The notes under the pieces: model-generated
What the model saw: only the letters and a program-made list of their open reading frames with translations
Told to the model about the DNA's origin: nothing
The model's database searches: none
Position numbers and translations under genes: made by a program
DNA from: a phage
Sequence record: OZ346212.1
DNA: 64,000 nt
Strand: one strand, 5' to 3'
In this document: positions 1-64,000 of the stretch, one piece after another
How positions within the stretch are numbered: position 1 is the stretch's first letter
How the letters are laid out: each line of letters opens with the position of its first letter

Positions 1-20
1 CCCTTTAAGGAGAACTGTAT

Positions 21-2444
21 ATGAGCATGTGGTCGTTCGACTTTGAGTCATCCGGTTTGCTGGAAGACCCAGATCTTTATTATCACTGCGGCCTGTTTAA
101 AGAGCTGAATAAGAACCGTTTTATGCTGTTCCTTCCTCTAAATGACCGCACACACTACTCCGAGGAGGATATAGAAAAGGCTAAGAACTTCATTCTGGCA
201 AAGAAAACTCTTTATAAAGATTTTGAAGTTCGCATAGCAGATTTTTCAGAGTTGGAAGGTTGGCTTACAGGAAATTCTGACTGGTCACCAACAGCTTTGA
301 ACTGCCATAACTGCTACAGTTATGACTTTATGCTGATGGAAAGATTATCTGGTATTCATTTTGATATGTTCCGTGATCCTAAGTGTATGGGGACTATCAA
401 CGATCACCAGGTTAACCTGTTTGATACGTTGGCGATGAGCCGAATCTTGTGGCCTGATCGCCCTTTACCAAAAGGTTGTCCGGACTCTGTATTCAACCCG
501 GTTACTAAGAAAATGCAGCCTGTTGGTCCTCACGGCCTTATGGCATGGGGCTACGCCCTTGGTAACCAGAAAGTTCAAATTGATGACTGGCGCGATCTTC
601 CGTTATGGAAGTATGTGGATCGTGTATTTGAGGACGTTATCATCCAGGAGCTGCTCTGGAAAGAGCTGGTAGCGGAATCAAAAGGTGTATTCTACGGCAA
701 ATCTGACATGCAGAACTTTATGTACGATCCTGCCAAAGAGAAGCCGAAAGGGTTCAAGAAGATCACCTGGAAGAACGCATTACGTCGAGGCATGTTGCAG
801 CACTTCCTGATGGAGCTGCAGGCCCGTCAGGGTGTATACTTCGACATAGATGGGGCTATTGCTTTACGTGACCGCTGCGATGCGTGGATGAAAGAGATCG
901 CTGATCGTGTTGAACCACAACTGCCTTTAAAAGAGCTGTCAATGTCTCAGCGGCCCAAGTTCCCTGAAAAGCCGTTTAACCAAGATGGGACAATCTCTAA
1001 TAATGGTTGGAAATGGTTAAAAGATAAGCTTGGCTATCCTGTGGACATGAGTGCTTTAGAGTTCAAAGCCCCACCTAAGCGAGCATTTACCTCTACAGGA
1101 GATGTCAGTAAGATGGGGATAAAATGGTGTGAAGAGATGGGCTGCAAAGACCACGATAAGATGGCTGATTTCTTGAGAGGTTATATTAAGGGCACCTCCA
1201 CACCACAACCTTTACCTAAAGAGCTGATGGATCAGGCAATAAGCGATCTGCAACAGAAGCGAATGCCTGACTGCAAGATACCTATGAAAATCAGCAATCA
1301 GGACGACATTAAGCGATACCTGATCAGTGCTGGTTGGCTTCCGACAATGTGGAGAACTAAGGATGTAACTAAGGACAGCAAGAAGAAAGCTCTACCTGAT
1401 GCAGATGTTGATGCACGAGTATATGCATACATGGACGAGCTTTTAGAGTCAGAGTATTGTGACCTAATTATCAACTTCTGGAACAAAACTGATGCTAAGT
1501 TTCAGACAACAGTGCACAAGTTCCGAAGCTTTCCTAACTCCGAAAGGATTAAAAAGGAAGTGTTCGGGAAAATACGCAGAAAAGCCAGGGCACTTATTAC
1601 TTCTCCGCAACTGAAAGATACGTTTGGACACCTATGTCCGAATCTTGAAAAATTGAACGGAGAGATGGCTAAAGATATCGTCTTGTGGTTATCATTGCGA
1701 AACCGCAGATCGGTCCTTGATCCAATCAAGGAGGATAAGGTTGATACTGGTCTTCTTAATCACCCACGTTTGAAGATTGACCATAAGCTTCCTGCTAAAA
1801 GCTCTGGATTAACAAACACTTCCCGACAGAAACACAGTATTTGTGCAAACATGCCTAAACCATCTCCTAAAGTGGTTATGGGTAAAGAGATGCGTAGCTT
1901 GTGGGGTGTTCCTCCTGGATACTTTGAGATCGGTATTGACGGGTCCAACTTAGAGCAGCTTATCGGGGCTTGGGGTGCCTTTGAGTTCGACAACGGCTTG
2001 TACTATGATGTTGTAAGTAACGGGGACGCACACCAAAACAATGCTGAGGCATATACAAAAGTAGCAGGCAGAGAGGTGTCTCGTAACGACGGTAAACCTA
2101 TCACGTATGGGGTTATGTACGGGGCACAAAAAGATAAAGTTGCAGATATGCTGGATATCTCCCCAGAGTTGGGGCAAAGGGTGATCGATGCACTTTGGGA
2201 TGCCAACCCAGGTCTTAAGGGGCGCAAAGAGGATCTGGAGAAATTCTGGGAAGCAACAGGTAAGAAGTTTATCTACTCTTTTGATGGTCATGCTATCTGG
2301 ACCCGATCTAAACACTCTTTACTTAATGCATACCAACAAAATGGCGGCGCATCGTTGTGTGACTTAGTTGGGATACTCATGCACCATCAAATGGTGAAGC
2401 GTGGGTGGTACGATGAAGGTGTTCGTCGTATTATCTATTACCAT
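21..2444 (+). CDS. DNA polymerase, family A (T7 gp5-like), exon 1: 3'-5' exonuclease domain plus polymerase motifs A and B
   Basis: AAGGAG SD then ATG 21; N-terminus SFDFESSGLL...YHCGLF resembles T7 DNAP Exo I; motif A-like IDGSNLEQL and motif B-like RNDGKPITYGVMYG; frame closes one codon after ...RRIIYYH, exactly where motif C (HDE) is expected. Confidence 0.8.
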
Positions 2445-3286
2445 AAATAACATTGTGGCTTCGTGCAGTGATGCACGTCGAAAACCTCTTTAATTGACGG
2501 GAAGGCTAAGTTGACTTTTACACCTAAACATGGTAAAAGCTCAATATGCTAATCCGCAGCGAAGACTAAAGGGGTGTAGTTAAAATGGCTAGATCAGTTG
2601 AGTATCACGGATATACCGTGTTTGATGATGGAACAATACCTTTATCGAAACGTGATCATACAACAATGTTTTGTTTTGATAATGGTCGAGGTTACCTTTG
2701 CGTAACCATGTTCATCGAGGGGAAGCAGTGCACAAAAGGTGTCCACCACTTGGTTGCTGAATGCTTTGTATCAAACCCTGATCCTGAAAGGCTCACATGG
2801 GTGAACCATAAGGACGGAAACAAATACAACAATGCATACTGGAACCTTGAATGGACCACCCCTGGTGGAAATATCAAACACGCTTATGATAATGACCTCA
2901 GAGTAAGGCCAGTCGGTGAGTATAATGCCAACGCTGTACTGACCGAGGATGAGGTAACGGAGATTTGCGAACTGTTACAAAGTGGTTTACGACAATGCGA
3001 GATTAGGGATCTTGGGTATCCTTATGAGACGGTCAGAGCCATAAAGCAAAGAAGACAGTGGAAACATATCTCTAAAAACTACACCTGGTAGTAACGTTCA
3101 GAGACTATCGAAAGCATAGCGCCAACATAAATTGGTGCGAAGAAGCGAGTAGAGTAGACCAGCAAGTGCGGTCGAAATGGGAGGTGCCTTGGTAACAAGG
3201 TAGTGAGATAGTCCGATCCATACAGGAAACTGTATGGCTGTGCACGTAATGGTGCGGGGTAGCTTAACGACCTACCTGAACTATTG
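2445..3286 (+). mobile_element. putative group I self-splicing intron in the DNA polymerase gene (boundaries approximate)
   Basis: Last exon-1 nt is U, last insert nt is G; joining 2444|3287 restores ...YYH|DEYQLQV (motif C); insert carries a free-standing HNH ORF flanked by 140 nt and 195 nt of non-coding sequence. Confidence 0.55.
2585..3091 (+). CDS. HNH homing endonuclease (intron-encoded)
   Basis: HNH signature HHLVAECF...VNHKDGNKYNNAYWNLEW; complete ORF lying inside the interrupted polymerase gene. Confidence 0.8.
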   Translation: MARSVEYHGYTVFDDGTIPLSKRDHTTMFCFDNGRGYLCVTMFIEGKQCTKGVHHLVAECFVSNPDPERLTWVNHKDGNKYNNAYWNLEWTTPGGNIKHAYDNDLRVRPVGEYNANAVLTEDEVTEICELLQSGLRQCEIRDLGYPYETVRAIKQRRQWKHISKNYTW

Positions 3287-3640
3287 GATGAGTACCAACT
3301 TCAAGTCCCTGACACACCGAAGTATAAGACTGTGTACACCTTCGACACAATCGAAGAACTGGAAGCATTTAAGGCAGAGCAGGAGGCCAAACTTCATGTG
3401 TTCGACGGTCATAAGTACAAAAAGGCACGCAAGGATGAGGACGGAAACGAAGTGGTTGACAGAGACGGAAACACGGTGTACGATCCTATCCTGAACGATG
3501 ACGGAAAGCTTGAACTTATCTGGAGCCCTGTGGGTGAAATGGTGGTGCATTGCTTCTGGCAAGCTTCTAAAATGATGGGCGTCCCGTTCCAGATCACGGG
3601 TGAATACCTGTGTGGTCGTAATTGGGGTGATTGTCACTAA
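3287..3640 (+). CDS. DNA polymerase exon 2 (motif C to C-terminus)
   Basis: Frame reads DEYQLQV... supplying the missing HDE; C-terminus ...GEYLCGRNWGDCH parallels the T7 DNAP C-terminus ...GKMGPNWAICH. Confidence 0.7.
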   Translation, partial: DEYQLQVPDTPKYKTVYTFDTIEELEAFKAEQEAKLHVFDGHKYKKARKDEDGNEVVDRDGNTVYDPILNDDGKLELIWSPVGEMVVHCFWQASKMMGVPFQITGEYLCGRNWGDCH

Positions 3641-3689
3641 TGTAAACTATCAACACATGGAAGTGTTGTTGAGCAAAGAGGAGACTTTT

Positions 3690-3974
3690 ATGGTAGTAGA
3701 ACCAACAAAAACATTTACATCCATGACTATCCCTGTTATTATGCAGGTGGAGTGTGTTCAGGTATCTCAAGTGTGGCCTGGCACCAAAATCCCGACAGGG
3801 CCTGATTTCTTTCAGGTTGGCAAAGTGTACAATGTCTGGAAGGCACCAGATTGTTACCCTTTCATCAAAGATGACCGTGGGATGCTGTGGTATCTTGGAA
3901 ATGATTTGACACTGCACCTTGGGAATGCTATTATTGCAGTATTCAGACTTAACAAGAAGGAGACTGATCAATGA
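3690..3974 (+). CDS. hypothetical protein
   Basis: ATG 3690 preceded by AAGAGGAG; longer track ORF (from 3600) would overlap the polymerase 3' end. Confidence 0.5.
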   Translation: MVVEPTKTFTSMTIPVIMQVECVQVSQVWPGTKIPTGPDFFQVGKVYNVWKAPDCYPFIKDDRGMLWYLGNDLTLHLGNAIIAVFRLNKKETDQ

Positions 3975-4198
3975 CGACTTTGGTTAAAGCTACCTTTGTA
4001 GAAGAAAAGATGACAGACCTGTCATTCTTTAAAGAAGGAAAGACCTACGAGGTTTATTACGATAAAGCTCGTGCAAATAAAATGATTAAAGACGAGGAAG
4101 GGGTTGCCTGGTTTATCTCCCATCTGGCAAACGGTGAGTATCATATCTACGGAACCACCCTGCTTGCCAAGTTTGTAGCTGTTGAAGAGGACCTATGA
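3971..4198 (+). CDS. hypothetical protein (75 aa)
   Basis: Track ORF, start overlaps upstream stop (ATGA), co-directional compact packing. Confidence 0.55.
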   Translation: MTTLVKATFVEEKMTDLSFFKEGKTYEVYYDKARANKMIKDEEGVAWFISHLANGEYHIYGTTLLAKFVAVEEDL

Positions 4199-4389
4199 AA
4201 GTAAAGTATCTGGCTGAGGGTATGAGTAGGTATTTCACCCTTGGTGAAGAATATTGGCCATTTACAAGCAACGGCGATGTCTACGTGAAAGATAATTTCG
4301 GCACGCCATGGTTTTTGCACCCTAACGGGTTAGGGTATTCTATTTATCGCAGTGCAATGAGCGACACAACCCTTGCAGAGTTTGTATAG
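4195..4389 (+). CDS. hypothetical protein (64 aa)
   Basis: Track ORF, ATGA overlap with upstream gene. Confidence 0.5.
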   Translation: MKVKYLAEGMSRYFTLGEEYWPFTSNGDVYVKDNFGTPWFLHPNGLGYSIYRSAMSDTTLAEFV

Positions 4390-4399
4390 AGGAGGTAGA

Positions 4400-4771
4400 A
4401 TGTTAGTAAAAGGTACTCACACAGTCAAACAACGTATCGAAGTTGAGATCGATGACTGCGAGCTGAAGCATATTTTACGGTCATGTTCCAACGTTTTGCT
4501 CCTTAGTATTCTCCAGGAGCGAGCGGAGAACGAGTTCTTAAATGCACTGGCAGGCCGCCCTGGTGATTTCTGTGTGCGTAAGCGTGGTGACAACAAGTCA
4601 TGGCTGTGGGAGATAGACGCAGAATGGGATTACCATAAAAATGAGGGTATAGATGAACCTATTCGTGAATTGACGGACAACGAGGTTCAGATGTACAATG
4701 AAGTTTGTCAGTGGGCAAAAAGTCAACAAACTTATCTTGATCCTTGGTGGATGATCGAAAATAGTCGTTGA
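4400..4771 (+). CDS. hypothetical protein
   Basis: Internal ATG 4400 preceded by GAGGAGG; track ORF starts 4373. Confidence 0.55.
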   Translation: MLVKGTHTVKQRIEVEIDDCELKHILRSCSNVLLLSILQERAENEFLNALAGRPGDFCVRKRGDNKSWLWEIDAEWDYHKNEGIDEPIRELTDNEVQMYNEVCQWAKSQQTYLDPWWMIENSR

Positions 4772-4847
4772 CAGGAAGTAAGATTAGATATAAGATGCTT
4801 CACACAAACAGAGCGTTGATTGTTTAACACTTAAGGAGACCGCTAAG

Positions 4848-5102
4848 ATGAAAATTACTCTGAAGCCAGAATGCGTTGAAAATGACCGAGCTTTTAAAGA
4901 TTGCACAATCGGTGCAATTTATGAAGCAGAGTTTTGTGAGAACCCTTTGGTAAAAGCCCTTCTGGAAGAAGGAGCTCCTCTATCACAGGAAGAGCTTGAT
5001 GAGTTGGAAAACTCAGCACAGTGCCTTACCTTTAAAGATGATGAAGGAGACTCTGTCTGGTGCACTGTTAATGAAGTAGTTTTTGTAAAACCTGAACATT
5101 AA
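4848..5102 (+). CDS. hypothetical protein, paralog of 5166-5438
   Basis: SD AAGGAG; shares AF(K/R)DCT...KDD(E/Q)GD...C(T/C)T motifs with the next gene. Confidence 0.6.
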   Translation: MKITLKPECVENDRAFKDCTIGAIYEAEFCENPLVKALLEEGAPLSQEELDELENSAQCLTFKDDEGDSVWCTVNEVVFVKPEH

Positions 5103-5105
5103 TGC

Positions 5106-5134
5106 TTGACAACAGTCATAGGGCCTACTATAAT
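5106..5134 (+). promoter_or_regulatory. sigma70-type promoter (TTGACA-17-TATAAT)
   Basis: Perfect -35 and -10 hexamers with 17-nt spacer upstream of gene 5166. Confidence 0.6.
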
Positions 5135-5165
5135 GGCCCTATCAAAACGAAAGGGGACCACAGCA

Positions 5166-5438
5166 ATGACCAAACAATATCAACGAATTAAAGCCAAGGT
5201 TAAGCCAGACTATCTGGAGAAGGACTCTGCTTTTCGGGACTGCACAGCTGACAAAGTTTACACAGGGGCCGTCCTGTTGAACGATGAACTTGAAGTAGAT
5301 ATTCTGGGTAAAGAGGCCACTATTAAGGACGACCAAGGCGATTATGTTTGCTGCACCACACGTGAGCTAGAAATCTTAGAATACTTCGGTGAAATCTTCA
5401 CCTCTCTTGATGATTACTTAGATGATGAGGAAGCGTGA
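5166..5438 (+). CDS. hypothetical protein, paralog of 4848-5102
   Basis: ATG 5166 downstream of consensus promoter; track ORF start at 5106 is the -35 hexamer itself (TTG). Confidence 0.6.
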   Translation: MTKQYQRIKAKVKPDYLEKDSAFRDCTADKVYTGAVLLNDELEVDILGKEATIKDDQGDYVCCTTRELEILEYFGEIFTSLDDYLDDEEA

Positions 5439-5827
5439 TGAAAAATATTTGGGATATCGATATCTTTGAAGCCTCTAAGCTTGATGGTGCTGATGGAGTG
5501 ATTATGGTGTCTGATGGCAAAGCAACACTAACTTCCGGAGATATCATCTATGCCTTGGACGAGCTGGCGCTTCTGAAATCTACCGGTAACACTTTAGAGG
5601 AGCGTCTTCAAGGCTTCGCCTTCAAAGAAGGCACAAATACCGCCATGATGTGCACCACACGGACAGTTCAAGTTGGTAACGGTGTCTATATGATCATTGC
5701 TGTGTGTCCTAAATTCAGCAACGTCAACAAAGATGATGCTGACGCTGTCAACGATGTGGTTGTTCTCTTCGTGGGTGACGCTATGGCAGATCTGATGAAT
5801 GCAGGAGAAGCAGCAAATGAAGACTGA
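5435..5827 (+). CDS. hypothetical protein (130 aa)
   Basis: Track ORF, ATGA overlap with upstream gene. Confidence 0.55.
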   Translation: MMKNIWDIDIFEASKLDGADGVIMVSDGKATLTSGDIIYALDELALLKSTGNTLEERLQGFAFKEGTNTAMMCTTRTVQVGNGVYMIIAVCPKFSNVNKDDADAVNDVVVLFVGDAMADLMNAGEAANED

Positions 5828-6119
5828 AAACATCACCCCCGCAGGGTTCTTAAAAGTATACCGTGAACTGCTATATACTACAGAGGACAGTGTTCTAGAG
5901 TATCCAGAATATCTTTTGCTGTATAAGTATCTGCAGGAGGCTGGTGAAAATCTGCCAGTTAGTGCAGAAGGTGGTCCGAACTGGATATACAGCGCATGGA
6001 GAAAGGTTGACATTCTCCCAGATCCGGGTAAAGATATGGTAGTTTGGCAGCTTATCAACAACATCGGGATTCCAATCTTTGATGAAGCTGTTAAAATCTA
6101 TTTTGAACTTGACGATTAA
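5817..6119 (+). CDS. hypothetical protein
   Basis: Internal ATG 5817 after AGGAGAAG; avoids overlap with previous gene. Confidence 0.5.
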   Translation: MKTENITPAGFLKVYRELLYTTEDSVLEYPEYLLLYKYLQEAGENLPVSAEGGPNWIYSAWRKVDILPDPGKDMVVWQLINNIGIPIFDEAVKIYFELDD

Positions 6120-6136
6120 TATCAGGAGACCTTAAG

Positions 6137-6382
6137 ATGGCTGAAGTAGTTGCTCGCGCAGGACAGAAAGTACGTTGTGTGGAAGTAGGTTTTGGTGGCA
6201 AAGGGTGTCAAAACTTGACTCAAGGTAAGGAATACGCTGTTATTTCTGGTGGTGGCGACGAGAGTATTGTGTTCGAGGGCCACATCCTGGATGCTGAAAA
6301 CTTTGAAATCTTTGACGACGATGGAGATCCGATCACCTGCCTGCTGGACGGGAATTGGGGAACTTTCGAAGTGATTGGCTAA
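6137..6382 (+). CDS. hypothetical protein (81 aa)
   Basis: SD AGGAGA upstream; Gly-rich small protein. Confidence 0.55.
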   Translation: MAEVVARAGQKVRCVEVGFGGKGCQNLTQGKEYAVISGGGDESIVFEGHILDAENFEIFDDDGDPITCLLDGNWGTFEVIG

Positions 6383-6465
6383 CAAATACCTATTGTAATT
6401 TACAGAAGGGGATGCTAAAATAGTGTCTCCTTCTATGTTGTTCAAATAAAATCGGAGATTCCATA

Positions 6466-6831
6466 ATGGAACAAATGAACGATCAAGCGTCGGTTGCGAT
6501 GAACGAGCAAGAACAACCTCAAGAATTTTTCTTAGGGTTAAGTAAAGATCAAGTGTCTCTTCTGCTAGTGCTTTCTTCTTTCATGGGAAGACTTCAGGAG
6601 CTCACACAACAGCCAGAGGCTGAACAATTATTCCAAGCTTTGCGTGAAGAAGAAAAATATCGTCGTTTGGACTATGCCTTAGGTTGGGTAGCTCAACAAC
6701 GAGATATGCTGATGGCCCTCTCTGGGACCACAAGTTTTGCAATGGGGCTGTTGGCTCAAGTTCAGGACAAATTAATTCAAGCAGGGTTTGCACACACGGC
6801 AAACACTAACGAAGAACAAGGAGACAAATAA
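6466..6831 (+). CDS. hypothetical protein (121 aa)
   Basis: Track ORF with SD-like GGAGA upstream. Confidence 0.55.
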   Translation: MEQMNDQASVAMNEQEQPQEFFLGLSKDQVSLLLVLSSFMGRLQELTQQPEAEQLFQALREEEKYRRLDYALGWVAQQRDMLMALSGTTSFAMGLLAQVQDKLIQAGFAHTANTNEEQGDK

Positions 6832-8057
6832 TGAGCGTTATTCAACAATTCGCTAACCCGATGAATCCGCGTGAAACTGTTTTACTGGCTCACGGCATGA
6901 TTAAACGTGTCAGCATCAAGCCTATCAAAGGTGCTGATCCTACAACAGGTATTAAAACCACTGTGTGGCAAGGTAAGAAAATTGAATCCAGCCACACCAT
7001 CTCTTTACTGATTTCTGAACTGGATTCCTCTGATAACCTGCTTCAAGGTGGTGAAGAAGTTTGGATCAGCATGGGTGATAAGCTGCTTAAACCTGGTCAT
7101 CAAGACTCTGTCTCTGTTAAAATTGATGACAAGTGGGAAACCGTAACGCCGGGATGGATCGTAAATATTCCTTTGAAGGCAAACGAGCATAACGGTAAGA
7201 CCTATTACAAAGGCTCACTGGCTAAGATGGTCAAGCTGGGTGCAGGAGAGGCTCCAGCAGCGACTCAGCAGCAAAAACAGCAACAAGGTGCACAATCACA
7301 AGGCCAGAAGCAGAAACCTCAGCAGAATGCCAATCAGGACGTTTTACGCATCTATGGTGATGTGACTCAGATTGTTGGCAACGTGGTTACTGTTAATGAC
7401 CACAAGATTGGCGAAGGTGCTATGGTTGTAACTGATGAGCAGCTTAAAGACCTGGTGGTAGGTGGTCGTGTTGCAGCCATTGTTGACAAAGACACCGGAA
7501 ACATTATCAGTGGTTTCAAGGCCTATCCTCCTAAGGCAGAGAACGGCACTCAAGGCTCTGGTGGCAAGCGTAAATCCTCTTACGACCCTATCGGTGTGGA
7601 AACGGGGCATAGCATCAATGCGTTGCAGATCATCCTGGATCGCGGGTTTAAGGTAGACGACCCACTGGGCGTGGCTAAAACACTGCACGTAGTCACCATT
7701 GAGCTTAAGAAAGAGTATGCTCAAGCCACCAACCGAGCTGAAGATGAAGTAGGTGCCAGTGTCGGTAATGCGGTGTTGAACGCTTGTCGCCGTATTGACA
7801 AGAAAACGAAAGTTGATGATTTTGCAGTGGCAATTACTGCAGAAGCAAAAGATGTCTTGACTAATCTAGCTGAGCCGTTGTACGATTGGATCAAGAACGG
7901 TGCTGAGTCCACTGACCATCAAGAACCTCAGGCTGCCAAACAGGAAGCAGCTCCACAGCAAAACACTGTAGACGCTCCTCCTGTAAATGATGCGGAAGAT
8001 GACCCAATGGATCAGAATCCAGCACAGTACGTCTTTGATGATGACATCCCATTTTAA
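6831..8057 (+). CDS. putative ssDNA-binding-like protein with SSB-type C-terminal tip
   Basis: Ends ...YVFDDDIPF*, identical to the E. coli SSB interaction tip; internal Q-rich low-complexity linker (QQQKQQQGAQSQGQKQKPQQ). Confidence 0.45.
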   Translation: MSVIQQFANPMNPRETVLLAHGMIKRVSIKPIKGADPTTGIKTTVWQGKKIESSHTISLLISELDSSDNLLQGGEEVWISMGDKLLKPGHQDSVSVKIDDKWETVTPGWIVNIPLKANEHNGKTYYKGSLAKMVKLGAGEAPAATQQQKQQQGAQSQGQKQKPQQNANQDVLRIYGDVTQIVGNVVTVNDHKIGEGAMVVTDEQLKDLVVGGRVAAIVDKDTGNIISGFKAYPPKAENGTQGSGGKRKSSYDPIGVETGHSINALQIILDRGFKVDDPLGVAKTLHVVTIELKKEYAQATNRAEDEVGASVGNAVLNACRRIDKKTKVDDFAVAITAEAKDVLTNLAEPLYDWIKNGAESTDHQEPQAAKQEAAPQQNTVDAPPVNDAEDDPMDQNPAQYVFDDDIPF

Positions 8058-8119
8058 CATTTAGTTAACATAGCCCTGCCAGAAAGGGTGGGGTATTTTT
8101 GTATAAGGAGATCTAAAAA

Positions 8120-8536
8120 ATGACATTAGAAGATATCATTGTTAAACCTGAGAACTATGACCAATACAACCTGTCAACTCAATCTGTAGACCTTGGATGC
8201 GCCACGGTCAGTGCGTGGCTGGTTAACGGAAAAGAGCTGGATAAATGCTTAGAAGCTCACATGTCTATTAACAAGTTTCTGGATGAAAATACTCACTGGC
8301 TTGAGGGTGCAGGAGTATATGCTTCATGGTTGGAAAGTATGGGATTCGACTACCAATCTGAAGAAGGGTGGTGGAGCTATTTAGCTATCTGCCCAGAGAC
8401 GCTGCAATGCTTCATGAAATATTCTGAAGATTTGGAGTACCGGGCGGTGGTTGATAGTGCTATTGCCCGTTATAGCCGTAAACCTTTTTCCCACGACATT
8501 AAAACTGTGGAAGAGTTTGTTGAAGTTTTCTGTTGA
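8120..8536 (+). CDS. hypothetical protein (138 aa)
   Basis: SD AAGGAG upstream of ATG. Confidence 0.55.
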   Translation: MTLEDIIVKPENYDQYNLSTQSVDLGCATVSAWLVNGKELDKCLEAHMSINKFLDENTHWLEGAGVYASWLESMGFDYQSEEGWWSYLAICPETLQCFMKYSEDLEYRAVVDSAIARYSRKPFSHDIKTVEEFVEVFC

Positions 8537-8632
8537 CACAGGTGGAAAGGTGTGCAATTATAACTTCATAGAACGGGAGGACGTGATGAACGAAGAAAAC
8601 TGGGATGTATAACTAACAGGAGGCCACTGCCC

Positions 8633-8830
8633 ATGATTTATCGAATCCGTGTAAGAGAAGATGCACCAGGCTGTTACTTTGACTGGCGTGGGTGGTGGTT
8701 TCTCCACCCAATGGATGGACTCACAGATAGAATGCTGGATGCTGCCCTTTATACAGATACCGACATAGAATATAATCTCTATCTGAAGGACGGTATAGAT
8801 AACGGCCTGTTTGAAGCAATTCCTGTGTAA
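8633..8830 (+). CDS. hypothetical protein (65 aa)
   Basis: SD AGGAGG upstream; preceded by TTGACA promoter-like hexamer at about 8546. Confidence 0.5.
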   Translation: MIYRIRVREDAPGCYFDWRGWWFLHPMDGLTDRMLDAALYTDTDIEYNLYLKDGIDNGLFEAIPV

Positions 8831-8898
8831 GAGACTGTAATAGCTATGTTTTATGATCTTCCTGTAGCACCACCACCTGTTGAACCCGGAGAACTAAG

Positions 8899-9324
8899 AT
8901 GATCTATGAAATGCCAAAACTGATTCGTGACGATGCCCAAAACGCCCACACCTTTATCATGGGCAAGCGCATGGATATTATTTGTCATAAAGATTTCTGG
9001 GAAGGTAGTTACTTCACAGAATATTTTGGTAAACTGGATAATGGTCTGCTGATCCAGTTCTACACCGATGCGGAAAACAATATCTGCTGGGAGTTCGAAA
9101 CTGAAGATATCCATAAACTTTTCACCTTCCTAGGTATTAAGGTTGAGGCCAAGTTTGAAGAAGGCGAGTGCGACGATTGTGGATTCTACGAGGTAACAGA
9201 TTTCTATCTCCCAAGTGGTGAGAACCTTTACTATGAAAGCCACTTCGGCAACTCAAATATGCCACAAGGTTGGGATGAGTTTTTTGAAATTGCGGAAGAG
9301 GAGCTGACATACCGTGATTATTGA
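8899..9324 (+). CDS. hypothetical protein (141 aa)
   Basis: Track ORF, SD-like GGAG upstream. Confidence 0.55.
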   Translation: MIYEMPKLIRDDAQNAHTFIMGKRMDIICHKDFWEGSYFTEYFGKLDNGLLIQFYTDAENNICWEFETEDIHKLFTFLGIKVEAKFEEGECDDCGFYEVTDFYLPSGENLYYESHFGNSNMPQGWDEFFEIAEEELTYRDY

Positions 9325-9772
9325 TACTGTAGCGGGAGATTTAATCTCCCTTTTTAAGAGCGGTGCTGGTCACCTGATCCACGGTTGTAACTGCTTTCAT
9401 ACAATGGGTGCAGGCATAGCGAAAGATATTGCCCGTGAGTTCCCTCAAGCACTGGCAGCCGACAAAGAGACTGCCTATGGTAATCTGGACAAGCTGGGTA
9501 TGTTTTCTTGTTGGGAGCATTTTGCCAAGAACAGGGTCGTATATGGAATCAACCTGTATACCCAGTTCTACCCAGGGCCCAATGCTGAATACTTCTCAAT
9601 AATGAAAGGTTTTGAGCGAGTCAACGAGGTATTCAAAGGTGTGTCATTGCCGTTCTACATTCCTAAAATTGGATGCGGTATTGGCGGTCTAAAGTGGGAA
9701 CATGTAGAAGATGTAATTAATCTTGCAACCACAGATATTGATGTGGTTGTAGTAGAGTACAAAAAGTGTTGA
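9314..9772 (+). CDS. macrodomain protein, TARG1/OARD1-like (putative ADP-ribose hydrolase)
   Basis: GDLISLF...HGCNCFHTMGAGIA and IPKIGCGIGGLKWEHV align with human TARG1 GDLF...HCISEDCRMGAGIA and MPRIGCGLDRLQWENV. Confidence 0.7.
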   Translation: MIIDTVAGDLISLFKSGAGHLIHGCNCFHTMGAGIAKDIAREFPQALAADKETAYGNLDKLGMFSCWEHFAKNRVVYGINLYTQFYPGPNAEYFSIMKGFERVNEVFKGVSLPFYIPKIGCGIGGLKWEHVEDVINLATTDIDVVVVEYKKC

Positions 9773-9826
9773 CGACCATCTTCTGAGGTGATATAGTTTC
9801 CACAACAACTAAGAGAGGAGAGCACT

Positions 9827-9997
9827 GTGGAGACTAAAATCTTAATTCTTGCTGTGGTAGATACAACCGAAGGAGCTATATTCGAATCTGCAGGGGGGTA
9901 TTTCTACCTACCATACGGAAAAAGAACTTCCGAGCCAAGTAAAGATTCAATCCTCAAGGTGTTCCCGTGTGCTTTCTGGCTGGAGATTTTGGTATAA
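9827..9997 (+). CDS. hypothetical small protein (56 aa, GTG start)
   Basis: Strong SD AGAGAGGAGAG 6 nt before GTG; below track size cut-off. Confidence 0.35.
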   Translation: METKILILAVVDTTEGAIFESAGGYFYLPYGKRTSEPSKDSILKVFPCAFWLEILV

Positions 9998-10023
9998 GAT
10001 TGCAGAGGATTTGGGAGAGAATT

Positions 10024-10218
10024 ATGAGAAACAAGAAAGAGCTTTACTCTGGTGAGTGGATCAACGATCAACAGGTGGGAGAGGTAACCTGCTTCCGATG
10101 TTTTACCAGGTACAATCTTAAAACTGCACCAAAAAGTGTTCCAAAGACTGACGGTTATTACATAAAAGAACCTCATTGCCCAAAATGTAAATGCCGATTA
10201 TACTGGAGTAACCTGTAA
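10024..10218 (+). CDS. small zinc-ribbon protein
   Basis: ATG 10024 after GGGAGAGA; CFRC...CPKCKC cysteine pairs. Confidence 0.5.
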   Translation: MRNKKELYSGEWINDQQVGEVTCFRCFTRYNLKTAPKSVPKTDGYYIKEPHCPKCKCRLYWSNL

Positions 10219-10222
10219 AAGA

Positions 10223-10250
10223 TTGACATCTGAAAACTGCAGTGTATAAT
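10223..10250 (+). promoter_or_regulatory. sigma70-type promoter (TTGACA-16-TATAAT)
   Basis: Consensus hexamers 59 nt upstream of ATG 10282. Confidence 0.6.
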
Positions 10251-10281
10251 ATATGCATAAACTAACAGAGAGTGATGTATT

Positions 10282-10473
10282 ATGGTAATTTTTAACCGGG
10301 ATGGTATCATAGTTAGACAGCACCCGTTCCTTGAATACTATCAAATTGAGCAATGGTGCTACGGGGATTGCAGTCACTCCTATGGGCAAAGTTGGGGATA
10401 TCGTACAGTTTTTGAATCCACAGACCTTGACAAAGTAAAACAGAAAGTTTTAGAACTTCTTAACAACAAGTGA
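10282..10473 (+). CDS. hypothetical protein (63 aa)
   Basis: Track ORF downstream of consensus promoter. Confidence 0.5.
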   Translation: MVIFNRDGIIVRQHPFLEYYQIEQWCYGDCSHSYGQSWGYRTVFESTDLDKVKQKVLELLNNK

Positions 10474-10483
10474 GTATCGTGCC

Positions 10484-10816
10484 ATGGTAACATTGGAAAG
10501 ACGTAAAGCTATTGCCGCCACACTGGCAGACATCTTTTGGGATTGTAATTTAAAATCTACCCGAAATTGTGGTGCATCTGTAGATGTATTATTCCCACGG
10601 CCTACTATTGTTGCAATGGGCAACCTGCTCGATGTGGTATATGGAGCATGGGACAAGGAAGGTGGATTCTATATCTGGCAACCTGACTACGGGACTTGGA
10701 AAGAGGTTAGTGGTTCTTCGGACTTCACTCCTGCAGTGGCTAAAATGGATGGCTGGAAAATCTATGTCGGTAACGACATGGAACTGAAAGGCGAAATTGT
10801 TTACTGGTTACCTTAA
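10484..10816 (+). CDS. hypothetical protein (110 aa)
   Basis: Track ORF, co-directional. Confidence 0.55.
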   Translation: MVTLERRKAIAATLADIFWDCNLKSTRNCGASVDVLFPRPTIVAMGNLLDVVYGAWDKEGGFYIWQPDYGTWKEVSGSSDFTPAVAKMDGWKIYVGNDMELKGEIVYWLP

Positions 10817-10837
10817 GAAAGTCCAGGAGATAAAGTT

Positions 10838-11083
10838 ATGAACAAAGGGTGGACATTTGTAGACGGCGTTAAAAACATGCCTCTAGGAAAGTATATTGTA
10901 GCCATGGCAGATGAGAATGGCAAGGTTGATTTCGGAGTTTGCGAGGTTGTTCTTGCAGGATCTGGTGACTATGCTCACAAAACTGGGATAATTAACGGTC
11001 ATTTCTACTTTGATTACAACCCTGTTGTGGCGTATATGGCTATGCCAGAGTTCGAGCTCCCAAAGGAAGGTGCAGATGTTTAA
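10838..11083 (+). CDS. hypothetical protein (81 aa)
   Basis: SD AGGAGA upstream. Confidence 0.55.
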   Translation: MNKGWTFVDGVKNMPLGKYIVAMADENGKVDFGVCEVVLAGSGDYAHKTGIINGHFYFDYNPVVAYMAMPEFELPKEGADV

Positions 11084-11273
11084 GCTTAAATCTGCATGGA
11101 ACATCGCTGTGGGGGACGAGATCCGTATCCCAGGTGGAAAGACCATTATGAAAATATCTCGTATCGAGTACGAAGGTGATCGTGTATTTCATATCTTTGC
11201 AGAAGATGGTCGAGAGATTTATATACAGGTAGGATCTCACATCTATATTCGTAAGAAAGGGGAGGACAAATGA
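11076..11273 (+). CDS. hypothetical protein
   Basis: Internal ATG 11076 after AAGGAAGG; track ORF starts 11010. Confidence 0.5.
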   Translation: MFKLKSAWNIAVGDEIRIPGGKTIMKISRIEYEGDRVFHIFAEDGREIYIQVGSHIYIRKKGEDK

Positions 11274-11599
11274 CAGAGATCATCATTTCAACTGCAGGGT
11301 ATGTATTCCTGACAATCATTGCACTGGCTATTTTGGTGACAGTGTATGGGTTTGTTATCCTTCCTATCCTTGAGACATTTAGTTTGTGTCGGTGTTGGAG
11401 AAAAGCTTACGGTCCACAACCATGGAAGGACTGGCCCCACCTGGTGCGCTTAGCGTTCTCTTATGCTTACGATCACTCCAGTAGTGCATGCATAACCGGA
11501 TACCACGCCCACAACTGGAGCTGGGAAGGGTTGAGGAAATGGAATGTTACAAAGACCATACCTCTGCGCATGTACAAACCTAAAAACAAAGACAACTGA
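11270..11599 (+). CDS. hypothetical membrane protein
   Basis: N-terminal hydrophobic segment (IISTAGYVFLTIIALAILVTVYGFVILPIL); ATGA overlap. Confidence 0.5.
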   Translation: MTEIIISTAGYVFLTIIALAILVTVYGFVILPILETFSLCRCWRKAYGPQPWKDWPHLVRLAFSYAYDHSSSACITGYHAHNWSWEGLRKWNVTKTIPLRMYKPKNKDN

Positions 11600-12780
11600 T
11601 ACTTGAAAATTCCTGGCATATCAAGTATAAGGGGGATTTCTAAAATGGATTTCCTCCTTTTGATATTTCACCGGGCTGGATATTTTAAAATTCTTAGAAA
11701 ATCAGAAAATGGATCGAAAACTAAAATGGATTTTTCAGAGTAGGCGCGACAAGCTGAATAACTCATCCTATCGTTTGCACCATATTCCAGGCCACCATTA
11801 TAGATTTCCCACACATGCTAACCTCTCCCTACTAGAACTTCCTCCACTTACCCTTGACCTTCTATGGTAACAATCTAACCGCTATCTTGAAGTTGCGGTG
11901 CAGCTTTCCAGGTACTCGATCTACTTTTCATTTCAGGGCTTGGATTTTCTGAAAATTTTTCTCGATAAATTTCTCAGTACTCGATCTGTTTTTCGTTTTC
12001 TGAATCGGATTTTCTGGAAATCGTTCCGGCTCTCAACCTGAAATTTTTGGGGACGAAATCGATTTTTCGTTTTCAGAAATGGATTTTTAAAATTTCTATA
12101 TGGGAATATTTTAGTGGATACTGTTTTATAGGAAATTGTTACGGAGGGTAATTAGCATGCTAATTAAATTTATTAAATGCGAGGAGTTCTCATTTAGAAT
12201 TTTGAATGATAATCATTCTCGTTTGCAGAATAACGGGCAGGCCCGGTGATTGTCTCCCGGCCCCTGTTGCCCCGGCTTGTTATTATAGTATCACACAGGA
12301 CAAAGAAAGCAAGGACTTTTTGCATAAATTTTTAAATGATAATGATAACCGTTCTCATTTTATGCAGCGCCCATCCCCGGTGGTTGTCTCCCCCGTCACC
12401 GGTGCCTGCCGTCCTTTCGATATGTATATTGTGCCACCTGGCGGGGCCGCTGTCAACACTTTTCAAAAAATTTTTCTAACCTGGTGCGCTAACCGTTGCA
12501 ACCTGGCGGGGCCAGCCTGGCAGGACCTAACTGACCAGGTAGGGGAGAATGAAGGCTTGTAAACCTGGTGGGCCTATGCTACAGGATAGGTAACAATTGA
12601 AGAGGAGGTACAAAAATGATATGATCCCCCTGGAAAATGTAGCTATTAATGACTCTGAGGCTATCGCCCTGGTTGAAAAGGCTATGGCGGGAGCGTTGGA
12701 ACATAAAGAAGAGTACGAAAATGGTGGTTAACCTGGCGGGGGCGGCAGGTGGATTCTATCATAAAAATAATTTAAAATAG
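11600..12780. other. non-coding repeat-rich island
   Basis: About 1.2 kb without a convincing ORF; degenerate GGATTTTCTGRAAA / TACTCGATCT repeats, two tandem units with Fur-box-like GATAATGATAA sites, repeated CCTGGCGGGGC motif. Confidence 0.6.
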
Positions 12781-12861
12781 TAGTTGACAACAAGGTTAAT
12801 CATGGTATTATTACCCTACAAGGTGAACAACACCGCACTAACCAGTAAAGAGGATAAATTT

Positions 12862-13059
12862 ATGAACGCATACGGGATCAAAGTACGTCGCAACACTCGC
12901 CAGGTGGTCACCAATCAAGTGATTTGCCGGGTGGATGTAACCATCAACAACGGGCAAGGCCTTTATAAATTTCGTCGCGGTCATAGCTATACCCTGCAAC
13001 AGCTTAATCGTTGCGCCCTGACAAAAGGTCAGATCAACCACTGGTTTAATAAAAAATAA
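12862..13059 (+). CDS. hypothetical protein (65 aa)
   Basis: ATG 12862 after AAGAGGA; track ORF start 12784 is the promoter -35 TTG. Confidence 0.5.
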   Translation: MNAYGIKVRRNTRQVVTNQVICRVDVTINNGQGLYKFRRGHSYTLQQLNRCALTKGQINHWFNKK

Positions 13060-13062
13060 GTA

Positions 13063-13091
13063 TTGACATACAGTCAGACACCAAATACACT
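13063..13091 (+). promoter_or_regulatory. sigma70-type promoter (TTGACA-17-TACACT)
   Basis: -35/-10 hexamers 61 nt upstream of ATG 13124. Confidence 0.5.
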
Positions 13092-13123
13092 AAAAGCACA
13101 AAAGACACTAAGAGGATAAAATC

Positions 13124-13309
13124 ATGAAAACCACTACCTTTAATTTTGATAATGCAGACTTTTCTTTTTCTGATGTCAAGAACTGCCGCCGTGATCGTGG
13201 ATTTTACAAGGCTTATAATCTGGTGGGCCTGGACGATGACAATAATTTGCACGAAGTAGCTGAGATCCAGCTTGACAGATTGGACGGGAAAGTACTAAAA
13301 ACTTATTGA
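13124..13309 (+). CDS. hypothetical protein (61 aa)
   Basis: SD AAGAGGA then ATG. Confidence 0.55.
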   Translation: MKTTTFNFDNADFSFSDVKNCRRDRGFYKAYNLVGLDDDNNLHEVAEIQLDRLDGKVLKTY

Positions 13310-13310
13310 G

Positions 13311-13357
13311 TTTATTTTTAGATGGCCTTGACACCAGGGCCATCAATAAAGTAAACT
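13311..13357 (+). repeat. intergenic palindromic element, copy 1 (GATGGCC-TTGACACCA-GGCCATC)
   Basis: TTATTTTTAGATGGCCTTGACACCAGGGCCATCAATAAAGTAAAC; near-identical copies at 13933 and 17650, degenerate copy at 14266. Confidence 0.7.
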
Positions 13358-13509
13358 AACCACAGTTGAGCGGAAAAGGAGGCTTAAAGATGAGCACTAC
13401 ACGCCAGCACACAAAGGTAACCATCATCGTTTGCATCATTGGGTACATCCTGGCGCAAATGTTGATGGGTAGCGCCAACGGTGTCGCAAAATTTTTCTTA
13501 AACTTTTAA

Positions 13510-13537
13510 TTGACAAGCTAACTTAAATCGATATAAT
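13510..13537 (+). promoter_or_regulatory. sigma70-type promoter (TTGACA-16-TATAAT)
   Basis: Consensus hexamers about 79 nt upstream of ATG 13589. Confidence 0.6.
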
Positions 13538-13588
13538 AAGCACATAAACGGGAAAACTTCCCAGAACACACAAAAGGAGAAAAACACC

Positions 13589-13930
13589 ATGACTACTATG
13601 ACCGCCTCAGAAAAAGCTATGCAGATCGCTGAACTGAAAAAACAGATCGCAGACCTTGAGAATAAGATCGATAACTTTGAAATCGACGAGGACAAGTACG
13701 ACGAAAACTATGATGAATGGTTAGACGAGATCTACGGCGAAATTATGATCGGAAACATTTCTTTTCTTCCGTCGCGTATCCTCAAGGAGCTAGATCCTAT
13801 CGCTTACCGCTGCGGATTTAGCGACTACATCGACAGCCTGGATATTGAGGACGATGAAGAATACCAGGAATTACAGACAGAGTTAGAAGAAGCAAAAGAA
13901 GAGCTTGCGGAGCTGGAAGAAAACGAGTAA
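13589..13930 (+). CDS. hypothetical acidic coiled-coil protein (113 aa)
   Basis: SD AAGGAGA; D/E-rich with heptad-like N-terminus. Confidence 0.55.
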   Translation: MTTMTASEKAMQIAELKKQIADLENKIDNFEIDEDKYDENYDEWLDEIYGEIMIGNISFLPSRILKELDPIAYRCGFSDYIDSLDIEDDEEYQELQTELEEAKEELAELEENE

Positions 13931-13932
13931 GC

Positions 13933-13978
13933 TTATTTTTAGATGGCCTTGACACCAGGGCCATCAATAAAGTAAACT
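13933..13978 (+). repeat. intergenic palindromic element, copy 2
   Basis: Identical core to copy 1, directly after stop of 13589-13930. Confidence 0.7.
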
Positions 13979-14019
13979 TTATACTGTTAACACTGAACTA
14001 ATGCATAGGAGTTAAAACC

Positions 14020-14265
14020 ATGGCAGCACTAATCACCAAATATTATGCCCCTACCAACACCAAAAGCGCCCGTATCATGGTAAAAGGCTTCGGACGTAAA
14101 AAGGTGTACACCTGGGATTATGCCTTAGACACGGAAGACAACTACACCAACGCAATGACCGATTTTATTAATGAACTAAATAAGCAGATCTTGACAAGTT
14201 ATAAAGTGACCGATATTGCTTATATAGGTGAAGGCGGGATCTGTTTTGTAGGCATTGTGAAATAG
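14020..14265 (+). CDS. hypothetical protein (81 aa)
   Basis: SD TAGGAG then ATG. Confidence 0.55.
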   Translation: MAALITKYYAPTNTKSARIMVKGFGRKKVYTWDYALDTEDNYTNAMTDFINELNKQILTSYKVTDIAYIGEGGICFVGIVK

Positions 14266-14339
14266 TTATTTTTTCGGTGGTCCTGGTTGCAGGGCCATCT
14301 ATAAAGATAATTTATTAACACCATGAAAGGAGAAAGTAC

Positions 14340-14693
14340 ATGATCAGCGGGGCAAGTTTTATTATTGGCGCTATTGCTACGGCTTTAATTGTAAATAAGA
14401 TCCAGGATAAAAAGGAAAGAGGAAGTACCGCCCTTGCAGAATATCCATTTTGGGCATTCAACGATAACGAAGATTATATTATAAAGTATAAAAATAAAGA
14501 AGGTGACCAAGTAACACCGCGACCGATCCCGGCTTACAAAATGCAGGAAACACTATACCGCCTGGAGGCGGGTGGCGCAAAAATTGTAGACTTTTGGGGA
14601 TACGACCACACAGATCAGGAAGTTATAAAGCGCCGTATCCGGGCTATTCAGGCCAATATTGAAGTTAGCAAGGGGGGAATATATGAAAATTAA
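14340..14693 (+). CDS. hypothetical protein with N-terminal transmembrane segment
   Basis: SD AAAGGAGAAAG; hydrophobic N-terminus SFIIGAIATALIV. Confidence 0.55.
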   Translation: MISGASFIIGAIATALIVNKIQDKKERGSTALAEYPFWAFNDNEDYIIKYKNKEGDQVTPRPIPAYKMQETLYRLEAGGAKIVDFWGYDHTDQEVIKRRIRAIQANIEVSKGGIYEN

Positions 14694-14880
14694 TTTCGAG
14701 AAAATTGTAAAGCGCCCTCATGATTCCGAAGAGCTGCCAGAACGCCGCCAGCGTAACAATAAACTGAATAAGCCAAAAAGGTTTGGGAAGATCTGGCGTA
14801 ATCATTATGATCGTAAATTGCCCGGCCTACTTTTGGAACGTGAACGACAGGCAGAACGATACCGCCATAAAGACAAATAA
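14683..14880 (+). CDS. hypothetical basic protein
   Basis: Internal ATG 14683 after AAGGGGGG; R/K-rich. Confidence 0.45.
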   Translation: MKINFEKIVKRPHDSEELPERRQRNNKLNKPKRFGKIWRNHYDRKLPGLLLERERQAERYRHKDK

Positions 14881-14888
14881 CAACCAAC

Positions 14889-14917
14889 GCCCCGCCATTG
14901 TGCGGGGCTTTTTATTT
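14889..14917 (+). terminator. rho-independent terminator
   Basis: GCCCCGC-cattgt-GCGGGGC followed by TTTTTATTT. Confidence 0.7.
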
Positions 14918-15037
14918 CTATCCTACGAATAGCGCCCCTGGTTGGCCCTGTAAGCGCCAAAAAGGCCCCCACCTATGCAATCGCCCCTTTAACCTGAAAA
15001 CATCGCCCAGGGCCGTTTCATGGCGTTAAAAATATCA

Positions 15038-15065
15038 TTGACATCGTCAACAGGTTAGCTATACT
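15038..15065 (+). promoter_or_regulatory. sigma70-type promoter (TTGACA-16-TATACT)
   Basis: Hexamers 60 nt upstream of ATG 15098. Confidence 0.6.
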
Positions 15066-15097
15066 AACCACATCAAAGAGAGAAAGGAGTAAACGCC

Positions 15098-15358
15098 ATG
15101 CGTAAATTAAAAAATTTTGATAAAGTTGATGTTATCCTGAATAATTTTTACTACTGCAACAACAAGGCTATTTGGTGGCGTGATAGTTCCACCGATAAAG
15201 TCAGGGCGCGCTTTCTTCAGGGGCACTGGCAAGGCCGCCCAGTGATTAAAATCATGGGGCAATCGGTAGCGTTTAAAAATTGCCGCCGTGTTGATGACGT
15301 TGAGGAGATTTTAAACATTTTGCGCCACAATAATTTAAAAAATAGTGTTGACAAGTAA
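15098..15358 (+). CDS. hypothetical protein (86 aa)
   Basis: SD AAAGGAG then ATG. Confidence 0.55.
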   Translation: MRKLKNFDKVDVILNNFYYCNNKAIWWRDSSTDKVRARFLQGHWQGRPVIKIMGQSVAFKNCRRVDDVEEILNILRHNNLKNSVDK

Positions 15359-15375
15359 GCCTCAATAAGTATACT
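15348..15375 (+). promoter_or_regulatory. sigma70-type promoter (TTGACA-16-TATACT)
   Basis: Overlaps last codons of upstream gene; followed by leader hairpin GGCGGGAA-aac-TTCCCGCC. Confidence 0.6.
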
Positions 15376-15432
15376 TAAACACACAGGCGGGAAAACTTCC
15401 CGCCACTAACAAAGAAAATAGGAGAAAATATC

Positions 15433-16056
15433 ATGACCACCGTTAACATTACCGCAGGTTACAATTTATCTTTCGACGTGCTGACCGACGAACAAAAAGA
15501 AAAAGCCGTTGAAATGGTCCGCGAAAGAGAAGAACACAGCGGGGATAACTTTTTTGCAGAAAGTGTAATTGAATACTATAAAGAATATGTTTTTCCAGAG
15601 TATGGCCTTGAAGATACCGAAGTACATTGGTCAGGCTTTTGGTGCCAGGGTGACGGCGCGTCAATCAGTGCTGAAAACGTGGATTTAGAAAAATTTTTAC
15701 GTAAAGTAAAGGCCCTGACCAAGTTCCGATCAATTCGTCACTTGTTCGGCACAATGCACGATGGCGAGTTATCAGCCAGTGTTGAACGCGACAAGTACAG
15801 CCATTACAGCCATGAAAACACTGTAAGCGGGTACATTGATACCACTTGGCTAGATCTGACCGCCAAACAAGAAAACAAAGTGGAAGACCTGGAAGAACTG
15901 ATCACCGAGACGGTACGGGAGCTATCCCGCAAGGTTTACGTAGACCTGGAGGAGGCCTATCTAGAACAGTTCACCGCAGAAAACCTGATCGGCCTTATCG
16001 AGGCCAATGATTGGCGGTTTGATGTCGATGAATATGGTGAGATGACTTTTTCATAA
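15433..16056 (+). CDS. hypothetical acidic protein (207 aa)
   Basis: SD TAGGAGA; strongly D/E-rich. Confidence 0.6.
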   Translation: MTTVNITAGYNLSFDVLTDEQKEKAVEMVREREEHSGDNFFAESVIEYYKEYVFPEYGLEDTEVHWSGFWCQGDGASISAENVDLEKFLRKVKALTKFRSIRHLFGTMHDGELSASVERDKYSHYSHENTVSGYIDTTWLDLTAKQENKVEDLEELITETVRELSRKVYVDLEEAYLEQFTAENLIGLIEANDWRFDVDEYGEMTFS

Positions 16057-16146
16057 ATAAAGTGTTGCAATAACCTAAAAACCTGCTATATTAAAACTCA
16101 AGGGGGCAAGACGTTTGCCCCAACACAAAACAAAGAGGATAACATC

Positions 16147-16527
16147 ATGAAAAACACTACCAAGGCTATTGACACCGTTATGTTTAACCTGGTTACATTC
16201 CGTGAAGATATGAAAGATCTTCCTCGTGAAACAGTGTGCGACCATATCGAAAACTATCGCAAACTAATCAAAGAGTTGCCTTTAAAACGTGATCAATATG
16301 CGGCTAACGCCATGCTTAATGCCATGATCAAAAAGATGATCCAGTGTGATTTAACCCTGGCCTATGATTATGCAGGCGGTCGTTTTGCAGTATACAATCA
16401 GCCCGTGCCCGGTATGAGCACCACCGAAGAATTGCACGCGCTCAATCTAAAACAAGACGTGTGGGATAGTATGCCTCGCGTGGTGGTATGGGTAGAAAGC
16501 GGAAAGATTTACGGCGATAATTTTTAA
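16147..16527 (+). CDS. hypothetical protein (126 aa)
   Basis: SD AAGAGGA then ATG. Confidence 0.55.
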   Translation: MKNTTKAIDTVMFNLVTFREDMKDLPRETVCDHIENYRKLIKELPLKRDQYAANAMLNAMIKKMIQCDLTLAYDYAGGRFAVYNQPVPGMSTTEELHALNLKQDVWDSMPRVVVWVESGKIYGDNF

Positions 16528-16536
16528 TCAGGTAGC

Positions 16537-16563
16537 AGGCGGCATATTTGCCGCCTTATTGTT
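16537..16563 (+). terminator. rho-independent terminator
   Basis: AGGCGGCA-tatt-TGCCGCCT followed by TATTGTT. Confidence 0.6.
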
Positions 16564-16591
16564 AATCAGAACTGTAAAAGAGGTACATAGA

Positions 16592-16963
16592 ATGGAATTT
16601 ATTATTTTGGCTGTATTGGTTGCCTTGTTTAACGCCTGGATCGCTGGCAAGATGGGAAGATCCGCCTTTTTATGGTTTATTATATCTATTTTCCTGGGGG
16701 TGGTTGCAACTATTGTATTGGTTATCCTTGCAATTGTTGACAAGGGGAATAATAGAAAGGGTAAAGTATTTTCAGACCTGTACGACGCTCAAACGTTTGT
16801 CAACGCCTATTATAGTGATCTTCCAGTCTCCCTACGTTGCAGCCTTGCACAACAGGTTTTCGATGAAGCTAAAACCAGAGATCACGCCCATGAGATTTGT
16901 TTAACTGAGGCGGATCGCCTATTTGAGAGGAATAGAAAATATGTGGACCAGCCGTTTAAATAA
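16592..16963 (+). CDS. hypothetical membrane protein (two predicted TM helices)
   Basis: ATG 16592 after AAAGAGG; IILAVLVALFNAWIAG and FLWFIISIFLGVVATIVLVILAIV hydrophobic stretches. Confidence 0.55.
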   Translation: MEFIILAVLVALFNAWIAGKMGRSAFLWFIISIFLGVVATIVLVILAIVDKGNNRKGKVFSDLYDAQTFVNAYYSDLPVSLRCSLAQQVFDEAKTRDHAHEICLTEADRLFERNRKYVDQPFK

Positions 16964-17306
16964 TGCCACGTTAATTAACCCCTTTAGTAAAGATTTGAAG
17001 CCAGCCGCCTGGCGGGATGGATTCAATAACGAACGCTTTATTTTCAGGCCTGATCTTGAGGAATTTTATAACAATGGATCGAACAACAGCGGAGATAATT
17101 TTTCTTGTGGTGTGTGTCGTGATAGGACTCCTGGGGGCCATTGTAGATCGCGTCACTACTACCAGAAGGAAAGGGGGAGACGATGACAACCAAGGATAAG
17201 CCCCGCACCGATAAGGTGCGCCGTGTTATGGTATGGCTTGAGATCATCGCCCTTGAAATATTGTTAGGCGTAGGGATGTATTTTATCTCTGTAAGTAACT
17301 GATAAC

Positions 17307-17338
17307 GGCCCCCGATCCCTGGGGGGCCTAACTTTTTT
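17307..17338 (+). terminator. rho-independent terminator
   Basis: GGCCCCC-gatccct-GGGGGGCC followed by TAACTTTTTTC. Confidence 0.65.
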
Positions 17339-17445
17339 CAAAAAATTTTTCTTCCGGGGTGTTGCAATCCGGTCCTGAATATGGATAATAACAATCAACG
17401 GGGAAACATCCCCACCAACACAAAAACCAGAAAGGAGAAACAAAA

Positions 17446-17646
17446 ATGAGCAACAATATCCGCGTTATTAACTTCAAAAAAGAAGAAAAAATTGCCGTGC
17501 TGATTGACGGTCAAGAAATCTTCAAGGGCGACTATGAAGATCATCAAACGGCGATTAGTATCACTCGCGTGATTGGTTACCATAATTTTTACCCCCAAGG
17601 CGCTGAGGCGGCGGTTAAACGAATCAAAGAGATTGTAGGCCTGTAA
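17446..17646 (+). CDS. hypothetical protein (66 aa)
   Basis: TTGCAA/GATAAT promoter, leader hairpin, SD AAAGGAGA. Confidence 0.55.
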   Translation: MSNNIRVINFKKEEKIAVLIDGQEIFKGDYEDHQTAISITRVIGYHNFYPQGAEAAVKRIKEIVGL

Positions 17647-17649
17647 AAT

Positions 17650-17695
17650 TTATTTTTAGATGGCCTTGACTCTAGGGCCATCAATAAAGTAAATT
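17650..17695 (+). repeat. intergenic palindromic element, copy 3 (TTGACT variant)
   Basis: TTATTTTTAGATGGCCTTGACTCTAGGGCCATCAATAAAGTAAAT. Confidence 0.7.
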
Positions 17696-17739
17696 TAAAC
17701 CCTGTTAAAATACCACGCAGTTAACAAGGAGTAATGATC

Positions 17740-18039
17740 ATGTTTATCCAGGCTAATAATCTTTATTTCTTTGATGGTCAGATCGTAGATGGTGTGGAAG
17801 TGGAGATCACTGGGTGCCCTGGTGGTCAGGCTATGACTTTTCGGAATAATGCCTTTGATGATTCTCATATCGTTATGAGAATGGAAGTTACAAAGCTGGA
17901 CGACAAGAAAACGCTCATTGACTATTCCGTGAAAGATCATCCAGACTACCACATGATCTATGGTGATTTGTGCATTGTTGACCGTGACAAGGTGGGCGGC
18001 ATTGTGATCGCTATTGTGAACGATGTTTTCTCTGTATAG
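17740..18039 (+). CDS. hypothetical protein
   Basis: Second ATG (17740) has better spacing from SD AAGGAG than track start 17734. Confidence 0.55.
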   Translation: MFIQANNLYFFDGQIVDGVEVEITGCPGGQAMTFRNNAFDDSHIVMRMEVTKLDDKKTLIDYSVKDHPDYHMIYGDLCIVDRDKVGGIVIAIVNDVFSV

Positions 18040-18097
18040 TTCCGGCAAATGATGCAAAATAAGGCCCCTAGCAGGGCCTACAGCGATATAATCACAT

Positions 18098-18130
18098 AAA
18101 GGCCATGCAACCGCATGGCCTTTATTATTT
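18098..18130 (+). terminator. rho-independent terminator
   Basis: AAGGCCATGC-aacc-GCATGGCCTT followed by TATTATTTT. Confidence 0.7.
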
Positions 18131-18217
18131 TGGCGTTACAGCGGCCCCAAGGCGCTTAAAAATTTTTTAAAGAAGTACTTGCATCAAGCCCTACAATATG
18201 GATAATAGGACGTGTCA

Positions 18218-18231
18218 GGGGGGGGGGGGGG
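18218..18231 (+). repeat. homopolymeric G tract (14 nt) in a 5' leader
   Basis: G14 between the TTGCAT/GATAAT promoter and the SD of gene 18271. Confidence 0.8.
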
Positions 18232-18270
18232 AGGCCCCAATCATTAACCGGATAGATAGGAGTTAAAACC

Positions 18271-18555
18271 ATGGCTATTGTTACCGCTGGCGATGTAGTA
18301 GAAATGGAAGCAAAATACTTAAAAGCGGGTATGCATATCCTACGCAACGATCTTGAACTGGTCCTGACAATGGTTGACTATAACCCAGGGCAAGATTATC
18401 CAAGTGTTGACTACTTTTTTGAGTATGTTGATGAAGAGTTGAAAGAGGATGAGGCCTATTGCGGTGAGTTCTGCAACTTCTTTTGTCCTGATGAGGTTGT
18501 AAAGGTTATCTATCAACCTGGCGTAGCTTTCCCGCTGCACGCTATCAATAAATAA
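18271..18555 (+). CDS. hypothetical protein (94 aa)
   Basis: SD TAGGAG then ATG. Confidence 0.55.
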   Translation: MAIVTAGDVVEMEAKYLKAGMHILRNDLELVLTMVDYNPGQDYPSVDYFFEYVDEELKEDEAYCGEFCNFFCPDEVVKVIYQPGVAFPLHAINK

Positions 18556-18559
18556 ACCT

Positions 18560-18590
18560 GGCGGGGCCGAAAAGGCCCCCGCCTGAAATT
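18560..18590 (+). terminator. terminator-like hairpin
   Basis: GGCGGGGCC-gaaaa-GGCCCCCGCC directly after stop; weak U-tract. Confidence 0.45.
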
Positions 18591-18617
18591 ATGAAAAATA
18601 AAAAGAGGCAAACTATC

Positions 18618-18851
18618 ATGATGGAACAAATTAAACGCGCTGAGGCTATTAATGGCAATGTAATCTATTTTGTCAGCAAAAACGAAAAAGGCGTACCCTA
18701 TGCGGCGGTAATAGTACAGCCTGACGGCGATTATTGGTGCACTGTGTACGGCGCTTATTCTTTTGGGCGTCCAGTGCATGATAAAATTTTGAAAGTAGCG
18801 AACCCTACCGGGAAAAATATTACAGCAGAAAAATTTTTTGAAAAAAGTTGA
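18618..18851 (+). CDS. hypothetical protein
   Basis: ATG 18618 after AAGAGG; track ORF starts 18591. Confidence 0.5.
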   Translation: MMEQIKRAEAINGNVIYFVSKNEKGVPYAAVIVQPDGDYWCTVYGAYSFGRPVHDKILKVANPTGKNITAEKFFEKS

Positions 18852-18927
18852 CATGACCATATAAAACTGTAGTATATAAATCAAAGGGGGCAACAAGCCC
18901 CACCAACCACAAAGAGGATAAAAAATC

Positions 18928-19107
18928 ATGGCTATTATTGCAAAGACCGAGATCGTAGGCTTAGATTCTATTCTCCTCGCATATGAGGAAGCTATAGAAA
19001 TGTATGTGGTTTCCTATGGTGAGTATATCCGTGAATATGAATCTATTGATCTAGCTTTTGAATGTTATATTCGCCAGGTTAATAAAGCGTACGATGATTA
19101 TCGTTAA
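18928..19107 (+). CDS. hypothetical small protein (59 aa)
   Basis: TTGACA promoter, leader hairpin, SD AAGAGGA, ATG 18928; just below track size cut-off. Confidence 0.45.
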   Translation: MAIIAKTEIVGLDSILLAYEEAIEMYVVSYGEYIREYESIDLAFECYIRQVNKAYDDYR

Positions 19108-19198
19108 AATAGTTTGACAACAAACAACCATCTAACAAAGCATAATACATAAGGTGGTAGAATGATCCGCCACCCGGAACAAAGAAGAGGTAAACACC

Positions 19199-19444
19199 AT
19201 GAAAAGCAATAAAGGTTATAACGGTTACAAAAACAAAACTCATTGGAATGTAAGCCTTTGGATTAATAACGATGAGTCATTGTACCGGTTGGCCCAAGGA
19301 TTTATTAACGCTAATGCTAATCGTAATGATGCGGCGCGGGATATGATGCTTTTTCTGGAGCTAACCGGACAAGATAAGACCCCGGACGGCTTCAAGTACA
19401 GCACTACGGCGATCCGTGCCGCGATGGTTGGAATGAAACACTAA
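19199..19444 (+). CDS. hypothetical protein (81 aa)
   Basis: TTGACA promoter at about 19117, SD AAGAGG. Confidence 0.55.
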   Translation: MKSNKGYNGYKNKTHWNVSLWINNDESLYRLAQGFINANANRNDAARDMMLFLELTGQDKTPDGFKYSTTAIRAAMVGMKH

Positions 19445-20436
19445 AAGCACATAGCCGCCAGATCTCAGAATTTACGTACGCTCACCAGTCTATAGCCTGC
19501 TAAGTATTTATTCCAACCATAGAATAACGGAATAGTCAATACCTGCATAAAATAATTATTCGTGTAAACTGCATAACATAAATCGGCTAGGATGTCAACA
19601 TTTTTCGTAAACAGCTCGAAATTATAACGGTGAGTTATAATAAACAGAGAAATCTTTAGTCGTCTAATGTTTACTGTACATTACTATACTGACTGGAATC
19701 ATTAGATGACTAAGAGAAAGATAAGAAATCATTAACAATGCAATTGTTTTATTCGTAACAATAAGGCAACTATGCAAACGGATGGCATGGCGCGACGGAG
19801 TCGCGACATAATATAAAAGCAGTAACCATCACCCCCGTGATAGTTTGTCTGCAAACTATTAATCAGATCATAGTTGCCTTGTATTTAGTTAATCATGACA
19901 TAACAAGCAAGGCAACTATAGATCTGCTAATAGTTGCCCTGCTTTTATATTATGTCATAGATTATTAGCCTGTTAATTGTTAGTCAGTCAAATCAACAAC
20001 GTTATCATTTCAGTCTTTATTGTTGTTGATCGTTATTGTTATCATGCAAACGAATGGCATGGCTTATCATTTTTGAGTAAACAATCTATACGTGAACAGT
20101 GAGGCAAGTTAGCAGCCGATAGATTAGATATTAACCTGCAGACTTCTGACCGTCTAGACGTCTAAACGCCCACACAACAAGGATTATACATACAATACTG
20201 AATGTAAACAGGGCCGCAAAAATGCTACCATACCACAGATTGTAAATTTTTCATGCAGCACTTGACAAAGAGGAGAACTTAATTTTATCAGGATAGGCAA
20301 GAATGTCAAGGCATGACTGCTCACTAAACAAGCAAACAGTCATGTGTGGGAGGTAAGTGATTGTGGTGGTAGGAAATTTAGTTGAAAGATGTGTTATAGG
20401 TGCTTCCAGCACTTTAGCCGGGCAGCTAATTGTGTG
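19445..20436. other. convergent-transcription junction, AT-rich with hairpins and direct repeats
   Basis: No ORF; palindromes ATAGTTGCCTTG...CAAGGCAACTAT, CGCGAC-gga-GTCGCG, ATAGTTTG-tctg-CAAACTAT; direct repeat ATGCAAACG(G/A)ATGGCATGGC twice. Confidence 0.5.
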
Positions 20437-20652
20437 TCAGTCCAGCGGTTCATCCTCTACTTCACTGAAATCAATGTTCATGGTCTCTTCCCAACCATCG
20501 ATCTCAGCACAAGAGTGGAGTTCTTTAGGGTTTACTCCTAAAGCCTCAGCAACAGAGTCTATATTTAACACCTCTGGCAGGTATGATTCATCAAATTCAA
20601 GGTAAATCAGGCCACGAGTGTTGTCAGCTCCACCAAATATTTCTATCTTCAT
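20437..20652 (-). CDS. hypothetical acidic protein (71 aa)
   Basis: Track ORF; last gene of the minus-strand block. Confidence 0.5.
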   Translation of the reverse strand: MKIEIFGGADNTRGLIYLEFDESYLPEVLNIDSVAEALGVNPKELHSCAEIDGWEETMNIDFSEVEDEPLD

Positions 20653-20773
20653 AAAATCTCCTCTGGAAATGAGAGTGTGAACAGGGTTTTATACGTCCCA
20701 ATGCACAGGAATTATGCACGTTTTCCTCTTCAGGCCATGCTTTAGCATGAGGAACCTGTGTGGGCTCGGTGCT

Positions 20774-20986
20774 TCATAGTCTACCACCTCTGAACTCTTC
20801 GTGCTCAGGCATAATAGAGAACCAGATATCTACGATGTCCTCCCACGTCAGGTCATCAGCCTCAGGATCTGTCTGGGACGAAGATGAAGAGTCCTCAGAA
20901 TCTAAGTTTTCCTCTTTAACTGGCTCATCCAAGGGACATATGGTCACTCCTTCGGATGTCTCTTCAGATGCATGTGTGTTGATCAT
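20774..20986 (-). CDS. hypothetical acidic protein (70 aa)
   Basis: Track ORF; D/E/S-rich. Confidence 0.5.
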   Translation of the reverse strand: MINTHASEETSEGVTICPLDEPVKEENLDSEDSSSSSQTDPEADDLTWEDIVDIWFSIMPEHEEFRGGRL

Positions 20987-21346
20987 GTTCCACCCGTGAG
21001 TATTCCGGCAACAGCTGCTATGGACGTAATGATCATCAGGATCACCACTAAAACTTCGGACAATGTTCTCATTGTGTACTCCATATTCTACAAACTATGT
21101 GTGGATACTATCACTGGATCGGTAATGTGTCAACAGAAACGCCGCGAGGGTTTGGTTAAAATCCGAGCGTATGGTGATTTGGGTCAAAACGGACGTGCGT
21201 TCTCGCTACGCTCGAAAGAGAGATTTGTTTGTAGGAAGCTCTTAAACGCTCTGTAATGAGATTATCTGTCCAAGGTATGCAATCGTGCACCAGATAAAGA
21301 AAAGGACGCCACAGAGCGTCCTAGGTGTCTTAAATTTGATATTTTG

Positions 21347-21658
21347 CTATACCCATGAGGGCTTATCAAGGTTGGAGTAGCTGAAAGGTGTCAAAAGGTG
21401 ACTGTCAAAATCTCTCAAACTATCTAAATCTTTTTCCTCGTCCTGACACCATCTGTGCCTACATTTATTGTTGTAGTGCATAGAATGCATAGCGTTCTGC
21501 AACTTAACAGGTACAAGTGATTCAGGAGTAGATAGTATTGTTGGGTATGCCAGAATCACCTCAAACAGTGGAAACACATCGAAACTAAAGTCTACCTCTG
21601 CAGAGGTTGATGGCATATAGGAGTATTTAGCCGCCTTTGTAGACATAATCCACCTCAC
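21347..21658 (-). CDS. hypothetical protein (103 aa)
   Basis: Track ORF; ATGA overlap with upstream gene. Confidence 0.5.
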   Translation of the reverse strand: MRWIMSTKAAKYSYMPSTSAEVDFSFDVFPLFEVILAYPTILSTPESLVPVKLQNAMHSMHYNNKCRHRWCQDEEKDLDSLRDFDSHLLTPFSYSNLDKPSWV

Positions 21659-21981
21659 ACAGGTTTGATAATACCTTTACCGAATAATTCTTCGTATCTA
21701 ATCTTATCCGGATCCCACTCTTGGATAATTTCGAAGACAATATCCAACCCAGGGATAATCACTTCTCCAGTGTCAAGTTTGGCAAGAACAAAACCAGAAG
21801 GCTGAATGGTTTCCCAGTTGCGCCGATTGGAATAGAAGACCTCGAAAATATCGCCGACCTTTATCTGTTGATCAAGATGTTCAAGATTCTCTTTCATATA
21901 GACGCAGCGGATTTTTCGTGCAGGCCATAGACCACCTGCATCACGTTCATTTAGCTCTTTTACAGTAATCGGTATACCCAT
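21655..21981 (-). CDS. hypothetical protein (108 aa)
   Basis: Track ORF. Confidence 0.55.
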   Translation of the reverse strand: MGIPITVKELNERDAGGLWPARKIRCVYMKENLEHLDQQIKVGDIFEVFYSNRRNWETIQPSGFVLAKLDTGEVIIPGLDIVFEIIQEWDPDKIRYEELFGKGIIKPV

Positions 21982-22034
21982 CTCAAATCTCCTTCATAGA
22001 TAGTAAAGAGGGGCCCAAGCCCCCCTCTTTGTCA

Positions 22035-22340
22035 TCATTCTACAGAGCGTTTGAACAGAATGTCTGCCTCAGACATGTGCTCAACCTCTTCTTCGATTTT
22101 AGCGCGACGTTTTTCAGCCTCATAGCGAATATCGAACTCGGTAGCCACCAGAGATTTGATGAATTTAGGAGAATACAGGTGATCCTGCTTCTCAACGAGA
22201 ATGATATCCTTAATGGCATCTTTCAGATCTTTAATCTGAAGTTGGAGTTCTACCAGTTCTTCGATTGTTTTGCGAAGGCGATCACGCTCTGCAGTGTCAG
22301 AAGGAAGAGAGGTGAACAGTTCAACTTTAGATTTAGCCAT
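22035..22340 (-). CDS. hypothetical coiled-coil protein (101 aa)
   Basis: Track ORF; charged heptad-like sequence. Confidence 0.55.
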   Translation of the reverse strand: MAKSKVELFTSLPSDTAERDRLRKTIEELVELQLQIKDLKDAIKDIILVEKQDHLYSPKFIKSLVATEFDIRYEAEKRRAKIEEEVEHMSEADILFKRSVE

Positions 22341-22368
22341 AGTAAGAGTCTCCTTATGTTGTTTTAAA

Positions 22369-22623
22369 TTAACGTTCTACAAAAATACCGTTCAGTTCAA
22401 TAACCAGGAATTTCTGGTCTTCACTATCGTCTCGTGCCAGCACCTCACAGACGTATCGGTCATCCCCATCATCATCGCAGTCAAATACAAGACTGAGGAC
22501 TTTATCATGGTAAACCTTCGCCACTACCGCCTCGTAAGTATTGCCGATTGTGAATCCAAGATAATCTCCGATGCATTTGACAACAACATGGTCTCCAGCA
22601 TTTAAGTCAATCTTCGTCATTAC
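22369..22623 (-). CDS. hypothetical protein
   Basis: Internal Met (MTKIDLNAGDH) avoids overlap; track ORF extends to 22686. Confidence 0.5.
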   Translation of the reverse strand, partial: VMTKIDLNAGDHVVVKCIGDYLGFTIGNTYEAVVAKVYHDKVLSLVFDCDDDGDDRYVCEVLARDDSEDQKFLVIELNGIFVER

Positions 22624-22775
22624 TGCGCTCCTTGGGTAATAATACTGTATGTAAAACTTTAACCAGAGATGTGAATAACGCCCCAAAACACACCGATAGC
22701 GCTAAAACAGACAAGGCCATCATTAAAGCTTCAGTAAAATCAGTCATTCCTCACCTCTTGTTAGCCACTATACTA

Positions 22776-23039
22776 TCATTTATCCTTTTCGTCAAGAACT
22801 TTTTTAAATCTTTCAGGGATATCTCCCGTTCTTAGATAGTTCATGACCTCGCAAGGTTCCCACTTGAATTTCTTACAGAGCAGGGCGGCTGAGATTGTTT
22901 CATTGCGAAAAGAAAGGATATTAATATCCCACTCTGAGAACCCCAACTTCCGAAGGGTAGCTACAGAAATCCTCACCGCAACCCAGCAGCAAAAACATGC
23001 AACAAACGCCACTGCTACAACCCACATCAGGATGTTCAT
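22776..23039 (-). CDS. hypothetical membrane protein (87 aa)
   Basis: N-terminal hydrophobic helix ILMWVVAVAFVACFCCWVAV. Confidence 0.5.
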   Translation of the reverse strand: MNILMWVVAVAFVACFCCWVAVRISVATLRKLGFSEWDINILSFRNETISAALLCKKFKWEPCEVMNYLRTGDIPERFKKVLDEKDK

Positions 23040-23128
23040 ATAAGCACCTTACTGAAATACAAGACACAGTGTTAAGGTTACTGACCAGCAAATAATTAGC
23101 AGGACCATTGCAACCTTGGCAAGATTTA

Positions 23129-23416
23129 TCATAGTGCCTCTAAGATTTCATATCCTTCAGGTCGAAATACAAGCCACTCCGTGGCTCCGTTTGGTCGATA
23201 CGCTTTATACAGAACAACCTGATCTCGGCACATGCACATGGCTACATAGTTTTCATCCACACCTGCAGCCTGCATTGCATCTTCTTCTCCGGCAACTGCT
23301 TTGCTTACAACTTCCTTGGTAGGTAGGTGTGCGATCAGCTCGTCACCATCATTAATTCCAAAATGACTGAGTTCTCCATTGGTATCTTTAATCTTAATCT
23401 TAACCAGATCTTTCAT
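23129..23416 (-). CDS. hypothetical protein, possible distant member of MKVK...EIVE family
   Basis: Ends ...EGYEILEAL; tandem with family members. Confidence 0.5.
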   Translation of the reverse strand: MKDLVKIKIKDTNGELSHFGINDGDELIAHLPTKEVVSKAVAGEEDAMQAAGVDENYVAMCMCRDQVVLYKAYRPNGATEWLVFRPEGYEILEAL

Positions 23417-23745
23417 TAGTCTTTCTCCAGGTTCAAAGGTCCTAAGATTTCATATGCCAGATTAGAAGTTACCAGAGGGTCTTCTGCATCTTTAGTATTG
23501 TACCACCCGTGAATAACCAGAGTCCCACTTTGTTTCATATCCAACTGGAACTGTTCTGCAGTTTCCTCATCCAGCTCCAAGATTTCCATAAGGTATTTGA
23601 TGTTAGGAAGGTATGCAGCTGTTACAGTTCCCTCCACCAAACCTTCGGGCCAACCTACATCCGGATGACAAGTAGGAACCAGGTTGGTCAACTTAATGGT
23701 GTACGCTTTTTCTGCACGAGCCTTCAGTAACGGGTCAATCTTCAT
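23416..23745 (-). CDS. hypothetical protein (109 aa)
   Basis: Track ORF; ATGA overlap. Confidence 0.5.
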   Translation of the reverse strand: MKIDPLLKARAEKAYTIKLTNLVPTCHPDVGWPEGLVEGTVTAAYLPNIKYLMEILELDEETAEQFQLDMKQSGTLVIHGWYNTKDAEDPLVTSNLAYEILGPLNLEKD

Positions 23746-24095
23746 TATTCGTCCTCCTCTTCGGTGCCTGCTTCCAGTAATAAGTTAAGAATATCTTCTG
23801 CACAAGGCTCATAGAACTCTTGGCCTTCATTATCGATGATTTTGTAGTCATCTCCACGAATAATCAGGGGATCACTCTCAAAATTATCGAGACCTTTAAC
23901 AACGACAACACGATCGATTGCCATCATTGTAAGAACTTTATCGACATCTTCCTCTGCTACACCATACTGCAGCAGAATGTCTTTGGTAGGAGGAACAGCA
24001 TCCACCACAACGCCGTTACCAAAACCTTCTGGAAGTTTAGCTAAAATATCTTCCGGAACCACATTCACATCAAAACCGGTAATTTCTACTTTCAT
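23745..24095 (-). CDS. small acidic protein, MKVK...EIVE paralog family
   Basis: MKVEITGFD... N-terminus, acidic C-terminus; tandem array. Confidence 0.6.
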   Translation of the reverse strand: MKVEITGFDVNVVPEDILAKLPEGFGNGVVVDAVPPTKDILLQYGVAEEDVDKVLTMMAIDRVVVVKGLDNFESDPLIIRGDDYKIIDNEGQEFYEPCAEDILNLLLEAGTEEEDE

Positions 24096-24356
24096 TTACA
24101 GCACCTCTTCGTCAACTACTTCATAAAAATGGCCTGGGATTGCAATAGCGTTCTCACCTTCACCTGCAAACACAGTTCCGTCAAGAATCAACATCATAAG
24201 AATTTCTGTAATATCCTCTTCCGGAACGTTGCCAAAACCTTTAATCAGCTCGTAGGTTGGAATATTTACATCTAAGATGTCACCATCTTTAGAACGGAAA
24301 TCAACACCGTCCTGAATCTCTGCCGTTTCAAGGTTTTTCAATTTAATCTTCATCAA
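24096..24356 (-). CDS. small acidic protein, MKVK...EIVE paralog family
   Basis: MMKIKLKNLE... and C-terminal FYEVVDEEVL. Confidence 0.6.
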   Translation of the reverse strand: MMKIKLKNLETAEIQDGVDFRSKDGDILDVNIPTYELIKGFGNVPEEDITEILMMLILDGTVFAGEGENAIAIPGHFYEVVDEEVL

Positions 24357-24432
24357 TCGGTCTCCTGTCTTGTTAAGATGAAGGTATTATTTCACACAGG
24401 GTTGGCGTTGTCAACACCTGTGTGCAAGAAAA

Positions 24433-24828
24433 TTACTGAAACAGTGCGGATAAATTACCTTCTGGTGGGAACTTATCTGCCAAAAACGGTGTTAGCACAG
24501 TAGCCTTCTGAAGATCTGGGGTCCACTCGTTGTTCAGAACATCCCAGTAGTACGCAATGTTGCTGTGTGGGTGCCGCATTACGAACTTTTTCCCTTCGTA
24601 GTCGTCTGAAACCTCTACAGAAGAAATAACAACAGAATCTTCAAGGGTTTCTTCATAGAAAGATCCCCCTTCAAATTTCCAACGAGATGCAAGAGCCCCT
24701 GCCTTGAACGCTGCAGATAACGGACTGTCGGCAAGAACATACATTTCTTGCACTCTGTCGCTGCGATCTTTGCTTCTTACGTTGTATACAGTATCTGAGC
24801 TATACTCAACACGGTATAGGCTTACCAT
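24433..24828 (-). CDS. hypothetical protein, paralog of 26640-27038
   Basis: Shared YYWxxxxxxWTP...ATxLTPF segment. Confidence 0.55.
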   Translation of the reverse strand: MVSLYRVEYSSDTVYNVRSKDRSDRVQEMYVLADSPLSAAFKAGALASRWKFEGGSFYEETLEDSVVISSVEVSDDYEGKKFVMRHPHSNIAYYWDVLNNEWTPDLQKATVLTPFLADKFPPEGNLSALFQ

Positions 24829-25160
24829 TACCGCACCTCCTCAATAACTTCCACATCTGAACCTACCACAAATGCAAAAGGACAGGTTTCATGAAAGACA
24901 TCTGGATCGCCGCCAAGCTTGCTAACAATCTCTCCACCACTAATAAACACAAGCTCACCGATATTCATCAGATTGCTGAAATAGTAACCATAATGATTAA
25001 AGAATGCAGCAGGGTCAGGTAGACTGGTAGCCTCAAGCACTACATCGGTTGAGGTTACTTTCTTATCATAACCTCTCGCCTTTTGAGATGCAAGATCTGC
25101 AGAATCCTCAGGAGACCGGAGATGCACAGGAATTGTTTCACCAATAAAGCGTACTTTCAT
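24828..25160 (-). CDS. small acidic protein, MKVK...EIVE paralog family
   Basis: Internal start MKVRFIGE...; C-terminal AFVVGSDVEVIEEVR matches family; track ORF extends to 25187. Confidence 0.55.
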   Translation of the reverse strand: MKVRFIGETIPVHLRSPEDSADLASQKARGYDKKVTSTDVVLEATSLPDPAAFFNHYGYYFSNLMNIGELVFISGGEIVSKLGGDPDVFHETCPFAFVVGSDVEVIEEVR

Positions 25161-25164
25161 ATTA

Positions 25165-25428
25165 TCACCCAACAACCATAGCTTCAAAAGGAGTCATGAA
25201 CGAATAAACGGCATCATCATCTGCTTCAGGGAATGCTCCCAAAGACTTCATATCTGAACCCTTGACAAATACAAGGTTTTGATCAAAGGCTTCTTGGGGG
25301 TCAATCCGATACATATTTCGTAGAATATCGCTTACCTCCTCATCAAGAGGTGAGTATGCTGTGCACGTTTTTCCGATCAAGCTTTGAGAATCAGGGTATC
25401 CACCTGAAGTTTTAAAATAAACAATCAT
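25165..25428 (-). CDS. small acidic protein, MKVK...EIVE-related
   Basis: VFVKGSDMKSLGA matches family core VLVKGKDLLAAGA. Confidence 0.55.
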   Translation of the reverse strand: MIVYFKTSGGYPDSQSLIGKTCTAYSPLDEEVSDILRNMYRIDPQEAFDQNLVFVKGSDMKSLGAFPEADDDAVYSFMTPFEAMVVG

Positions 25429-25519
25429 ATAGTATCACCTCTGGTAAGAGATTGGGATTCCTTTCCCACAAATAATTACAAATCTTCCTTATCGAGGAAG
25501 TATGCTAATCCAAGCAGGA

Positions 25520-25789
25520 TTATTCCTCTACAATCTCATACACATCAGGAGTTACAATCAACTCTTCTCCGTTACCCGGTGCAACAAACACCACCAAACC
25601 TTCAGGTGTGTGCTTTTTAGCCATCTCGATAACATCTTCTCGCAGAGCTGGCTCCATCAGATCAAAACCTTCACCCAGGGCATCACGAACCACCTTCATA
25701 TAGTCAACTGGTTGTGCTTCAACAATCATGCCTTCAACCAGTCCACAGTTTTTGTCTGCCAGCTCAGTTTTGAATAATTTAATTTTCAT
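25520..25789 (-). CDS. small acidic protein, MKVK...EIVE paralog family
   Basis: MKIKLFKTE... and C-terminal TPDVYEIVEE. Confidence 0.6.
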   Translation of the reverse strand: MKIKLFKTELADKNCGLVEGMIVEAQPVDYMKVVRDALGEGFDLMEPALREDVIEMAKKHTPEGLVVFVAPGNGEELIVTPDVYEIVEE

Positions 25790-25926
25790 TTAGAGGTCTC
25801 CTCAATTATTTGATATTAATAGCCGTAACCTAACACATTAACTACAACTGCGATTGCAAACATAATTTCAAAGCATGCAATCTCTACATTTGGGACTAAT
25901 TTCTTAATCACACCCATTGTAGCACC

Positions 25927-26247
25927 TCATTCTCCAAAGTCAATCTTTACTTTGCCTTTCCCCTTACCTTTCTTTCCACCGCATTTAGCCAGCTGACGTG
26001 CTGCAACATCTACCATACGGTCAGTTGCCTCGTAAGCATCACTGCCTTTAGCCTTGGCAATAACTTCTTTTCCAGAATTGTCAAAAATGAACGCCATAAC
26101 TTCCTGGTGATCATTTTCAACTTTTACACTTACACGTGCATAGTTAACAGAGGGATGTAAACGCTCCAGCTTGGACATTTTGCGGGAAATAAAAGATACC
26201 ATACCTTCTGTGATTTCTACATTGTTGCCAGTGATTTCAATTTGCAT
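25927..26247 (-). CDS. hpf: ribosome hibernation promoting factor / RaiA-family protein
   Basis: MQIEITGNNVEITEGM...KLERL...VKVE...GKEVIAKAKGSDAYEATDRMVDVAARQL aligns along its length with E. coli HPF MQLNITGNNVEITEAL... Confidence 0.8.
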   Translation of the reverse strand: MQIEITGNNVEITEGMVSFISRKMSKLERLHPSVNYARVSVKVENDHQEVMAFIFDNSGKEVIAKAKGSDAYEATDRMVDVAARQLAKCGGKKGKGKGKVKIDFGE

Positions 26248-26331
26248 AACGTGTTCCTTTTAAGGAAGAGGGAATAACTATCTCTCTTTGAAAACAATGA
26301 TACTAAATCTGAAGCGTTGTGTCAACAGTTT

Positions 26332-26622
26332 TTACAGCTTGTTGTCGATAGTTTTTAAAATATCCACAGCAAGATCTGCCATTTTTCGAACATACTCTGC
26401 AAACTCAACAGGATCCTTGATCAAAGAATTCACAGGGTCGTACCCTAGAGCGTTTAAAATGGCTGCAGCATCTACAACCTTCTCATCATTTGCGAAGATC
26501 TCTCCGTCAAACTTGTAGGTCTATTTTGAGTCAACCTTAGCAGAGCAGGGTTTGTCCATGCTTGTTACACCATCGTCTTTAAACTCTCCTGCGTTATCAA
26601 TATTTAGAATTAAATCCATCAT
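26332..26622 (-). pseudogene. small ORF interrupted by an in-frame TAG (amber) after codon 33
   Basis: GAGGTG SD then ATG ATG (26622); TAG at 26521-26523; same frame stays open for 62 further protein-like codons (TYKFDGEIFANDEKVVDAAAILNALGYDPV...) without any start codon. Confidence 0.4.
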
Positions 26623-26639
26623 GGTGACACCTCACTGTT

Positions 26640-27038
26640 TCAGTTTAGCTTTTCTTCAACAACCCCATAACTTGGGGCAGAGTCAAGAGCTTTCTGGTTT
26701 AAAAGTGGCGTAGCAGAATCTGCAAACGGTGTCCAAGTTTTTGTTCTGGAATTCCAGTAATGCTTCACTCTGGAATCTGGATGCACTATAACAAAAACTT
26801 TTTCACTTGTCAACACATTAATTTCTTCTACACCCTTGCTGATAATTTCTCCGTCATAGCCCCCAGTCTGGTATCCTTCGTACCAGGTTCTTGCATAGGC
26901 ATAGCCAGCCTGCCAGCATGCAGCCTCCTCCGAGGTGGAGACTACGTAGAAGTCTTTCTCAAATTCCGGAATACGCCCTTGCTTTACGCTCCAAGCTCCG
27001 CGAATTTTCATTGTTACTTTGAAAAGCTTGTTCTTCAT
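26640..27038 (-). CDS. hypothetical protein, paralog of 24433-24828
   Basis: Shared HYWNSRTKTWTPFADSATPLL segment. Confidence 0.55.
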   Translation of the reverse strand: MKNKLFKVTMKIRGAWSVKQGRIPEFEKDFYVVSTSEEAACWQAGYAYARTWYEGYQTGGYDGEIISKGVEEINVLTSEKVFVIVHPDSRVKHYWNSRTKTWTPFADSATPLLNQKALDSAPSYGVVEEKLN

Positions 27039-27039
27039 A

Positions 27040-27294
27040 CTACCGCTCTACAATCTCTACGTCTGTTCCTACACCGAAGGCATAGTAATGTTCTTCCCCA
27101 AAGTAATACTTGGGGACACCCGCTTTGATCAGATCTAACCCGCGAATAAATACCACACCGTGTGATACAGTGGAATGCTTCTGACGCACAGGATCGTTGT
27201 CAGGCAACCATTCAAAGTACACCGCAGGTACAACCTTTCCCTTCAGGAAGGATTGTCCCAAGTAGACGTTAGAATCAAGAATTTTAACCTTCAT
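27040..27294 (-). CDS. small protein, MKVK...EIVE paralog family
   Basis: MKVKILDSNVYLGQ...GLDLIKAG...YYAFGVGTDVEIVER. Confidence 0.65.
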   Translation of the reverse strand: MKVKILDSNVYLGQSFLKGKVVPAVYFEWLPDNDPVRQKHSTVSHGVVFIRGLDLIKAGVPKYYFGEEHYYAFGVGTDVEIVER

Positions 27295-27511
27295 TCTCGT
27301 CCTCCACTATCTCTGCATCCTCACCAAGGGCAAAGTTGTAGGTCCACTGGCTGTCAAAGCAGTCCTGAGATGCACCAGCGGCAATAAGATCTGCACCTTT
27401 TATTTTTAAAAGGTCAGGATAATCTTCGTTAGGGATAGCGGTAAACACTTTCCCCACTAAGGGCTCCTGACCAATATAGAAGCTTGAATCTAAAACTTTA
27501 ACTTTCATCAA
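27284..27511 (-). CDS. small acidic protein, MKVK...EIVE paralog family
   Basis: MMKVKVLDSSFYIGQ...GADLIAAG...FALGEDAEIVEDE; closest paralog of 27040-27294. Confidence 0.65.
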   Translation of the reverse strand: MMKVKVLDSSFYIGQEPLVGKVFTAIPNEDYPDLLKIKGADLIAAGASQDCFDSQWTYNFALGEDAEIVEDENEG

Positions 27512-27795
27512 CGGTCTCCCTCAGGCGGTTGTGGGACGTAAACACTGTTACGAATATCGTCAGCAGTGTAGTAATAAGTGGTTCCAACCCTATCTCGGGC
27601 TGCAATGTACTCTGCTATACCAACAAGTGCCATTGATTTGGTGGCGTATCTTCCCCACTCGTTAGCTCCCCAGTAGAATTTAGACCAGTAGGGAATAAGA
27701 CCGAACAAATATACCTTTTGACGAACTTCCCAGTAAGTGCCTTTTCCGACAAGTTTAAACTCTACTTCACTACTGTTAATCTTTTTCATTATCAA
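27508..27795 (-). CDS. hypothetical protein (95 aa)
   Basis: Track ORF; W/Y-rich. Confidence 0.5.
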   Translation of the reverse strand: MIMKKINSSEVEFKLVGKGTYWEVRQKVYLFGLIPYWSKFYWGANEWGRYATKSMALVGIAEYIAARDRVGTTYYYTADDIRNSVYVPQPPEGDR

Positions 27796-28088
27796 TCTCC
27801 CTCTACCGTGGTCGGATTGTCAGTAAGAAATTGAGCATTGGCTGGAGGCACGCCTGACATTTTCCACACAACCATAAGTTTATAACCAGGCACTCTATTA
27901 AGTGCAGATCGAGTAGAGTTTGTGCACGTATACTTTCGCTTTCCAAACCCGTTCTCCATCATAATCCAGTACCCAGTATCTTTGTCACCAGGTATCGGTA
28001 GACCACCTTCATCAACCCACTGAATTGACCACGGCACGATGGCTACAGCTTTATATTTAAACTTTTTAAACCACTCAAAAAGTTTCAT
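27792..28088 (-). CDS. hypothetical protein (98 aa)
   Basis: Track ORF; ATGA overlap. Confidence 0.5.
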   Translation of the reverse strand: MKLFEWFKKFKYKAVAIVPWSIQWVDEGGLPIPGDKDTGYWIMMENGFGKRKYTCTNSTRSALNRVPGYKLMVVWKMSGVPPANAQFLTDNPTTVEGD

Positions 28089-28388
28089 AATTCAGCCCCG
28101 CATAGACATAATCACTATAAATAGGCAAACAATGAATCCGAATGCCACGCCACCCATAAACGTTAATATTGATGCAATCATAGTCAATCAGCCTCGCCTG
28201 GCAACTCTTCTACCTTAACATGCCGAAAAGTGTTACCGTAATGGTTGATCCATGACATCAGCTCACTTTCTTGCTCTTCCTCTGGGATGAACTCTCGAAT
28301 ACTGACAAGTTTTAAGAAAACCTAATCACAATCTGCACCCATTCTACCAGACAGACAATAGTGCTTCATAAAAACCCTCCCGCCCGGT

Positions 28389-28583
28389 TTAGAATATTGC
28401 TTCTTCCATTGCGCCTGAGAGCAACAAAGAGGTGATCTGGCTAACATTCATCTCAGACTCTACTTCCTCCCCTTTGAAAGGTTCGCGGCAGAATAGGACT
28501 GTTTCAGGACTTTTACTTCGAACAATATAATACAAATCATTCAATGTGTTGTAGTAATAAGTGTTAAAACGTAAGTTTTTCAT
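28389..28583 (-). CDS. hypothetical protein (64 aa)
   Basis: Track ORF. Confidence 0.45.
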   Translation of the reverse strand: MKNLRFNTYYYNTLNDLYYIVRSKSPETVLFCREPFKGEEVESEMNVSQITSLLLSGAMEEAIF

Positions 28584-28867
28584 TTTCTAGTCCTCTTCTT
28601 AGATTTTTGGGGAGAAACGCTTTCTGCAATACGAGACAGACGTTCTTCTGAAGCCTTACCTACTCCAGGTTTTTTGAGTGGATTATCTTTATGACCACAA
28701 TCCAACTGGATATTGGATACCTCTCCAACTTTGTAAGTCAATTCTAGCAAAAGGTTGTCGTCCTTGTCAAATGTTTTTACGATAAATTTTTTATCGTTCT
28801 CCTGAACTTCATATCTGGTACCTGCAGTATACAGCATGGTGCCATCAGCATAGGATATCCAGATCAT
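28580..28867 (-). CDS. hypothetical protein (95 aa)
   Basis: Track ORF; basic C-terminus. Confidence 0.5.
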   Translation of the reverse strand: MIWISYADGTMLYTAGTRYEVQENDKKFIVKTFDKDDNLLLELTYKVGEVSNIQLDCGHKDNPLKKPGVGKASEERLSRIAESVSPQKSKKRTRK

Positions 28868-29211
28868 TGAGCCTCCTTTTGCTGCAACAGCATTAACTCT
28901 TTGTTAGAGATCTTTACTGCTGTTTTTATTGTTCCATCTTCACGAAACCACGACCAGAACTCTACAGTGTCACCACTATCAAGTAAAGCATGCCCATGGT
29001 AAAAATCTTTGTCCTTAGACAGTTTCTCATCTATATCTGCATCAACACATTCGTGATCCAGAGCATTTTGCCTGAACGCATCGGTTATGCCAATGCACGC
29101 CTTGCTCTCAAGACTGGTATATCCGATATCTTTTAATTCAGTTTCCCAAGTCCAGTACCCTATAAAAGCTAAAACAGCTACCCACAGTAATAACGTTTTA
29201 ATCTTTGGCAT
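28864..29211 (-). CDS. hypothetical protein with N-terminal signal/TM segment
   Basis: MPKIKTLLLWVAVLAFIGYWTW hydrophobic N-terminus. Confidence 0.5.
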   Translation of the reverse strand: MPKIKTLLLWVAVLAFIGYWTWETELKDIGYTSLESKACIGITDAFRQNALDHECVDADIDEKLSKDKDFYHGHALLDSGDTVEFWSWFREDGTIKTAVKISNKELMLLQQKEAQ

Positions 29212-29273
29212 TCTCTCTACCTCTTTCTTAGTTTATTTCACTATGGCACATCCTTTGTGCCATATCTCAACTA

Positions 29274-29744
29274 CTACTTAAATAGTAGTTCAAAATAGTG
29301 CAAAATTAACAGAAGTTGAACTACACCTAGTGCAACGGCGAGTATGTTAATCTTAGAATCGAAAAACTTCTTAACTTTTACTCTAAAAGGTTCCTTAATG
29401 TCCTTTACGATCCTATCTATAGATGACCTCATATCTCTGATTACCATCCTGAACATTAAAGACGGATGCTCCCCCATCTCCGTAACGGAATCGAAAACAT
29501 ACTCTCTTCGGTCATAAGGGCCGCCAGCTCTGCGTATTAACCTCTCCACAGAGACCTCGAACGTCACACCTGTAACGTAATCATCTATAACAAGTCGTGA
29601 CGGGTCTTTACCTTTACTATCAAGAGGTATCAAAGTTATCTTTCCAGATTTTGTTAAAATTTCCCCTTTTTCAAGCAAGGTGTACCAATGCTCTCTGCCA
29701 AGACTGTTGAGGCACGTTTTTACATATTTAACAAACATCGTCAC
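29274..29744 (-). CDS. hypothetical protein with C-terminal TM helix (156 aa)
   Basis: C-terminal ILAVALGVVQLLLILHYF. Confidence 0.5.
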   Translation of the reverse strand: MTMFVKYVKTCLNSLGREHWYTLLEKGEILTKSGKITLIPLDSKGKDPSRLVIDDYVTGVTFEVSVERLIRRAGGPYDRREYVFDSVTEMGEHPSLMFRMVIRDMRSSIDRIVKDIKEPFRVKVKKFFDSKINILAVALGVVQLLLILHYFELLFK

Positions 29745-29944
29745 CCCTCATCGCACGTCTGATATAACCACTCTATAAAATCTTGATACCATTCGCCCTC
29801 TGAGCGCTCCGTAGGCCAATAATCTTCACCCTCTCGTGCATTAAAATCTGAGTATTCAACTTTCCACTCCTTTACCAGCTCGTGGAGAAGGTTTTCAGCC
29901 TGCTCTAAAGATTTATTTTTTACCATTGCTGTCTCCTTTTTCAA
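29741..29944 (-). CDS. hypothetical protein (67 aa)
   Basis: Track ORF. Confidence 0.45.
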   Translation of the reverse strand: MKKETAMVKNKSLEQAENLLHELVKEWKVEYSDFNAREGEDYWPTERSEGEWYQDFIEWLYQTCDEG

Positions 29945-30145
29945 GATAGTTATACATCAGAACTGCACCACCTAAGATGGCTACCAGTAACAATATCCCA
30001 GATAGCATCTCAATAAACATGGCTTGAAACACTGGAAGGTCTCCCTAAATTAACGCACCATTTTAAATACATGCTCTTTTCCCATAAAGGTGCCTGGCTA
30101 AGATCTGCGTAGAACGCAATCTCTTTAAGAACAGTATAGATAGTT

Positions 30146-30373
30146 TTAGGTGCGGTCTCCATCCCTACTCTCCTTCCTGATATTCTTGTAGTAATCAACT
30201 AGGCACATTATTACGATGAAGATAACAACAGGCCAAAAAGGTGCAGCAGTGATGATGGTGATAAAATCATCAAACTTCACCCTTCGTCTGGACACGATGC
30301 ATACACCTGTCAAGAATACCGCTGTTATAACGGACATTACCAGGTAACCTATTAGCACAACATTTATACTCAT
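30146..30373 (-). CDS. small membrane protein with two TM helices and charged C-terminus (holin-like topology)
   Basis: VVLIGYLVMSVITAVFLTGVCIV and ITIITAAPFWPVVIFIVIMCLV followed by KNIRKESRDGDRT. Confidence 0.45.
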   Translation of the reverse strand: MSINVVLIGYLVMSVITAVFLTGVCIVSRRRVKFDDFITIITAAPFWPVVIFIVIMCLVDYYKNIRKESRDGDRT

Positions 30374-30403
30374 TGGTCCTCCCTTTGTAGGTTAAATTGT
30401 ATA

Positions 30404-30937
30404 CTACAAATGGTCGCTGAGGGTGTCAAGAAAATTATCCCGTTCTTTCTCAGAGTTTTCATGTGTGTAGCTGAAAAACATATCGAGAATAACCTTATTG
30501 ATATATTCCAGCTCCTCTGTGTTCAGATGCTTAGCAGGATCTACAATGACATCCCAAATATCATACAGACCGCACTCATGATACCCATAACGCCACTCAA
30601 TTGTCAAGCTGAGCGGCAAATCTTTACCTTCACAAACAACCTTCCATCTACATATGTTGGTATCTGGTCGTACCTGTGCACGGTACACCTGCACAAAATC
30701 CAATTTGAATTTGAGGTACTCGTCATACAATTTAAGCACAAAGCTCTCGATTTGTGGAGACACTTTTGCAGCAAACTGTGCGTATTCGTACTTGCACTGG
30801 ATGATCTTTCTGCGTTTTGCAGTTAAATTTTTTGCCGCCAGTTGTTCTTCAGTGTATCTCCACCTACGATCAACAAACGCAACAGGGTCTTTGTCCCCAT
30901 AGAGGTCTTCCCAGTTAATCAGAAGCATACCTGTCAC
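30404..30937 (-). CDS. hypothetical protein (177 aa)
   Basis: Track ORF. Confidence 0.55.
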   Translation of the reverse strand: MTGMLLINWEDLYGDKDPVAFVDRRWRYTEEQLAAKNLTAKRRKIIQCKYEYAQFAAKVSPQIESFVLKLYDEYLKFKLDFVQVYRAQVRPDTNICRWKVVCEGKDLPLSLTIEWRYGYHECGLYDIWDVIVDPAKHLNTEELEYINKVILDMFFSYTHENSEKERDNFLDTLSDHL

Positions 30938-31167
30938 TCCTCCACAACTTCAAGGCCTTTACCGCCTCGCTCTGGCAGATTACTTAAAGATAGGTAATAC
31001 ATATAATCAGGAGAGATCCTGCCAGACTCTGCACCTGCAGCTAGTAAATCCTTCCCTTTAACCAGGACAACATTCTCGTTTGCAGATAGCCGTTTTGCTT
31101 CCACAATTTTACCAACACAGTCAACCAAGGAAGGGTACCCTAAATCTGTAAGAAATTTAACTTTCAT
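30934..31167 (-). CDS. small protein, MKVK...EIVE paralog family
   Basis: MKVKFLTDLGYP...VKGKDLLAAGA...LEVVEE. Confidence 0.6.
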   Translation of the reverse strand: MKVKFLTDLGYPSLVDCVGKIVEAKRLSANENVVLVKGKDLLAAGAESGRISPDYMYYLSLSNLPERGGKGLEVVEE

Positions 31168-31204
31168 GCTACCTCCTACCTACCGTCCCTGGTAAGATAA
31201 ATTA

Positions 31205-31603
31205 TTACTGAACAGAGCGCGGTGCTGGGAAGGATAACTCTTCTAAAGAGAAGATTTCATTTCCTACCACCCAAGTTGCTGGGTCATCTGGATCAACAGG
31301 TTGGATAATCATTACCTCATCCGCCTCGCACACACGTTTCCCACCCATAGTAGCGTCAGCCACTAACATACGCGGCTCTTCAGAAATGCACAGGTAGCCA
31401 CCTCGGCCCACTGTTCCTTCCACGGGATCCTGCCCTTTGACCACAATGAATACCTTCTCTCCTGTGGCGATATTACTTTTCACACTAACAGTTTGACCAA
31501 CTTTAGATGTACCGATCTTGGTGGCTTCAAACATTAAATCCCGAATTACTGTTGCATAGTTGCCGGACACTTTCTTACCTTCTTTAGTAATCTCAATCTT
31601 CAT
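31205..31603 (-). CDS. hypothetical protein, possible distant family member (132 aa)
   Basis: MKIEITKEGKKV...; track ORF. Confidence 0.5.
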   Translation of the reverse strand: MKIEITKEGKKVSGNYATVIRDLMFEATKIGTSKVGQTVSVKSNIATGEKVFIVVKGQDPVEGTVGRGGYLCISEEPRMLVADATMGGKRVCEADEVMIIQPVDPDDPATWVVGNEIFSLEELSFPAPRSVQ

Positions 31604-31872
31604 AACCTAGGCTCCTTAAATGAATCTATGTAATCAATTAAATCCCAAGCATCGCGATGGGCTGTCAGAGGGTATACTTCTCCGAGAGGGATCATAGCAA
31701 TAAGTCTATCAAAAACCCAGTCTGGACGCAACATTTTATGGTGATATTCCCACTCACCTTCCACAGATTTTTTCTGAGTGATCAGGATCTCTGTGTAGTG
31801 TTTCGCCTGTCTTGAGTAGATTGAAAATGACTTGTACATAAAGACCCCCTCTTGTTGAAAACAACAATACAC
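31600..31872 (-). CDS. hypothetical protein (90 aa)
   Basis: Track ORF. Confidence 0.5.
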   Translation of the reverse strand: MYCCFQQEGVFMYKSFSIYSRQAKHYTEILITQKKSVEGEWEYHHKMLRPDWVFDRLIAMIPLGEVYPLTAHRDAWDLIDYIDSFKEPRL

Positions 31873-31874
31873 AA

Positions 31875-32159
31875 CTACCAGGTTACTGTCAAGTAGGCAA
31901 CCGTATTATTTTTCTCTGGGGAGATGCCAACAACATCTACCTGCAGACCTCCTGCCCTTAAATCTCCAACAATGTGCGGGAAGTAATCTGAGAGATGCGA
32001 GGGTAGATTTATCGAAAATCCGCACCCCAGAAAGCCTGCTAACGCTTTATTTTGTATCTCCCCTACAATCGCATCATAAATGGAGTTAAGCTCGTCAGGG
32101 AGCGTTACAGGACGTTTTAGCGCTAACTGGTGTAATTTGTCCTTAGCACTCATTTTCAT
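31875..32159 (-). CDS. hypothetical protein
   Basis: Internal Met (MKMSAKDK) gives 4-nt overlap with upstream gene; track ORF extends to 32189. Confidence 0.5.
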   Translation of the reverse strand: MKMSAKDKLHQLALKRPVTLPDELNSIYDAIVGEIQNKALAGFLGCGFSINLPSHLSDYFPHIVGDLRAGGLQVDVVGISPEKNNTVAYLTVTW

Positions 32160-32689
32160 TTCAGGTCTACCTCTGGTGGTGCCAACCACATAAATGGCGG
32201 CAAGCCTAAACGGTTTTTCTTATCCCACACAAAATATGCATATGCTTGCCCGTCAGTTCTGCCATTTGATTGAAAAGATGGACGCTTAGATATTGTGATC
32301 ACAGTGGTAGGTGCATTATCAAGCCACCATTCAAATCTGGCTTTGCTTTCCAGAAAATTAAGACGCAAAAGCATAATAACTACGTCAGCATCTTTCAACG
32401 CCTTGTCTACAAACTCACGAGCCAAACTGTATGGTGGGTTGGTGATAATACAGTCAACATGGTTGTATTCTGTATTCAGATAGTCAACACCTTCTTGGAT
32501 TTCTCCCCATGCAGATCCTAACGGCATACGGGAGTAGAACACACCTGAGGCACTATTCCTGCAAGGCTCTAAGTAGGTCCAGTCTTCTGGGAACGGAATA
32601 AGGTCATACAGCCCTTCTGCACACCACTCCGGTGTCACATACTCATCGTAGGCGTTACGTTGTTCATCAGGTTTTCGAGCACAAGTCAT
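32156..32689 (-). CDS. putative N6-adenine methyltransferase (NPPY motif)
   Basis: CIITNPPYSLAREF catalytic motif IV. Confidence 0.45.
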   Translation of the reverse strand: MTCARKPDEQRNAYDEYVTPEWCAEGLYDLIPFPEDWTYLEPCRNSASGVFYSRMPLGSAWGEIQEGVDYLNTEYNHVDCIITNPPYSLAREFVDKALKDADVVIMLLRLNFLESKARFEWWLDNAPTTVITISKRPSFQSNGRTDGQAYAYFVWDKKNRLGLPPFMWLAPPEVDLK

Positions 32690-32740
32690 GCAAATCTCCA
32701 GATCATAAAAGCCCTCCGAAGAGGGCTTTAGAATTAATGT

Positions 32741-33790
32741 TTAAGCTTCTTCGACAATTCCTGCACCCAGGATTTTTTCATTGAGCTCTTTTGCTGTTTT
32801 AATAATATTGTCCACCAGACGCTTGCGAGTCTTATCTTTTACCTTAACCTCTTCACCGCCGTTCAGGGTTGTCTTCAATTGGGACAGAATGTCTTGAAGT
32901 TCAACGACAGAGAATCGCTGCAGATCTTCTGAGGTAATCTCGCCTAAGGCAATCTTAACGGTCTCACCACTTTCCATCTGCAGGTTCAGGAACACAGTGT
33001 GAACATCACCTTTCGAACCACCCGCTTTTGCAGATTCAACAGCATGAACTAGCTCATCTAAAGAGGTGCACTGGTGAATCTCCGGAAGACCTGCTTCACC
33101 TAGCACACCTTCTTCATCACCTTTTGCCAAAAGCTTTTTAGGTTTTTGTCCGTTCTGGATGCGTTGTATGTTGCCTTCATCCAGAATGATAGCTCCAGTT
33201 CGAGCTGCCAGCTCCTCTCCGTCCAACCACACTTCGCCACCCGCTGTGATGGATGCGATCTCATCTTCTGTCAGCACCCAACCGTAGTATTTTTCGATCA
33301 GGCGTTCGAAACGTTTTTTCCAGTAGCTGACCTGAGTATTCATGTTCACACCATTGCCATAAGTGCCGCCTTGATAGTAGTGGAACATAAACTCTGTGTC
33401 CGGAGCCACAGTGCGTTCTTTGCAACCCAGCCATAGGATTGTTCCAGCAGAGCAGCACATCCCTTCAGCATGTGCAACAACGCTTGCCTGAGACTCGCGG
33501 AATGCCTGTAGATAAGCCATTGCAATGTGCACGCAACCCCCAGGGCTATTGATGATCACACGAATGCTTTCTTCCGGCTGAGCCATACGGATCGTCTGCA
33601 GACGAGACATATGATCCTGCAGGTCCTCCAAATCGTCGATATAAAGAACGTGGTCAACAACAGGTGTTGGGTAGCTGTATGTTTCCATAATACCACCCGG
33701 CATACCAAACATTTTATTACTCATAGGTTCGAAACCGTTCTGTTTTTCTTTCATGCCGTGTACCATGGTTCTGCGAGGTGTTAAATTCAT
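32741..33790 (-). CDS. ClpP/S14-family serine peptidase-like protein with C-terminal extension
   Basis: INSPGGCVHIAMAYLQAF...GMCCSAGTILWLGC resembles ClpP core around the catalytic Ser. Confidence 0.6.
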   Translation of the reverse strand: MNLTPRRTMVHGMKEKQNGFEPMSNKMFGMPGGIMETYSYPTPVVDHVLYIDDLEDLQDHMSRLQTIRMAQPEESIRVIINSPGGCVHIAMAYLQAFRESQASVVAHAEGMCCSAGTILWLGCKERTVAPDTEFMFHYYQGGTYGNGVNMNTQVSYWKKRFERLIEKYYGWVLTEDEIASITAGGEVWLDGEELAARTGAIILDEGNIQRIQNGQKPKKLLAKGDEEGVLGEAGLPEIHQCTSLDELVHAVESAKAGGSKGDVHTVFLNLQMESGETVKIALGEITSEDLQRFSVVELQDILSQLKTTLNGGEEVKVKDKTRKRLVDNIIKTAKELNEKILGAGIVEEA

Positions 33791-33850
33791 GAGAAATCCT
33801 TAATATTGGAAGTTGAAAGCTATTTATTTAAACCTGATTCACATTTACCT

Positions 33851-34162
33851 TTATTTAGCAATCACTATGGAATACTTACGATTGTCAGAAGCATCACAAC
33901 TCAATGATTGCCAGTCTACCACATACCACGTATCATTGTCAACAATTACTTTATCGCCTGTTCTGTAGCAAGTGCTGCTTTCAATAATTCGAGACTCGAT
34001 AAAGAATCTGTGTCGGCGCTCACGTAGCAACGCTAAGTTAATTATATTACCACCGCTGTCCTTGGTCCACACATTCTTGGATCCCTTATTTGCCAAAATT
34101 GTCTCGCCGTTATAGACAAACAGGCAGTATATTTTATTCAGTTTCTCTTGTATTGTAGCCAT
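33851..34162 (-). CDS. hypothetical protein (103 aa)
   Basis: Track ORF. Confidence 0.5.
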   Translation of the reverse strand: MATIQEKLNKIYCLFVYNGETILANKGSKNVWTKDSGGNIINLALLRERRHRFFIESRIIESSTCYRTGDKVIVDNDTWYVVDWQSLSCDASDNRKYSIVIAK

Positions 34163-34263
34163 ACTGTCCTTCTCTCTGTTTTGTCCGATAATAATATCTA
34201 AAGCTTACCTATTTGTCAACAACTGTTTTAGATATTTAAGGGTGGAATAACCACCCTTCTGTA

Positions 34264-35052
34264 TTACTCGGAAACAGGGGTCCAAATATGATTTGCACGA
34301 TCCTCAATAAGATTGAGTGCGATCTGACGACCCAACCCAGAACGAACGACATCGTCTGGACTATCAAAGCTGATCATTCCAACCTCAGGATCTGGATGAC
34401 GAGTAAAGAAATCCGTCACCCATGCAAGGCCAGATTTACCAGGGATGTCACGTTGGCTATTATCACCCATAATTACAAGGGTGGCTTGATCAGAGATCCT
34501 TGTGATAATTGACAACATTTCTTCAGGGTTAGTTTGCTGTGCCTCGTCAATCAGGACAAAGCATCGCTCATCGAAACTACGACCACGAATGCTTTCAACT
34601 TCACAAATCTCGATACGGCTGTTCTGACCGTCTCCCAGCATTGCGGCAAAAGCACCTTTGCCAACACGACGACAAATCGTGTCCATCATGCTTCGAAGAT
34701 AGGGCCACAGTTTCTGCATTGCATTTCCAGGTTTAAATCCTGAAGTCTTTCCTGTCTGAACGTAAGGACGTGCAACAATAATCTTATCAATCTCGTTCTT
34801 ACGCAGAAGATCACCTGCATATGCAGATGCCATGAATGTCTTACCGGATCCAAACACACCGTTTACAATAATAATCTTACGTGACCCTAGATAATCAAGA
34901 TACTTTTGCTGCTTCTTATTCATTGGTCTGAGAGCTGGAGCGGTGTGCTCTCTTTCGTCAGCAAATTTCTCAGCAGCCTTACGCAGGCGATCAGATTTGC
35001 GAGCCTCTCTAGCTTCATCACGCATGCGTTTTGTTTCTTTAGCTCGACCCAT
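34264..35052 (-). CDS. phoH: PhoH-like ATPase
   Basis: Walker A GVFGSGKTFMA and PhoH-typical downstream motifs (VLIDEAQ...). Confidence 0.8.
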   Translation of the reverse strand: MGRAKETKRMRDEAREARKSDRLRKAAEKFADEREHTAPALRPMNKKQQKYLDYLGSRKIIIVNGVFGSGKTFMASAYAGDLLRKNEIDKIIVARPYVQTGKTSGFKPGNAMQKLWPYLRSMMDTICRRVGKGAFAAMLGDGQNSRIEICEVESIRGRSFDERCFVLIDEAQQTNPEEMLSIITRISDQATLVIMGDNSQRDIPGKSGLAWVTDFFTRHPDPEVGMISFDSPDDVVRSGLGRQIALNLIEDRANHIWTPVSE

Positions 35053-35090
35053 GTTGGGACTCCTTTCAGATTGAGATGTGCCAAGTACTT

Positions 35091-35441
35091 TTACTGCAAC
35101 AGTTTTTCAATAGCCGCTTCCATGCTGCTTGCAACAGCCTGAACTCGGATATTCATCTCTTCTTGGTGGATCAGCTCCTTAAGCTCTTTAATGGTAAATT
35201 CTTTAGAGAAACCTTCCACCATAATCTTGTGCAAGGCTTCTTGCGTGTCTACTTGCAAGAACTTTTCCAGTTTGTTGGCAGAGGCTTCTAAATCAGCCCG
35301 AATACGAGGGTCATCTGTGCGATTCAGCATTAGGCGTAAGCCATCAAGATTAGTAGAAATAGCATCTGCATGTTGAGTAACTAACCGTGGCAAAATGAGA
35401 TCTACAAACTTATTAGCCAAATCGATACGTTCTTGTGTCAC
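35091..35441 (-). CDS. hypothetical protein (116 aa, GTG start)
   Basis: Track ORF. Confidence 0.5.
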   Translation of the reverse strand: MTQERIDLANKFVDLILPRLVTQHADAISTNLDGLRLMLNRTDDPRIRADLEASANKLEKFLQVDTQEALHKIMVEGFSKEFTIKELKELIHQEEMNIRVQAVASSMEAAIEKLLQ

Positions 35442-35551
35442 TGTTGCACCCCCTCTTCATCTTCATGATGTTTCTTTTCACGCTTGTGTTTTTTCTTAAG
35501 CTCAAGCGCAATCTCTTTCTTGTACGCCTTCTTCAAGGCTTTTTTAGCCAT
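35438..35551 (-). CDS. small lysine-rich protein (37 aa)
   Basis: SD GGAGGTG then ATG; MAKKALKKAYKKEIALELKKKHKREKK...; below track cut-off. Confidence 0.35.
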   Translation of the reverse strand: MAKKALKKAYKKEIALELKKKHKREKKHHEDEEGVQQ

Positions 35552-35613
35552 TTGGCACCTCCTCTGCTTTCATTACGGCAATTATAACCAACTCAACAAA
35601 GCTTTGTCAACAA

Positions 35614-36087
35614 CTAGTCTACCTGAACCCAACCGCCTGATACTTTTTTAAACATTCTTTGGTTATCACTGCCTCGGAACGGTTTCTTGGTTGGTAAATC
35701 TTTTACATACTTACCGTCAATGATGATATCAGCCAGTTTAATAACATCACTAGAGATATGGTCAAATGTGAACCCAGTATATACAAGAATAGTTTTCTTG
35801 TCACCAAATTTTTCCTTAATTTTCTCCATCAGGCTAATAATATCTGGCTCATTATAGTATGCTAAGGGTTCTCCACCCAGTAGAGAGATACCGCACACAG
35901 ACGGGTTATCTAAATCTGACAAGATTTTTTGCAAGTCTTCTTCAGTGAACTTCCTCCCCTTATCTTTTGACCAAAATGCCTGATTAAAGCAACCAGGGCA
36001 AGCGTGTGGGCACCCAGATACCCACAAGGCAGTTCTAATACCTGGTCCTTCGGTGTAAGATATTTCTGTGTATCCAGCAATGTTCAT
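35614..36087 (-). CDS. nrdG: anaerobic ribonucleotide reductase activating protein (radical SAM)
   Basis: CxxxCxxC cluster VSGCPHACPGCFN. Confidence 0.8.
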   Translation of the reverse strand: MNIAGYTEISYTEGPGIRTALWVSGCPHACPGCFNQAFWSKDKGRKFTEEDLQKILSDLDNPSVCGISLLGGEPLAYYNEPDIISLMEKIKEKFGDKKTILVYTGFTFDHISSDVIKLADIIIDGKYVKDLPTKKPFRGSDNQRMFKKVSGGWVQVD

Positions 36088-36200
36088 AGATACTCCGCAT
36101 CACATTTAGGGCAATGCCAAATAAAATCGTCTAGTGCCTTGCACCAACGAAGATTACAACTACAGCCGCACTTGCAAATTTTATAAATACCTGATGACAT
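36084..36200 (-). CDS. small Cys-rich protein (38 aa)
   Basis: SD GGAGGTG then ATG; KICKCGCSCNLRWC...HCPKC; stop overlaps nrdG start. Confidence 0.35.
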   Translation of the reverse strand: MSSGIYKICKCGCSCNLRWCKALDDFIWHCPKCDAEYL

Positions 36201-36263
36201 ACTGCACCTCCTAGCTCACTGTGTGTCAATAATATGCCACATCCTTGTGGCTTTTGTCAAGAA

Positions 36264-37532
36264 TCAGCAACCACAACTTCCGTAGTGCTTAACTCGCTCG
36301 ATAACTTCCGCTTGCTTACCTTTATTGTAAGGACGGGAGTTAGGACTGGAAAGGTATCCAGACACACGTCGAATTACACTGATCGTTCCCTCTTCATGGT
36401 TTCCACACTCTGGGCATACAAAGCCTTTAGCTGTTGCACTGAACTCACCAGAGAAACCACACTTGAGACATTTATCCACAGGTTGGTTAATACCAAAATA
36501 CATAATGTGTTTATACCCGAAGTCAACAAGAGCCTCTAAAGCATCCAGGTTGTTTTTCAGGTTAGGTGTTTCTACGTATCCGATGTTGCCACCAGAGGAT
36601 ATCATAGCAAAACCTTCTTCATACTCCCACTTATCAAAAGGAGAGCTATTGATCCATACTGGCTGATGGAAACTGTTGGTGAGATATTCATGCTCGTGCT
36701 TCAACACTTCAGGATATTCACGATCCAGACAGGTTGCAGCTTTATAGCATAGACTCTCAGAAGGGGTGCCGTACAAACTAAACGCTAGTCTACTTTTCTT
36801 CTTGTATCGCTCACAAGCATCTCTCATGTGCTGAAGTATTCCAAGAGCTAAAGCCTTGTCACCCTCTCTGCCCAAAATCTGACAGGTTTCATACACACCA
36901 ATATACCCAATACTGATGGAAGCGTACCCGTCATAGAAGAGTTTATCAATACTCTCTTCAGGATCCAGGCGAGCAAGAGCGCCTTCACACCACATGATAG
37001 GGTTCTGCCCTGCCTTAGTGCCTTTCAGACGGTTAACCCTTACAAGGTGAGCTTCATATGCCAAATCCAGATACTCGTCAAGAACGGAAAAGAAATCAAC
37101 ACCTTCCGTCTTAGCTTTTGCCGCAATCATTGGCAGGTTAAGACTAACAACACCCAAGTTGAATCTGCCGAGGTATTTCTCCTCACCTGTTTCCAAGTCA
37201 TTGTATTTGCTAAGAAAACTCCGGCAACCCATGCTCGTTACTTTACCATCTGTCGAGCCTGTCACTTTACGATTTAGTGGAACAGAAACAAAGTCAGGAT
37301 AAATCCGCTCTGCAGAGCATTCCAGAGCTAATCGTTTCAAATCATAGTTAGGATCTCCAGGGTTCATGTTGACACCCTCTTCTAGGAAGAACAACACTTT
37401 AGGGAACACAGGTGTGATACGTTCTTCACCAAGACCCATTTTGTGGACTTTCAAGTAGTTTTTGGTAATCATTCTACCAAAGACTGAGGTGTCCAGACCT
37501 AAACTTAATGTGATGAATGGAGTCTGCTGTCT
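36264..37532 (-). CDS. nrdD: anaerobic ribonucleoside-triphosphate reductase, exon 2 (glycyl-radical half)
   Basis: In-frame upstream extension RQQTPFITLSLGLDTS...; MGCRSFL active-site Cys, RRVSGYL glycyl-radical motif, C-terminal CxxC...CxxC. Confidence 0.75.
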   Translation of the reverse strand, partial: RQQTPFITLSLGLDTSVFGRMITKNYLKVHKMGLGEERITPVFPKVLFFLEEGVNMNPGDPNYDLKRLALECSAERIYPDFVSVPLNRKVTGSTDGKVTSMGCRSFLSKYNDLETGEEKYLGRFNLGVVSLNLPMIAAKAKTEGVDFFSVLDEYLDLAYEAHLVRVNRLKGTKAGQNPIMWCEGALARLDPEESIDKLFYDGYASISIGYIGVYETCQILGREGDKALALGILQHMRDACERYKKKSRLAFSLYGTPSESLCYKAATCLDREYPEVLKHEHEYLTNSFHQPVWINSSPFDKWEYEEGFAMISSGGNIGYVETPNLKNNLDALEALVDFGYKHIMYFGINQPVDKCLKCGFSGEFSATAKGFVCPECGNHEEGTISVIRRVSGYLSSPNSRPYNKGKQAEVIERVKHYGSCGC

Positions 37533-38332
37533 CCTCCCTGTGTTTCCACAGGGCCAGACTATCTCTTACTCTACTTCAATAAGATAATAACCCTTTATTG
37601 TGAGATGCTTACCTTCGGCATTTCCTTCGATAGCCCTATGAACGTTACCTACGTTCAAATTTAAGGCTTTTGCACAGGCATAGAGTGAAGGATATTCACC
37701 CACCAAGGTTTTACCTTTGTATGCCTGCACTTTCCTATAGCACTTACCTGGACAAAGTCCTGTTCGGAAAGCATGTCTCTTATTATCTTCCGGCAAAACC
37801 CACTCTAGGTTAGACGGATGATCATTCAATGTATTGCCATCTTTATGATTCACTTCCCAGTTTTCAGGGTCTTCTGGGACATCCGGCAAACAATACAAGG
37901 CAACAATCCTTGAGGTTTGGATTCGAATCTTTTTACCTTTGTGGTTGAAAGAGTACATATAACGGCGTTTAACATGCTTGTTACCTTTTCCATAACCTCC
38001 CCACAATATTGGGTGTAGCATTCCACGTTTTCCGTATACGTTTCCAACCTCATCAATCACATAGTTTGATTCTTCACCATTAAGAATGATCTTTTTCATA
38101 GAGCCTCTCCATTTCGAAGTTAGTATTTCAACTAACCCCTACACTACTTGGTTCAGAAATGTTTGTCAAGCATTTCTGCCTTTCGTTAGTCGTTACAACC
38201 GTTCCAACTCCTGTAAGAACTAGTCACGGGATTGGCATAGCTTTCGCCTTAGCGTTCCCCGTTAGCCGGATTTACCGACCCCTCTTATGAGGTTAGGAGA
38301 GTTTTACAACGGCCAGTTTGTTAACCGTTGAC
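37533..38332 (-). mobile_element. putative group I intron (T4-like core) in nrdD, HNH ORF in 3' region (boundaries approximate)
   Basis: 5' portion contains CUAACGGGGAAC...CAAUCCCGUG, matching the T4 td intron core AAACGGGGAAC...CAAUCCCGUG; exon 1 ends in U, insert ends in G; splice restores INTLTS|RQQTPF. Confidence 0.6.
37566..38099 (-). CDS. HNH homing endonuclease (intron-encoded)
   Basis: WEVNHKDGNTLNDHPSNLEW HNH signature; lies between the two nrdD halves. Confidence 0.8.
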   Translation of the reverse strand: MKKIILNGEESNYVIDEVGNVYGKRGMLHPILWGGYGKGNKHVKRRYMYSFNHKGKKIRIQTSRIVALYCLPDVPEDPENWEVNHKDGNTLNDHPSNLEWVLPEDNKRHAFRTGLCPGKCYRKVQAYKGKTLVGEYPSLYACAKALNLNVGNVHRAIEGNAEGKHLTIKGYYLIEVE

Positions 38333-39184
38333 AGAAGTTAACGTGTTGATTTGATAGAGCAAAGTCTGCATGCTGTCAAATACGTCTTTATCTGTCATTT
38401 GCATTGCAACAGTTTCAGCATCCGGCAACCAATGTTCCTGGCAAAATTTAAGGTTCTTCTCATAGGTTGCTTCAGCATACTGTGCCAGATAATGATCAAT
38501 ATGGCTCATAGTCTGACCACCATATTGAGCACTAGCTACCGCACTAGAGATTTGGCTAAGGATTGTTGTTGCAACCCCTATTGACTTCGGCTTACTGACA
38601 TGGGCGTTACCAATGTTGAATCCGTTTTCCAACATATCTGGATAATTTACCAAACAACAGTTTGTTAACGGACTGATCAAGTAGTCAAGATCATGCACAT
38701 GGATGAATCCTTTATTGTGCTCTTCGGAGACACGGTCTGGCAGGATCTGTGTTGATGCAAGGTGTTTGCTAAGAATACCTGCAAGCAGGTCGCGATGAGT
38801 GTGTACATGATTAGTAGGCTTATTTGCGTTTTCTTTTGTAAATTCATCACAAGTTCGATCCAAGAAGCCACTAATATCTGCAAGCAGTTTTCCACCTGCC
38901 TCTCTGTTATTATCTCTTGTCTGTCTATACTGGATGTATTCTCTGGCTGCACATTTTAAACCCATATCCATAAGAGCATCTTCAACAAGGATATGGATAT
39001 TTTTTACAGAGATCGTGCACTGGTCGGTTGGTAGATTGTTAGCAACAACTTCATTAACCGCGCAGGCGATCCGGTAAGCTTCTTCTTCAGTATGTCCAGA
39101 CTCAAGTAAGGCGGACTCTGCCGCCTTGATCACCTTAATTCCGTTATAGAACTCTTCTCTACCGTCCCGTTTTACAACTTTCAC
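38333..39184 (-). CDS. nrdD: anaerobic ribonucleoside-triphosphate reductase, exon 1 (ATP-cone and N-terminal half)
   Basis: MKVVKRDGREEFYNGIKV ATP-cone start; ends ...LYQINTLTS just before the intron. Confidence 0.75.
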
Positions 39185-39459
39185 TTTTTCTCTCCAAAAC
39201 CATTCTTAACAAAAGAGATGAAATCGTCGGCACCGCCTATATGGACACTGTCAAGATCGCTTTCTAAGAAGATCTGCGGCAACGTTCTGGGGACAATTGG
39301 ACTGCACTTCTCAATAAGCTCTTCTTTTGTGTAGCCCTCGCCAAGTGTCTTATATACAAAAGGCAGACCTTTGCTGATTGCAAATTCTTTTGCTCTGACA
39401 CAATGTGGGCAGTTATCATTACCGTAAATGATGATGAAAAAAGATTTTTCGCAGCTCAT
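39181..39459 (-). CDS. glutaredoxin/NrdH-like redoxin
   Basis: CPHC active site in IIIYGNDNCPHCVRAKEF. Confidence 0.7.
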   Translation of the reverse strand: MSCEKSFFIIIYGNDNCPHCVRAKEFAISKGLPFVYKTLGEGYTKEELIEKCSPIVPRTLPQIFLESDLDSVHIGGADDFISFVKNGFGEKK

Positions 39460-39462
39460 ATA

Positions 39463-40551
39463 TTAAAACTCCCAAATTTCTTCTTCAGCGTCGTTAACAG
39501 TTGTGTTGACGCGGTAGTCAGTGTTCGACATTTCTTGGTTCGCCGTCTGTTGTAATGAAGGTTTCATCCACACCTGCATAAACGGTAGCGGGTCCTTTGT
39601 TGGCGGCACAAAGTCTTTGTCGATGTCGTAGTAATCATAAATCGGTGAGCAGTTATAGTCAACCCACTCTTTAAGCAACGGTGAGTTAAGACCTATAATC
39701 GCTCTTCCTTCGCTGAAAATATAGTCACTCCAACCGTACTCTTTGGTTCGTACTTCATCAAGAATCTCTTTTAACTCCCCCTTTATCTCAAGGAAGCTTT
39801 TCTCCCATGCGGGATCATTAAGCAAGATATCAATGATGGCAAAATCACCTTTCGAATGTAGCATTTCGTCAAGCATGATTTTTTGAACAAGCTGCGCCAC
39901 CTGAACAAAGATACCCTGTTCAGCTACTGCGAAAGTGCATGCAAAACTTGCAATAAACTCAATACTTTCCAGAGCTAAAAGTGCAAAAAGCGCTCTAAGA
40001 ATGCATTTCCGCACAACATCTTCTTCAACACTAGAAGGATCCAGTCGGTATTTTGCACCAATAACCTCAAGCTCTTGCATGTATTTGACAATAACGCCAG
40101 ATCTGCTCAGAACGTTTTGGTTTTCCTGAATCTCTTCTATAATCTCACGGGCATTGGGGAGGCATTGTCTAACAATCTCTGAGTAAGTTAGTGCGTGAAG
40201 AACTTCAATCTCTGACTGTTTCATCAATAGAGTGAAAAGCTCACTATTAGTGATGAATGGTGAAAAGAGGCAGATGATCGATCTTGCCGCAACGCTATCA
40301 GCCTCCCATTGCCACATCAAGGTCTGCACCATCACGTCATAAGTTGACTTTGAGCATGTTACAAAATCTGAAATAGATTGCGACAAATCCACTTCATCCT
40401 CTGCCCAATCTTGCTCTTTTTGTTTTTTGTATAGTTCAAACAGTTGTGGATATTTTTTGTTGATAGAGTCGTACATACCCATTTGCTGTCCCAGAAACAG
40501 CGGATAGTCACCAGTTTTATGAGCGGTGTTCTCAGCATTAAATACAGCCAT
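39463..40551 (-). CDS. nrdB: ribonucleotide reductase class Ia small subunit
   Basis: Internal Met after GAGGTAGAA SD; ferritin-like di-iron protein adjacent to nrdA; track ORF extends to 40611. Confidence 0.8.
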   Translation of the reverse strand: MAVFNAENTAHKTGDYPLFLGQQMGMYDSINKKYPQLFELYKKQKEQDWAEDEVDLSQSISDFVTCSKSTYDVMVQTLMWQWEADSVAARSIICLFSPFITNSELFTLLMKQSEIEVLHALTYSEIVRQCLPNAREIIEEIQENQNVLSRSGVIVKYMQELEVIGAKYRLDPSSVEEDVVRKCILRALFALLALESIEFIASFACTFAVAEQGIFVQVAQLVQKIMLDEMLHSKGDFAIIDILLNDPAWEKSFLEIKGELKEILDEVRTKEYGWSDYIFSEGRAIIGLNSPLLKEWVDYNCSPIYDYYDIDKDFVPPTKDPLPFMQVWMKPSLQQTANQEMSNTDYRVNTTVNDAEEEIWEF

Positions 40552-40589
40552 TATTCTACCTCTAAAATGGGGCCGAAGCCCCTTTAAAA

Positions 40590-42905
40590 TTATAGTGCAC
40601 AGCTTTCGCAATACGGATCTTCAACTGAACTATCTGCAATCAAAGGATAGTTCTTTCTGGTTTCATCTTCAGCCTGTTTCTTGGCATGGAGTTCCTCTGC
40701 CAAGGAGTCACCAGCACCAACCCTAGAGTTTAAATAATACCATGTCTTCATCCCGAATTTAGTGGCACGGATAAGGTACCCTAGCTGCTCCTTCATTGAA
40801 ATTTTACCATCTTTCAACTTGGTGTAGTCTATGTATAAATCCGCGCTGATTGCCTGACCTGTGAATTTTTGAATCACAGCATACATATCGATCATGTCGT
40901 TAGTATCAACGTCCCAAGCCGAAGTGTAATACTCTTTCAACTCATCGTATTCAGGAACGATAAACAGCACCTGCCCTTGTGGCGACTTTTTAAAGATAAT
41001 GTGCTCACGGACAGGATAAACCCCGTTAGTGGTGTTTGTTGCCAGCGAAGAGCTTTCATTAGGCATATATGCTTCAAGAACGCTATTACGTAGCCCACCA
41101 TTTTCAATGATTTCTTTACGTAACCCTTCCCAATCCTGTTTAAGAGAAGGATCTTTCACCACACTATCGACCTCTTTGTTATAAGTGTCGATTGGTAACC
41201 AACCTTCTGGATATTTTGTTTTATACATCCACTCGCAGACACCACGCTCTTTTGCCAACCGTAAACTTGCCTTATGCAAGCTGTAGCTGTGAAGTTCTGC
41301 AAGATCGTGAACAAGCTGTTTACTTTCAGGAGATCCGTAAGTAACCTTGTGGCTGGCAATAAAATGTGCAACATTGGTAAGGCCAACCCCGATGGATCTG
41401 CGTTTTTTAACAGTACTCTCCATGTTTTCATACGGATATGCCATGATTTCCATAACATTGTCAATCATAAGCACCGTGTAGTATGCAACATCCTCATACT
41501 CCTCTGGGGTAACCCTTCCAGCTACAAGAGATGACAGGAAGCACAATGCAACCTCACCATCATCAACATCGTACTTGAAGATATTACGCATATCTGAATA
41601 GCCTTTTGTCGGGAGGGCTATTTCTGCACACAGGTTGCTTGAATAGATCACATCTTTAAAAGGTGTATGTCTATTCATCTCATCTGTCCAGTATACGTAC
41701 AGCCTTCCCACCTCAGTACGCTGCGTGATCAGCTCAACAGCAAGATCTCTAGCCCGGATCCATGTCTTAGGAATACTGTCATCTTTAGCAATACGCTCAA
41801 CCTCTGCATCGAACTCCTCCATAGACATGGTGAAGATACCCTCATACAGTTGAGGAGCGTGCTTATAAGAAACAAGCATCCAATCTAAATTCTTAGCCAC
41901 ACGGTTGATAAACGACCTATTAATACCGATGGAGTAGTCCATGGTGTTGATTCTTTTTGAAGCAACAGTCATAGGGTTTCTCAAACGGATTAGCTCATCA
42001 ATCTGCGGGTCCAGTGCAAGGAATGATACTGTTGCAGAACCGCCACGTGATTGTTGTCTGTTCTCCTTAACACCAGCATCAATACCTCGATAATATGGAA
42101 TCTTACCCATGTGTTTAATAGTGTTACCGCGAACACCATCACCTGCAGATCTTGATGATAAATAGTAGCCGATACCTGCTTGGTTAACCGTCATTGTGTA
42201 CGCAACTTCACGTGCCACACCAATAGATTTTGCTGTATCGTCAGCTTTTATTACACAACAAGATGCATACCCTGTCTTACCTGTGCGCAGCCCGTTTAAG
42301 TACGGTGTCGGGGCATTGATCTTTAAGTCGGACAGATAAGTGTATAATTTTACAACATCGTTGATACGACGTTCTTTCGGCATATTCTTCATGACAGCCA
42401 TTGCTATCCCCATAAACATCATCTGGGGAGATTCAAACAAGGTGTCTTTAAGAGTATCCTTGATCCCGTATTTGTCGCGAAACTGTTTAAGGACTGCATA
42501 GCCATAGCCGAGATCTTTACTGTGGTCAATAACAGCGTCTAAAGTGTTTAGCTCGGTAAAGCTATATCCCATATCCTCCCAATACCCTTTCTCAACCATG
42601 TCGTTGTAAAATGATGGTAAGGAAGGGATCTTTGTAAACCCTCCAAAAGCCTCTTTATAAATCTGACCAATAAGAACACGACCAGCCATACGGGAATGTG
42701 CTTCGTCTTTACGGCTAACACAGGAGTCTATGATAGCTTGGTTAACTTCTTTGGTTGTACATCCATCATACAGTCGTTTGTATGCATCCAGTGCAATATG
42801 TGACCAATTGCCGTTACCGTCGTCACCGAAAATAGCTGCCTTATTTAAACGTTCTGGATCGAATGCCACTTCACATCCGTTGCTTTTAATTACCTTGGTG
42901 ATCAA
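40590..42905 (-). CDS. nrdA: ribonucleotide reductase class Ia large subunit
   Basis: 771 aa; N-terminal ATP-cone, catalytic SSNLCAEIALPT motif. Confidence 0.9.
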   Translation of the reverse strand: MITKVIKSNGCEVAFDPERLNKAAIFGDDGNGNWSHIALDAYKRLYDGCTTKEVNQAIIDSCVSRKDEAHSRMAGRVLIGQIYKEAFGGFTKIPSLPSFYNDMVEKGYWEDMGYSFTELNTLDAVIDHSKDLGYGYAVLKQFRDKYGIKDTLKDTLFESPQMMFMGIAMAVMKNMPKERRINDVVKLYTYLSDLKINAPTPYLNGLRTGKTGYASCCVIKADDTAKSIGVAREVAYTMTVNQAGIGYYLSSRSAGDGVRGNTIKHMGKIPYYRGIDAGVKENRQQSRGGSATVSFLALDPQIDELIRLRNPMTVASKRINTMDYSIGINRSFINRVAKNLDWMLVSYKHAPQLYEGIFTMSMEEFDAEVERIAKDDSIPKTWIRARDLAVELITQRTEVGRLYVYWTDEMNRHTPFKDVIYSSNLCAEIALPTKGYSDMRNIFKYDVDDGEVALCFLSSLVAGRVTPEEYEDVAYYTVLMIDNVMEIMAYPYENMESTVKKRRSIGVGLTNVAHFIASHKVTYGSPESKQLVHDLAELHSYSLHKASLRLAKERGVCEWMYKTKYPEGWLPIDTYNKEVDSVVKDPSLKQDWEGLRKEIIENGGLRNSVLEAYMPNESSSLATNTTNGVYPVREHIIFKKSPQGQVLFIVPEYDELKEYYTSAWDVDTNDMIDMYAVIQKFTGQAISADLYIDYTKLKDGKISMKEQLGYLIRATKFGMKTWYYLNSRVGAGDSLAEELHAKKQAEDETRKNYPLIADSSVEDPYCESCAL

Positions 42906-43132
42906 TTTGCTTCCTCCACTTCATCAACGTATTTATCAAGGCAGGTATCAGTATCTTGCTGGATAAAGGTATCCTCTTCTACAGAGATATTTATAATTTT
43001 GCCTGTATACTCGTCATAATAAACATCATCATACATTTTAATATCGTTTGTCAGGCCGTTGAACCAAAGCCAACCAACATACTCTGACCGACTTGCAAAA
43101 CCAAGATCCTTCCACTTGGAGTTATGACTCAT
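42902..43132 (-). CDS. hypothetical protein
   Basis: Internal Met (MSHNSKWKD) after GGTGGTGAAG; track ORF extends to 43210. Confidence 0.45.
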   Translation of the reverse strand: MSHNSKWKDLGFASRSEYVGWLWFNGLTNDIKMYDDVYYDEYTGKIINISVEEDTFIQQDTDTCLDKYVDEVEEAN

Positions 43133-43142
43133 CTTCACCACC

Positions 43143-43643
43143 TTAGCTTTCAATACCGAATAATTTTTCCAGGCGATGCAGATCTTCAAAATTGAAAGGT
43201 TCATCAACAATATGAATATCTTCAGCCTTTTCAGATTGTTTTGTATACTTTCTTACATTAACACGATCCTCTACAGGAATATCATACGGAAGATCTTGAA
43301 CAAGCATTGCCTCACCAGGTGCTTTATCCACATCTAAAATATCTACACCGTTATACATTTGCGGGTATCTAAAGTCTGCACGCATGACACCAGCAAATAC
43401 ATCTGCCTTTCGATAATGTGTTGGCTTATTTTTGCATCGAACGTTTTTTCCACGAAGAACATCAATACTTTTTAAATCAAACCCTACGGCAAAGAGTGCA
43501 GCTCGGAGACCGTTTCGTGTGCGAACGTTAAACCCGGGAACGGTAGATAGGAAATCCAAAGTAACTGAAATAAATGTCTTTTTAGGAATCATAACATTAC
43601 TCATATCTGTCTCCATTTCTGGCTCACCAACAAAGTGAGCCAT
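43143..43643 (-). CDS. hypothetical protein (166 aa)
   Basis: Track ORF between thyX and nrdA; no confident motif. Confidence 0.5.
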   Translation of the reverse strand: MAHFVGEPEMETDMSNVMIPKKTFISVTLDFLSTVPGFNVRTRNGLRAALFAVGFDLKSIDVLRGKNVRCKNKPTHYRKADVFAGVMRADFRYPQMYNGVDILDVDKAPGEAMLVQDLPYDIPVEDRVNVRKYTKQSEKAEDIHIVDEPFNFEDLHRLEKLFGIES

Positions 43644-43702
43644 TATTATAGATTATCTAATACTATTAGTCAACACAAAAGTTACCTATCGCTGTGATAG
43701 GA

Positions 43703-44686
43703 TTAACCTTTCACGAAGTGGTTATTAAGCAGTTGTCTGTGCTGAACCCACCCACAAAAGTTGGCAGACCAGAATTTACCATCACGGTCTTGATGGGTTA
43801 CACCTTCCTGCCAAGTACTGATGTCTTGTGTGATTTCACATGAAGACAGGTAGTAGTTTAAACGTTCCATTGCGTTATCGTGATCCATAGGTGTTGCCTG
43901 GTGCTCGTAAGGGCTTGCATGAATACGATCCCCACCAATCAATTTTTTAGCCACACTGTCTGCCTTTTCAAACGTGCTGTCAATATTTCGATAAGATACT
44001 TGTGCACAGCAACTAGCACTGATAGACAGAGCTTCTTTAGTATCGAGAATGCAGAGCTTTCCTTCTGTGTCACGTACAGCGTAGTTAAACTCCCCGTCCA
44101 AATAAACGTGCTCTACATATGGAGTGTGCCATTGACCCGGTTTAAGGATTTCAGGAGTGCTATTCACAAGAGCCTCCCACATACAATTAGCTAACATCTG
44201 AATCGTAGGATCCGCATCGTGCCAGCAACGGAGGTGGAAAAAATTATTCCACTCGGTGCTTGTTACAACTGTTTTCATGCGCTGAAAAGGCTCCACTAAG
44301 CGGTTACATACTTGCTTATGGTAACCAGCAAGGGCAAACTTCTCTGCATGCCAAGCGGCGTTTTTTGCAGCTTCTTTCCAAAACTCTTCCGGAGTTAGCT
44401 CCATATCAGTGTACTCTACACGGATCTTTTGATCGTGTTCCCCACCATCTTCCATTCCTCGCTTATTTACACCGAAGCGAACTGGCATTGCCGGATTCTC
44501 CACAATCTGTTGCAGCATCTTTCCGACAGGCACTGCACGGGAAGACATGGCGTTTCGGCTGAACACTCGGTGCGTCATAAGCTCTGAGTGAATAATTCGA
44601 GGATACTCTAGCTCAAAAGTGGTGATGCGCTTACCTTTCTCGGAAATGCTGTCAGCAATGATCTTTGCAGTGCACAGTTTTAGCAT
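43703..44686 (-). CDS. thyX: flavin-dependent thymidylate synthase
   Basis: ThyX signature region MTHRVFSRNAMSSRAVP (HR...S...SxR). Confidence 0.7.
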   Translation of the reverse strand: MLKLCTAKIIADSISEKGKRITTFELEYPRIIHSELMTHRVFSRNAMSSRAVPVGKMLQQIVENPAMPVRFGVNKRGMEDGGEHDQKIRVEYTDMELTPEEFWKEAAKNAAWHAEKFALAGYHKQVCNRLVEPFQRMKTVVTSTEWNNFFHLRCWHDADPTIQMLANCMWEALVNSTPEILKPGQWHTPYVEHVYLDGEFNYAVRDTEGKLCILDTKEALSISASCCAQVSYRNIDSTFEKADSVAKKLIGGDRIHASPYEHQATPMDHDNAMERLNYYLSSCEITQDISTWQEGVTHQDRDGKFWSANFCGWVQHRQLLNNHFVKG

Positions 44687-44886
44687 TATTTAGCTCTCCT
44701 TGTTTTAATTTTGGAAATTTCGTCTGGGTTTATGTTGGCCTTAAATGCAAGGTATCTGTTGAACATATCGGAGCACATGTCTTGGGTGATCCTGGAGGCA
44801 TACACCAGCTTACCTCCCAGATCATACACCTCTAGCCAGTCACCGTATCTGACTACAGGATCGCCACCTTTAGAACATCTGCCCAT
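44686..44886 (-). CDS. hypothetical protein (66 aa)
   Basis: Track ORF; ATGA overlap. Confidence 0.45.
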   Translation of the reverse strand: MGRCSKGGDPVVRYGDWLEVYDLGGKLVYASRITQDMCSDMFNRYLAFKANINPDEISKIKTRRAK

Positions 44887-44887
44887 T

Positions 44888-45481
44888 TCAAATACCTTCT
44901 AAAAACTTTCCTATTTTATACCAGCTATTAGCGGTATAGTCAACACTGACCTTTAACTCCTCAAATTGCTCATAAGGCGTATCTTTTAGGATTTTAATAA
45001 CTTCAGGGCGTGAAGCGAATTGGTTCAGGTATTCATGCCTGTCGTCAATTATAACATCTACAGCCACATTTCCCTTGAAATGCGTGGCGTAGAAGCCGTG
45101 ACCCTGGGTGTGATCGTCCAGATCCATAAAATCACTAGTCCAACGCTTTAAGAACCTTGATTTAGATGCAAGGTGACCTTTCTTGCATACCGAGATAAAT
45201 GCAAGCTTGTGACCACGAGCCACCAAATCTTTCATAACCTCAATAGCCCCCTCTTCAGGCTTAAGAAAGTCGTAGAGGAACGGGTCACTCCAGAAATCAA
45301 AAGGCCCTATGATGTTTTCTTTGGGGCGATCAGGCCAATACTTTGACAGATCGTAATACATTAACCCATTAGAAGGTTTAGTGACTGTCTTACTGGCTGG
45401 ACCATATAAACGCTCCAACCACTCCCACCATGCTGTTCCTGAATCTACCAGTGTCAAATCTACATCAATACCGATTAACAT
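44888..45481 (-). CDS. HAD-superfamily phosphatase (possible 5'-nucleotidase)
   Basis: N-terminal DxDxT motif in MLIGIDVDLTLVD. Confidence 0.45.
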   Translation of the reverse strand: MLIGIDVDLTLVDSGTAWWEWLERLYGPASKTVTKPSNGLMYYDLSKYWPDRPKENIIGPFDFWSDPFLYDFLKPEEGAIEVMKDLVARGHKLAFISVCKKGHLASKSRFLKRWTSDFMDLDDHTQGHGFYATHFKGNVAVDVIIDDRHEYLNQFASRPEVIKILKDTPYEQFEELKVSVDYTANSWYKIGKFLEGI

Positions 45482-46092
45482 TCTTCTTGGGCCTCTTTAG
45501 CATCAATATACTTGCACACAATCTCCGATGCACATTCCCAAGGTGCACCTTCAGGGTTTACAACATCGAACTCAATTCCTTTTATTCCGTTCTTTTCCAG
45601 ACTTAGATAGGTTCTGGAATCATTTCCCCAGTCATATCCGACACGGTGAATACGGAACAACAACAGATCTCCACCTGTGCTGTACGCGTACTCGCTAAGG
45701 CATGCCAGCTCCTCTTTGAATCCACCATCGGAGTAAACAACAACCCCTTTACCTTTAGGGAAATCTTTCTTCAAAGATGCGACTGCGGCTTTACCGAAAG
45801 CATCTTCACCAAAGATAGGTTTAATCAGATTTTCACTACAATGGATCATCCATTCTCGCGGAGAAACATGCTTGCCGTCTATCATTAAGAAAGGGCAAGG
45901 CTCTTCTTTGTAGTGGCGGTCATAAAGTGCATTCCAGAGTTGAGGAGTTACACCAGCTGCCTTAATTGCCACACTGAAGAGCATCTCCTTAACCTCACGG
46001 TGGTGTGAGTTAGGAATAGCTTCCAACAAGAGATCTGCAATGTGATCCTTACCACTGCTGGGTGGGGCGTTAAGAACAATAATATCCATCAA
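45475..46092 (-). CDS. putative deoxynucleoside monophosphate kinase
   Basis: P-loop-like NAPPSSGKDH resembles T4 gp1 SGVKRSGKDT; nucleotide-metabolism context. Confidence 0.4.
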   Translation of the reverse strand: MMDIIVLNAPPSSGKDHIADLLLEAIPNSHHREVKEMLFSVAIKAAGVTPQLWNALYDRHYKEEPCPFLMIDGKHVSPREWMIHCSENLIKPIFGEDAFGKAAVASLKKDFPKGKGVVVYSDGGFKEELACLSEYAYSTGGDLLLFRIHRVGYDWGNDSRTYLSLEKNGIKGIEFDVVNPEGAPWECASEIVCKYIDAKEAQEEC

Positions 46093-46292
46093 AAACCTCC
46101 GTGGTATTCTTCAACTGCATCAATAATACTTTTACACTTATCTACCAGCTCGTTAGCCACTACAGCATCGTCTTCCCAAACAGCTTCCTCGATCTGATCA
46201 AGCAATGATCGCATCTTACCCATCATTTCTGGGATAAAGTCTTCTGAAAAGCTGTCTGGAATTGTTAACTTTAGTGTCATTGCGTTCTCCAA
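46089..46292 (-). CDS. hypothetical protein (67 aa)
   Basis: Track ORF. Confidence 0.45.
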   Translation of the reverse strand: MENAMTLKLTIPDSFSEDFIPEMMGKMRSLLDQIEEAVWEDDAVVANELVDKCKSIIDAVEEYHGGF

Positions 46293-46307
46293 TCATACTA
46301 TGCGTTA

Positions 46308-46766
46308 TTAGAAGTTTGTTTTTACACGTCCCTTTTCATCAACCTCGTTGTTGGCTAGAAGCGTTACAAAGTCTGTGAAACGGACATGAAGAACTCTTTT
46401 CTTATCAAGGTATCCTAAAGCCACCCCTGAGAAATTTAGCATCAAAGGGGCTAAAGAAGCTCTGGCACTGAAATGCTGTTGTTCTACCCTTCCAACACCC
46501 TTAGTGTAGGATGGGTTAAGATTGTAAGTTCTGAATCCCAGTTTTGTTGGAGCTTTAGAATTAAAAACAACTTTATAGCGTTTCTTACTCAACTTATGCT
46601 CCAGGATAAGCATTCCCTTATCACCCTTGATAAGTTGAAAATCTGTAAAGTGCTCTTTTAATACGAAAGGTAGTGCCAGTCCCATCGCCTGCCCCCTTTG
46701 TACCGCTGTCTCACCAAAAGCTTTTGCATCAGTAAGTTCTTTGGTCAAGTCTATGCTTTTGATCAT
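46308..46766 (-). CDS. hypothetical protein (152 aa)
   Basis: Track ORF. Confidence 0.5.
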   Translation of the reverse strand: MIKSIDLTKELTDAKAFGETAVQRGQAMGLALPFVLKEHFTDFQLIKGDKGMLILEHKLSKKRYKVVFNSKAPTKLGFRTYNLNPSYTKGVGRVEQQHFSARASLAPLMLNFSGVALGYLDKKRVLHVRFTDFVTLLANNEVDEKGRVKTNF

Positions 46767-47577
46767 ACCTAGTCTCCAAAATGTATTGTAGTTCTTTCTT
46801 ACCTATACTCTTCATTCCGGCAGTCTTACCTGCTTCTTCTTGAAAAGAAGAATAGCATTCAGCAAACACTCTGTCAACACCGTCAACTAAAGATTTTATG
46901 AAATATGTTGATTCTTCAGATTTTGGGTCATCCTCCCCCAATACTTTTCCAGCATTATACCCAACACGTCTTACACAGAAGTCGTAGTCATCTGGAGTGC
47001 TAAAAGAAAATAACTTATTCTCCCCAATCTCTACAGGATCCCTGTTGCACGCCTTTTTCTCCCAAATTTGGAAAACACACGGCACGTCATAAGGTTTGCC
47101 ATTAAGTAGAAACGAGTTCTTAGGGCACCTTTCACTGTAGACAAGGTGCATCGACATGTCCAGTTTGTTTGCAAAAAATATTTTTTCAAATGTCCGTGGC
47201 AAGATGAAGGCTATAGCCCCTCCAAGCTCTAGCAATGATGCACAATGGTTAAAGAATTTGCAAGCTAAAGATGAATTCTTGCCAAATGGTGGGTTACCTA
47301 TGAAGACATCTGCCTTGGGATGCACCTCCAAGAAGTTTGCCTGAATGCACGGTGTTGGTCCTTCAAATTCAGGATCTGGTACTAGATCGTAAGACAGTAT
47401 CTCTGAAAATAGTTTTGAAAAAGAACCCCTTCCAGCAGAAGGCTCAACGTATGCACAATTTCCATACTTATCTTTTACTTTACCAACAAGATATTCTGCA
47501 TACTCAGGGTTTGTGTAATATTTGTCGTTGGACTCTTTCTTGCTCAAAGTGCCTCCAAAAGGAAAAGGGAGGCGCAA
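46729..47577 (-). CDS. putative adenine-specific DNA methyltransferase
   Basis: AdoMet-binding-like PSAGRGSFSKLF and catalytic DVFIGNPPFG. Confidence 0.5.
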   Translation of the reverse strand: MRLPFPFGGTLSKKESNDKYYTNPEYAEYLVGKVKDKYGNCAYVEPSAGRGSFSKLFSEILSYDLVPDPEFEGPTPCIQANFLEVHPKADVFIGNPPFGKNSSLACKFFNHCASLLELGGAIAFILPRTFEKIFFANKLDMSMHLVYSERCPKNSFLLNGKPYDVPCVFQIWEKKACNRDPVEIGENKLFSFSTPDDYDFCVRRVGYNAGKVLGEDDPKSEESTYFIKSLVDGVDRVFAECYSSFQEEAGKTAGMKSIGKKELQYILETRYDQKHRLDQRTY

Positions 47578-47593
47578 GCCTCCCTATACTTGA

Positions 47594-48583
47594 TTAGATT
47601 ATCTGAATCAGGGTGTTTTTCATTTCTTCTCTGGTACGGATGTTGTTACGGTCACGAACAACAGATCCACAACCTTCGCAGCGATATGTTTTAAATGCAC
47701 TCAGTTGAGTATACGCCAAAGCTTCTTCCTCGTGAAGGTGTTCTCCACCGCAGCGTGGGCAACGAACTTTTGGCTCCTCATCCTGGTAGTACAATGACAT
47801 ATTGGGGTGCTGCTTAGCAAACGGGCGTGCCAGCAAATACAGGCCTTCCAGAGATAGGATATCACCAACATTGTACTCCCGCATCTGTTTAAACGCCTCA
47901 AGATCACCATGAACACACTTGATCCACATTTCAAATGTGTGGTCAATCAGTTTCTGTCGGGCAAGTTGGAAGTATTTGCATGCATACTCCAAAGTGTTTG
48001 CATTCAAACGGAATGCCTTCTTGATCATTTTAAGGGTGTCAACCTCTTTGTATGGGCTTGTTGGAGGCAACCCGTGAAATGCAAATCGTTGGTTTGCCCA
48101 CCCACAGTCAAAACCTGAATTGTGGGCTACTGCGACATCACATTTATCCAGATAATACCACAAGTCCTGAATCAATTCGAGGTCATTGTGAATATCCTCA
48201 TCCCACATTTTGTAATCGGGAAGAGCGCAGTCAACCACACTAGGACTGTCTAACCACTTACCTGCGAAAGTTAGCATATAGGGCATAATTTCAATACCGC
48301 AGGTTTGAATGTTGGTCTTATAGTGCCCAAAGAACCAGCCGTTTGTTGGTGATGTTTCTGTATCATACACCCAAACTTTAGCTCCTTTGTGTTCTTCAAG
48401 GAAGCGCTCAGTTGCTTCTCCTACAATCTCTGACATATTCTCTTGTGCACGTTTAAGCTGTAGTCGGATCCAACTCTCACGTGACTCACGGCCTAAAAAT
48501 TCACGAGCAATTTGTCTATTAGTGTATCCCTGCTGCTTTAGTGTTAAAATTTGCTCAAGAGTTAACTTTGTCATCATCGTCAA
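47594..48583 (-). CDS. DnaQ-like 3'-5' exonuclease with N-terminal HTH and C-terminal zinc ribbon
   Basis: Exo motifs VWVYDTET and VAHNSGFD; CPRCGG...CEGCG. Confidence 0.5.
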   Translation of the reverse strand: MTMMTKLTLEQILTLKQQGYTNRQIAREFLGRESRESWIRLQLKRAQENMSEIVGEATERFLEEHKGAKVWVYDTETSPTNGWFFGHYKTNIQTCGIEIMPYMLTFAGKWLDSPSVVDCALPDYKMWDEDIHNDLELIQDLWYYLDKCDVAVAHNSGFDCGWANQRFAFHGLPPTSPYKEVDTLKMIKKAFRLNANTLEYACKYFQLARQKLIDHTFEMWIKCVHGDLEAFKQMREYNVGDILSLEGLYLLARPFAKQHPNMSLYYQDEEPKVRCPRCGGEHLHEEEALAYTQLSAFKTYRCEGCGSVVRDRNNIRTREEMKNTLIQII

Positions 48584-48589
48584 AATTCC

Positions 48590-48811
48590 TTAGTAAAACT
48601 GAAGAATGTCTTTTAAAGCGAAGTCACGATATTCGCCCTTGTCTACATCAAAGGCATGCATCAACCACTGCTCTTCTTTATGATACTCTGTAGAGCCAAA
48701 CCATAAATTAGGCTCAGTAACGCAGCGATCTGCAACAACACCTTTCCAGTTACGGTATTTCATCCTGATCAGGACTGAGTCGCAAGGATTGAATACCTTT
48801 TTCATCCCCAT
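48590..48811 (-). CDS. hypothetical protein (73 aa)
   Basis: Track ORF. Confidence 0.45.
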   Translation of the reverse strand: MGMKKVFNPCDSVLIRMKYRNWKGVVADRCVTEPNLWFGSTEYHKEEQWLMHAFDVDKGEYRDFALKDILQFY

Positions 48812-49355
48812 AGAAATCTCTCTCCTCAGTTTTCTTTATAAACTCCTGCATGTAGGACTCAATAGCCTCATGCTTGGTGCACTCTGGATTAATGACAAGA
48901 TTGAGATCTGATTCTGCTCGTGCAATAATCGTAGCTTTAGAGCATCTCCTCAAGAACTTTGTCATATCATCTCTGTAGTTTTTGTGGAGCGGGAAGTCGC
49001 TGTAGTCTTTCTCCAGATAGTCAGCCATCCGGCGCAACGCCTCTGATAAACTGCAATCTGTATACTCGTTACAGTATTTCATCCAGTATTTAAGCACATA
49101 CCCCTCAAAGGTATTAGTGCACTGAGACAAAACACCCCTGCAACGACCAGTCAGATGATCATGATCTAAACAAGGCTTACGAAGTGGCTCGCACAAGATC
49201 GGATCAAGACCATCCTGCTCCTCTGACAATTCTTTTCGAAAGTTGGCTATGTCCTTAGAATCTTTTAGCCACCCGCTATGAACGGGGGCTTTGACAGCTT
49301 TCTTTCTTATTTTACGCTTTGCGATAACCCCTCCAGATGCGCCCTGCCTATCCAA
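48750..49355 (-). CDS. endonuclease VII-like recombination endonuclease (T4 gp49-like)
   Basis: CLDHDHLTGRCRGVLSQCTNTFEG parallels T4 EndoVII NHLDHDHELNG...VRGLLCNLCNAAEG. Confidence 0.65.
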   Translation of the reverse strand: MDRQGASGGVIAKRKIRKKAVKAPVHSGWLKDSKDIANFRKELSEEQDGLDPILCEPLRKPCLDHDHLTGRCRGVLSQCTNTFEGYVLKYWMKYCNEYTDCSLSEALRRMADYLEKDYSDFPLHKNYRDDMTKFLRRCSKATIIARAESDLNLVINPECTKHEAIESYMQEFIKKTEERDFYGDEKGIQSLRLSPDQDEIP

Positions 49356-49936
49356 TAAGCATCTGCGAGATCGGCCTTACCTTGTACCAAATTGATCCCA
49401 TCTAGGAACCCAGGTTCAGATACTTCGCAGGCCTTAACCATCAACTTTTTATCCATCGTAACAGGTTTCTTCACAGTATGCTCTTTACCTGTCTTTTTGT
49501 CAAGCTTTTTCTTCTCCTCAAAAGCAAGTTCCTCAGGAAGATGACTACGAGCAAACTTTTTGGCAGTTGTTGGTGTCACAGTGTGGACCTTAAACAGGCC
49601 GTCATTTTCACAATCAGCTAAAGCATCCCAAAGCATAACTTCAAGACCGTAAAACAACCCAGCCAGTTCGCGTGTGGCATCCCCGCGTGATCCAAAGGAA
49701 AGCCCTTCCATAACCACGGTGTCAACGCCGTGCGTGTGGATGTAATATCTGACCTGTTTGCAGATCCAGTCAATACGCTCAGCAGCTGTTGCAAAAGAAA
49801 CCGTCCCTGGTTTCTTCTCTTTTGCAGATGAGCTTTGAGTTCGTAACACAACCTTATGAACAGGCTTTCCATCGTCCCATACAACGCAAGCTGTGTGTGT
49901 CAACGACTGGTCTATGGATAATAGACGCTCTCTCAT
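49307..49936 (-). CDS. putative RuvC-like (RNase H-fold) nuclease
   Basis: LLSIDQSLTHTACVVW, VVMEGLSFGSRGD and DLADAYWIG resemble RuvC-family catalytic segments. Confidence 0.4.
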   Translation of the reverse strand: MRERLLSIDQSLTHTACVVWDDGKPVHKVVLRTQSSSAKEKKPGTVSFATAAERIDWICKQVRYYIHTHGVDTVVMEGLSFGSRGDATRELAGLFYGLEVMLWDALADCENDGLFKVHTVTPTTAKKFARSHLPEELAFEEKKKLDKKTGKEHTVKKPVTMDKKLMVKACEVSEPGFLDGINLVQGKADLADAYWIGRAHLEGLSQSVK

Positions 49937-50265
49937 GCTTCCTCGTCCTCCTCTCCTTCATCAGGAGCATAAGCCTTATCTTTGAACAAGACGAGAGAGC
50001 AAAGCTTAACATCTGTTTCCACACTGGTGAACATGCATAACCGCTCGCCCTCAATCAGCTCACAATCCTCTTTTAAAACAGCAGACCATACACGGTCATC
50101 TGCGTAATCATCCGTGTACAGGATGTATGAAATGGTGTCATCTTCATACAACCGCCACATACCTGTGGCAACAACGAATGTATTTTTTGTTTTAAGTGTC
50201 CCTGTTGTGTGATCATCCTCAAAAACAGCTTCCATAATTGCGTTATCTACAGCATTTTTAGTCAT
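49933..50265 (-). CDS. hypothetical protein (110 aa)
   Basis: Track ORF. Confidence 0.5.
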   Translation of the reverse strand: MTKNAVDNAIMEAVFEDDHTTGTLKTKNTFVVATGMWRLYEDDTISYILYTDDYADDRVWSAVLKEDCELIEGERLCMFTSVETDVKLCSLVLFKDKAYAPDEGEEDEEA

Positions 50266-51404
50266 CAGATTGCTCCAACATTTCTAAGAACGTTAACAAG
50301 TTTTGTCTGGTCATTAAATGTCCGCTTCATATACAAACAGTCAAAAATTATACTCATCCATTGACCTACGGAAATTCTACGATCAATACCATTGAAGTCA
50401 GTATACTTAACAACACCTTTCGGGAACCACTTCTTGTACTGATCAATAATAGCCACCCACATCTCCTTTGGAGTGCTGCACTGAGACAGTAGGTAGAATG
50501 CTGAGGCATCCCCGAACTTACCCTTACCGATAAGTCCTTGATACGGCTTGATGTTGTCAGCAGAGTCACCACACAGCATTTGGTATCCGAAGAACAGCAT
50601 CCCGTAACCGCCAACCTCTCCATTGGGCTTCATGAAGATGTTCCCCATACCGTTATCGATCAGCATAGGGGTTTCCCTTACAAAATCTCCCTTATCGTTT
50701 CGCATGGGATCGAACACAAGCCCCGGTAGTGTTCTTTGGTCCTTATCAATAGAGATAATAAACTTGTTGAACTTACCTGTTTTTTGGTAGTGGTTCCAAC
50801 CTTCAAATTGCTGGATAGCTAACCAGTCGTCAGCCTCGATACCGTTGATCACTTGAGCATTATACTGCTTTTGGAGATACTGTCTTGCATCTCCAAGCAG
50901 CAGTGGTCGAAGAGTATTGTTACGGTTGGCTTTATATCTTTCCGGCATGGGAAGATCTAGTCTGAAATTACCTGTGCCTCCAAGTACCCCCACGCACCGA
51001 TCTTCCGGAATACCGAGATAATTAAGGACTGCATTAGCTTTACACTTAATTGTGTGCAAGCAGTTCTCTACAGGATCAGGGGTTTGGATATCCAAGACAT
51101 CGAAATCTTCTCGTGTCCACGGAATAAACTCCTTGCCAGCCTTTTTACATGCAGCTTCACGGTTGGTATTCTCAGCTTTTAACCAACCACCAACGGTGTT
51201 CTTCTGCCGCCCCCAGAACTCTGTTCGTGTTTTAAACATCTTCTTACGTCCGGAGGCTTTGTGTGTTACCTCAATTGTCCTTTTTTCACAACTTGCTGCA
51301 GCTTGATATGCAACCTGATCGAAGTCATAATAAACTATAGCGTCAGGTTCAAGAAGATCAGCCAGACAATCTATGGACTCAATAAGTGGATATTCTCTAC
51401 TCAA
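50265..51404 (-). CDS. 5'-3' exonuclease, T7 gp6-like (FEN family)
   Basis: YKANRNN, GIEADDWLA and IISIDKDQRTLP parallel T7 gp6 YKANRKA, EGDDVMG and IISCDKDFKTIP. Confidence 0.6.
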   Translation of the reverse strand: MSREYPLIESIDCLADLLEPDAIVYYDFDQVAYQAAASCEKRTIEVTHKASGRKKMFKTRTEFWGRQKNTVGGWLKAENTNREAACKKAGKEFIPWTREDFDVLDIQTPDPVENCLHTIKCKANAVLNYLGIPEDRCVGVLGGTGNFRLDLPMPERYKANRNNTLRPLLLGDARQYLQKQYNAQVINGIEADDWLAIQQFEGWNHYQKTGKFNKFIISIDKDQRTLPGLVFDPMRNDKGDFVRETPMLIDNGMGNIFMKPNGEVGGYGMLFFGYQMLCGDSADNIKPYQGLIGKGKFGDASAFYLLSQCSTPKEMWVAIIDQYKKWFPKGVVKYTDFNGIDRRISVGQWMSIIFDCLYMKRTFNDQTKLVNVLRNVGAI

Positions 51405-51705
51405 AGACCCTCCTGTTAGTTATTCTGCAAGATGGTTGGATGCTGTAATGGAATGCATCATCACTCTCTGCAATAAGTGACTCAACATCCCAATACTTTT
51501 CAAAAAGGAACGGATTAGACCCCCAGTGGTGGGTTATTTTCATCAAGGAGTCTGGTATCATATAACCACAGATCTTAATTACATCGCCAGGTTGAATTGT
51601 GTTTTCATGAAGGTTGCTTGCCTTCTTCAGAATCATACCTTTATGATTCTCGTTTGCATACAACTGGACAATATCTTTATCTTCAACAATAAAAATTTTA
51701 AGCAT
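51397..51705 (-). CDS. hypothetical protein (102 aa)
   Basis: Track ORF. Confidence 0.5.
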   Translation of the reverse strand: MLKIFIVEDKDIVQLYANENHKGMILKKASNLHENTIQPGDVIKICGYMIPDSLMKITHHWGSNPFLFEKYWDVESLIAESDDAFHYSIQPSCRITNRRVFE

Positions 51706-51764
51706 ATCTAGTTCTCCTAGTTTATAGATATCTGACCGATAATATCAGATTAATAACACTTTTG

Positions 51765-52058
51765 TCAAGACTTTTTAGTCTTTCTTGGAGAGCTTTTTGT
51801 TGATCTTTTCCTTTTGTGGTAGATTCCAAGTGCAGCGTTTTCTTGGGCGCACGTTTTAACAGTTCTCAGAGAAGAACTTTCAGCTTTAGGCAGGTTTAAC
51901 TCCCACCAACCGAGCCAGTAAAGTTCTGATTCCGACAGCTGCTCAGATTCAGCCTTCCGATACAATGATTGCATACCTCTAATGATGTCGTCCAGAGGTG
52001 TATCGAATACAAAAGCTGTCTTATCGAATTTCTCTTTTACAGGTCTCTTAGCCATCAA
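51765..52058 (-). CDS. hypothetical protein with basic C-terminus (97 aa)
   Basis: Track ORF; ...HKRKRSTKSSPRKTKKS. Confidence 0.5.
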   Translation of the reverse strand: MMAKRPVKEKFDKTAFVFDTPLDDIIRGMQSLYRKAESEQLSESELYWLGWWELNLPKAESSSLRTVKTCAQENAALGIYHKRKRSTKSSPRKTKKS

Positions 52059-52563
52059 GGTAACCCTCTATCCACGAAAAGTCAGTCTTCCATTCTGGAA
52101 CTTTACTAAGCTCACGCCACTCTGCAAAGCAGTCTCGGTAATACGCCTCTGCCATACTCTTGGTGATCTTATTCACCTTAGCCAACTGATTAACTGCCTG
52201 AGCATACTTTCCACGGATATTTGCTAACCCAGGATGCACCGATGTGTGACAATCCGGGCACAGTGCTATCAGTCCGACAAGCCGGATCACTCCCTCTTCG
52301 AAAGTGTAAAGTTCATGACACTCCACTGGGTGTTTGCTGCCTTTACCGCCGCACACCTCACAAGTGTAGTTGGCTTCTCTATAGCACTTCTTACGTATCT
52401 TATCCCACTCACTCTTCTTCACAGCGTTTCGGAGGTTATTATACCAAGCTGTTTCTGGGATCAGTTGCACAATAAGCCTGCGTTCAGACTTCATTAAACG
52501 TCCGTCTTCCACGTGTTCTCCCTCATTCAAAGAAATGGGTGCGAGGGCAGGAACCTGCCTCAC
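52048..52563 (-). CDS. HNH endonuclease (free-standing)
   Basis: CEVCGGKGS...HPVECHELY...CPDCH zinc/HNH motif pattern. Confidence 0.6.
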   Translation of the reverse strand: MRQVPALAPISLNEGEHVEDGRLMKSERRLIVQLIPETAWYNNLRNAVKKSEWDKIRKKCYREANYTCEVCGGKGSKHPVECHELYTFEEGVIRLVGLIALCPDCHTSVHPGLANIRGKYAQAVNQLAKVNKITKSMAEAYYRDCFAEWRELSKVPEWKTDFSWIEGYLDG

Positions 52564-52729
52564 CTTGTTTCACAAGCTCGTAGAGCTCACCTTGACTTGT
52601 CTCATAAAGGCAAATACGTTTACCATTGTCCCGATATACATCGACAAGATACGCTGTTTCACCTGCAAACACGACACCACAGGCCAGACATGCTACCATG
52701 AACAAAATTGCCAATAGAAAATCTTTCAT
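52523..52729 (-). CDS. small secreted or membrane protein (68 aa)
   Basis: N-terminal LLAILFMVACLACGVVFA signal-like segment, directly downstream of lysozyme. Confidence 0.45.
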   Translation of the reverse strand: MKDFLLAILFMVACLACGVVFAGETAYLVDVYRDNGKRICLYETSQGELYELVKQGEAGSCPRTHFFE

Positions 52730-52792
52730 GGTTAAGCCCTCCTAAACATTTTATGAGGTAACAATACCACGTCCGTGTGGTTATGTCAATGA

Positions 52793-53263
52793 TCAATCAA
52801 GGACAACACCGCCTGCCTTTTTAAACACCTCGATCAACTTCTCGATCTTCTGTTCATGCTGACCATATCCAGCACCAGGTAACGAAGCCCAGCGGGAACG
52901 GCATTTATGGATAGCCTCGTGGATACGCCCTTCGTCAATGTCGGCGAGAGCCTTGCACTCACGGATCAGTTGCAACGCAATCTTGTCCTGACTGGCGGGG
53001 CCAAAATCTGGCAATCCTAACTGTTCCATGTAGTGTTTAGCAAACTTCTCCAAAACCTGGTAACGACCAGCAGCGGAGGAGGTAAGTTTAGCATTTAGCT
53101 TAACGTACACACCTGGATGCTTGCTGTAATCGCTAAACAGCTTGCCACCAACTATGACATCGTATCCCCGATCCTTAGTGGGTTGCCTACCATTATCTGT
53201 GCCTTCCGAATATGCGATCATGTCCAAGAAAGCTTTTCGTTGAACATTTTTATCAAGTTTCAT
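52793..53263 (-). CDS. lysozyme / lytic transglycosylase, lambda R-like endolysin
   Basis: QRKAFLDMIAYSEGTDNGRQ...GYDVIVGG...WASLPGAGYGQHE collinear with lambda R QRKAFLDMLAWSEGTDNGRQ... Confidence 0.85.
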   Translation of the reverse strand: MKLDKNVQRKAFLDMIAYSEGTDNGRQPTKDRGYDVIVGGKLFSDYSKHPGVYVKLNAKLTSSAAGRYQVLEKFAKHYMEQLGLPDFGPASQDKIALQLIRECKALADIDEGRIHEAIHKCRSRWASLPGAGYGQHEQKIEKLIEVFKKAGGVVLD

Positions 53264-53386
53264 TTTTCATACTCTCCAGTTTACTCATAACTAACACGAT
53301 CAACAACACTACACAGTGTGGTTATGTAGGTGCCGATTGAAAACCATCATTCAATTGGCTACCGTTACCTACTGAACCTTCCTACA

Positions 53387-54670
53387 TCATTCAAGCACCT
53401 CCCAAGTGTCTGGGTTAACATTTCGGACGCAGATACCGACAGGGAATTGGTAATTGTTGTCTTCTGTCCTTGCTTGGTATTTGAAGGTGACAAACTTGCC
53501 GATCATTTCCTGCATCCTGTCATAGCTACGCTCCTCGTGCGTGCCTTTCATCTTCATTTTAACAACAACACCTTCCTTGTCAACACAGATAAGAACACCT
53601 TCATCATTCTTATCTTTCTCAACGTCAATAACTTTCACCTCTGCGTCGTTGAACTTTTTCCATTTCAATGCTTCAGATGTTCGCTGACCATACTCATATT
53701 TACCGCAGAAATTACGCATGATAGTACCTTCATATCCTTCGGACATGAATATACCAACAGATTCTTCGCAATGATCAACTGTGTACGCAAGCTCTGCGTC
53801 AACAACCTTGATATGATCAAGCATCAGAGTGGTAACGGTATCCTCTGCATCCATAAGATCCTTGCAGCGTCCAGACTCTGTTTCTGGATCCCACCACACC
53901 TTGTCGCTAGGAATATCAAAAATGTGATACTCCAGATCGTAGCTACAGTATCCACCGTAACGCAAATCATCACGAACAGGCTCAACATCGACAGGAATAT
54001 CTACCTTGTTGAAGTTTTTGTATGTTGATAAGCCTGCCTTAATTGCTGCATGACGGCGTTTTTTATCTGCCTCATAGTCTTTATCGATCTCGGCCTGAAT
54101 CTCTTCCTGTGTGCGCCACCGTTTAGCAAGAGACACTATTTTCTGCAAAGGAAGACCATGAATGTATAGTTCCCCATCAAGTTGTTTAATCCCAGTGGTA
54201 GAATGGAAAGAACGAAGTTGCTCTAAAAGCTTTCCTTGAATAGGGTAGGACTTATTACCACGGGAAATAAATTTAGGCTCACCATTTTGGAAAACAACAA
54301 GCAGACGAAGGCCATCTAACTTACGCAAGATCCAGCAAGGTAATTTAAGTGCCTTGCCACGCTTCAGGTAGTCATGCACCAGCATAGGTAAAAGATCAAC
54401 ACCCTGCTCGCAATCTTCCATGTTTTCAACATACCCCAGACGGACTTGTTTTTCCCACTTGCTGATAGCCTCAAGCTCGGCCTGTTGCTCAGCTGTAGTC
54501 TCGTTGGCACGACCTACGTTTTTAGGTGTACATACCGTCTCTTTGTACTGCAATTTACCGTCAAGCTTGCCAAACTCTACGATAACCTTTTCGCCATCAG
54601 TGAATACTTTCCACTGTTGGTAGCTGCCATCTTTGTTCAGTGCGTACAGTGTTGTTTTGATTTGATGCAT
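53387..54670 (-). CDS. ATP-dependent DNA ligase
   Basis: Adenylation motif I RKLDGLR (KxDGxR). Confidence 0.7.
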   Translation of the reverse strand: MHQIKTTLYALNKDGSYQQWKVFTDGEKVIVEFGKLDGKLQYKETVCTPKNVGRANETTAEQQAELEAISKWEKQVRLGYVENMEDCEQGVDLLPMLVHDYLKRGKALKLPCWILRKLDGLRLLVVFQNGEPKFISRGNKSYPIQGKLLEQLRSFHSTTGIKQLDGELYIHGLPLQKIVSLAKRWRTQEEIQAEIDKDYEADKKRRHAAIKAGLSTYKNFNKVDIPVDVEPVRDDLRYGGYCSYDLEYHIFDIPSDKVWWDPETESGRCKDLMDAEDTVTTLMLDHIKVVDAELAYTVDHCEESVGIFMSEGYEGTIMRNFCGKYEYGQRTSEALKWKKFNDAEVKVIDVEKDKNDEGVLICVDKEGVVVKMKMKGTHEERSYDRMQEMIGKFVTFKYQARTEDNNYQFPVGICVRNVNPDTWEVLE

Positions 54671-54939
54671 TACTCGGCCTCTTCCTTAAAAATTTTAAAC
54701 ATCTCTTCTTTACTCATTACCAACCAGTCTCCCATAAAGTCAACTAACCAATCTCCCTGGTACAAAACCAAGTTGCCAAACGGCTCAACAAGCTCACACA
54801 TGCGACGAATATCTCTGGTCCGAACAGGTGACGATGTAAACACACCTGTATCAATCCACCGTTGCAGATCAGATACTGATGAAGAGCTTCCATCAAACTG
54901 GTGTGCTTCTACAGGTTTAGCAAGATTAAATAACGGCAT
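54670..54939 (-). CDS. hypothetical protein (89 aa)
   Basis: Track ORF; ATGA overlap. Confidence 0.5.
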   Translation of the reverse strand: MPLFNLAKPVEAHQFDGSSSSVSDLQRWIDTGVFTSSPVRTRDIRRMCELVEPFGNLVLYQGDWLVDFMGDWLVMSKEEMFKIFKEEAE

Positions 54940-55234
54940 TGCAGTCCTCCTTCTGTAGTAGGTCTTTTATAGGATAAACAAGTAAGTGTGGATCGGAATA
55001 ACGTATAGTCCTATTCTGCCACACTATGAACTTTATTACAACCAAATTTACAATATCTTTATCACCATGTAGCCCAACACACACATTTGTCCATATTTTG
55101 TGGTTGAAGATCTTGCTATCGATGTAGATTTTAGTGTCAAACTTATCTTCCATTCTACCTATAAGTTTGATCAGCTCCTTCATCTGGTCGCCAAACACAG
55201 CATCTTTTTCAAGATCTCTGGAATGCTTGTACAT
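54926..55234 (-). CDS. hypothetical protein (102 aa)
   Basis: Track ORF. Confidence 0.5.
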   Translation of the reverse strand: MYKHSRDLEKDAVFGDQMKELIKLIGRMEDKFDTKIYIDSKIFNHKIWTNVCVGLHGDKDIVNLVVIKFIVWQNRTIRYSDPHLLVYPIKDLLQKEDCNAVI

Positions 55235-55296
55235 AACTAACTACCTCACTGCATACTTTCCATAATAAGTAAAGCCGGGTAATCCCGGCTATGTTG

Positions 55297-56010
55297 TTAA
55301 ATATACTCTGTTACATCCTTGAAGCTCGAAGGCTTCATAATCTTACCTTTACTGTCAAGGAATATAATAACTTTATTACCGTTGTAGAACTCCTCTTTAG
55401 CAACGAAACCTTCGTAGCGACCACCAAAACGACGCTCAAGATCTTCAATCTCTAACTCTATGAGCAATTCAGTAGACATATCTGCACTGGCACCGTGAGA
55501 ATATCGTAGATGGTTGATCCGTGCAAACTTGCTGTCATTAGATTTGAGAACCTTCCGCATCATCCCACACACATCGCCGCGAAGCTGGAACAGCAAAGCT
55601 GTTGACAACTCCGCTAAGCGGTAAGCTGACGCTCTTTGCTTGGATGTGTTTTTCGCAGCGATCAGTGTATCATAGAACTCACCGATCTTGAACTTAAGAC
55701 CTCGTGGATTATCAAACAGGTTTGACCACTTTTCGTGATTATCATTAACAAGATAAGCGGCATAACTTGTGACAACGTGAAGATCGCAGGCCTCTTTTAG
55801 CAGGTGATCTCCACCATCACCTTTCTCCAGCTCTTCCAAAACCTCATTGAACTCTTCCTCAATGAAGCTAAGCTGTAATTCGAATGGTGTGTATGATTTT
55901 TTCACTTTAGCTGCCACACGGTTCCAGTTTTCCACCCAGTTGGCAGACCAAAGGTAGTTTTCAGGCTGAGACAGTTTTTCCAGGTTGTCGATCAGTTTAG
56001 TATTCAGCAT
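55297..56010 (-). CDS. hypothetical protein, possibly MazG-like NTP pyrophosphohydrolase
   Basis: EEEFNEVLEELEKGD...LKEACDLHVV reminiscent of MazG EExxE...EA...D pattern; weak. Confidence 0.3.
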   Translation of the reverse strand: MLNTKLIDNLEKLSQPENYLWSANWVENWNRVAAKVKKSYTPFELQLSFIEEEFNEVLEELEKGDGGDHLLKEACDLHVVTSYAAYLVNDNHEKWSNLFDNPRGLKFKIGEFYDTLIAAKNTSKQRASAYRLAELSTALLFQLRGDVCGMMRKVLKSNDSKFARINHLRYSHGASADMSTELLIELEIEDLERRFGGRYEGFVAKEEFYNGNKVIIFLDSKGKIMKPSSFKDVTEYI

Positions 56011-56023
56011 TAAAGGTCTCCTT

Positions 56024-56785
56024 TTAAAGTTCCATAAAGTTTTCTACAGTTTCAATAAATGCTTTATCAGAGAAAGCGTCAACAGCACCGTTAAACCATA
56101 CAGGGATCCCGCGATCCTCATATTGATAAAGGTCGCTACGTGAAATGCCACTCCCATCTGCACTCTGCGAGTCATACTTGTTTACAATCAGCAGTTTTGT
56201 GCCTTTACAAGTAGCAGGAAACAATTCCCAGTTAAAATTAATAACTGTGTTAGAACAACCTACTAGGATCACCATATCATTGCTTGTGAGAGATGTCAAC
56301 AGGTCATACATGTCTGTATACTTAGGAGCAACCTCACCGAAGAACACTACATTGGGCTTAACCCAGGTATACTTGCCTGTATCTACCTCCGTGTATCCGA
56401 TATTTTTAATTACATCATTACCTTCAGCATCTTCGTAGGTGATTTCAGGCAAATACCCGTGGACATGTAAAATATCTTCATGTTTTACACCAGCACGCTC
56501 CAGCAAATCATCTACATTGGTGGTAAGGTTGATCACACGACCAGACCAGCGGGAATACCACTCAGCGATCCGAAGATGTGCAAGGTTAGGATCAACACTG
56601 CCCAGAGCTACACGACGTGCATTGTAAAAGTCATGCACCTTATAGTAGTTCTTGGCAAAGGTGTGGATGTTGCACACCTCATCGATGCTGAAATTCTCCC
56701 ACATTGCAGTGCTACCAGATCGGAAAGTGGGAATACCAGATTCAGCGCTCAAACCAGCACCGGAGATAATAATCAGTCGTCGCAT
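56024..56785 (-). CDS. Sir2-family (sirtuin-like) NAD-dependent protein lacking zinc-ribbon cysteines
   Basis: Rossmann signature IIISGAGLSAESGIPTFRS and catalytic-His region LHVHG; no CxxC...CxxC pairs. Confidence 0.75.
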   Translation of the reverse strand: MRRLIIISGAGLSAESGIPTFRSGSTAMWENFSIDEVCNIHTFAKNYYKVHDFYNARRVALGSVDPNLAHLRIAEWYSRWSGRVINLTTNVDDLLERAGVKHEDILHVHGYLPEITYEDAEGNDVIKNIGYTEVDTGKYTWVKPNVVFFGEVAPKYTDMYDLLTSLTSNDMVILVGCSNTVINFNWELFPATCKGTKLLIVNKYDSQSADGSGISRSDLYQYEDRGIPVWFNGAVDAFSDKAFIETVENFMEL

Positions 56786-56793
56786 AAGTGTCC

Positions 56794-57144
56794 TCAGTAG
56801 ATGTTTTGTTTAATCTCTATTCCAAACTTCTTGAATGAGTCAGCAGCAAGCATAAATTTACGAGCTGCCGATGGATTAGAAGTATGCACGAAAATAATCA
56901 CGTTGTCAATAAGTGGTGGCTTTCCGAATACAAGTTTCTCCTCTAGCGCAGAGAAGCAGTCGTACCCTTCAAGCACTTCACCTAGATCATTGTCAAAATA
57001 CCACTCAGATACGCGTCTGTAGAGCTTTCTCTTATCATTAAGAAAATCCATAAACTCAGAAGAATTCTTTAGCCACAGAGCGTCTGGGAGTCCATAATCT
57101 GACGGATCTCTAAAATCATCAAGCCACACAATCCACTTCTTCAT
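56794..57144 (-). CDS. hypothetical protein (116 aa)
   Basis: Track ORF between the sirtuin-like and ligase-like genes. Confidence 0.5.
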   Translation of the reverse strand: MKKWIVWLDDFRDPSDYGLPDALWLKNSSEFMDFLNDKRKLYRRVSEWYFDNDLGEVLEGYDCFSALEEKLVFGKPPLIDNVIIFVHTSNPSAARKFMLAADSFKKFGIEIKQNIY

Positions 57145-58076
57145 TGCATATAGTCCTCGTTGTGGAAATAGTAGTCCAGTATCTCACGACGCTCCTGCTC
57201 TAATAAGCAATTCCACACATCTTCTGTATAGTTGCTACGAATAAATTTTACCATACCGTAAAACTCTTCGTCAACACGTTTAAAGATATCATCATCCCAA
57301 ATCTTCCAAGCTTTACCCCTCATTACTGCCTTCCGTGCCAGATAGTATGGAGACTTGATCTTCAGCTGCAGATCATAAGGGTAGTAAGGCTTACGAATCA
57401 TATACCCTTCACCTCTTGTTTCTGCAGCTAATTCTTTTGCATAGCTGAACGGAATTTCACGCACAGTGTTAGGACGTTTTGCACCAAGGTATTTGGCAAT
57501 CCCATCTAAAGCTGCTTCTGGTAGCATTATTCCAGAATCATTATATCTGCAACCTATCAAATATGCGCCATGGTCTTCTTGAACAATATGCGGATCTGAA
57601 GGGTGACAAATTTCAAACATGAATGTCATGTTTTCATTGCCCATAACCTTCTTGATAAGATCTAAATTACCACATTGCTCTTGGATGGTTTCCTTTGCAA
57701 GGTTACAATATGGAGAATCAAGAGACCCGGTTGTTGAGAACAATAGGTCACCTTTATGAGATGATACCACACCAAGGAATCCGTTCTTTTTCTCTACCGC
57801 AGTCACAAGCTTATTGTCAGGCAGGTTGGTGGAGTTTTCTCCCAAGTTAAACACTTTTGTGAAGGGCCATGCCACAACATTTCCTTCATTACCTACAACA
57901 ATGCCTCGGCACTCCAGTAAACGAGGGGACAAATGCCATAAATTGTTGTAAAATACTTTTCTAGCATATTTATAGATCTTTAACCCGAGATCTGGGTAAT
58001 ACCTACTGGTTACAAGACCTTTGTCAACTAGGTCGTCTGCATTAAAATACTTCATTATATGTTCCTCATTTGTCAT
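57141..58076 (-). CDS. putative RNA ligase / nucleotidyltransferase (ligase superfamily)
   Basis: Candidate motif I VEKKNGF (KxNG); divergently paired with P-loop kinase and phosphoesterase next to tRNA genes. Confidence 0.4.
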   Translation of the reverse strand: MTNEEHIMKYFNADDLVDKGLVTSRYYPDLGLKIYKYARKVFYNNLWHLSPRLLECRGIVVGNEGNVVAWPFTKVFNLGENSTNLPDNKLVTAVEKKNGFLGVVSSHKGDLLFSTTGSLDSPYCNLAKETIQEQCGNLDLIKKVMGNENMTFMFEICHPSDPHIVQEDHGAYLIGCRYNDSGIMLPEAALDGIAKYLGAKRPNTVREIPFSYAKELAAETRGEGYMIRKPYYPYDLQLKIKSPYYLARKAVMRGKAWKIWDDDIFKRVDEEFYGMVKFIRSNYTEDVWNCLLEQERREILDYYFHNEDYMQ

Positions 58077-58176
58077 TTTGTCAGTCTATCCTGCCACACA
58101 AATAACCTAGTGTCAACACTTGAAATTAACAAAACAGTTAGGTATACTACCGTTGAAATTAAAACGGAGGGTCGCT

Positions 58177-58587
58177 ATGTCTAAAATGCTATATATCGTG
58201 CGTGGTCTACCAGGGTCTGGCAAATCAACACTGGCAAATGAGCTATCTTTAGAGGGTCTGTATCCACATTTTGAGAACGACATGTTCTGGTATGACGATG
58301 ACGGCAATTACAACTGGGATGCAAGTAAAGTAACACTCGCAGCAAAATGGTGCAAAGATAACGTAGAAGATATGATGCGTATGGGATACGACCGTATCGT
58401 GGTAAGTAATACGTTTACAAAAGAAAAACATGTGCAGGAATATGTTGACATGGCAATCACTCACGGGTATAGTTATACCGTGATCGTGGTTGAAAACCGC
58501 CACGGTAATAAAAGCATTCATGATGTTCCAGACAAGGTTGTGGATCGTATGGAACGCCAGCTTAAAAACTGCATTAAACTTAAATGA
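58177..58587 (+). CDS. P-loop polynucleotide-kinase-like protein
   Basis: ATG 58177 after GGAGGG; Walker A GLPGSGKST; track ORF start 58120 lies in promoter. Confidence 0.6.
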   Translation: MSKMLYIVRGLPGSGKSTLANELSLEGLYPHFENDMFWYDDDGNYNWDASKVTLAAKWCKDNVEDMMRMGYDRIVVSNTFTKEKHVQEYVDMAITHGYSYTVIVVENRHGNKSIHDVPDKVVDRMERQLKNCIKLK

Positions 58588-58594
58588 GGAATGT

Positions 58595-59149
58595 ATGAAA
58601 TACTTTGTAACAAGCGACACACACTTTCTCCACCAGCGGGTCATGGAGTTTGATTCATGTCAAAAACACAGATCTCAGTATGATCACAATCTTGACAGTA
58701 TGAATGCAGGAATCATCGCCGAGTGGAACTCTGTTGTGTCACCTGCAGACACTGTGTTCCACTTGGGAGATATTGCGTGCACTAATGATAAGAATATCAA
58801 CAACTTACTTCCAGATATTCTAAATATGTTGAACGGACATATTATTCTTGTTCGTGGCAACCATGACACAAGGACGACTGTCAGAATTATGAAAGAGTTC
58901 GGTCATGAGGTTGTAGATTATTACGAGCTTCGCCACAACAAGAATTTGATCTGTATGAGCCATTACCAGTTTGCAAAGTGGAACAGAAAGCCTCACGGAT
59001 CAGTCCAACTGTTCGGTCATGCTCACGGAACCACACAACAGTTGTTTGGCAGGCAGCTTGATGTCGGTTGGGATGTGTGGGGGAGACTCTTACCATTAGA
59101 AGAGGCATACCGTATTGCAATGAGTTTTGATATTGACAGCAGGGAGTAA
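58595..59149 (+). CDS. calcineurin-like metallophosphoesterase
   Basis: MPP motifs SDTHF, GDIAC, GNHD; ATG 58595 after GAGGA. Confidence 0.65.
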   Translation: MKYFVTSDTHFLHQRVMEFDSCQKHRSQYDHNLDSMNAGIIAEWNSVVSPADTVFHLGDIACTNDKNINNLLPDILNMLNGHIILVRGNHDTRTTVRIMKEFGHEVVDYYELRHNKNLICMSHYQFAKWNRKPHGSVQLFGHAHGTTQQLFGRQLDVGWDVWGRLLPLEEAYRIAMSFDIDSRE

Positions 59150-59196
59150 TCCCTGCTATTTTAAAGAAAATTGCCACACAAGGAGAATCAGGAGAT

Positions 59197-59547
59197 ATGA
59201 AAGATGGGGATAAGCTGCTATATCTTAAAGTCCCCCTTGAAATACTATCTATGTCAAAAGTTTTGAATGACACAACTGGGGAGGTTGTTGTTCTTGACTT
59301 GTATGACAAGATCGTATACTGCTACCTGCACAACTGGTATAAGCTTGGAGGAAATTCACGCTTCACACCAAGCACAAGGAAAATTGCAGCAGATGTTGGG
59401 ATAAAGAAAACAAAAGCAGCAGCGTGCGTTAAAACTTTAGAATGTGCAGGAGTGGTTGAAACATCCACACAAGGGAGAGGTAAAAGATGCACATTTTCCA
59501 AAGTTTTGCCACCAGAAGAAGTTATTCGGATGTCAACAACTGGTTAG
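59197..59547 (+). CDS. putative HTH DNA-binding protein
   Basis: Helix-turn-helix-like STRKIAADVGIKKTKAAACVKTLECAGVV; immediately upstream of iteron array. Confidence 0.5.
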   Translation: MKDGDKLLYLKVPLEILSMSKVLNDTTGEVVVLDLYDKIVYCYLHNWYKLGGNSRFTPSTRKIAADVGIKKTKAAACVKTLECAGVVETSTQGRGKRCTFSKVLPPEEVIRMSTTG

Positions 59548-59621
59548 ACCAGTAAAAACTTAAATATCTGTACTATAAGGATTCGTATGTTTTATGTTCG
59601 CCATGGAACGGATACTATTAA

Positions 59622-59704
59622 CTGTCCGTGATACGGACACTACTGTCCGTCACGCGGACACATCTGCCCGTAATACGGACACTAACTGTCCGTGATACGG
59701 ACAC
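59622..59704. repeat. four phased palindromic iterons (CTGTCCGTGATACGGACAC, 21-22 bp period)
   Basis: Copies at 59622, 59643, 59664, 59686; each an inverted repeat TGTCCGT-N3-ACGGACA; followed by AT-rich tract to about 59830. Confidence 0.85.
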
Positions 59705-59829
59705 ATAAAGAATATAACTAAAATAACTAAATAATAAAAAATAAAAGATCTAGTACTTATGGTACTAAGTACATATACTTAACTTATGTAGAATATACTA
59801 GATCCTAAGTACCATGTTTTAAATTTATT

Positions 59830-60100
59830 ACTTACTATGGGCAGTGTCGGCCCTTCATTGGCACTCGCCTACGAGGGGGCGAGATGCCGGGCCTCCTTGG
59901 CGCACACAATAACAGAAGTTCATACATGCAGGTCTGTTAACATGTGTGGGAGCGAAGCGATAGCGCAGGCCAAAGGCCGAGCACTGATGTGGACCACCGA
60001 CGAAAGCTTGCCAGCGCCGTAAGGAGTCGGTTGAGAGTCTCCCGCGCGAGCTTGGATGAAGTTTATGTGTGGAAACTGACAAGAAGGCCCCTAAATCGCT
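59830..60100. ncRNA. GC-rich structured non-coding segment (candidate ncRNA, identity unknown)
   Basis: Sharp GC jump in an AT-rich genome; nested hairpins e.g. GGCA-CTCGCC-tacgaggg-GGCGAG-a-TGCC; both-strand ORFs are not protein-like and lack SD. Confidence 0.3.
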
Positions 60101-60208
60101 CCACAGCTATATAAACTATACCAGGTAATGCAATCGCACCAGTTTGATAGAAAAGCTCGTTACAAAGCGATACAGTGAGTTTTTCTATAACTTGAAGAGG
60201 AGGCAGCT

Positions 60209-60787
60209 ATGGGTTCACGCAAAGATGACCGTGAAAAGATTGCAAAACGTTATCAGAATGAAGAACAGATGGAGAAAACTTTCAAGTGGAAGCCAGGTTT
60301 CCAGCGTAATCATTCTAACGCTCGTGATCGTAAGCATCCGGATAAGTGGCTAACACCGCCAAATGATGGCATGCAGGTTGGGGATGAGAAGGAGATGTCG
60401 CCTGGAAAAGATGGCAACTACATTCGCACTAAGGACGCTGGTCCAAAGGATGACAGCTATCTTGTAGATAAGGTTCTTGATGGTATCAATGTAGATGTTG
60501 ACACTGCACGAAACCTTTTTCTTGGGTGGTATCGCACAGGTTTTTTCGACATCAAGGCTATTCGTCGTGTTTGTGATATTAAAAAGTCTGCATATGATGA
60601 CGACTCGTTACATCGCACCCTGAGACAATATTCAGAAAGATATGGTCATCCGGTTATCACTCTTGACGATGTTAACGAAGTGATGTATCATGCAGAGGTT
60701 GTTGCAGGAAGATTCGGTGATGCATATCTTGATATCCTTTCTGCAAAGGATGAGGTAATGTTAAATAAGATTTACTATGAACGCTGA
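60209..60787 (+). CDS. hypothetical protein (192 aa)
   Basis: SD GAGGAGG then ATG. Confidence 0.6.
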   Translation: MGSRKDDREKIAKRYQNEEQMEKTFKWKPGFQRNHSNARDRKHPDKWLTPPNDGMQVGDEKEMSPGKDGNYIRTKDAGPKDDSYLVDKVLDGINVDVDTARNLFLGWYRTGFFDIKAIRRVCDIKKSAYDDDSLHRTLRQYSERYGHPVITLDDVNEVMYHAEVVAGRFGDAYLDILSAKDEVMLNKIYYER

Positions 60788-60797
60788 GGAGCGCTTA

Positions 60798-60986
60798 ATG
60801 AACAACCCGGTAGCAAAGAACTGTAATAAGTTCAACAAGTCTGCAATTCACACTGACAGGAAAAAGAGCTGGTCTCCTGACATTGACGAGGAGCTTGAGA
60901 GTTACTTTGAAGACCTGGTCACTAATGCAGATGAGGTTGCGATTAAAGAATACGCAGACAGGAAGGATAAGGCCGGAATCTGTTGA
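60798..60986 (+). CDS. hypothetical protein
   Basis: Internal ATG 60798 after GAGGAG; track ORF starts 60777. Confidence 0.45.
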   Translation: MNNPVAKNCNKFNKSAIHTDRKKSWSPDIDEELESYFEDLVTNADEVAIKEYADRKDKAGIC

Positions 60987-61062
60987 CAAAAATAGTGTTA
61001 CCTGATAAGATCTGCAATATGATGTGATGCAATTTTAACTTACGAGGTCTACAGGTAATGCT

Positions 61063-61305
61063 ATGTTTAAGGTTAAGCTCGTTTTTCGTTCCATGAATGA
61101 GGATTATTTAGAAGATGAAGGTGAATTTCGTGCACTGGATGATGCAATAGATTTTGCCAACGACTTAGCTTGTATGAATACGGGTTATGGGCTATGCTGT
61201 TGGGATGGTGGTGTTCAGATCGGTGATAGCAAGATCTTCTACTTCTACCCTGAGCCTGATAACAAACAAATTAAGTATGTTTTATTTATTTGTGCTTTAC
61301 AATGA
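61063..61305 (+). CDS. hypothetical protein (80 aa)
   Basis: Preceded by TTGACA promoter at about 60984. Confidence 0.5.
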   Translation: MFKVKLVFRSMNEDYLEDEGEFRALDDAIDFANDLACMNTGYGLCCWDGGVQIGDSKIFYFYPEPDNKQIKYVLFICALQ

Positions 61306-61329
61306 GGTTGTTTTCGTGTATCATGATGA

Positions 61330-61592
61330 ATATCCAATTTAAAGATGAATTTGATGGCTTTATCTCCGGATGCTTTGAAACAGGGTTCGGAGAAGGCTGA
61401 GTTCCCCTTAGAGGGCTTGATAGTGCACCACACTTAAAATGGTAGGGGCAGCCAGCACATGACGATGTGACCCCAGCCAACCTGTAATAAGGTCGAGCCA
61501 AAGTGCGGTAATGGGCTCTGGTAACCCACTTGTTGGGTCTTGCTGGTCCAGGACGCTGGACAAGTCGCAGGGAATACCACCCTGCGGCGAAC
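61330..61592. other. second GC-rich structured non-coding segment
   Basis: No protein-like ORF on either strand; hairpins TCCAG-gacg-CTGGA, GCAGGG-aatacca-CCCTGC. Confidence 0.3.
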
Positions 61593-61621
61593 TTGACAAT
61601 CAGTATTTGCTATGATAAAAT
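61593..61621 (+). promoter_or_regulatory. sigma70-type promoter (TTGACA-17-TAAAAT)
   Basis: Hexamers 57 nt upstream of ATG 61650. Confidence 0.55.
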
Positions 61622-61649
61622 CCACCTATCACGTGATAATGGAGGAAAC

Positions 61650-61988
61650 ATGGCGGATACAACTAAAAAGCGTCGCCGTAGAGGCAGACCTCTGAAAGAG
61701 GAGTCCAACGCCATTCAGCTAGAGAAGAACATCCTTGATATGAAGGAATCTTTTATAGCGATGGTTCCAGAAGCTCACAAAGTTTTAAGAGAGCTGATGT
61801 TGGACCCGAAAACCAAACAAAATATTCGTCAAAGCATTGCAGAGTATGTTCTTGATAAGGCAGACCGAATGCAGGAAGAATATGATGAGATGTTTGGTGA
61901 AGAGGAAGAGGTGGTAGTAGAAGAGGCTGAAAAACCAGCACCTTTTATGCCATTCACCACAGAAATACAGCCTGTTGGCAATAGTTAA
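61650..61988 (+). CDS. AT-hook-containing acidic protein
   Basis: ATG 61650 after GGAGGA; KKRRRRGRPLK AT-hook-like motif, acidic C-terminal half. Confidence 0.55.
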   Translation: MADTTKKRRRRGRPLKEESNAIQLEKNILDMKESFIAMVPEAHKVLRELMLDPKTKQNIRQSIAEYVLDKADRMQEEYDEMFGEEEEVVVEEAEKPAPFMPFTTEIQPVGNS

Positions 61989-61997
61989 AATATTTTC

Positions 61998-62026
61998 TTG
62001 ACAAACTTTGCTTAACAGTGTAATAT
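61998..62026 (+). promoter_or_regulatory. sigma70-type promoter driving tRNA cluster (TTGACA-17-TAATAT)
   Basis: Consensus hexamers about 60 nt upstream of first tRNA. Confidence 0.6.
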
Positions 62027-62084
62027 TGTAAACATGGTCTCCCACCTTTTCTGGCGGCTAAGGTGTAAAAGAAAGCCACCCAGT

Positions 62085-62159
62085 GCCCTGTTAGCTTAGT
62101 GGATAAAGCAGCGGCCTTCTAAGCCGTTGACACTGGTTCGAGTCCAGTACGGGGTGCCA
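62085..62159 (+). tRNA. tRNA-Arg (anticodon UCU)
   Basis: Hand-folded cloverleaf: acceptor GCCCTGT/ACGGGGT, anticodon loop CTTCTAA, T-loop TTCGAGT, encoded CCA. Confidence 0.8.
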
Positions 62160-62163
62160 AATT

Positions 62164-62250
62164 GGGGAGTTATCCCGTAGAGGTAGCGGTGTAGACTGTA
62201 AATCTATTGTCATTGCGACTCGGGTGGTTCGACTCCACCACTCCCCACCA
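62164..62250 (+). tRNA. tRNA-Tyr (anticodon GUA), long variable arm
   Basis: Acceptor GGGGAGT/ACTCCCC, anticodon loop CTGTAAA, T-loop TTCGACT, CCA; overall like E. coli tRNA-Tyr. Confidence 0.8.
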
Positions 62251-62364
62251 AATTTATATTTTTAGATGCATAAATAATACAGATAATGGCATTGATATTT
62301 ATCGTCGTTTATACTAGTCACTAACTGCTCGAAAATCAGTGTCATTATCAGTATTATTTATAAA

Positions 62365-62455
62365 GGAGGGTAGGGAGCAATGGTGCTCAATCGGTCTTGA
62401 AAACCGTCCCGTTGAGGATGACTCGATGATGGTTCGATTCCATTACTCTCCGCCA
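62365..62455 (+). tRNA. tRNA-Ser (anticodon UGA), long variable arm
   Basis: Acceptor GGAGGGT/ACTCTCC, anticodon loop CTTGAAA, 20-nt variable arm, T-loop TTCGATT, CCA. Confidence 0.75.
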
Positions 62456-62553
62456 CATTGTTGACCTTGTAATTAAGCGAAAGTCGGAAGCAGAACCGGA
62501 TTATCAAATGTTACAGTCGTCATCGCCGACTAGCAACATGGTCAACATACTGA

Positions 62554-62650
62554 GCTAGGTAAGCCCTTTGGCAAGGGCGAGGATTTTTAATCCTGAAAAT
62601 AGACGAGGTAGTCGTTGAATACATAGGTGGTTCGATTCCATCACCTAGCA
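62554..62650 (+). tRNA. atypical 97-nt tRNA-like gene (possibly Lys-UUU with about 29-nt variable region) or pseudo-tRNA
   Basis: Perfect acceptor GCTAGGT/ACCTAGC, D-arm GCCC...GGGC, hairpin with loop TTTTTAA, extra hairpin ACGA-ggtag-TCGT, T-arm GGTGG-TTCGATT-CCATC; no encoded CCA. Confidence 0.35.
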
Positions 62651-62657
62651 CCTTTTT

Positions 62658-62733
62658 GCTGATGTAGCACAATCGGTAGTGCAATTGATTTGTAATCAAT
62701 AGGTTGTAGGTTCAAGTCCTGCCATCAGCACCA
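62658..62733 (+). tRNA. tRNA-Thr (anticodon UGU)
   Basis: Acceptor GCTGATG/CATCAGC, anticodon stem ATTGA/TCAAT with loop TTTGTAA, T-loop TTCAAGT, CCA. Confidence 0.85.
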
Positions 62734-62734
62734 A

Positions 62735-62809
62735 GGCCCTGTAGCTGGAAGGTTCAAGCAAGCGACTCATAATCGCCAGACGGTGGTTCAATTCCACCCA
62801 GGGCCACCA
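62735..62809 (+). tRNA. tRNA-Met or Ile2 (anticodon CAU), elongator type
   Basis: Acceptor GGCCCTG/CAGGGCC fully paired (not initiator-like), anticodon loop CTCATAA, T-loop TTCAATT, CCA. Confidence 0.75.
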
Positions 62810-62820
62810 AATAGTAAATA

Positions 62821-62897
62821 CTCCGCGTAGCTCAGCTTGGTAGAGCGCCTGATTTGGGATCAGGAGGTCGAGTGTTCGAATCACTCCGTGGAGACCA
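62821..62897 (+). tRNA. tRNA-Pro (anticodon UGG)
   Basis: Acceptor CTCCGCG/CGTGGAG, D-arm GCTC...GAGC, anticodon stem CCTGA/TCAGG with loop TTTGGGA, T-loop TTCGAAT, CCA. Confidence 0.85.
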
Positions 62898-62943
62898 CTT
62901 TCAGTTATACTTTAAACATATATAAACAAAAGGAACCTTTAAA

Positions 62944-63213
62944 ATGTATACACTTAAAATTGTAGAGCGTGTAAATCCAACTCATACCGTAGATTTTCGT
63001 GACGATTTCAATCCTCTGGCTGTAAATCTTCGAGAGTCATATCATGAACTCAGCTGCGATGCAGTGGTGGTCTTTTTTGAAGACAACTCTGAAGGGGCGG
63101 TAGCTTGTGTTGTTGATAGTGAGCAGAAGTTTTATATTTACAGAGATGTAGATGCATACTTGATGAATGAAAACGCAGTTACTGTTAGAATCATCCACCG
63201 AGTGCCTCGATAA
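62944..63213 (+). CDS. hypothetical protein (89 aa)
   Basis: SD AAAAGGAA then ATG, followed by terminator. Confidence 0.55.
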   Translation: MYTLKIVERVNPTHTVDFRDDFNPLAVNLRESYHELSCDAVVVFFEDNSEGAVACVVDSEQKFYIYRDVDAYLMNENAVTVRIIHRVPR

Positions 63214-63269
63214 GTATTAGTCTCCTTTTAGTTAGTTTCGATCTATTTAGGTTACTCAATTTTAACCCG

Positions 63270-63300
63270 CCCCGTTAGCTGTATAGCTGCGGGGTTTTTT
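63270..63300 (+). terminator. rho-independent terminator
   Basis: CCCCG...CGGGG stem followed by TTTTTT. Confidence 0.7.
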
Positions 63301-63318
63301 CGTTTCTGGAGCCTTAAA

Positions 63319-63717
63319 ATGATTTCAGGTTTAACATGGCTGAGTAGGTATAGAGGGATCATAAAAGGTTTAGTTTTTGCAGCGGCTATAGGTACAGCTT
63401 ATCTTGGGGCCGTGTATTGGTTTAACTCTAAGCTTAATGAAGCCTACCAAGAAGGTGTGTTAGCAACAGAGTTGAAGTGGGAACGGATCCTTGATCAGCA
63501 ACAAAAGCAGGCCGACAAAATTAAAATGGGCCACGCAGAGGAGGTTAAAAACCTTGAAAAATCCCTTTCTGATCTACAGGATAAATTAAATATAGCTGAG
63601 AGGGCAGGTAGAGAAAAGCAGATTATCTACCTCCAATCACCTGAAGGTAAGAAGTCAACACTTCCTGATCAGCTTATAGATATTTATAATGAGAGTATCA
63701 ATCAGGAGGATCGATGA
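63319..63717 (+). CDS. putative i-spanin (Rz-like)
   Basis: N-terminal TM helix LVFAAAIGTAYLGAVYWF then charged coiled-coil-like periplasmic region; overlaps lipoprotein gene by ATGA. Confidence 0.5.
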   Translation: MISGLTWLSRYRGIIKGLVFAAAIGTAYLGAVYWFNSKLNEAYQEGVLATELKWERILDQQQKQADKIKMGHAEEVKNLEKSLSDLQDKLNIAERAGREKQIIYLQSPEGKKSTLPDQLIDIYNESINQEDR

Positions 63718-64000
63718 GAGTTGCCGCACTGTTTATTGCGTGCTTGTTATTATGTGGGTGTGCAACAAGCGTTGAGAGAGAATACAAGATTGACCCTCCG
63801 GATGTAGGAAGGTTGATTGTTAAACCCCCAGAAGGTGCCATGAAACCACCTGCTAAGGCTATGCCTTTGAAGAAAGGTGCGCCAGATGCAGTGAATTCTG
63901 GCATTATGAGGGATAATAATCTGTCTTGTAGCAATGATAGAGCTAAATTGATCATTTTGCAAGACTATATTAGAACACTGTTTCCAAAGGAGAGAGGTTA
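63714..64000 (+). CDS. putative o-spanin (Rz1-like lipoprotein), 3'-truncated by window end
   Basis: MRVAALFIACLLLCGCA lipoprotein signal with lipobox-like LCGC; proline-rich mature part (DPPDVGRLIVKPPEGAMKPPAKAMP). Confidence 0.55.
   Translation, partial: MRVAALFIACLLLCGCATSVEREYKIDPPDVGRLIVKPPEGAMKPPAKAMPLKKGAPDAVNSGIMRDNNLSCSNDRAKLIILQDYIRTLFPKERG

Follow-up and report, generated by a model that had tools for sequence, protein, structure and literature searches.

Evidence for a mobile group I intron at motif C of the family A DNA polymerase gene in a Vequintavirus coliphage

In the phage analysed here, the DNA polymerase gene almost certainly harbours a mobile group I intron of the IA2 type, which occupies positions 2445-3286 of the window (the whole 64,000-nt stretch of sequence record OZ346212.1; the parts of the gene and intron mapped below lie on its + strand) and splits this family A enzyme between the His and the Asp of motif C. 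The phage is a Vequintavirus, an rV5-like coliphage whose best match over 25 kb is Murica (96.5%). The intron itself was already known, since GenBank annotates the exact sequence as a joined CDS in AlexBoehm, a different isolate. In that record (MZ501048), the polymerase CDS bas56_0073 is a two-piece join equivalent to 21..3640, and a 'putative homing endonuclease' (bas56_0074) is nested within it. Moreover, a 276-nt version lacking the ORF is present at the same site in the type phage V5 (rV5, DQ832317), in LL12 (MH491969, CPT_LL12_212), where a note describes an 'intron-interrupted gene', and in RudolfGeigy, where it is also annotated as intron-interrupted. We found no published description of a polymerase intron in Vequintavirus; in the rV5 genome paper, introns are reported for the terminase gene alone and the polymerase is given as 775 aa (PMC3606486). 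For the window copy, the case for splicing rests on the RNA structure, on comparison with related alleles and on an experiment with the Certrevirus phage CB7.

The first of the two polymerase reading frames is an ORF at 21..2450. The earlier note described it as 809 codons ending in RRIIYYHK and a stop, and so it appears in the ORF list, but its last AAA (Lys) and TAA are intron nucleotides 1-6, and consequently exon 1 (21..2444, delimited from the ORF list and from alignments) encodes 808 residues. These codons, 1-808, take in the exonuclease domain together with motifs A and B of the polymerase, and finish with the His of motif C; the encoded protein is 100% identical to that of the intron-less phage C15. 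The second frame, at 3284..3640, starts with TTG-GAT-GAG, to be read as (M)DEYQLQV, and terminates in GRNWGDCH. Within it, exon 2 (3287..3640, 117 codons plus the stop) opens with the motif C Asp-Glu, closes with the C-terminal His, and matches PHROG 8888 'DNA polymerase' with E=4.5e-58 over profile positions 186-295 of 295. The frame from 3287 that begins DEYQLQV, to which a T7-DNAP-like C-terminus had previously been attributed, is present at exactly this place. With the Pfam DNA_pol_A profile, exon 1 alone scored 27.9 bits and the spliced product 31.8, both under the cut-off of 34.3; splicing in silico made the match run over the junction up to profile position 348.

Joining 2444 to 3287 produces ...RRIIYYHDEYQLQVP and restores the IYYHDEYQLQVP of uninterrupted homologues. 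The polymerases of Ro1, CR3, ICP1 and F94, which are uninterrupted, show IYYHDE(Y/I)Q(L/V/I) at the junction, and the spliced product is colinear with them. In the alignment with T7 DNA polymerase (E=1.6e-13) the junction falls at H653/D654-E655, with YYHDEYQL facing WVHDEIQV, and the motif A segment GIDGSNLE is aligned to the T7 GIDASGLE (D475). With the motif A Asp and the motif C His-Asp-Glu colinear with a solved enzyme, the predicted product qualifies as a T7 gp5-like family A DNA polymerase. At the DNA level, near-identical intron-less phages read TATTACCAT/GATGAGTACCAAC (the slash marks the insertion site), exactly the predicted ligated exons, and intron-less alleles of Vequintavirus read TACCAT/GATGAGTACCAA. 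No junction other than 2444/3287 was compatible with the intron-less alleles. The proposed join to YYHDEYQLQV therefore agrees with both sets of comparisons. As for the proposal that the insertion lies inside the codons of a 'catalytic triad', the position was exact and the wording loose: what is split is the His from the metal-binding Asp-Glu of the family A motif C. Splicing would be obligatory for replication, because exon 1 alone lacks the motif C Asp-Glu and the conserved C-terminal His.

An interrupted reading frame is, by itself, all that would suggest an assembly artefact or a dead, disrupted polymerase pseudogene, and this reading has next to no probability. More than 30 phages, all plaque-forming and isolated independently of one another, share this architecture, the AlexBoehm sequence is identical over 1.5 kb, and both exons of this core replication gene are conserved, so that the comparative data in effect refute it. 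An intein was ruled out by the TAA at 2448-2450, four bases inside the insert, and by the HNH ORF having its own start in a frame different from that of exon 1. Translational bypass or frameshifting was likewise ruled out by the 842-nt gap, which holds a structured, covarying ribozyme.

A less trivial possibility is that the gene is never spliced, a selfish HNH insertion having divided it into two cistrons, with exon 2 translated from the TTG at 3284 and the two polypeptides assembling into one enzyme. Exon 1 does have an in-frame stop (2448-2450), there is an in-frame TTG three bases ahead of exon 2, and many GenBank records show two separate 'DNA polymerase' CDSs. Precedents also exist in the NrdA of Aeromonas phage Aeh1, split by mobE (PMC7344957), and in the non-splicing CB7_245 intron (PMC7344957). 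A search for a Shine-Dalgarno sequence upstream of the TTG at 3284, however, gave none, and the G of this TTG (3286) is the terminal G, invariant in all 12 aligned introns, with the two bases before it varying. For these two reasons, independent translation of exon 2 is unlikely. Moreover, the split would part the His from the metal-binding Asp-Glu inside a single β-hairpin of the palm domain, and versions of the intron without any ORF, 253-328 nt long, retain the full ribozyme core with extensive compensatory change. Such retention of a covarying core indicates that the RNA structure, i.e., splicing, is what has been selected, and would otherwise be unexplained. Together with the in vivo splicing of the same-site homologue of CB7 (see below), these observations leave the unspliced, two-cistron gene as a very improbable explanation.

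The intron of 842 nt (2445..3286) was delimited by means of Rfam, covariation, intron-less alleles and the AlexBoehm join. The base preceding 2445 is a T and base 3286 a G, as anticipated from the rule of a U before the intron and a G at its end, and both splice-site features are invariant in the 12 aligned introns. The P1 hairpin (2441..2458; Rfam alignment and RNAalifold) pairs the exon bases CCAU (2441-2444) with GUGG (2455-2458), placing U2444·G2455 at the 5' splice site, and its four pairs are invariant in the whole set. The internal guide sequence CAUUGUGG covers 2451-2458; as read from the sequence, its other half, CAUU (2451-2454), forms P10 with the GAUG of exon 2 (3287-3290), contiguous with the part engaged in P1. 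Further downstream, the 5' strand of P3 (2485..2490) pairs with 3179-3184, with compensatory changes in 4 of 6 pairs and 100% of the cells paired. The P4-P5-P6 domain (2495..2561) consists of P4 (2495-2501/2553-2558), P5 with an extension, and the 5' strand of P6 (2559-2561), which pairs with 3095-3097. A helix of 10 bp supported by duplex and mini-construct folds (5' strand 2572..2581, pairing with 3077-3086) closes the P6a loop that bears the ORF. The 3' part of the catalytic core (3101..3214) starts with the 5' strand of P7 (3101-3107), followed by the P7.1 region, a conserved GUA, P7.2 (3157-3163/3168-3173), the 3' strand of P3 (3179-3184), P8 (3185-3191/3196-3202) and the 3' strand of P7 (3209-3214). 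The P9 region (3218..3286) contains P9 (3218-3225/3230-3237), P9.1, P9.2 and the terminal omega-G at 3286.

Covariation was evaluated in 12 introns from seven phage groups, over a P1-P9.2 structure of 63 pairs that includes the P7 pseudoknot. Paired cells amounted to 97.7%, compared with 32-42% in slid controls, and compensatory changes were found in 33 of the 63 pairs, among them 4 of 6 in P3, 3 of 6 in the P7 pseudoknot, 6 of 7 in P2, 6 of 7 in P8 and 5 of 7 in P9; P7.2 covaries too. For four of the five measures, none of 500 shuffles attained the values seen in the alignment. The group I core pairings that the earlier note had left to be looked for are therefore present, as a covarying P3-P9 core with its P3/P7 pseudoknot, beside the P1 U·G pair, P10 and the terminal G. 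Regarding the subgroup, IA2 introns are distinguished by P7.1 and P7.2 lying between P7 and the 3' strand of P3 and joined via a conserved G-U-A, as quoted in PMC3428280. In the window intron about 70 nt separate the 5' strand of P7 (3107) from the 3' strand of P3 (3179), P7.2 covaries, and a GUAG directly 5' of P7.2 is invariant in the 12 introns, with a P7.1 hairpin of variable size.

Searches with Rfam at gathering thresholds over the whole window returned tRNAs only, and the intron emerged only in E-value mode. The group I model RF00028, against which it had been proposed to check the insert, matched 2435-3236 with 39.2 bits (E=2.6e-8 locally and, when the whole window is searched, 1.8e-6), aligned along the full model (1-253) with an insertion of 510 nt in P6. 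This score stays under the gathering threshold of 50 bits, an operational value and no defining property of group I introns, because of the penalty for the 510-nt ORF insertion. In this regard, the ORF-less allele of JEP1 (328 nt, with a core 96.7% identical to that of the window) reached 73.7 bits and thus the threshold, which is also passed by other ORF-less copies at the same site, such as those of RudolfGeigy (64.7), 18-1-2 (91.2), 10AMN (71.5) and KASIA (69.4). Taken with the covariation, the E-value for the whole window places the finding beyond chance.

Experimental support comes from the CB7_50 intron of the Certrevirus phage CB7, for which splicing in vivo was demonstrated by RT-PCR and Sanger sequencing (PMC7344957). 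Its boundaries are those of the window (TATTACCAT/AAGTAACATTGTGGC ... TTTTG/GATGAA), at the same site and with a homologous core, in a phage of the same subfamily, Vequintavirinae. It differs in its length, 687 nt compared to the 842 nt of the window, and in its HNH protein of 127 residues, whose similarity to the window protein is confined to the HNH motif (38% identity over 53 residues). In addition, there is a second intron upstream in the polymerase gene of Certrevirus.

Comparable introns are known from other phages. In the numbering of the Klenow fragment, the motif C HDE corresponds to H881-D882-E883 of E. coli Pol I. Introns of subgroup IA2 are reported for the T7-like phages ΦI and W31 at Pol I site 881, with an HNH ORF in P6a, as cited in PMC3428280, so that their insertion site would be the same H/DE junction as in the window. 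These are podoviruses with a T7-type polymerase, represented by partial GenBank entries (AY769989, AY769990), and the comparison with the window covers the cited site, the subgroup and the place of the ORF. A 43-kb coliphage contig considered as a T7-like case at the same site was rejected, its intron being at another polymerase site, after ...TGRLSASNP. That intron sits in the Pol I 674 region, as do those of SPO1, SP82 and Bastille. The latter, too, are group I introns that interrupt the family A polymerase gene of a phage, with the nicking HNH enzymes I-HmuI, I-HmuII and I-BasI, and homology of the window HNH protein to I-HmuI (PDB 1U3E) can be detected; however, they belong to phages of Gram-positive bacteria, and their insertion point, Pol I site 674, lies in the fingers/motif region instead of at motif C (PMC3428280). 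Finally, the group IA2 introns of T4 td, nrdB and nrdD (sunY) share a general design, in which the IA-type core is small, a peripheral loop holds the ORF and the ribosome-binding site is paired within the intron, but they occupy other genes, carry endonucleases of other families (GIY-YIG I-TevI/II) and are related in sequence to the window intron only through the group I core. A candidate nrdD intron is also present in the window.

As the earlier note held, the insert encodes a putative HNH endonuclease, an I-HmuI-like protein of 168 codons plus stop (2585..3091) whose gene is looped out of P6a. The protein matches PHROG 59 (E=6.5e-38) and, over residues 12-100 and across the HNH motif, the I-HmuI structure 1U3E (E=4.4e-6), where VNHKDGNKYNNAYWNLEW...GGNI aligns with VDHKDGNKDNNLSTNLRW...KINV and the His/Asn/Asn residues are matched. 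The Pfam HNH_3 score was only 17.7 bits (cut-off 24.8), and an AlphaFold2 single-sequence model, with a mean pLDDT of 35, was too poor to be used. Orthologues with 46-71% identity occur in same-site introns of five other phage groups. In a scan of 2300-3800 for promoters and terminators nothing exceeded chance, with 4 promoter-like sites where 2.7 are expected and no terminator. The helix closing P6a overlaps part of the Shine-Dalgarno sequence of this gene (AAAGGGG, 2568-2574), and in the introns of Av-05, LTH01, SSE121 and phiA009 an equivalent helix of 9-11 bp, with different sequences, joins the region immediately upstream of the start codon to the 3' end of the ORF.

Whether this protein still works as a homing endonuclease is a separate matter from splicing. 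The intron might splice with an HNH protein no longer active in homing, either in a phase of decay or kept for maturase-like folding or phage competition. The common ORF-less derivatives, which make up 28 of the approximately 61 Vequintavirus records with the intron, show that the endonuclease gene has been lost repeatedly, and the metal-binding Asp74 of I-HmuI (literature numbering) aligns to an Asn in the window protein. On the other hand, dN/dS among the Vequintavirus copies is 0.07-0.15, and eight orthologues keep both intact full-length ORFs and the His/Asn/Asn motif; judging from these sequences, the gene is under purifying selection. Besides, intron-less and presumably targetable alleles are frequent (~54 of 115 records), which means that the element is not fixed, and endonuclease and intron travel together across distant phage groups. 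We consider a non-working endonuclease unlikely.

Among the 115 Vequintavirus records sampled, about 54 are intron-less, 24, including the type phage V5, have the 276-nt ORF-less intron, 4 have the 328-nt ORF-less intron and about 31-33 have the HNH-bearing intron. Closely related phages thus differ in what they have at this site: an exact intron-less allele, an intron without the ORF, or the complete element. Positions 2259-3778 of the window are identical to AlexBoehm, and the flanks diverge by 2-13%, as would be expected under co-conversion; ordinary phage mosaicism instead of homing could also account for the shared tract. Altogether, the presence/absence polymorphism, the 1.5-kb tract of identity and the purifying selection on the HNH gene lend indirect support to a mobile, presumably homing, intron.

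Copies with the same boundaries extend to four genera of Vequintavirinae, to Aeromonas Plateaulakevirus, Pseudomonas Pakpunavirus, a Vibrio myovirus and the Shewanella siphovirus KASIA. Their cargo is mostly an I-HmuI-like HNH gene in P6a, with a different HNH in Certrevirus and, in PVP-SE1, a LAGLIDADG gene in the P7.1 region. When the 5' junction motif was searched in IMG/VR, four of the 20 matches (L033, L035, L036 and L038) had neither polymerase context nor a group I match, approximately the number expected by chance. The intron-less Vequintavirus phages also have a second allele, with GAC GAA TAT CAG where the other reads GAT GAG TAC CAA; its four synonymous changes all lie no farther than 12 nt from the insertion site. 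A tentative and rather doubtful proposal is that the H/DE introns constitute one ribozyme lineage that has spread over unrelated phages while swapping its endonuclease cargo, and that the second allele is an endonuclease-resistant, P10-incompatible 'immune' form. If this holds, a single catalytic motif would display an arms race.

Under standard group I chemistry, splicing of the pre-mRNA would begin with the guide CAUUGUGG pairing with the CCAU at the end of exon 1 to form P1, with U2444·G2455 at the cleavage site. An external guanosine bound in P7 would attack after U2444, the guide sequence would then position exon 2 (GAUG, P10), and the free 3'-OH of exon 1 would attack after G3286. Ligation of 2444 to 3287 would generate the mRNA of a polymerase of 925 residues with an intact HDE motif. 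The helix 2572-2581/3077-3086 closing the P6a loop would partly bury the ribosome-binding site of the HNH gene and may in this way exert translational control. If it behaves like I-HmuI and other intron endonucleases of phages, the HNH enzyme would, in mixed infections, nick or cut intron-less polymerase alleles close to the site of insertion. Homing would follow as recombinational repair transferred the intron, along with exon sequence on its flanks, to the recipient.

For annotation, the consequence is direct: in many GenBank entries for rV5-like phages this locus appears as two 'DNA polymerase' fragments or as 'hypothetical proteins', and the correct product would be a single spliced enzyme of 925 residues. 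The system is a textbook case of a group I intron that bears a homing endonuclease and targets an essential phage gene at its most conserved codons, and as such an ordinary example of a well-known kind that changes no open question. Its natural alleles, comprising two intron-less forms, two ORF-less forms and the endonuclease-bearing one, all in culturable and closely related coliphages, would make it convenient for studies of homing, intron loss and target immunity.

The interruption of the polymerase gene by this intron is already known and annotated in GenBank, where the polymerase CDS of phage AlexBoehm is a two-piece join, equivalent to window 21..3640, that encloses a 'putative homing endonuclease', the record of LL12 carries the note 'intron-interrupted gene', and joined CDSs are also present in RudolfGeigy and KASIA. 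In many other records the gene is split into two CDSs or its pieces are called hypothetical. The type phage V5/rV5 has a 276-nt polymerase intron without endonuclease gene (DQ832317, 126785-127060), where the record lists 'hypothetical protein' twice and 'DNA polymerase', and its genome paper of 2013 described introns in the terminase gene only, together with a 775-aa polymerase (PMC3606486). General reviews list polymerases, ribonucleotide reductases and terminases as phage intron targets (PMC3984707).

Both halves of the gene lie where the earlier note had read them. The reading-frame list and the sequence confirm an 809-codon ORF at 21..2450 that ends in RRIIYYHK and a stop, and a second frame that opens with the TTG at 3284, reads (M)DEYQLQV and stops at 3638-3640; a T precedes position 2445 and base 3286 is a G, as expected from the U-before and G-last rule. 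The proposal that joining 2444 to 3287 recreates the HDE motif agrees with uninterrupted homologues and with intron-less DNA. In this regard, four related phages (Ro1, CR3, ICP1 and F94) keep a single polymerase ORF which, aligned with the conceptual 2444/3287 product, reads IYYHDE(Y/I)Q(L/V/I) at the junction, and the DNA of the near-identical phage rV5_ev147, without the insert, is TATTACCAT directly followed by GATGAGTACCAAC, exactly the two window flanks abutted, with which no shifted junction is compatible. The expected ligated-exon sequence over 2444/3287 is ...UAUUACCAU joined to GAUGAGUAC. Solved T7 DNA polymerase chains matched the window polymerase (E=1.6e-13), aligning motif A (GIDGSNLE with T7 GIDASGLE) and motif C (YYHDEYQL with T7 WVHDEIQV), and the latter alignment places the split between H653 and D654-E655, that is, motif C is cut between its His and its metal-binding carboxylates. 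In the conceptually spliced product, the match to Pfam DNA_pol_A, which remains just below the Pfam cut-off, grew over the junction from profile positions 137-261 to 137-348.

The insert itself (2445-3286, 842 nt), described before as group I-like, proved to be a group I intron when checked with Rfam covariance models, as indicated by an RF00028 match, P1 and P10 pairings and a covarying core. The RF00028 model was matched end to end at 2435-3236, with 510 nt inserted in P6, and the score was 39.2 bits (E=2.6e-8 locally and 1.8e-6 over the whole window), short of the curated 50 bits, and the intron was not reported in an Rfam scan of the window at gathering thresholds. This low score is the cost of carrying the ORF, because same-site copies without it exceed 50 bits: the 328-nt intron of phage JEP1, where a 14-nt hairpin replaces the ORF and the core shares 96.7% identity with the window copy, reached 73.7 bits, and further ORF-less copies scored 64.7-91.2 bits. 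On the plus strand, the guide sequence CAUUGUGG (2451-2458) pairs in P1 with CCAU of exon 1, with U2444·G2455 at the splice site, and contiguously in P10 with GAUG of exon 2, and the intron ends in G3286. Covariation was assessed on 12 same-site introns from Vequintavirus, Avunavirus, Seunavirus, the unclassified LTH01, Aeromonas phiA009, Vibrio 10AMN and Shewanella KASIA, after trimming of the ORFs and with 9 nt of exon kept on either side. RNAalifold recovered P1, P2, P3, P4, P5, P6, P7.2, P8, P9, P9.1 and P9.2 from this set, and the P7 pseudoknot was put in by hand before scoring. Standard pairs occupied 97.7% of the cells, compared with 32-42% when partners were slid, and 33 of 63 pairs had changed on both sides (P3 4/6, P7 3/6, P2 6/7, P8 6/7, P9 5/7); for four of five measures, none of 500 shuffles matched the observed values. 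The presence of P7.1/P7.2 and of an invariant GUA(G) before P7.2 fits the criterion for subgroup IA2 (PMC3428280).

A non-spliced polymerase made of two polypeptides, for which NrdA/mobE of phage Aeh1 offers a precedent (cited in PMC7344957), is unlikely: no ribosome-binding site precedes the TTG at 3284, whose G is the invariant terminal G of the intron while the preceding bases vary, and the covarying ribozyme is retained by ORF-less copies. Moreover, the CB7_50-holding intron of Certrevirus CB7, whose boundaries are the same as those of the window intron, splices in vivo according to RT-PCR and Sanger sequencing (PMC7344957). From structure, comparison and splicing in Certrevirus, we are highly confident that the window element is a splicing group I intron. 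Two other readings were rejected, an intein by the in-frame stop at 2448-2450 and an artefact by the more than 30 independent isolates.

The window intron interrupts HDE, and we take position 881 of E. coli Pol I to be the His of this motif (Klenow numbering), which would make it the same site as in the T7-like phages ΦI (AY769989) and W31 (AY769990). These phages carry self-splicing IA2 introns at Pol I site 881 with HNH ORFs in P6a, whereas the introns of SPO1, SP82, Bastille and Pf-WMP3 sit at site 674 and that of phiL7 at 676 (PMC3428280).

As anticipated, the insert encodes an HNH endonuclease, a 168-codon ORF (2585..3091) whose product matched PHROG 59 'HNH endonuclease' (E=6.5e-38). The SPO1 polymerase intron encodes the nicking endonuclease I-HmuI. 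The window protein matched I-HmuI (PDB 1U3E, E=4.4e-6), and the His and Asn of the HNH motif line up between the two. Orthologues with 46-71% identity occur in same-site introns of Av-05, SSE121/K54, LTH01, phiA009 and Pseudomonas SPA01; all are intact and keep the motif, and dN/dS among Vequintavirus copies is 0.07-0.15, so that the gene looks functional rather than decaying. Activity of the putative homing endonuclease is held with less confidence than splicing of the intron. A 10-bp helix (2572-2581/3077-3086) joins the stretch immediately before the start codon to the final codons of the ORF and takes in part of its Shine-Dalgarno sequence (2568-2574), and an equivalent helix of 9-11 bp with different sequences is present in four other lineages. 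This helix shuts the P6a loop, enabling the core to fold, and we infer that it also limits translation of the endonuclease from the precursor RNA.

Other interruptions were observed in the window and its relatives. The nrdD gene, for the anaerobic ribonucleotide reductase, is likewise divided (36264-39184, minus strand) into an N-terminal part with ATP-cone and NRDD (38321-39184) and a C-terminal part with NRDD and glycine radical (36264-37472), which flank a 177-codon HNH gene (37566-38099) and a sub-threshold RF00028 match (37536-37823, 27.8 bits, E=5.8e-5 locally), all on the minus strand; the window thus probably holds another group I intron with an endonuclease gene. Further group I introns, with extra RF00028 matches of 35-47 bits, lie elsewhere in the polymerase genes of several relatives, namely Avunavirus 18-1-2 and Av-05, Certrevirus phiTE and CB7 and two IMG/VR contigs (comparison loci L018, 259-462; L034, 9560-9811; L037, 1211-1513; and, by their upstream exon boundaries, L014 and L016). 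The 43-kb coliphage contig OR844702 has an HNH-bearing polymerase group I intron (2350-3036, 51 bits with RF00028) at a different site from that of the window, after ...TGRLSASNP of a family A polymerase, near the SPO1/Pf-WMP3-type site. In some Vequintavirus polymerase genes, such as that of phage Mangalyan (~2534-3502), a 969-nt in-frame insertion follows residue 671 (...SNGDAH/QNNAE), and JEP1 shows the same length difference; it is probably an intein, beginning with CYSGDTQIL and with a weak Hint_2 match under the cut-off (E=7e-5), although its C-terminal end (..VAVCGN/Q) is non-canonical. The window also holds a cluster of seven tRNA genes (62085-62897; Arg-TCT, Tyr, Ser, Thr, Met, Pro), and the 99-nt call at 62554-62652, with a four-base anticodon per ARAGORN and an Rfam tRNA score of only 35.5 bits, may be a pseudo-tRNA or harbour an insertion.

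Over its first 5 kb, the window shares 93-97% identity with the genomes of more than 100 rV5-like coliphages (Vequintavirus); no overall identical record was found, the best over 25 kb being phage Murica (96.5%). About 16 'Campylobacter phage' records (MG0656xx; C15, A147, D1 and others) match Vequintavirus genomes from E. coli at 95-100% identity, and their host label is doubtful; C15, the one inspected, is flagged UNVERIFIED. Among 115 Vequintavirus records matching the junction region, about 54 are intron-less, 24 (type phage V5/rV5 among them) carry the 276-nt ORF-less intron, 4 the 328-nt ORF-less form and about 31-33 the HNH form. A 20-nt degenerate 5'-junction motif retrieved 20 IMG/VR contigs, 16 of them with the motif after ...YH of a family A polymerase. 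PVP-SE1 has the same intron as the window, but instead of the HNH gene its P7.1 region carries a LAGLIDADG gene, and the same-site intron of Certrevirus encodes a different HNH protein of 127 residues.

The window is 100% identical to AlexBoehm over 2259-3778, 1.5 kb centred on the intron, with flanks that are 2-13% different, a tract consistent with recent intron gain plus co-converted exon flanks; the intron-less C15 shares the exon 1 protein of the window at 100% identity. This mosaic would be expected of homing with co-conversion, ordinary recombination being the alternative. Two intron-less forms exist in Vequintavirus at the equivalent of window 3287-3298 (comparison loci L007, L008 and L015). 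One equals the ligated exons, GAT GAG TAC CAA (allele GATGAGTACCAA, e.g., rV5_ev147 and MaxBurger), as in all intron-bearing alleles examined; the other, GAC GAA TAT CAG (allele GACGAATATCAG, e.g., C15 and nimi), has four synonymous changes in the opening 12 nt of exon 2. The GAC variant would disrupt one P10 pair, and might be an endonuclease-resistant target.

What the first reader, a model, noticed from the sequence alone, without database searches (positions are those of the whole stretch)
6831..8057. Large early protein ending in the E. coli SSB tip DDDIPF
The last six residues are identical to the host SSB C-terminal interaction motif, preceded by a Q-rich disordered linker, while the N-terminal 250 aa do not look like a canonical single OB-fold SSB. 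The protein could be a phage SSB or a decoy that recruits or titrates host SSB-interacting proteins.
Basis: partly seen in the sequence, partly recalled or inferred. Interest (0 to 1): 0.45.

Follow-up and report, generated by a model that had tools for sequence, protein, structure and literature searches.

The report
Phage SSB-like protein with host tip
This rV5-type phage gene encodes a non-standard single-stranded-DNA-binding-like protein that ends in the same six residues E. coli's own SSB uses to dock its partner enzymes; its near-identical copy in phage Bas52 was reported in a 2026 preprint as the trigger of the DRT10 defence system, so the finding is real but no longer new.

Summary
Window 6831-8057 (+) encodes a 408-aa protein ending ...FDDDIPF*.

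The window is a Vequintavirus (rV5/Murica-like). The protein is 98.5% identical to Bas52_0087 (QXV84166.1). A bioRxiv preprint of April 2026 describes Bas52_0087 as an "SSB-like" protein with two OB folds and a C-tip. In that work it is required to trigger the DRT10/UG17 defence, with escape mutants D252V and Y351C.

What I add:
- **Architecture:** a basic OB-type barrel (1-139), a Q-rich linker, a minimal OB barrel (171-236), a confident four-helix bundle (251-360) with no fold relative in the PDB, and an acidic disordered tail carrying the tip. Both escape residues lie in the bundle.
- **Family:** the helical domain defines about 130 clusters (PHROG 4477, no Pfam). Most are 250-300 aa (OB + bundle + tail). 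84 of 130 end in [ILVMF]PF although the linkers are unrelated.
- **Context:** the gene sits downstream of primase-helicase and DNA polymerase A, even in homologs at 29-34% identity. It and the small gene upstream are the only SSB candidates in the phage genome.

Best reading: it is the phage's replicative SSB and uses a host-type tip to engage SSB partners. No biochemistry exists yet. Some alleles, including rV5 itself, carry a 15-aa cap after IPF, there joined to a homing endonuclease gene.

The parts
6831..8057 (+). Complete gene: 408-aa SSB-like protein, ortholog of Bas52_0087 / rV5 gp209 (PHROG 4477)
   Evidence: ORF and translation. PHROG 4477, E 1.7e-172. 98.5% identical to the place in MZ501102.1 annotated bas52_0087, QXV84166.1. 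The preprint's cloning primers match the window sequence.
6831..7247 (+). Domain 1 (aa 1-139): basic, elaborated OB-type beta barrel; the likely main ssDNA-binding domain
7248..7340 (+). Q-rich disordered linker 1 (aa 140-170)
   Evidence: pLDDT 25-34. Length and sequence vary among homologs.
7341..7538 (+). Domain 2 (aa 171-236): minimal five-strand barrel with OB topology (b1-b2-b3-helix-b4-b5); absent from the short-form majority of the family
7539..7580 (+). Short basic disordered linker 2 (aa 237-250)
   Evidence: pLDDT below 50 for 237-250.
7581..7910 (+). Domain 3 (aa 251-360): four-helix bundle, the family's signature domain; carries both DRT10-escape positions (D252, Y351) and the invariant G255, G259, H260, N263, G312, L316
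7911..8036 (+). Acidic, P/Q/A-rich disordered tail (aa 361-402)
   Evidence: pLDDT below 50. The whole tail, aa 361-408 including the tip, has net charge -11 and pI 4.05. Sequence not conserved among homologs.
8037..8054 (+). Tip DDDIPF, identical to the E. coli SSB-Ct; the free C-terminus follows directly (stop at 8055-8057)
   Evidence: P407 and F408 invariant. Family-wide conservation.
6466..6831 (+). Upstream 121-aa helical protein (PHROG 7310, unknown function), translationally coupled (TAATG overlap); possible partner
   Evidence: A homolog is adjacent to the PVP-SE1 ortholog (25% identity, E 9e-12). JLBYU08 also annotates it as 'putative SSB', which I could not support: no Pfam hit.
6820..6823 (+). 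Shine-Dalgarno GGAG, 7 nt upstream of the ATG
5106..5134 (+). Consensus sigma-70 promoter-like site (TTGACA-17-TATAAT, 12/12), candidate promoter of the transcription unit
   Evidence: This is a pattern match only; rV5 annotates a sigma-70-type promoter (P220) upstream of the corresponding gene cluster, but I did not map its position onto the window.
8073..8102 (+). Intrinsic-terminator-like hairpin plus T-run immediately after the gene
   Evidence: sequence. Conserved in rV5 downstream of the inserted endonuclease gene.

Best explanation
The gene encodes the phage's own non-canonical single-stranded-DNA-binding protein.

**Proposed mechanism**
1. The basic N-terminal OB barrel, helped in this long form by a second minimal OB barrel, coats ssDNA at the phage replication fork.
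2. The four-helix bundle mediates self-association or cooperativity. It takes over the role that OB-OB contacts play in bacterial SSB tetramers.
3. The long acidic disordered tail presents a host-identical DDDIPF-COOH tip. The tip docks proteins that read the SSB-Ct: host enzymes such as ExoI/SbcB, RecQ, PriA, chi and RNase HI, and probably the phage's own T7-like polymerase and primase-helicase.
4. A side effect is that these interactions, or the protein's coating of ssDNA, change host ssDNA metabolism. The DRT10 reverse-transcriptase defence senses that change.

**Shown here:** the ORF, the tip, the domain layout, the OB-type predicted fold, family-wide tip conservation, replisome synteny, and the absence of a canonical SSB in the genome.

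**Shown by others (preprint):** the protein is genetically required for DRT10 triggering, escape maps to D252 and Y351, and SbcB dosage modulates defence.

**Inferred:** ssDNA binding, oligomerisation through the bundle, and which partners bind the tip.
For: **Fold**
- AF2 gives confident domains.
- Foldseek gives weak hits to tandem-OB and phage SSB structures (AIM2 HIN, D. radiodurans SSB, DUF2815, phage p2 SSB).

**Charge and conservation**
- D1 has pI 9.1 and the tail has net charge -11.
- Aromatic and basic positions are conserved in both barrels.
- P407 and F408 are invariant.
- 84 of 130 clusters end in [ILVMF]PF and 15 more in an acidic stretch ending in F.
- Several homologs carry EPPMDFDDDIPF, the last 12 residues of E. 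coli SSB.

**Genomic context**
- The window runs from DNA polymerase (21-2450) through small ORFs to this gene.
- Short-form homologs follow Toprim or DnaB-type primase-helicase and DNA pol A in the same order.
- The phage has its own replisome. Apart from this gene and the 121-aa gene upstream, nothing in it is annotated as SSB, and only this gene's tail resembles SSB.

**Genetics from the preprint**
- Bas52_0087 is required for DRT10 activation, escapes are D252V and Y351C, and SbcB overexpression weakens defence.
- Ortholog identity is established.

**Precedent**
- Phage SSB tails are needed to recruit partners: the last six residues of HK620 SSB recruit Sak4 (PMC5928155).
Against: - There is no biochemical evidence of ssDNA binding for any family member.
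- There is no sequence-level relationship to any SSB family: no Pfam hit, hhalign probability 0.1% against canonical SSB OB domains, and no PDB profile hit.
- Many phages use the host SSB, so the absence of another phage SSB is weak evidence.
- About 33 rV5-like records, including rV5 itself, carry 15 extra residues after IPF. A strictly C-terminal tip therefore cannot be essential for phage viability.
Confidence: 0.65

Rival explanations
1. Tip-bearing decoy or hijacker. The main job is not to coat ssDNA. Instead the protein presents many host-type SSB-Ct tips, which titrate or redirect host SSB-partner enzymes (ExoI, RecQ, RecJ, PriA, UDG) away from host SSB and towards, or away from, phage DNA. 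This would protect phage ssDNA ends from host exonucleases.
For: - The tip is identical to the host's.
- The preprint shows that SbcB (ExoI) dosage counteracts DRT10 triggering, and its authors propose competition with SbcB.
- In one short-form locus the neighbouring small ORFs include a T7 Gp5.9-like ORF; Gp5.9 is a RecBCD inhibitor (own knowledge). This suggests an anti-nuclease neighbourhood.
Against: - Expressing Bas52_0087 alone does not harm E. coli. Strong titration of essential SSB partners would be expected to do so.
- A pure decoy has no need for two conserved OB barrels with conserved aromatic and basic residues.
- The conserved position inside the replisome module argues for a replication role.
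- Capped alleles exist that would mask the decoy tip.
- This rival is not exclusive of the SSB model.
Confidence: 0.12
2. Single-strand annealing or recombination-mediator protein (T7 gp2.5-like dual SSB/annealase, or RecO-like OB-plus-helical mediator). It would act in recombination-dependent replication rather than as the fork SSB.
For: - Foldseek gives weak hits to the phage-related DUF2815 structures 4klk and 4jg2, which I recall as gp2.5-like.
- No annealase is annotated in the phage genome.
- T7 gp2.5 combines both activities (own knowledge).
Against: - The similarities are at generic OB-fold level only.
- RecO reads the SSB tip rather than carrying it.
- No sequence match to Rad52, Erf, RecT, Sak4 or gp2.5 families was seen in Pfam or PHROGs.
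Confidence: 0.1
3. Replisome adaptor or loader. The four-helix bundle binds the phage helicase-primase or polymerase, and the OB domains and tip only tether that complex to host-SSB-coated DNA or to host factors.
For: - The helical domain is the most conserved part and the only universal one.
- Both defence-escape substitutions fall in it.
- The gene is conserved next to primase-helicase and polymerase.
Against: - The bundle shows no structural similarity to known loaders or helicase-binding domains.
- Domain 1 accompanies the bundle in all the homologs aligned here, and in the distant clusters the bundle starts at about residue 130-150, leaving room for it.
Confidence: 0.08

Closest known systems
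Bas52_0087 (QXV84166.1) of Escherichia phage RudolfGeigy/Bas52, the 'SSB-like' trigger of DRT10/UG17 (bioRxiv 10.64898/2026.04.29.721553)
   Same: - Ortholog: 98.5% identity over all 408 aa, with the same neighbours.
- Same FDDDIPF end; D252 and Y351 are present.
- The preprint's cloning primers match the window sequence.
- The preprint also reports the AF2 picture of two OB folds plus a disordered C-terminus.
   Different: - Only a few substitutions separate the two proteins.
- As far as I read it, the preprint does not describe the four-helix bundle as a separate signature domain, the short-form family, the synteny, or the capped and endonuclease-linked alleles.
Bacterial and phage canonical SSB (Pfam PF00436; E. 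coli SSB, P1, mEp235 and Vibrio phage BT-1011 SSBs)
   Same: - Basic OB domain, then a disordered linker, then an acidic tip ending DDDIPF.
- Some homologs share the last 12 residues, EPPMDFDDDIPF.
- The same optional 15-aa cap (APIGLQY...) occurs on both kinds of protein.
   Different: - No sequence similarity in the OB part.
- 408 aa versus about 170-180 aa.
- Adds a second barrel and a four-helix bundle.
- Oligomerisation probably does not occur through the OB domain.
T7 gp2.5 and gp2.5-like phage SSBs (DUF2815 / Enc34 ORF6 type)
   Same: - Phage-encoded, sequence-divergent OB-fold SSB with an acidic tail ending in Phe.
- Works with a T7-type DNA polymerase A and a primase-helicase (own knowledge for T7; synteny).
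- Weak Foldseek hits to 4klk and 4jg2.
   Different: - No Pfam or PHROG match.
- gp2.5 has a single OB domain, no helical bundle, and a different tail sequence.
- The gene's position relative to the polymerase differs.
Two-OB-per-chain SSBs (Deinococcus/Thermus SSB) and RPA
   Same: More than one OB barrel in one polypeptide. 1se8 and 2cwa, together with RPA subunits, are among the fold hits.
   Different: - Here the second barrel is optional within the family.
- The two barrels are separated by a 30-aa disordered Q-rich linker.
HK620 SSB / Sak4 pair (PMC5928155)
   Same: The last six residues of a phage SSB are needed to recruit a phage partner onto SSB-coated ssDNA. This is a precedent for the tip serving phage proteins as well as host proteins.
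   Different: HK620 SSB is a distant PF00436-type tetramer with an NDYPPF tip. No Sak4 is annotated here.

Membership tests
PHROG 4477 / Bas52_0087-rV5 gp209 ortholog group | Full-length sequence match to the family profile | tested here: met
   E 1.7e-172 covering profile positions 1-393 of 393. 95-99.8% identity to 115 rV5-like phage records.
PHROG 4477 / Bas52_0087-rV5 gp209 ortholog group | Same locus as bas52_0087, with the residues hit by DRT10 escape (D252, Y351) present | tested here: met
PHROG 4477 / Bas52_0087-rV5 gp209 ortholog group | Acts as trigger of DRT10 during infection | not testable with these tools
   Shown genetically for Bas52_0087 only.
Canonical SSB (Pfam PF00436) | Sequence match of the OB domain to the SSB profile | tested here: not met
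   No Pfam hit at E up to 1. tblastn of E. coli SSB matches the tail only. hhalign of D1 against SSB OB domains gives probability 0.1%.
Canonical SSB (Pfam PF00436) | OB fold | tested here: met
Canonical SSB (Pfam PF00436) | Disordered linker ending in an acidic tip D-D-D-[IL]-P-F at the free C-terminus | tested here: met
Canonical SSB (Pfam PF00436) | High-affinity, sequence-independent ssDNA binding; homotetramer via the OB domains | not testable with these tools
   No biochemistry is available and no multimer prediction tool was on offer.
T7 gp2.5-like SSB (gp2.5 / DUF2815) | Sequence or specific structural match to the gp2.5-type OB domain | tested here: inconclusive
T7 gp2.5-like SSB (gp2.5 / DUF2815) | Acidic C-terminal tail ending in an aromatic residue (Phe) | tested here: met
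T4 gp32-type SSB | Sequence match to the gp32 family | tested here: not met
   No Pfam or PHROG hit other than PHROG 4477.

The most novel reading that the evidence does not exclude
The protein stands for a large, unannotated phage SSB lineage (about 130 clusters at 50% identity; no Pfam family; PHROG of unknown function).

In this lineage a new four-helix bundle, not the OB fold, would provide self-assembly. The host-mimicking tip would be a regulated hijacking device. Free-tip alleles would capture host SSB partners such as ExoI. Alleles with the recurrent 15-aa cap (APIGLQY...) would hide the tip. The cap is also found on canonical phage SSBs and, in rV5-like phages, is linked to a homing endonuclease gene. 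Hiding the tip might tune partner choice or evade tip- or SSB-sensing defences such as DRT10 or retrons.
Probability: 0.2. Interest if true: 0.55.

Novelty: already known. Interest (0 to 1): 0.35.

Why it matters
Phage SSBs are emerging as common alarm signals for reverse-transcriptase-based defences: retron Eco8, DRT9 and now DRT10.

This protein shows that a phage can carry the exact host SSB docking tip on an otherwise unrelated scaffold. That gives a clean handle for separating two activities, ssDNA coating and partner hijacking through the tip, in both phage replication and immune triggering.

The family-wide picture may help annotate hundreds of 'hypothetical proteins' in rV5-, phi92-, PVP-SE1- and CR3-like therapeutic phages. 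That picture has four parts: the signature helical domain, the dominant short form, the near-universal PF tip, and the fixed position behind primase-helicase and polymerase.

The specific claim in the finding has already been published as a preprint.

Tried and rejected
**Searches that found nothing specific**
- Pfam on the protein and on 10 distant homologs gave nothing significant. The PIN_9 and DCX2 hits at E about 0.1 are noise.
- phmmer and profile searches against PDB sequences gave nothing for the whole protein, D1 or D3.
- hhalign of D1 against a small canonical-SSB alignment gave probability 0.1%.
- Literature searches for the cap motif ('DDIPFAP') and for rV5/Vequintavirus plus SSB produced nothing beyond the DRT10 preprint. 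The retron Eco2 and ApeA papers mention Vequintavirinae but not this gene.
- The per-phage DRT10 sensitivity of capped Bas49 versus free-tip Bas52 is in neither the preprint text nor the held supplements.

**Ideas I dropped**
- I first thought the 15-aa extension seen in rV5 was a by-product of the inserted endonuclease gene. That is rejected as a general explanation. The same extension ends PVP-SE1 gp038 and canonical SSBs of Vibrio, Proteus and lambdoid phages with no endonuclease gene downstream.
- I could not support the JLBYU08 label 'putative SSB' for the upstream 121-aa gene. It is helical by composition, belongs to PHROG 7310 (unknown function) and has no Pfam hit.
- CR3 gp037 is not a homolog of that upstream gene.

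Full report
**1. The observation**

Window 6831-8057 (+) is an ORF of 408 codons plus TAA. It ends ...NPAQYVFDDDIPF, and the tip is encoded at 8037-8054. A GGAG sits 7 nt upstream of the ATG. The ATG overlaps the stop codon of the preceding 121-aa ORF (TAATG), which suggests translational coupling.

DDDIPF is the E. coli SSB C-terminal hexapeptide (PMC5872125 abstract). No other ORF of real length in the six frames of the window ends in [ILVM]PF. tblastn with E. coli SSB matches only this tail (E 0.002) and no OB core.

A chance occurrence of one specific hexapeptide at a C-terminus is of the order of 1e-8 per protein (my own estimate). Conservation makes chance irrelevant anyway (section 4).

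**2. Identity**

The window is a Vequintavirus (rV5/Murica type). The protein is 99.8% identical to the corresponding translated region of phage Murica. It is 95-99.8% identical to the corresponding region of 115 phage records, and 27-41% identical in PVP-SE1-, CR3-, phi92-, Klebsiella-, Erwinia- and Pectobacterium-phage groups. Almost all copies are annotated 'hypothetical protein'.

It matches PHROG 4477 (unknown function) end to end. It has no Pfam family and no PDB relative by sequence.

A full-text search found bioRxiv 10.64898/2026.04.29.721553 (30 April 2026). In that preprint:
- Phage Bas52 escapes the DRT10/UG17 reverse-transcriptase defence through D252V or Y351C in Bas52_0087 (QXV84166.1).
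- The protein alone is neither toxic nor sufficient to trigger the defence.
- Overexpressing SbcB (ExoI) weakens the defence.

Bas52 is phage RudolfGeigy (MZ501102.1). bas52_0087 is exactly the place that my protein matches at 98.5% identity. The preprint's cloning primers match the window sequence. The finding is therefore the ortholog of a protein already described at the level of prediction and genetics.

**3. Anatomy**

AF2 with a 28-sequence alignment gives confident domains joined by disordered linkers:

| Segment | Residues | Description |
|---|---|---|
| D1 | 1-139 | Many-stranded beta domain |
| Linker 1 | 140-170 | Q-rich, disordered |
| D2 | 171-236 | Strand order b1-b2-b3-short helix-b4-b5, the classical OB topology |
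| Linker 2 | 237-250 | Basic |
| D3 | 251-360 | Four helices |
| Tail | 361-408 | Disordered, ending in the tip |

D1 is basic (pI 9.1) and the tail is strongly acidic (net charge -11). Conserved aromatic and basic positions exist in both barrels: W78, W102, Y125, Y126, K25, K30, K49, K87 and K123 in D1; R173, Y175, K192, R213, F229, K230 and Y232 in D2.

**4. The family**

An HMM of D3 searched against 1.84 billion representative proteins finds 130 clusters, 97 of them at E up to 1e-10. Most are 250-300 aa with D3 at about residues 130-250. This is a short form made of D1, D3 and the tail. The ~400-aa form with D2 is the minority.

The C-termini of the 130 clusters divide as follows:

| C-terminal type | Clusters |
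|---|---|
| Ends in [ILVMF]PF | 84 |
| Acidic stretch ending in F | 15 |
| IPF plus an extension | 2 |
| Ends in DDLPW | about 8 |
| PF plus one further residue | about 7 |
| Fragments truncated within D3 | about a dozen |

The linkers in front of the tip are unrelated in sequence. Ten distant members all fall in PHROG 4477 and none has a Pfam hit. Their only matches to SSB PHROGs are through the tail. The tip is thus a selected, defining feature of the family.

**5. Context**

- In the window the gene lies downstream of the DNA polymerase (21-2450) and a run of small ORFs. The primase lies just upstream of the window.
- Two short-form homologs at 29-34% identity sit in the same order. One contig runs Toprim primase, a large polymerase-sized gene (only a faint RNase_H_2 Pfam hit; identity inferred), small ORFs (one T7 Gp5.9-like), then the gene. 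The other runs DnaB-type helicase, DNA pol A, small ORFs, then the gene.
- The fully annotated relative JLBYU08 encodes primase, polymerase, helicase, ligase, RNase H and exonucleases. It labels only this gene and its small upstream neighbour as 'putative SSB'.
- tblastn with canonical SSBs against that whole genome finds only this gene's tail.
- A 12/12 consensus sigma-70 promoter lies at 5106-5134, and an intrinsic-terminator-like hairpin follows the gene at 8073-8094. This is compatible with early or middle expression by host RNA polymerase, but it is not proof.

**6. Mechanism**

The best-supported reading (confidence about 0.65) is a non-canonical phage replicative SSB:
- The OB barrels bind ssDNA.
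- The four-helix bundle provides self-association or cooperativity.
- The acidic tail presents a host-type SSB-Ct tip that recruits tip-reading proteins of the host and probably of the phage.

Precedents are the tail-dependent recruitment of Sak4 by HK620 SSB (PMC5928155) and the tail-dependent contacts of T7 gp2.5 with T7 polymerase and helicase (own knowledge).

The decoy or hijacker reading is not excluded and can coexist with the SSB role. As the sole function it is disfavoured for three reasons. The protein is not toxic when expressed alone. The barrels are conserved. The gene keeps its place in the replisome module. Annealase and adaptor readings have only generic support.

**7. Capped alleles (a side finding that bears on the tip)**

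In rV5 itself the gene (gp209) is 423 aa. A ~640-bp insert lies exactly between the Phe codon and the stop codon. It adds APVGLQYGKSRIHAL and carries an endonuclease VII-type homing endonuclease gene whose start overlaps those added codons. Substitutions cluster next to the junction, giving DFCDDIPF. Thirty-three phage records share this junction, including BASEL phage Bas49, and related endonuclease copies sit at other loci.

The same 15-aa cap also ends PVP-SE1 gp038 (...EPPMDFDDDIPFAPIGLQYGRNFIHCI*), where only a terminator follows. It also ends canonical OB-fold SSBs of Vibrio, Proteus and lambdoid phages that have no endonuclease gene downstream.

The cap is therefore a recurrent peptide module of phage SSB tails and not merely an insertion scar. 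It should remove the free Phe carboxylate that SSB-Ct readers are thought to need (own knowledge). Its role is unexplained, and I found no paper on it.

**8. Verdict**

The specific point, an SSB-like phage protein with the E. coli SSB tip, was published as a preprint for a 98.5%-identical ortholog, so I rate novelty as 'already known'.

Residual new elements:
- the helical signature domain;
- the size and short-form architecture of the family;
- the family-wide conservation of the tip;
- the replisome synteny;
- the capped and endonuclease-linked alleles.

Interest is moderate (0.35). All functional steps (ssDNA binding, oligomerisation, tip partners) remain untested.

Noticed in passing
Window 8054/8055 (junction between the Phe codon and the stop); rV5 locus L002 15920-16562: In rV5 and 32 other phage records, a ~640-bp insert carrying an endonuclease VII-type homing endonuclease gene (PHROG 1035, E 7e-41) sits exactly between ...IPF and the stop codon of this gene. 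It extends the protein by 15 aa, and substitutions cluster at the junction (DFCDDIPF). The window carries the insert-free allele. Related endonuclease copies lie at other loci in some relatives.
   Followed up: yes
L012 5060-5230 (PVP-SE1 gp038); L003 1536-2084; L004 1584-2084; L005 1578-2084: A recurrent 15-aa cap after the SSB tip (DDDIPF-AP[IV]GLQY/TLPF...) ends both a homolog of this protein and canonical OB-fold phage SSBs (Vibrio BT-1011, Proteus V3, lambdoid mEp235), with no endonuclease gene downstream. A 27-aa query containing the tip and cap matched 678 phage records, 162 of them over at least 80% of its length. The function is unknown and no paper was found.
   Followed up: partly
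Window 6466-6831 (+): A 121-aa helical protein (PHROG 7310, unknown function, no Pfam hit) is translationally coupled to the SSB-like gene (TAATG overlap). A 25%-identical homolog sits in the same position in PVP-SE1. It is a possible partner subunit. One GenBank record labels it 'putative SSB' without visible support.
   Followed up: partly
Proteins P0040-P0043 versus P0033-P0034 (alignment A1): The family is mosaic. Some members combine a very different domain 1 with a nearly identical linker, domain 2 and domain 3, or swap only the tail. This indicates domain-level recombination between phages.
   Followed up: no
Metagenomic family members P0127, P0139, P0152, P0154, P0159, P0161: A subgroup ends in ...DDLPW instead of ...PF. 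Others end in IPFS or IPFN. These may track different host SSB tips or partner pockets.
   Followed up: no
L014 7837-8001: In one short-form locus, the small ORF immediately upstream of the homolog matches Pfam Phage_T7_Gp5_9 (T7 Gp5.9 is a RecBCD inhibitor, from my own knowledge). This hints at an anti-nuclease neighbourhood.
   Followed up: no
GenBank records MG065635-MG065672: Sixteen records named 'Campylobacter phage', fifteen of them with host Campylobacter jejuni. The nine shown individually are about 98-99.8% identical to E. coli rV5-like phages at this gene. The names are probably mislabelled, or the phages were propagated on a contaminating host.
   Followed up: no
Window 5106-5134 (+): A perfect 12/12 sigma-70 consensus promoter (TTGACA-17-TATAAT) lies upstream of the ORF run that ends with this gene.
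   Followed up: no

What the first reader, a model, noticed from the sequence alone, without database searches (positions are those of the whole stretch)
9314..9772. TARG1/OARD1-like macrodomain among early genes (candidate reverser of ADP-ribosylation)
The motif pair GDL...HGCNCFHTMGAGIA and IPKIGCGIGGLKWEHV matches the TARG1-type macrodomain class. This class includes enzymes that remove ADP-ribose from proteins and from DNA (the DarG antitoxin macrodomain is of this type), so a phage copy expressed early is a plausible counter to host ADP-ribosylating toxins or defence systems such as DarT, or a partner for the phage's own sirtuin-like protein.
Basis: partly seen in the sequence, partly recalled or inferred. 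Interest (0 to 1): 0.65.

Follow-up and report, generated by a model that had tools for sequence, protein, structure and literature searches.

The report
Phage macrodomain, likely anti-DarT2 enzyme
This gene of an rV5-like E. coli phage encodes a small ADP-ribose-removing enzyme related to phage T4 Tk.4 (AdfM), which T4 needs to resist the bacterial DarTG2 defence, so it is a real but already recognised kind of phage counter-defence gene.

Summary
The ORF at 9314..9772 (+, 152 aa, GTG start) is real, and both quoted motifs are present. The window is a Vequintavirus, 99.9% identical to Escherichia phage WalterGehring/Bas51, where this gene is bas51_0094.

- **Fold:** the protein is a single macrodomain. 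It passes Pfam Macro, matches PHROG 335 at 1e-59, and gives an AF2 model with pLDDT 96.9. The best structural matches are TARG1, Poa1p, DarG, BT1257 and SCO6735.
- **Closest characterised relative:** it is a full-length homologue (39% identity, E 1e-43) of T4 Tk.4. A 2025 preprint named that protein AdfM and showed T4 needs it to resist DarTG2.
- **Active site:** it does not carry the TARG1 site. TARG1 K84 / DarG K80 is an invariant Gln (Q84) here, and TARG1 D125 is Gly. SCO6735 has the same Asn/Gln/Gly-loop arrangement. It removes ADP-ribose from thymidine in DNA and rescues cells from DarT, and its Q85A mutant is inactive.
- **Sirtuin idea:** a phage Sir2 gene exists, but 46 kb away on the other strand. 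Its distribution across phages is largely independent of the macrodomain (T5 has Sir2 and no macrodomain; no T4-like phage appeared among the Sir2 hits sampled).

Most likely function: a DNA ADP-ribosylglycohydrolase that counters DarT2. No assay has been done on this protein. I rate it a new member of a known kind, of modest interest.

The parts
9314..9772 (+). Macrodomain gene (152 aa), orthologue of bas51_0094 and homologue of T4 tk.4/adfM
   Evidence: ORF. Pfam Macro. PHROG 335 at 1e-59. 39% identity, E 1e-43, to T4 Tk.4. AF2 pLDDT 96.9. Foldseek hits to TARG1, Poa1p and DarG.
9298..9303 (+). Shine-Dalgarno-like GAGGAG, 10 nt upstream of the GTG start
   Evidence: Read directly from the sequence.
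8899..9324 (+). Upstream ORF (141 aa, PHROG 8157, function unknown) whose stop overlaps the macrodomain start by 11 nt, suggesting translational coupling
   Evidence: It is not a conserved partner: in Krischvirus JK32 and in T4 the upstream gene is vs.
9380..9421 (+). HGCNCFHTMGAGIA loop. H23 and N26 correspond to SCO6735 H24 and N27 and to DarG N22.
   Evidence: N26, G24, C27, M31, G34 and A36 are invariant in 104 homologues. Alignments to solved macrodomains.
9551..9565 (+). NLYTQ motif. Q84 (codon 9563-9565) sits at the position of TARG1 K84, DarG K80 and SCO6735 Q85.
   Evidence: N80, Y82 and Q84 are invariant. Profile and multiple alignments. SCO6735 Q85A is inactive (PMC9411070).
9659..9706 (+). 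IPKIGCGIGGLKWEHV diphosphate-binding loop. G120 and G122 correspond to SCO6735 G126 and G128. G124 sits where TARG1 has D125.
   Evidence: P117, G120 and G122 are invariant. Alignments.
9334..9355 (+). Perfect 7-bp hairpin (GGGAGAT-TTA-ATCTCCC) followed by TTTTT, inside codons 7-14 of the gene. It is conserved in T-even, Krischvirus and Vequintavirus orthologues. Its function is unknown.

Best explanation
The gene encodes a stand-alone, catalytically competent macrodomain of the Tk.4/AdfM family. It is a phage 'orphan antitoxin-like' ADP-ribosylglycohydrolase.

Proposed mechanism:
1. When the phage infects an E. coli that carries a DarTG2 system, the DarT2 toxin ADP-ribosylates thymidines in single-stranded phage DNA and blocks replication.
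2. The phage enzyme binds the ADP-ribose through its HGCNCFHTMGAGIA and GCGIGG loops.
3. It hydrolyses the ribose-thymine bond and restores the DNA.

The chemistry is probably the lysine-independent, Gln/Asn-positioned, water-mediated mechanism proposed for SCO6735. It is unlikely to be the Lys (DarG) or Lys/Asp (TARG1) mechanism.

**Shown here:** the fold, the family membership, conservation of the active-site residues, and homology to T4 Tk.4.

**Taken from the literature for relatives:** T4 needs Tk.4 to resist DarTG2. SCO6735, a Gln-type enzyme, removes ADPr from thymidine in DNA. The phiKZ macrodomain AdfM removes DarT2 marks.

**Inferred, not shown:** that this particular protein has that activity, and that DarT2 is its target in nature.
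For: - **Homology to T4 Tk.4:** full-length, 39% identity, E 1e-43. It is 69% identical to the protein at the tk.4 locus (vs-X-tk) of Krischvirus JK32.
- **Function of the T4 homologue:** T4 tk.4 was the single hit in a transposon screen on DarTG2, its knockout sensitises T4, and it was named AdfM. The chimallivirus AdfM macrodomain removes DarT2 ADP-ribose from DNA in vitro (PMC13309987).
- **Similarity to DarG:** DarG models hit the protein (PADLOC 1.4e-13, NCBIfam 1.7e-12), and the M. tuberculosis DarG macrodomain is the best PDB sequence hit.
- **Structure:** the AF2 model (pLDDT 96.9) superposes on TARG1, DarG, Poa1p and SCO6735 with TM 0.71-0.78.
- **Active site:** N26, Q84, G120 and G122 are invariant in 104 homologues. 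They align with SCO6735 N27, Q85, G126 and G128, each of which matters for ADPr-thymidine hydrolysis.
- **Selection:** dN/dS is 0.098. About 117 records carry a version at least 80% identical, which is close to the ~119 records carrying a Sir2 at least 80% identical to the one in this window, used here as a rough proxy for the genus. The gene is therefore probably near-universal in Vequintavirus.
- **Correlation:** T5 is DarTG2-sensitive and has no macrodomain, while the same profile detects T4, JK32 and phiKZ.
Against: - No experiment exists on this protein or on any Vequintavirus. Bas54 was screened in the same preprint, but no DarTG2 result for it is reported.
- At 39% identity a shift in substrate is possible.
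- The DarG/TARG1 catalytic Lys is missing.
- The DNA-positioning lysines K34 and K89 and the long mobile loop of SCO6735 are not conserved (A33, G88, and a gap in alignment A2).
- The protein has a net charge of -3, unlike the electropositive DNA groove described for SCO6735.
- The T4 evidence is genetic only and comes from a preprint.
- Genomic context is uninformative: every neighbour belongs to a PHROG of unknown function.
Confidence: 0.62

Rival explanations
1. The enzyme reverses ADP-ribosylation of targets other than DNA thymidine. These could be proteins or RNA modified by other host ADP-ribosyltransferase toxins or defences (for example mRNA ADP-ribosylation by CmdTAC), or targets modified by phage-encoded transferases. 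On this view any anti-DarT2 activity is absent or secondary.
For: TARG1 and SCO6735, the structural relatives, also act on Glu/Asp-ADP-ribosylated proteins. The family is very widespread, in 2,831 of 50,697 phage records across many hosts, which could mean a more general role. The protein is mildly acidic.
Against: The only functional datum for this family (T4 Tk.4) is specific to DarTG2. The best sequence matches among defence-system and curated models are to DarG. SCO6735 prefers DNA to protein substrates.
Confidence: 0.17
2. The enzyme clears ADP-ribose metabolites, as an ADP-ribose-1''-phosphate phosphatase (Poa1p-like) or an O-acetyl-ADP-ribose deacetylase. It might process the product of the phage's own Sir2-family enzyme.
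For: Poa1p is among the best structural hits (E 4e-9). Public annotations call it 'phosphatase', 'Poa1p-like' or 'O-acetyl-ADP-ribose deacetylase'. The same genome has a Sir2-family gene at 56024..56785 (-) (PF02146, 6.9e-28) next to an RnlA-like RNA ligase.
Against: The 'phosphatase' label comes from the old A1pp domain name, not from an assay (T4 note 'contains A1pp phosphatase motif'). Sir2 and the macrodomain are 46 kb apart on opposite strands. Their distributions are largely independent: Sir2 homologues occur in 1,023 phage records, mostly T5-like, while the macrodomain occurs in 2,831, mostly T4-like. T5 has Sir2 but no macrodomain.
Confidence: 0.12
3. The protein acts without catalysis. 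It might sequester an ADP-ribose-derived immune signal, or inhibit an ADP-ribosyltransferase by direct binding.
For: Macrodomains are ADP-ribose binding modules. Catalytically dead SCO6735 Q85A still inhibits DarT by interaction.
Against: The residues that are invariant across 104 homologues are exactly those needed for catalysis in SCO6735 (N, Q and the Gly loop). The protein lacks the DarT-binding C-terminal domain of DarG: the NCBIfam match covers only positions 4-144 of 338.
Confidence: 0.05

Closest known systems
T4 Tk.4 = AdfM (anti-DarT factor macrodomain), preprint 10.1101/2025.11.20.689424
   Same: Same family and same architecture: a single macrodomain of about 150 aa. 39% identity over the full length, E 1e-43. 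Identical HGCNCFHTMG and NLYTQF..PGPN motifs, including Gln at the catalytic position. The Krischvirus protein at the same tk.4 locus is 69% identical to the window protein.
   Different: Different phage subfamily (Vequintavirinae rather than Straboviridae) and a different genomic neighbourhood: downstream of the replication module among unknown small genes, rather than between vs and tk. Its function is untested.
Streptomyces coelicolor SCO6735 and Bacteroides BT1257 (PDB 5E3B, 2FG1), PMC9411070
   Same: Best profile-to-PDB sequence matches (5e-15 and 1.5e-14). Same Gln at the catalytic position (Q85 vs Q84). Same Asn (N27 vs N26), His (H24 vs H23) and Gly loop (G126/G128 vs G120/G122). SCO6735 removes ADPr from thymidine in DNA and rescues cells from DarT.
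   Different: Only 22-26% identity. The phage family lacks the long 'mobile loop' and lysines K34 and K89. SCO6735 is a chromosomal gene linked to the bacterial DNA-damage response, not a phage gene.
DarG2 antitoxin macrodomain (T. aquaticus 5M31/5M3E, M. tuberculosis 5M3I) and chimallivirus AdfM (phiKZ gp104), PMC5179494 and PMC13309987
   Same: Same fold (TM 0.75-0.78) and the same conserved Asn. DarG is the best single-sequence PDB hit. The expected biological role is the same: removal of DarT2 marks.
   Different: DarG and phiKZ gp104 have the FPTK catalytic Lys (K80, K78), where this family has YTQ. phiKZ gp104 matches only DarG structures, at E 9e-25, whereas this protein matches at 1e-5. 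DarG also has a C-terminal DarT-binding domain and an adjacent darT gene, both absent here.
Human TARG1/OARD1 (PDB 4J5R/4J5S)
   Same: Top Foldseek hit (E 6.8e-10, TMt 0.81). Similar size and a shared GCG..W loop motif.
   Different: Both residues of the catalytic dyad are replaced: K84 by Q84 and D125 by G124. TARG1 has Ser where this protein has N26. 24-26% identity.

Membership tests
Macro domain superfamily (PF01661) | Significant match to the family model above its curated threshold | tested here: met
   25.9 bits against a cut-off of 22, E 1e-5. Precomputed PF01661 hits on most homologues.
Macro domain superfamily (PF01661) | Three-layer alpha/beta/alpha macro fold with the two ADP-ribose-binding glycine-rich loops | tested here: met
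   AF2 pLDDT 96.9. Foldseek probability 1.00 to many solved macrodomains. The loops HGCNCFHTMGAGIA and GCGIGG are invariant or nearly so.
AdfM / T4 Tk.4 family (PHROG 335) | Full-length homology to T4 Tk.4 | tested here: met
   39% identity over 153 columns, E 1e-43. PHROG 335 at E 1.4e-59. The A1 profile finds T4 Tk.4 at 8e-51.
AdfM / T4 Tk.4 family (PHROG 335) | Required by the phage to resist DarTG2 | not testable with these tools
   Shown for T4 only. No Vequintavirus data were found.
AdfM / T4 Tk.4 family (PHROG 335) | Removes DarT2-installed ADP-ribose from DNA | not testable with these tools
   Shown biochemically for phiKZ AdfM and for SCO6735, but not for any Tk.4-type protein.
TARG1/OARD1 | Catalytic Lys84 | tested here: not met
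   The aligned residue is Q84, invariant in 104 homologues.
TARG1/OARD1 | Catalytic Asp125 in the GCGLDRLQW loop | tested here: not met
   The aligned residue is G124 in GCGIGGLKW.
TARG1/OARD1 | ALC1-like macrodomain fold | tested here: met
   Top Foldseek hit is 4j5r_B, E 6.8e-10, TMq 0.75 and TMt 0.81.
DarG2 antitoxin | Catalytic Lys80 (FPTK) | tested here: not met
   NLYTQ aligns with NFPTK.
DarG2 antitoxin | C-terminal DarT-binding domain (full-length protein of about 340 aa) | tested here: not met
   The protein is 152 aa. The NCBIfam DarG match covers profile positions 4-144 of 338 and scores 47 bits against a cut-off of 250.
DarG2 antitoxin | Encoded next to a darT toxin gene | tested here: not met
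   Neighbours at 6.8-11.1 kb are phage PHROGs of unknown function with no Pfam hit. The bacterial homologue P0057 also stands alone.
SCO6735/BT1257-type (Gln) macrodomains | Gln at the catalytic position, held in place by the conserved Asn | tested here: met
   Q84 and N26 are invariant and align with Q85 and N27. Their role in SCO6735 is described in PMC9411070.
SCO6735/BT1257-type (Gln) macrodomains | Extended 'mobile loop' after the Gln, and DNA-positioning lysines K34 and K89 | tested here: not met
   Alignment A2 shows a 5-residue gap in the phage proteins where SCO6735 has GMKTGSKG. K34 aligns with A33 and K89 with G88.
Poa1p-type ADP-ribose-1''-phosphate phosphatase | Poa1p active-site residues (H23, S30, F152 were the mutated positions in the deposited structures) | not tested
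   Only fold similarity (E 4e-9) and a profile match (3e-12) were obtained. I did not obtain a residue-level alignment across the active site.

The most novel reading that the evidence does not exclude
The Tk.4-type phage macrodomains, this one included, may be a lineage separate from DarG that arrived at DarT2 counter-defence using lysine-free, Gln-based chemistry. Chimalliviruses, by contrast, use a macrodomain that carries the DarG-type Lys. If the Gln-type site tolerates other leaving groups, as it does in SCO6735, the enzyme could be a broad-spectrum eraser. It would then protect the phage from several ADP-ribosylating defences on DNA, RNA or protein. Its expression might be tuned by the conserved hairpin plus T-run inside its first 14 codons.
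Probability: 0.2. Interest if true: 0.55.

Novelty: new member of a known kind. Interest (0 to 1): 0.3.

Why it matters
If the inference holds, rV5-like phages carry a ready-made eraser of DarT2 DNA damage. These phages are often considered for therapy because of their broad host range. The gene would help explain that host range and predict that DarTG2 will not restrict them.

The family is common, occurring in about 5.6% of 50,697 phage records. Its function would therefore annotate thousands of genes now labelled 'phosphatase' or 'hypothetical'.

The one point this analysis adds is mechanistic. The Tk.4/AdfM family lacks the DarG/TARG1 catalytic lysine and carries the SCO6735-type Gln, whereas the chimallivirus AdfM carries the DarG-type Lys. 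Phage anti-DarT2 macrodomains therefore come in at least two active-site types, which may reflect more than one recruitment.

Tried and rejected
- **Sirtuin partnership.** I confirmed the Sir2 gene but rejected an obligate pairing. The two genes are 46 kb apart on opposite strands and differ in phyletic distribution, and T5 has Sir2 with no macrodomain.
- **Guilt by association.** Nine neighbouring ORFs give only PHROGs of unknown function and no Pfam hits. The chromosomal Pelagimonas homologue has housekeeping neighbours and no DarT. Neither helped.
- **Sub-family assignment by score.** Profile E-values to BT1257, SCO6735, DarG, TARG1 and Poa1p all fall between 5e-15 and 3e-12, and TM-scores between 0.71 and 0.78. 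Only the active-site residues discriminate.
- **Literature on Vequintavirinae versus DarTG2.** Nothing was found. LeRoux et al. 2022 is not held in the library. A paper on Migulavirinae that mentions macrodomains concerns ThsA and is not relevant. A search for the Poa1p structure paper was unproductive.
- **Not run.** I did not run the large representative-protein search, because the phage-collection counts already answered the distribution question.

Full report
**What is there.** The window carries an ORF at 9314..9772 on the + strand: 152 codons plus a stop. It starts at a GTG, 10 nt downstream of GAGGAG at 9298-9303. The start overlaps the last codons of the upstream ORF 8899..9324, so the two are probably translationally coupled.

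The region is 99.9% identical to Escherichia phage WalterGehring (BASEL Bas51, MZ501111), where the ORF is bas51_0094, 'hypothetical protein'. It is 97-99.8% identical to other Vequintavirus (rV5-like) genomes. Those records label the ORF variously as hypothetical, 'phosphatase', 'putative macro domain-containing protein' or 'Poa1p-like family protein'. Comparison with the 80%-identical magaca orthologue gives dN/dS = 0.098, so the gene is under strong purifying selection.

**Fold and family.**
- Pfam Macro (PF01661) is matched above its gathering score.
- PHROG 335 ('phosphatase') is matched at 1.4e-59 over the whole protein.
- The NCBIfam and PADLOC DarG models match at 1.7e-12 and 1.4e-13. 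The match covers only the macrodomain part, positions 4-144 of 338, and scores 47 bits against the equivalog cut-off of 250.
- Against PDB sequences the best single-sequence hit is the M. tuberculosis DarG macrodomain (5M3I). It is followed by yeast Poa1p, S. coelicolor SCO6735, Bacteroides BT1257 and human TARG1.
- An AlphaFold2 model built on 104 homologues is very confident (pLDDT 96.9, pTM 0.91). Foldseek places it with TARG1 (E 6.8e-10), Poa1p, T. aquaticus and M. tuberculosis DarG, BT1257 and SCO6735, all at TM 0.71-0.78.

**The closest characterised relative is T4 Tk.4.** A tblastn search of 50,697 phage records finds the family in 2,831 of them. Most are T4-like phages, where the gene sits beside vs, the valyl-tRNA synthetase modifier. 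It also occurs in Vequintavirinae, FelixO1-like, PB1-like and other phages. T4 Tk.4 (NP_049723, 155 aa) aligns over its full length at 39% identity, E 1e-43. The protein at the same vs-X-tk locus of Krischvirus JK32 is 69% identical to the window protein. That level of identity points to exchange between Straboviridae and Vequintavirinae.

A November 2025 preprint (10.1101/2025.11.20.689424) found tk.4 as the single T4 gene depleted in a transposon library grown on a DarTG2 host. It showed that a clean knockout sensitises T4 to DarTG2 and named the gene adfM. An independent paper gave the same name to a macrodomain protein of chimalliviruses (phiKZ gp104). That work showed it removes DarT2-installed ADP-ribose from DNA and is needed to resist DarTG2 (PMC13309987).

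**The active site is not that of TARG1 or DarG.**
- In the alignment of 104 homologues the invariant residues are G24, N26, C27, M31, G34, A36, D50, N80, Y82, Q84, P117, G120 and G122.
- Profile-to-sequence alignments and an 11-sequence reference alignment agree on the catalytic position. TARG1 has its catalytic K84 there (LITKK). DarG has K80 (FPTKK) and phiKZ gp104 has K78 (FPTKD). The window protein, JK32, T4 Tk.4, phage PhiW-14 and a Pelagimonas chromosomal homologue all have Gln there (N[LA]YTQF).
- TARG1 D125 aligns with G124.
- SCO6735 and BT1257 have Gln at the same position (NMIGQH), and they are the best profile matches in the PDB (5.4e-15 and 1.5e-14).
- According to PMC9411070, SCO6735 lacks the Lys and Asp. 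It nevertheless removes ADP-ribose from thymidine in DNA faster than DarG or TARG1, and it rescues E. coli and Streptomyces from DarT. It is killed by Q85A, nearly killed by N27S and impaired by G128E.
- The window protein keeps the counterparts of all three residues (Q84, N26, G122), plus H23 and G120.
- It does not keep the long mobile loop of SCO6735 or its DNA-positioning lysines K34 and K89. It is also slightly acidic, with a net charge of -3.
- phiKZ gp104 matches only DarG structures, at E 9e-25, and carries the Lys.

Phage 'AdfM' proteins therefore fall into at least two active-site types, and the window protein belongs to the Gln type. The T4 preprint text I searched describes Tk.4 only as a DarG homologue and does not mention this difference.

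**Context.** The gene lies on the same strand as, and downstream of, the primase/helicase, the DNA polymerase and a large protein that one record annotates as a single-stranded DNA-binding protein. It sits at the start of a long run of small genes. All nine neighbours tested fall in PHROGs of unknown function and have no Pfam hit.

Sigma70-like promoter matches on the + strand are enriched in the region: 31 found against 15.5 expected. They include a perfect TTGACA-16-TATAAT at 10223. A terminator-like site follows the gene that ends at 8057. Early or middle expression is therefore plausible but not shown. From my own knowledge, T4 tk.4 lies in an early region.

**The sirtuin idea.** A Sir2-family gene does exist in the window at 56024..56785 (-) (PF02146, E 6.9e-28). 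It lies beside a gene annotated elsewhere as a nucleotide pyrophosphohydrolase and close to an RnlA-like RNA ligase. It is 46 kb from the macrodomain gene and on the other strand.

Its homologues occur in 1,023 phage records, chiefly T5-like phages and Vequintavirinae, and no T4-like phage appeared in the 40 records sampled. I downloaded the 112 kb of unique T5 sequence and searched it with tblastn and with the family profile. T5 has Sir2 (T5.102) but nothing resembling a macrodomain: E > 4 with tblastn, and no profile hit at E <= 10. The same profile finds T4 Tk.4 at 8e-51, JK32 at 7e-61 and phiKZ gp104 at 1e-11.

T5 is the standard DarTG2-sensitive phage in both papers. The distribution thus argues against an obligate Sir2-macrodomain pair and fits, weakly, the anti-DarT2 reading.

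**Explanation and its limits.** The best-supported account is that this is a Tk.4/AdfM-family ADP-ribosylglycohydrolase. It would strip DarT2-installed ADP-ribose from thymidines in phage single-stranded DNA, using Gln/Asn-positioned, water-mediated chemistry like that proposed for SCO6735. I put this at about 0.6.

The fold, family, conserved site and homology are shown here. The activity and target are inferred from relatives at 39% identity (T4, genetic evidence from a preprint) and 22-26% identity (SCO6735, biochemical evidence).

The rivals are:
- erasure of ADP-ribose from protein or RNA targets of other transferases (0.17);
- ADP-ribose metabolite clean-up, possibly linked to Sir2 (0.12);
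- non-catalytic binding (0.05).

The 'phosphatase' label in PHROG and RefSeq derives from the old A1pp domain name and is not evidence for a phosphatase activity.

**Novelty.** The protein family, its fold and its likely function are already described, so this is a new member of a known kind. Nothing was found on Vequintavirinae and DarTG2. The modest added value is the observation that the Tk.4-type AdfM family carries the SCO6735-type Gln rather than the DarG Lys.

**Side observation.** A perfect 7-bp hairpin followed by TTTTT lies inside codons 7-14 of the gene: 9334-9350, GGGAGAT-TTA-ATCTCCC. The Murica record annotates a terminator somewhere within the 1.5-kb stretch matched.
- The equivalent position in JK32 (GGGCGAT-CTC-ATCGCCC) and in T4 tk.4 (AAGGGCGAT-ATT-GTCGCCCTT) forms the same hairpin, at -10 to -13 kcal/mol.
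- I anchored 59 distinct orthologue sequences on the G-D/N motif. In each of 13 of them, from T-even-like, Krischvirus and Vequintavirus genomes, at most 0.3% of synonymous-codon resamplings fold as stably. Most marine and other members have no such structure.
- On 18 aligned sequences, 88% of cells pair, against 33-66% for slid registers. Two pairs show changes on both sides (G:C to A:U, and C:G to A:U or U:A).
- The sequences are related and the counts are small, so this is suggestive only. I did not establish a function such as attenuation, a 3' end for the upstream mRNA, or translational control.

Noticed in passing
window 9334-9355 (+); also L007:3520-3545 and T4 L002 (- strand, codons 7-14 of tk.4): A perfect hairpin plus T-run lies inside the first 14 codons of the macrodomain gene. 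It is conserved at the same codons in Vequintavirus, Krischvirus and T-even orthologues despite only 39% protein identity, with two compensatory base-pair changes. In 13 of the 59 distinct sequences tested, synonymous-codon resampling reproduces the stability in at most 0.3% of trials. Its function is unknown; it could be an attenuator, an mRNA 3'-end element or a translational control.
   Followed up: partly
window 55297-58076 (-): A cluster of three genes: a Sir2-family gene (56024..56785, PF02146 6.9e-28), a gene annotated in Murica as a nucleotide pyrophosphohydrolase (55297..56010, no Pfam hit here), and an RnlA-like RNA ligase (57141..58076). Sir2 homologues occur in 1,023 phage records, mostly T5-like. 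Their role in phages was not examined.
   Followed up: partly
L007:3501-3956 (Shigella phage JK32, Krischvirus): The protein at the tk.4 locus of this T4-like phage is 69% identical to the Vequintavirus protein, whereas T4's own Tk.4 is 39% identical. This suggests horizontal exchange of the gene between Straboviridae and Vequintavirinae.
   Followed up: partly
window 36264-39184 (-): The anaerobic ribonucleotide reductase gene nrdD appears split into two ORFs. ORF 38321..39184 matches Pfam NRDD positions 1-154 and ORF 36264..37472 matches positions 181-562. A 177-aa ORF (37566..38099) lies between them. Murica has a single 2,124-bp gene. This may be an intron or homing-endonuclease insertion; WalterGehring also has a DNA polymerase annotated as joined around a homing endonuclease.
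   Followed up: no
public records MG065644, MG065653-55, MG065659, MG065666: About 16-25 records named 'Campylobacter phage', with Campylobacter jejuni given as host, are 97-100% identical to E. coli Vequintavirus genomes at these loci. The host labels look doubtful.
   Followed up: no
L004:20605-20973 (Escherichia phage MiataMamis): This record annotates the macrodomain gene from an internal ATG, giving 122 aa. That loses the first beta-strand and the invariant N26. The GTG start at window 9314 is supported by alignment with homologues from residue 1.
   Followed up: yes
L006:38463-41018 (Murica), corresponding to roughly 23-25.5 kb in the window by coordinate conversion (the window itself was not checked): A stretch of about 2.5 kb, nearly free of genes, lies where the two oppositely oriented gene blocks meet. 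The HIDEN-SEQ preprint reports that a ~2 kb intergenic region of this kind in Bas54 tolerated no transposon insertions, which suggests an essential non-coding element.
   Followed up: no
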